Shown here: piece by piece, positions 1 to 5,780 of the stretch
How the letters are laid out: each line of letters opens with the position of its first letter
Position numbering within the stretch: position 1 is the first letter of the stretch
Source of the DNA: Amoebophrya sp. A120
Lineage: Eukaryota; Protista; Dinoflagellata
DNA: 5,780 nt
Assembly (NCBI GenBank): GCA_905178155.1
Contig: CAJINV010000053.1
Location: 10,894-16,673, forward strand
Direction: 5' to 3'
Made by a program: the position numbers and the translations under genes
The notes under the pieces: generated by a model
What the model saw: the letters and a program-made list of their open reading frames with translations, nothing else
Database searches by the model: none
What the model was told of the DNA's origin: nothing

Positions 1-249
1 CCCCTCGGTAAAAACGTATTAGAATCGGTTACGTACAGAAATTATTTCATCGTGCAAAACACACAAGAAGAGAAAGAGAGAGCAAGAAGCCGAAAGAGTT
101 TCTTCACAACATTTCAAGAACGTGAACAATGTCGAACACTCTGCAGGATGTATTTTTAGCCCCGCTAAATACTACTTGAGTCATACCCGAAATGGTAATT
201 TGTTCATGAGGTTGATAGTGTTCTCACGATGATCAGCCCTGTGCCAACA
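1..249 (+). repeat. 5' LTR (truncated by 8 bp at the window start)
   Basis: Matches 5085-5333 at 248/249 positions by manual comparison (C91 vs A5175); ends in GTGCCAACA at 241-249. Confidence 0.97.
146..159 (+). promoter_or_regulatory. Putative self-primer / predicted 5' end of the genomic RNA (U3-R boundary)
   Basis: GGATGTATTTTTAG can pair with 252-265 (13 Watson-Crick pairs plus 1 G-U). The transcription start here is inferred by analogy with Tf1, not observed. Confidence 0.6.
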
Positions 250-251
250 AT

Positions 252-265
252 CTAAAAATACATTC
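252..265 (+). promoter_or_regulatory. Non-tRNA primer-binding site (complementary to the element's own LTR sequence 146-159)
   Basis: Lies 2 nt after the LTR-terminal CA, the canonical PBS position, but has no TGG start. CTAAAAATACAT (252-263) is the exact reverse complement of ATGTATTTTTAG (148-159). The PBS function is inferred. Confidence 0.75.
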
Positions 266-536
266 CTCGACCTCAAAAATGTCACTTTTCCGTTTTTTAT
301 TTCCCAACTACGAAATTAAGTTTATCCGTCGGATTCGAGACAATAACAATTATCATACATTTTCCCGTGGTTTTCGAGTAGTAAAAGCTAAGAAATTGCG
401 ATTTGAAATTCTTCTCAACATCTATACTCCAAGACGTAAGCTGTAATTAATAACAAAGCGTAAAAGCCCGCAAATGCAGCATTGACGACCACTCATATCT
501 ACTTTTTGATTTAAACACGATTGTGAATCTCAAATC

Positions 537-1328
537 ATGGACTCTCCATCGCGATCCAGTCAGGCCGGTCACAGTGAAGAACTGAGTACCTCTTCCGGTC
601 TGCACAAGTCCCCCGTCAGCTCCTTCTACGGAAACCAGGACGGTTATCGCGACTACCGGTTCGGCTTGCGCGCGTACCTTCGGGGCAGGCACTTCCTGGA
701 ATACGTGGACGGCAAGAAAACTCCGACCAGCGACGTGAACAGCGAAATTTTCACGATCATCGCCTGCACGCTCCGCAGTGAGGCCATTACAGTGGTTTCC
801 TCAGTTCCCGAAGGTGACGGAGTTGCTGCGTACAAAGCGCTCGAGAATCGCTACGACGCTCCGCGGGTGAGCCGCAAGATTCACTTGCTCCGCACGTTGC
901 TCGGGTTGAAGTGCATCAGCGTGGCGGACGTTTCCAGCTTTATCTCCAAGAAAATTCAGGCGCTGGAGGAGTTGAAGCGGTTGAATTTATCGGCCGAAGA
1001 AGTCGCGTTGATCGGGATTTTGGATCAGCTTCCCCCGGAACTCTCCACCACGGTGGAAGCGTTGATCGCGCGGGAAAATCTGACATTGACGCACCTCTGC
1101 GACTTGATCACGGAGGCGAGTGAGGCGATTTTACGGCGTCAGTCGGAGCATAATCCGACCGCGTTGGCAGGCAAGGGAAACGGAAAGGATCACGATTATT
1201 GGTATTACCGCCCCCGTTCCAAAGGAAAAGGAAAAGGCAAAGGAAAAGGTAAAGGCGAAAAAGGAAAGGGAAAAGGAAAAGGCAAGAAGGGCAAGGCTGC
1301 GGTCGCCGAACTTGCCGAGGCGCTGTAA
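537..1328 (+). CDS. gag: Gag (copia-type capsid protein, Retrotran_gag_2/UBN2-like) with a C-terminal Gly-Lys basic tail
   Basis: 263-aa ORF positioned between the 5' LTR and pol. Copia Gag-like segments include YRFGLRAYLRGRHFLEYVDG, DGVAAYKALENRY and ILDQLPPELSTTVEAL. The ATG is in ATCATGG context. There is no CCHC knuckle. Confidence 0.88.
   Translation: MDSPSRSSQAGHSEELSTSSGLHKSPVSSFYGNQDGYRDYRFGLRAYLRGRHFLEYVDGKKTPTSDVNSEIFTIIACTLRSEAITVVSSVPEGDGVAAYKALENRYDAPRVSRKIHLLRTLLGLKCISVADVSSFISKKIQALEELKRLNLSAEEVALIGILDQLPPELSTTVEALIARENLTLTHLCDLITEASEAILRRQSEHNPTALAGKGNGKDHDYWYYRPRSKGKGKGKGKGKGEKGKGKGKGKKGKAAVAELAEAL
1221..1295 (+). repeat. Imperfect AAAGGN hexamer tandem repeat encoding (KG)n
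   Basis: AAAGGA AAAGGA AAAGGC AAAGGA AAAGGT AAAGGC ... is an almost pure purine tract translating as KGKGKGKGKGKGEKGKGKGKGKKGK. Confidence 0.9.
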
Positions 1329-1470
1329 ATCGAAGACGAAAACTCCTGTTTTGACGTTTTGATCGACGAAAATCAAGAACCTAGGACCGAAAACCGACGA
1401 ACAGTTTTATCCACGAATAATGTTTTGAACCGTGTAAGAAAATCACAACCGAAGAAATACATACCGGAAA

Positions 1471-4400
1471 TTGATCGAAATTTACCAGAAAAACAGAAGA
1501 ACGAGAAACCATCGGAGTACTATCGTGATTGAGTTCAAATCACGACTAGTAGCCAGTCAGAGGACTTTTACGGCCCCAAGGGTATACAAACCGGCTGCAG
1601 GTCGTAATTTGAAAACAAACCGCACTACATTCCGGAACACAGAAATCAAAGGAAAAACCGACAAAATGGGAAAGTACAAAATGAAGCAATTCAAGTGGCG
1701 AAGTGTGAAGAGCAGGAGACGAATCACCATGGTACCAGACTCCGGGTCCACGGACCACCTGGTGAATGATCTCTCCGTTGTCCAGGCCATTTCACCGTAT
1801 GAAAAAATTGTCAACTTCGGCGGTACCGAGCGGATAGCTGGCAAAGTTGTTCGACTCGTCCCGAATTCCCTTAACATTTCGACGGCGATTTTTTCGACGA
1901 GTTTCCGTTTCAACCTGTTATCACTCTACAAATTGACACTGATGAGGCTGTATACGTGTTTTTGGAGTATGAAAATCATCGACGACAAAGGCATGGAAAG
2001 GGCACCGATTTACCGAACCAGTAACATGTACCAGGTGGGAGTTTATTACGATTCCGAAAAACAAGAAGTAGCAGCGATTTCCCAGACCAGTAAAATGCTG
2101 CAACACCAGCGCAACATGCATTTTTTCGACACTACCTGCAGAATCAAGAACTGCCACGCCTGTCAGCAGAACAAGGGGCAGAAACCGTCGCACAACCGAC
2201 GACCACAAGAAAAAGGAATAACGGCGAAAAGGTTCAACGAGGTGGTCCATATCGACATCGTTGGACCGATTTCCCTGCGCTCGTTTAATAACCATCGCTA
2301 CCGTTGCAACCTGGTAGATGGTTACACAGGATGGGGGGAAAGCTACCCCCTGAAAAGCAAAACAGAGCCCTACCTCGCACTACGTCAGTGGGCTCAATCT
2401 CACGGACGACCCCAAGCGGTGCGATGCGACAACGGAGCCGAGTTTCAGGACCTGTTTGCAAAAGAGTGCAGAAGATACAACACCACCATTCGGCGGTCAG
2501 CTCCATACGAACCGGAGCAAAACGGTCTCGCTGAACGTTTCAACAGAACAATCGTCGATGCTATCAGGACGGTGGTAGCGGACACAGATCGGCGATTGTG
2601 GGCAGCAGCAGCGCGGGCCGTCTCGTTTGTCAGGAACCGACTGGCAAGAAGAGAGAAAGAGGCGCCCTACAAGATGCGTTTTCAGCGTAACGCTGCGACC
2701 AACTATTTTCGTCGTTTTGGATCACTATGCTACTACAAAGTGCACGTGAGGACGAAAATGGAGCCGAAGTACAGGATGGGTTGTTTTGTTGGATATGGGG
2801 AACAAAATTCCACGTACAGAGTAGCACACTACAGCAAGGACGGCGCGCTAGTAGTTTCCGAGTGCTACGCGGTCAAGTTTGATGAGTCCAAAACCATCAA
2901 AAATATGAACTCGATCAAGAACATCGACGACCTTGACCCGCTCGACTTACCGGGTGAGTTTACCACTTTGAATTTTGGTAACGGTGAGCAACGAAATGAA
3001 GAGAAAGCATCAAGTTCGAAAATAGCGGAGAACCCCCTCGCTAAGCAAGAAAAAGTCGCAACCGACCAGCAGAAAGCAAACGAGAAAAGTTCAAGCTCCA
3101 GCTCGTCAGCTAATCCAGACCCTGAACCGATAAAACCAGAGTTCTTCGATGGAATTAGCCGTAAACTCGTGCAGAATCCGAATGCTCGAATCGTACCGAA
3201 ACGACCCCCGCCCGTTCCTCAGCAGGGACAGCCACAAGTTCATCGGGTGATGGATGTTTTGAAGGCTATCGAGTATCGACAAAAACTTGAAAAGCAGCAG
3301 GTAAATCGCAAACGCGAGCCGGAACATTCGAAAGAAGACCTTCCGGAACCAAAGCGCCGAGCTGTTACCAGTTTTGTTGCTTGGGCACTTTTGACATCGG
3401 TGAAACCGAAGCAGGCAACTGGGACCGACTGGGATGCAGCCAGGCAAAAAGAACTCGACGGCTTAAACCGACTAAAAACTTGGGTCGAAGAACAGCCACC
3501 ACCGAGCACGCCCGTCATTCCCATAGTTTTGAACTACACGATCAAGGCGGATGGACGAAAGAAAGCCAGGGCGGTAGTGTTGGGCAATCTCGAACAAATC
3601 GACAACGAGAAAAACGATTTCGATTGCTACTCTCCGGTCGTTTCACACATCACAATCCGGACCATGCTCAAGAAAATGGCGACCGAAAATTTGTGTTGTT
3701 CGGGCTTCGATATCGAAAATGCATTCGTGACAGCGAACTTGACGAAGAGAGTTTATTGTCGACTACCACCTGAATGGGGCGGAAAAACCGTTCGTCTTAT
3801 CAAAGCACTTTACGGATTGCGATCAGCACCACGACACTACAGTGACCATTTTGCTGCTGAAATCGCGGCAATCGGGTGGACAAGAAGCGAGCACGATCCT
3901 GGCTTGTTTGTCAAGATCGTGGGACAAAGTAAGTACTTTTTGCTCGCGTATGTCGATGACGGTCTGATTTTAGGACCAGAACAAGCAAAATGCGACGAGC
4001 TACGAAGTGAAATTTTGAAGATATTCAAGGGCCGGCTTTTGGAAGTAACCAAGGAAAACAAAACCGAAAAATTTGAATATTTGGGCTTGACAATTACCCA
4101 CGACCGAGCCAATCACATCGTGCACGTGAGTCAGAAAAAGGCAACCGATCGGATTTTGAAAAACTTCAACATGGAAAAAGTAAAACCAGCAAAAACGCCA
4201 ATTGTCAAAAACATCGACCCCAACGGGACGCCGTTACAACCGAACCAAATCCCTTTCAACTACAGAGCGGTAGTGGGCCACTTGCAGTTTTTATCCTGTT
4301 TTTCACGACCCGACCTCACCTACAGCGTGAAAGAATTGAGTCGGCACCTGGAGGCGCCAAATCAGGAAGCAGTGGACGCAGCAATTCGAGTTTTTCAGTA

Positions 4401-4920
4401 TTTGAAGGCGACAAGTACCATGGGCATCACGTTCAAAAAGGAAACCAAACGAATGGAAGACCTGCAGTTTCAGGCATTTTCGGACGCTAGTTTCGCAAAT
4501 GAAGAAAACCGAAAAAGCTGCAGCGGATGCCTTGTAACATTGGGATCGTCGCCCATTTGGTGGAAATCGAAAACGCAAAACGAAATCGCTATAAGTACTT
4601 GCGAAGCGGAGTACTACGCGCTTTTCGTACTGGTCAAAGAGTTGAAATCTATTCGCCAACTGTACAACTTTATTTGGGATTTCAAACCTAAGTTTACGGT
4701 GTACGTCGACAACAAGTCCGCCATCAAGCTGGCAAAACACAGCTTGGTGACAAACAGGACGAAACACATCGATGTACGTTATCACTTCTTGCGGAGTTCA
4801 GTACTAAGTAAGGAAATCGAAATAAAATATATTCCCTCGAAAGAAAATAGAGCAGATTCGCTAACAAAACCAACAGCCGCGAGCTATTTTCAAAACCAAC
4901 TAGGTGTAGGTATGTTATAA
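1471..4920 (+). CDS. pol: Pol polyprotein (aspartic protease, integrase, reverse transcriptase, RNase H); true start uncertain (frame opens at 1438, first in-frame ATG at 1666)
   Basis: Uninterrupted ORF with motifs for all four domains. Protease: PDSGSTDH. Integrase: HQRNMH..CHAC, HIDIVGP, RCDNGAEF, QNGLAER, FVGY. RT: KARAVVLG, FDIENAF, KALYGL, YVDD, YLGL. RNase H: FSDASFA, STCEAEY, VDNKSAI, KHIDVRYH, ADSLTKP. Confidence 0.97.
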   Translation: MIEIYQKNRRTRNHRSTIVIEFKSRLVASQRTFTAPRVYKPAAGRNLKTNRTTFRNTEIKGKTDKMGKYKMKQFKWRSVKSRRRITMVPDSGSTDHLVNDLSVVQAISPYEKIVNFGGTERIAGKVVRLVPNSLNISTAIFSTSFRFNLLSLYKLTLMRLYTCFWSMKIIDDKGMERAPIYRTSNMYQVGVYYDSEKQEVAAISQTSKMLQHQRNMHFFDTTCRIKNCHACQQNKGQKPSHNRRPQEKGITAKRFNEVVHIDIVGPISLRSFNNHRYRCNLVDGYTGWGESYPLKSKTEPYLALRQWAQSHGRPQAVRCDNGAEFQDLFAKECRRYNTTIRRSAPYEPEQNGLAERFNRTIVDAIRTVVADTDRRLWAAAARAVSFVRNRLARREKEAPYKMRFQRNAATNYFRRFGSLCYYKVHVRTKMEPKYRMGCFVGYGEQNSTYRVAHYSKDGALVVSECYAVKFDESKTIKNMNSIKNIDDLDPLDLPGEFTTLNFGNGEQRNEEKASSSKIAENPLAKQEKVATDQQKANEKSSSSSSSANPDPEPIKPEFFDGISRKLVQNPNARIVPKRPPPVPQQGQPQVHRVMDVLKAIEYRQKLEKQQVNRKREPEHSKEDLPEPKRRAVTSFVAWALLTSVKPKQATGTDWDAARQKELDGLNRLKTWVEEQPPPSTPVIPIVLNYTIKADGRKKARAVVLGNLEQIDNEKNDFDCYSPVVSHITIRTMLKKMATENLCCSGFDIENAFVTANLTKRVYCRLPPEWGGKTVRLIKALYGLRSAPRHYSDHFAAEIAAIGWTRSEHDPGLFVKIVGQSKYFLLAYVDDGLILGPEQAKCDELRSEILKIFKGRLLEVTKENKTEKFEYLGLTITHDRANHIVHVSQKKATDRILKNFNMEKVKPAKTPIVKNIDPNGTPLQPNQIPFNYRAVVGHLQFLSCFSRPDLTYSVKELSRHLEAPNQEAVDAAIRVFQYLKATSTMGITFKKETKRMEDLQFQAFSDASFANEENRKSCSGCLVTLGSSPIWWKSKTQNEIAISTCEAEYYALFVLVKELKSIRQLYNFIWDFKPKFTVYVDNKSAIKLAKHSLVTNRTKHIDVRYHFLRSSVLSKEIEIKYIPSKENRADSLTKPTAASYFQNQLGVGML
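1720..2050 (+). other. Aspartic protease domain of Pol (approximate bounds)
   Basis: Catalytic DSG at 1738-1746 in ITMVPDSGSTDHLV; the downstream FNLLSL resembles the copia protease NL(L/I)S motif. Confidence 0.8.
2095..2890 (+). other. Integrase: HHCC finger, DDE core and copia-type GKGY/SH3-like region (approximate bounds)
   Basis: HHCC at 2104-2163; catalytic D at 2254 (HIDIVGP), D at 2428 (RCDNG) and E at 2533 (GLAER); RFGSLCY..KMEPK..FVGY up to 2796. Confidence 0.93.
3430..4220 (+). other. Reverse transcriptase (RVT_2 / copia type; approximate bounds)
   Basis: WDAARQKEL, KARAVVLG, YSPVV, FDIENAF, LIKALYGLRSAP, YVDD at 3949-3960, and YLGL. Confidence 0.95.
4468..4890 (+). other. RNase H (Ty1/copia type; approximate bounds)
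   Basis: All four catalytic acidic residues are present: FSDAS (D at 4483), EAEY, VDNKSAI and RADSLTKP. Confidence 0.95.
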
Positions 4921-5064
4921 ATGTTTCACCTCTCACACTGGTCAAACATCCTAGCAGAAACAGTTTTTTCATTACAAAAATGCAACTTATTCATTTACAA
5001 AATTAGGAATTTTATCTTTCTCCAAACCGATATACTTTTGCAATTTATCCGAATAGTATAAATT

Positions 5065-5076
5065 GGGGGGGGAGAA
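5065..5076 (+). promoter_or_regulatory. Polypurine tract (plus-strand primer)
   Basis: GGGGGGGGAGAA immediately precedes the TG of the 3' LTR. Confidence 0.93.
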
Positions 5077-5333
5077 TGTTGGCACCCCTCGGTAAAAACG
5101 TATTAGAATCGGTTACGTACAGAAATTATTTCATCGTGCAAAACACACAAGAAGAGAAAGAGAGAGCAAGAAGCAGAAAGAGTTTCTTCACAACATTTCA
5201 AGAACGTGAACAATGTCGAACACTCTGCAGGATGTATTTTTAGCCCCGCTAAATACTACTTGAGTCATACCCGAAATGGTAATTTGTTCATGAGGTTGAT
5301 AGTGTTCTCACGATGATCAGCCCTGTGCCAACA
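5077..5333 (+). repeat. 3' LTR, 257 bp, with 9-bp terminal inverted repeats TGTTGGCAC/GTGCCAACA
   Basis: Begins with TG directly after the purine tract and ends with CA where identity with the 5' copy stops (CA|ATCT vs CA|TTTC). 5077-5085 is the reverse complement of 5325-5333. Confidence 0.97.
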
Positions 5334-5780
5334 TTTCGTGTCCTTGTGATATCAAATAAAGAACCTTTTCGAATGTTTTCGCGAGCCCATATTTCAAAAA
5401 ATATTTCCAGCGTTTTGCGAAGGATTCTCCAGTCGCGTCGAATATTCCTGACCTCTACCGCGTACGTTGTCGAACCTGCCAACACCGGCGCACAGCCACA
5501 AAGCTCCGCGAATCTTTGACGAGCTCGCCAAAAATAAAAAAACACGGCCGCCACGATTTCGACGATTAGCAGCACGCTTGTGCCTCGCGATCCGTCCGCC
5601 TGTTGAGTTTTACGGACATCAGCATCCGCCGGGTTCTCGCCGAAATCTTGCAACCTTGGACACCTGCAACCAAGATGCAGCCGGCCGGGAAATGTAAAAA
5701 ACGCAACAGCGCGAGCCATGCCCGACGGTAGGGATGGCCGACGCAAAAAACGAGGCAGCGAGCAAAACCACAGCCCTCCA

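Follow-up and report, generated by a model that had tools for sequence, protein, structure and literature searches.

A Ty1/copia retrotransposon of Amoebophrya sp. A120 that probably uses its own RNA 5' end to prime reverse transcription

To our knowledge, self-priming of reverse transcription has been demonstrated experimentally only in the Tf1/sushi branch of the Ty3/gypsy retrotransposons. In Tf1, the first 11 nt of the RNA act as the primer, with an RNase H cut between nucleotides 11 and 12 (PMC7175516). [quoted passage not shown] So far, self-priming in copia elements is a computational prediction made in one plant lineage. The fungal GalEa copia elements carry a Conserved Hairpin Site instead of a primer-binding site (PBS), with no LTR complement found (PMC5445492), and on the type of PBS used by dinoflagellate copia elements nothing was found in the literature searched. 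Here we analyse a stretch of 5,780 nt from Amoebophrya sp. A120 (the window, meaning the whole stretch), which contains a single full-length Ty1/copia LTR retrotransposon. Its sequence, taken together with that of other copia families, makes it likely that this is a recently inserted element in which, in the manner of Tf1, minus-strand DNA is started from the 5' end of the element's own transcript.

Architecture of the element and its LTR/PBS duplex

The features of the element are collected in Table 1. The full LTR measures 257 bp (TGTTGGCAC...GTGCCAACA); the first 8 nt of its 5' copy (TGTTGGCA) precede the window start, and the TG..CA ends were read on the 3' copy, the terminal CA of the 5' LTR lying at 248–249. 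Within the pol product, Pfam places rve (residues 254–348) ahead of RVT_2 (679–913), with SH3_retrovirus at 409–475, and rve ahead of RVT_2 gives the copia order that an earlier, sequence-only reading of this DNA had assigned to Pol. A comparison with 1.8 billion cluster representatives gave no match to this Pol above 40% identity, and its identity to the other copia families of the same genome, among them the one referred to below as family 2, is about 37%. The gag product is without a CCHC knuckle and has a basic KG-repeat tail at its C-terminus; a PF14223 search of the whole genome returned just 7 gag matches. The gag-pol junction (1200–1530) is odd, since the gag TAA at 1326–1328 is followed by 66 further open codons in frame and the pol frame is open only from about 1447. 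This arrangement would imply either readthrough together with a frameshift or a damaged copy, and the window copy may be non-autonomous.

Table 1. Features of the window and their coordinates
Feature	Position	Strand	Remarks
5' LTR	1-249	+	direct repeat 1-249 = 5085-5333, 1 mismatch (position 91)
CTGCAGG, putative U3/R boundary and initiator	141-147	+	CA at 144-145 directly before the primer
Putative self-primer GGAUGUAUUUUUAG	146-159, core 148-159	+	3' end G159 pairs with C252; co-varies with the PBS between families
Local hairpin TTTAGC-CCC-GCTAAA	155-169	+	overlaps the primer 3' half; read from the sequence
Remainder of R-U5, 90 nt	160-249	+	enclosed by the primer/PBS duplex; U5 stem-loop at about 199-250 (minimum-energy folds)
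Spacer AT between LTR and PBS	250-251	+	mirrors AA at 5075-5076
PBS CTAAAAATACATTC	252-265, core 252-263	+	complement of the element's own LTR, not of a tRNA
gag ORF, 263 aa	537-1328	+	weak PF14223 match, 26.5 bits; from the ORF list and translation
pol ORF, 1149 aa	1471-4920	+	protease (D-S-G, 1738-1746), integrase, RT, RNase H
Polypurine tract (PPT) GGGGGGGGAG	5065-5074	+	followed by the 2-nt spacer AA (5075-5076), then TG
3' LTR	5077-5333	+	257 bp; second copy of the primer core at 5232-5243

The genome searched comprises 115.5 Mb, and the window lies on contig C53. Its family has a sole other PBS-bearing copy, on contig C27 (L004:1476–2427), in which the LTR is 89% identical and both arms of the complementarity described below are unchanged; solo LTRs of the family show single changes within the primer 12-mer. 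The C27 copy has lost window positions 320–1850: behind its LTR and PBS, about 70 nt of leader are retained and pass directly into window position 1851 (95% identical). With gag and protease missing, this copy may be a non-autonomous derivative. A truncated LTR is found at C53:7738. The 3' flank of the window (5334–5780) is repeated with 99.3% identity behind a third LTR copy (C53:21861) and, with 95.8% identity and in reverse orientation, beside the C27 copy (L004:48–495; also L002). Judging from these repeats, the window element sits in duplicated or repetitive DNA.

[quoted passage not shown] The minimum-energy fold of 146–267 (-27.7 kcal/mol, z -2.46) has just these 14 pairs as its closing stem. 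Measured as in Neumann 2019, the window has a perfect complement of 12 nt (14 with the G-U pair) at an offset of 2, which lies within the range taken there to indicate self-priming. A chance inverted repeat without function might be considered, given the AT-rich sequence and the 14 imperfect inverted repeats of at least 12 nt in the window. Against this, the primer/PBS repeat is the sole perfect one, it is placed at the position of a PBS, and the primer 12-mer (allowing at most one mismatch) occurs three times in the window, in both LTRs on the plus strand and at the PBS on the minus strand, where 0.03 occurrences are expected. The sequence-only reading had pointed out both the 12-nt complement with its 14-bp extension and the AT spacer that mirrors the AA between the PPT and the TG; both are present, the former at the same coordinates and in agreement with the fold.

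The local hairpin at 155–169 has a counterpart at the same place in family 2 (ACTAGTA-CCCA-TACTAGT, L045:1714–1731), also with a C-rich loop. In the window family and in family 2, such a hairpin over the 3' half of the primer may constitute a competing conformation.

A conventional primer finds no obvious site in the element. The first 60 nt past the 5' LTR contain no TGG, the only match similar to the half-tRNA-iMet PBS GGTTATGGGCC (2 mismatches) sits in pol and is at chance level, ARAGORN detects no tRNA gene in the window, and Rfam gives no match. These results bear out the earlier observation that the element lacks both a TGG-type and a half-tRNA PBS. Across the genome, the 14-mer complementary to 250–263 is found at control frequency (26/32 versus 40/26 for controls), and the primer sequence contains a run of U (U5). 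Such a run acts as a Pol III terminator and would therefore disfavour a host nuclear tRNA as the primer; together with the control-frequency count, it makes a host primer unlikely. A host RNA complementary to the PBS, for which the sequence-only reading had proposed to search, was returned by none of the tRNA, half-tRNA and Rfam searches, and with the genome count at chance level, we reject explanations that invoke a tRNA, a half-tRNA or an Rfam RNA as the primer. Since five other copia families, described below, show a matched pair of the same kind in different letters, reverse transcription of the window element very probably starts independently of a host tRNA.

Alignment of six LTR copies bears on where the RNA begins. 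Identity among them is 0.46–0.55 over 113–142 and then 0.92–0.97 over 143–192, with the step at CTGCAGG. This pattern fits a U3/R boundary at about 141–146, and we infer the transcription start from the step in conservation at 141 and from the CA just before the primer. Three RNA-seq runs carrying the same species label contain no reads of any kind on window positions 1–750. The Logan contigs of run X1 end at 146 and resume at 175, the first of them having at position 91 the A of the 3' LTR. The ends of an RNA are not visible in contigs, and this interruption is probably a break in the assembly graph and no evidence of an RNA end.

We propose a mechanism in which transcription would start at about A145/G146 within CTGCAGG, and the first 14 nt of the RNA would fold back onto 252–265, holding the R-U5 region of about 90 nt in a panhandle. 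A nuclease (RNase H in the case of Tf1) would then cut after G159, and reverse transcriptase would extend the freed 3'-OH through T251 and A250 and then through U5-R to C160, giving strong-stop DNA. The 2-nt spacer AT (250–251) would be stripped by integrase during 3' processing. Later plus-strand synthesis would copy the primer and so rewrite the PBS in each replication cycle, and such rewriting would explain both a perfect match within families and free divergence between them.

Primer and PBS in six copia families

A metagenome scan with an RT-RH alignment provided 80 loci, 36 of which have LTR pairs. In six copia families, part of the LTR is complementary to the PBS. These are the window family, family 2 of the same genome, L063, L074, L089 and, as an outlier, L120. 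The perfect complement extends over 12 nt in the window, 17 nt in L063, 11 nt in L074 and 12 nt in L089, all at an offset of 2, and over 15 nt at an offset of 0 in L120. In family 2, the LTR contains ...CCCTGCAGGTTGCGACTAGTACCC..., and the LTR end (..CTAACA) is followed by AT and then by CTAGTCGCACC; the resulting duplex consists of 9 perfect pairs and, beyond a one-base bulge, 2 more, and it is preceded by the same CTGCAGG heptamer. The nearest relatives of the window, L016 and L064, lie outside this comparison of PBSs. Contigs of JACKZZ01 bear near-identical copies of families from the Amoebophrya genome, and the source of L074 is probably the same or a sibling organism.

If the LTR segment primes at the PBS, related families should show compensatory co-variation between the two, a test already put forward in the sequence-only reading. 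Anchored at the primer 3' end, with 11 positions per family, 65 of 66 positions are Watson-Crick paired across the six families; the sequence differs in each family, and most primer/PBS positions take 3–4 pair types. When partners are swapped between families, on average only 4.3 of the 11 positions pair, with a maximum of 6. The controls, 21 tRNA-iMet elements (TGGTATCAGAGC), have no LTR complement of at least 8 nt in the anchored scan; a 22nd such element, L079, was left out owing to an 8-nt match at an unrefined LTR boundary. Duplex z-scores range from -1.7 to +1.2 in the tRNA-iMet controls versus -2.3 to -8.5 in the six families. Recurrence in five other families and absence from the 21 controls effectively refute a chance inverted repeat, whose remaining probability we regard as negligible.

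When the RNA is folded from the start of the primer through the PBS, the duplex also closes the minimum-energy structure in five of the six families, the exception being family 2, in which the duplex is shorter and the fold favours local hairpins. L063, L074 and L089 have exactly two copies of the primer sequence, one in each LTR, and the PBS occurs once in these three and in L120; a single primer copy is seen in L120, the contig of which begins and ends within the LTR. Among copies of the window family and of family 2, the primer and PBS arms are conserved without co-variation inside a family, and the co-variation is one between families. Both arms of family 2 are conserved in copies with LTRs diverged to 78–93%, and one decayed copy carries uncompensated changes in the arms. 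The U5 region of family 2 (L045:1825–1857) contains, 12 nt upstream of the PBS, a sequence nearly identical to the primer, GTGCGTCTAG; local pairing between this sequence and the PBS is possible and is favoured over the long-range duplex in the minimum-energy fold.

Several further properties are common to the five families in which 2 nt separate LTR and PBS. These 2 nt read AT or TT and are mirrored by AA past the PPT; the PBS starts with CT, so that the primer ends in AG; and the primer 3' end lies 64–128 nt before the LTR end, with a CA 0–3 nt before the primer start. L120 has no spacer, and its primer ends in TA. L063, L074 and L089 have the copia order and, like family 2, possess 100% identical LTRs and perfect 5-bp target duplications. 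These two marks indicate that the four families moved recently and, therefore, that the design is replication-competent.

In a FastTree phylogeny of 96 RT-RH rows, drawn from survey and own-genome elements, the window, all families of its own genome, L063, L074 and L089 form one clade of 40 rows (support 98). All tRNA-iMet elements and the sampled plant-type copia elements fall into the other major clade. Scanning truncated contigs (L072, L107 and others) for inverted repeats gave no further cases of self-complementarity, and a scan of viral contigs found nothing. In a subclade formed by L098 (488–920) and the own-genome loci L038 and L040, no tRNA-type, self-type or DinoSL-anchored PBS is present directly past the LTR.

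A duplex of this kind need not be a primer. Long-range 5' structures exist in other retroelements, a general precedent that, along with the neat closure of the fold, favours a structural panhandle acting in packaging, dimerisation, translation control or strand transfer, with some other host RNA priming at the same or a nearby site. We consider this explanation quite unlikely. No alternative PBS lies beside the LTR, where TGG, the half-tRNA motif, Rfam matches and tRNA are all absent; a different host RNA would be required for every one of the six families and would also have to match that family's own LTR; and the duplex is always placed so that extension of the 3' end of the LTR arm copies the 2-nt spacer and then U5, the geometry of minus-strand strong-stop priming.

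The spliced leader and the 3' end of the primer

Priming by the RNA 5' end calls for a free 3'-OH at the end of the primer, and the AG at this position brings the splicing machinery of the host into consideration. The canonical DinoSL 21-mer has 51 exact copies in the genome, against 0 for the control, which identifies the host as a DinoSL-bearing dinoflagellate from its sequence, and the host trans-splices with DinoSL (PMC7789003). Proteins encoded by the window are represented in EukProt. Family 3 of the same genome, which is nested in the clade of the window, has no LTR complement (z +1.5). Its PBS, CTTGAGCC, located 2 nt (AT) past ..CTAACA, is instead exactly complementary to the 8 nt at the 3' end of DinoSL (GGCUCAAG), and this PBS is conserved in five copies (L051:949–969, L049, L050, L052 and L053). 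It is possible from this match that family 3 is a spliced-leader-primed retrotransposon; no description of spliced-leader priming of retrotransposons was found in the literature searched.

Two other observations concern the LTRs and the leader. Close to the 3' end of the family-3 LTR lies a hairpin of 8 bp (L051:915–937; also L050 and L053), with compensatory stem changes between copies. At least five of the copia families in this genome (L045:1644–1653; L020:3242–3251; L013, L034 and L039) contain the first 10 nt of DinoSL (CCGTAGCCAT), in the U3 of family 2 or directly past the pol stop; the window element lacks them.

The AG rule and the DinoSL-complementary PBS of family 3 together suggest a possible link between spliced-leader biology and priming. 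In one version of such a link, splicing itself would make the primer 3'-OH: the AG of the primer would serve as the acceptor site for trans-splicing of the spliced leader, and priming would be carried out by the 5' outron thus released or, in family 3, by the leader. Five of the six primers end in AG, L120 being the exception with TA, and so does the DinoSL that family 3 matches; the host is known to trans-splice with DinoSL (51 exact genomic copies; PMC7789003); the sequence UAUUUUUAG followed by C at 151–160 resembles a 3' splice site; and the family-3 PBS complements the last 8 nt of the leader. We nevertheless judge this version highly improbable, because a genome search for DinoSL joined at window position 160 found no such relic at C160, the other primers are without pyrimidine tracts, and the AG may reflect a preference of the nuclease or of the RT, PPT primers ending in G too. 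A broader proposal is that the primer of the clade is a detachable 5' leader ending in AG, mostly the first 11–17 nt of the element's own RNA and, in family 3, the DinoSL of the host. We offer this as a speculative suggestion that is on balance unlikely to hold; if true, it would mean that spliced-leader biology was co-opted for retrotransposon priming or was the seed of it. For the window element itself, the reading that we favour is the one set out above, namely cleavage after G159 and extension of the element's own RNA 5' end.

Relation to known priming systems

Self-priming, the central claim of the sequence-only reading, is the best-supported interpretation once six families are set against tRNA-primed controls. 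[quoted passage not shown] The window element is thus not the first copia element for which self-priming has been put forward. What it adds is a deep, previously undescribed copia clade, represented in a syndinian dinoflagellate parasite and in unidentified metagenomic contigs, that appears to have the same solution. The co-variation between families and the recently mobile copies strengthen the case that priming without a tRNA either has arisen repeatedly in LTR elements or is old among them, and the families supply a natural set of primer/PBS pairs on which experiments could draw. Such elements would be overlooked or ranked low by LTR annotation pipelines in which a tRNA PBS is obligatory.

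The closest described systems each share part of this design. (i) Half-tRNA-primed elements. Like Drosophila copia, Ty5 and Osser/Bianca, the window element has a PBS that does not start with TGG; unlike them, it has no GGTTATGGGCC-like PBS. L112, from the same survey, has a PBS of the half-tRNA type (GGTTATGAGCC) and no LTR complement. (ii) GalEa. Both are copia elements without a tRNA PBS, whereas the LTR complement is explicit in the window element. (iii) The plant TAR lineage. The window element shares with Houba and Osr-1 its membership of the copia superfamily and an LTR complement within the published limits; it differs in its host, a parasite of the dinoflagellate lineage, and in grouping apart from the plant-type copia elements sampled in the survey. 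(iv) Tf1 and Tf2 of Schizosaccharomyces pombe (Tf1/sushi, Ty3/gypsy). In contrast to the RT-RH-IN order of Tf1/sushi elements, IN precedes RT in the window element, and the RT is of the RVT_2 type; there is also a 2-nt spacer that Tf1 does not have, the primers are 11–17 nt long and end in AG in five of the six families, and the cleavage is here a prediction. As in Tf1 and Tf2, however, a tRNA PBS is missing and the RNA 5' end (about 11 nt in Tf1) would pair with a PBS past the LTR, and, as in Tf1, the duplex encloses R-U5 with a U5 stem-loop (PMC7175516).
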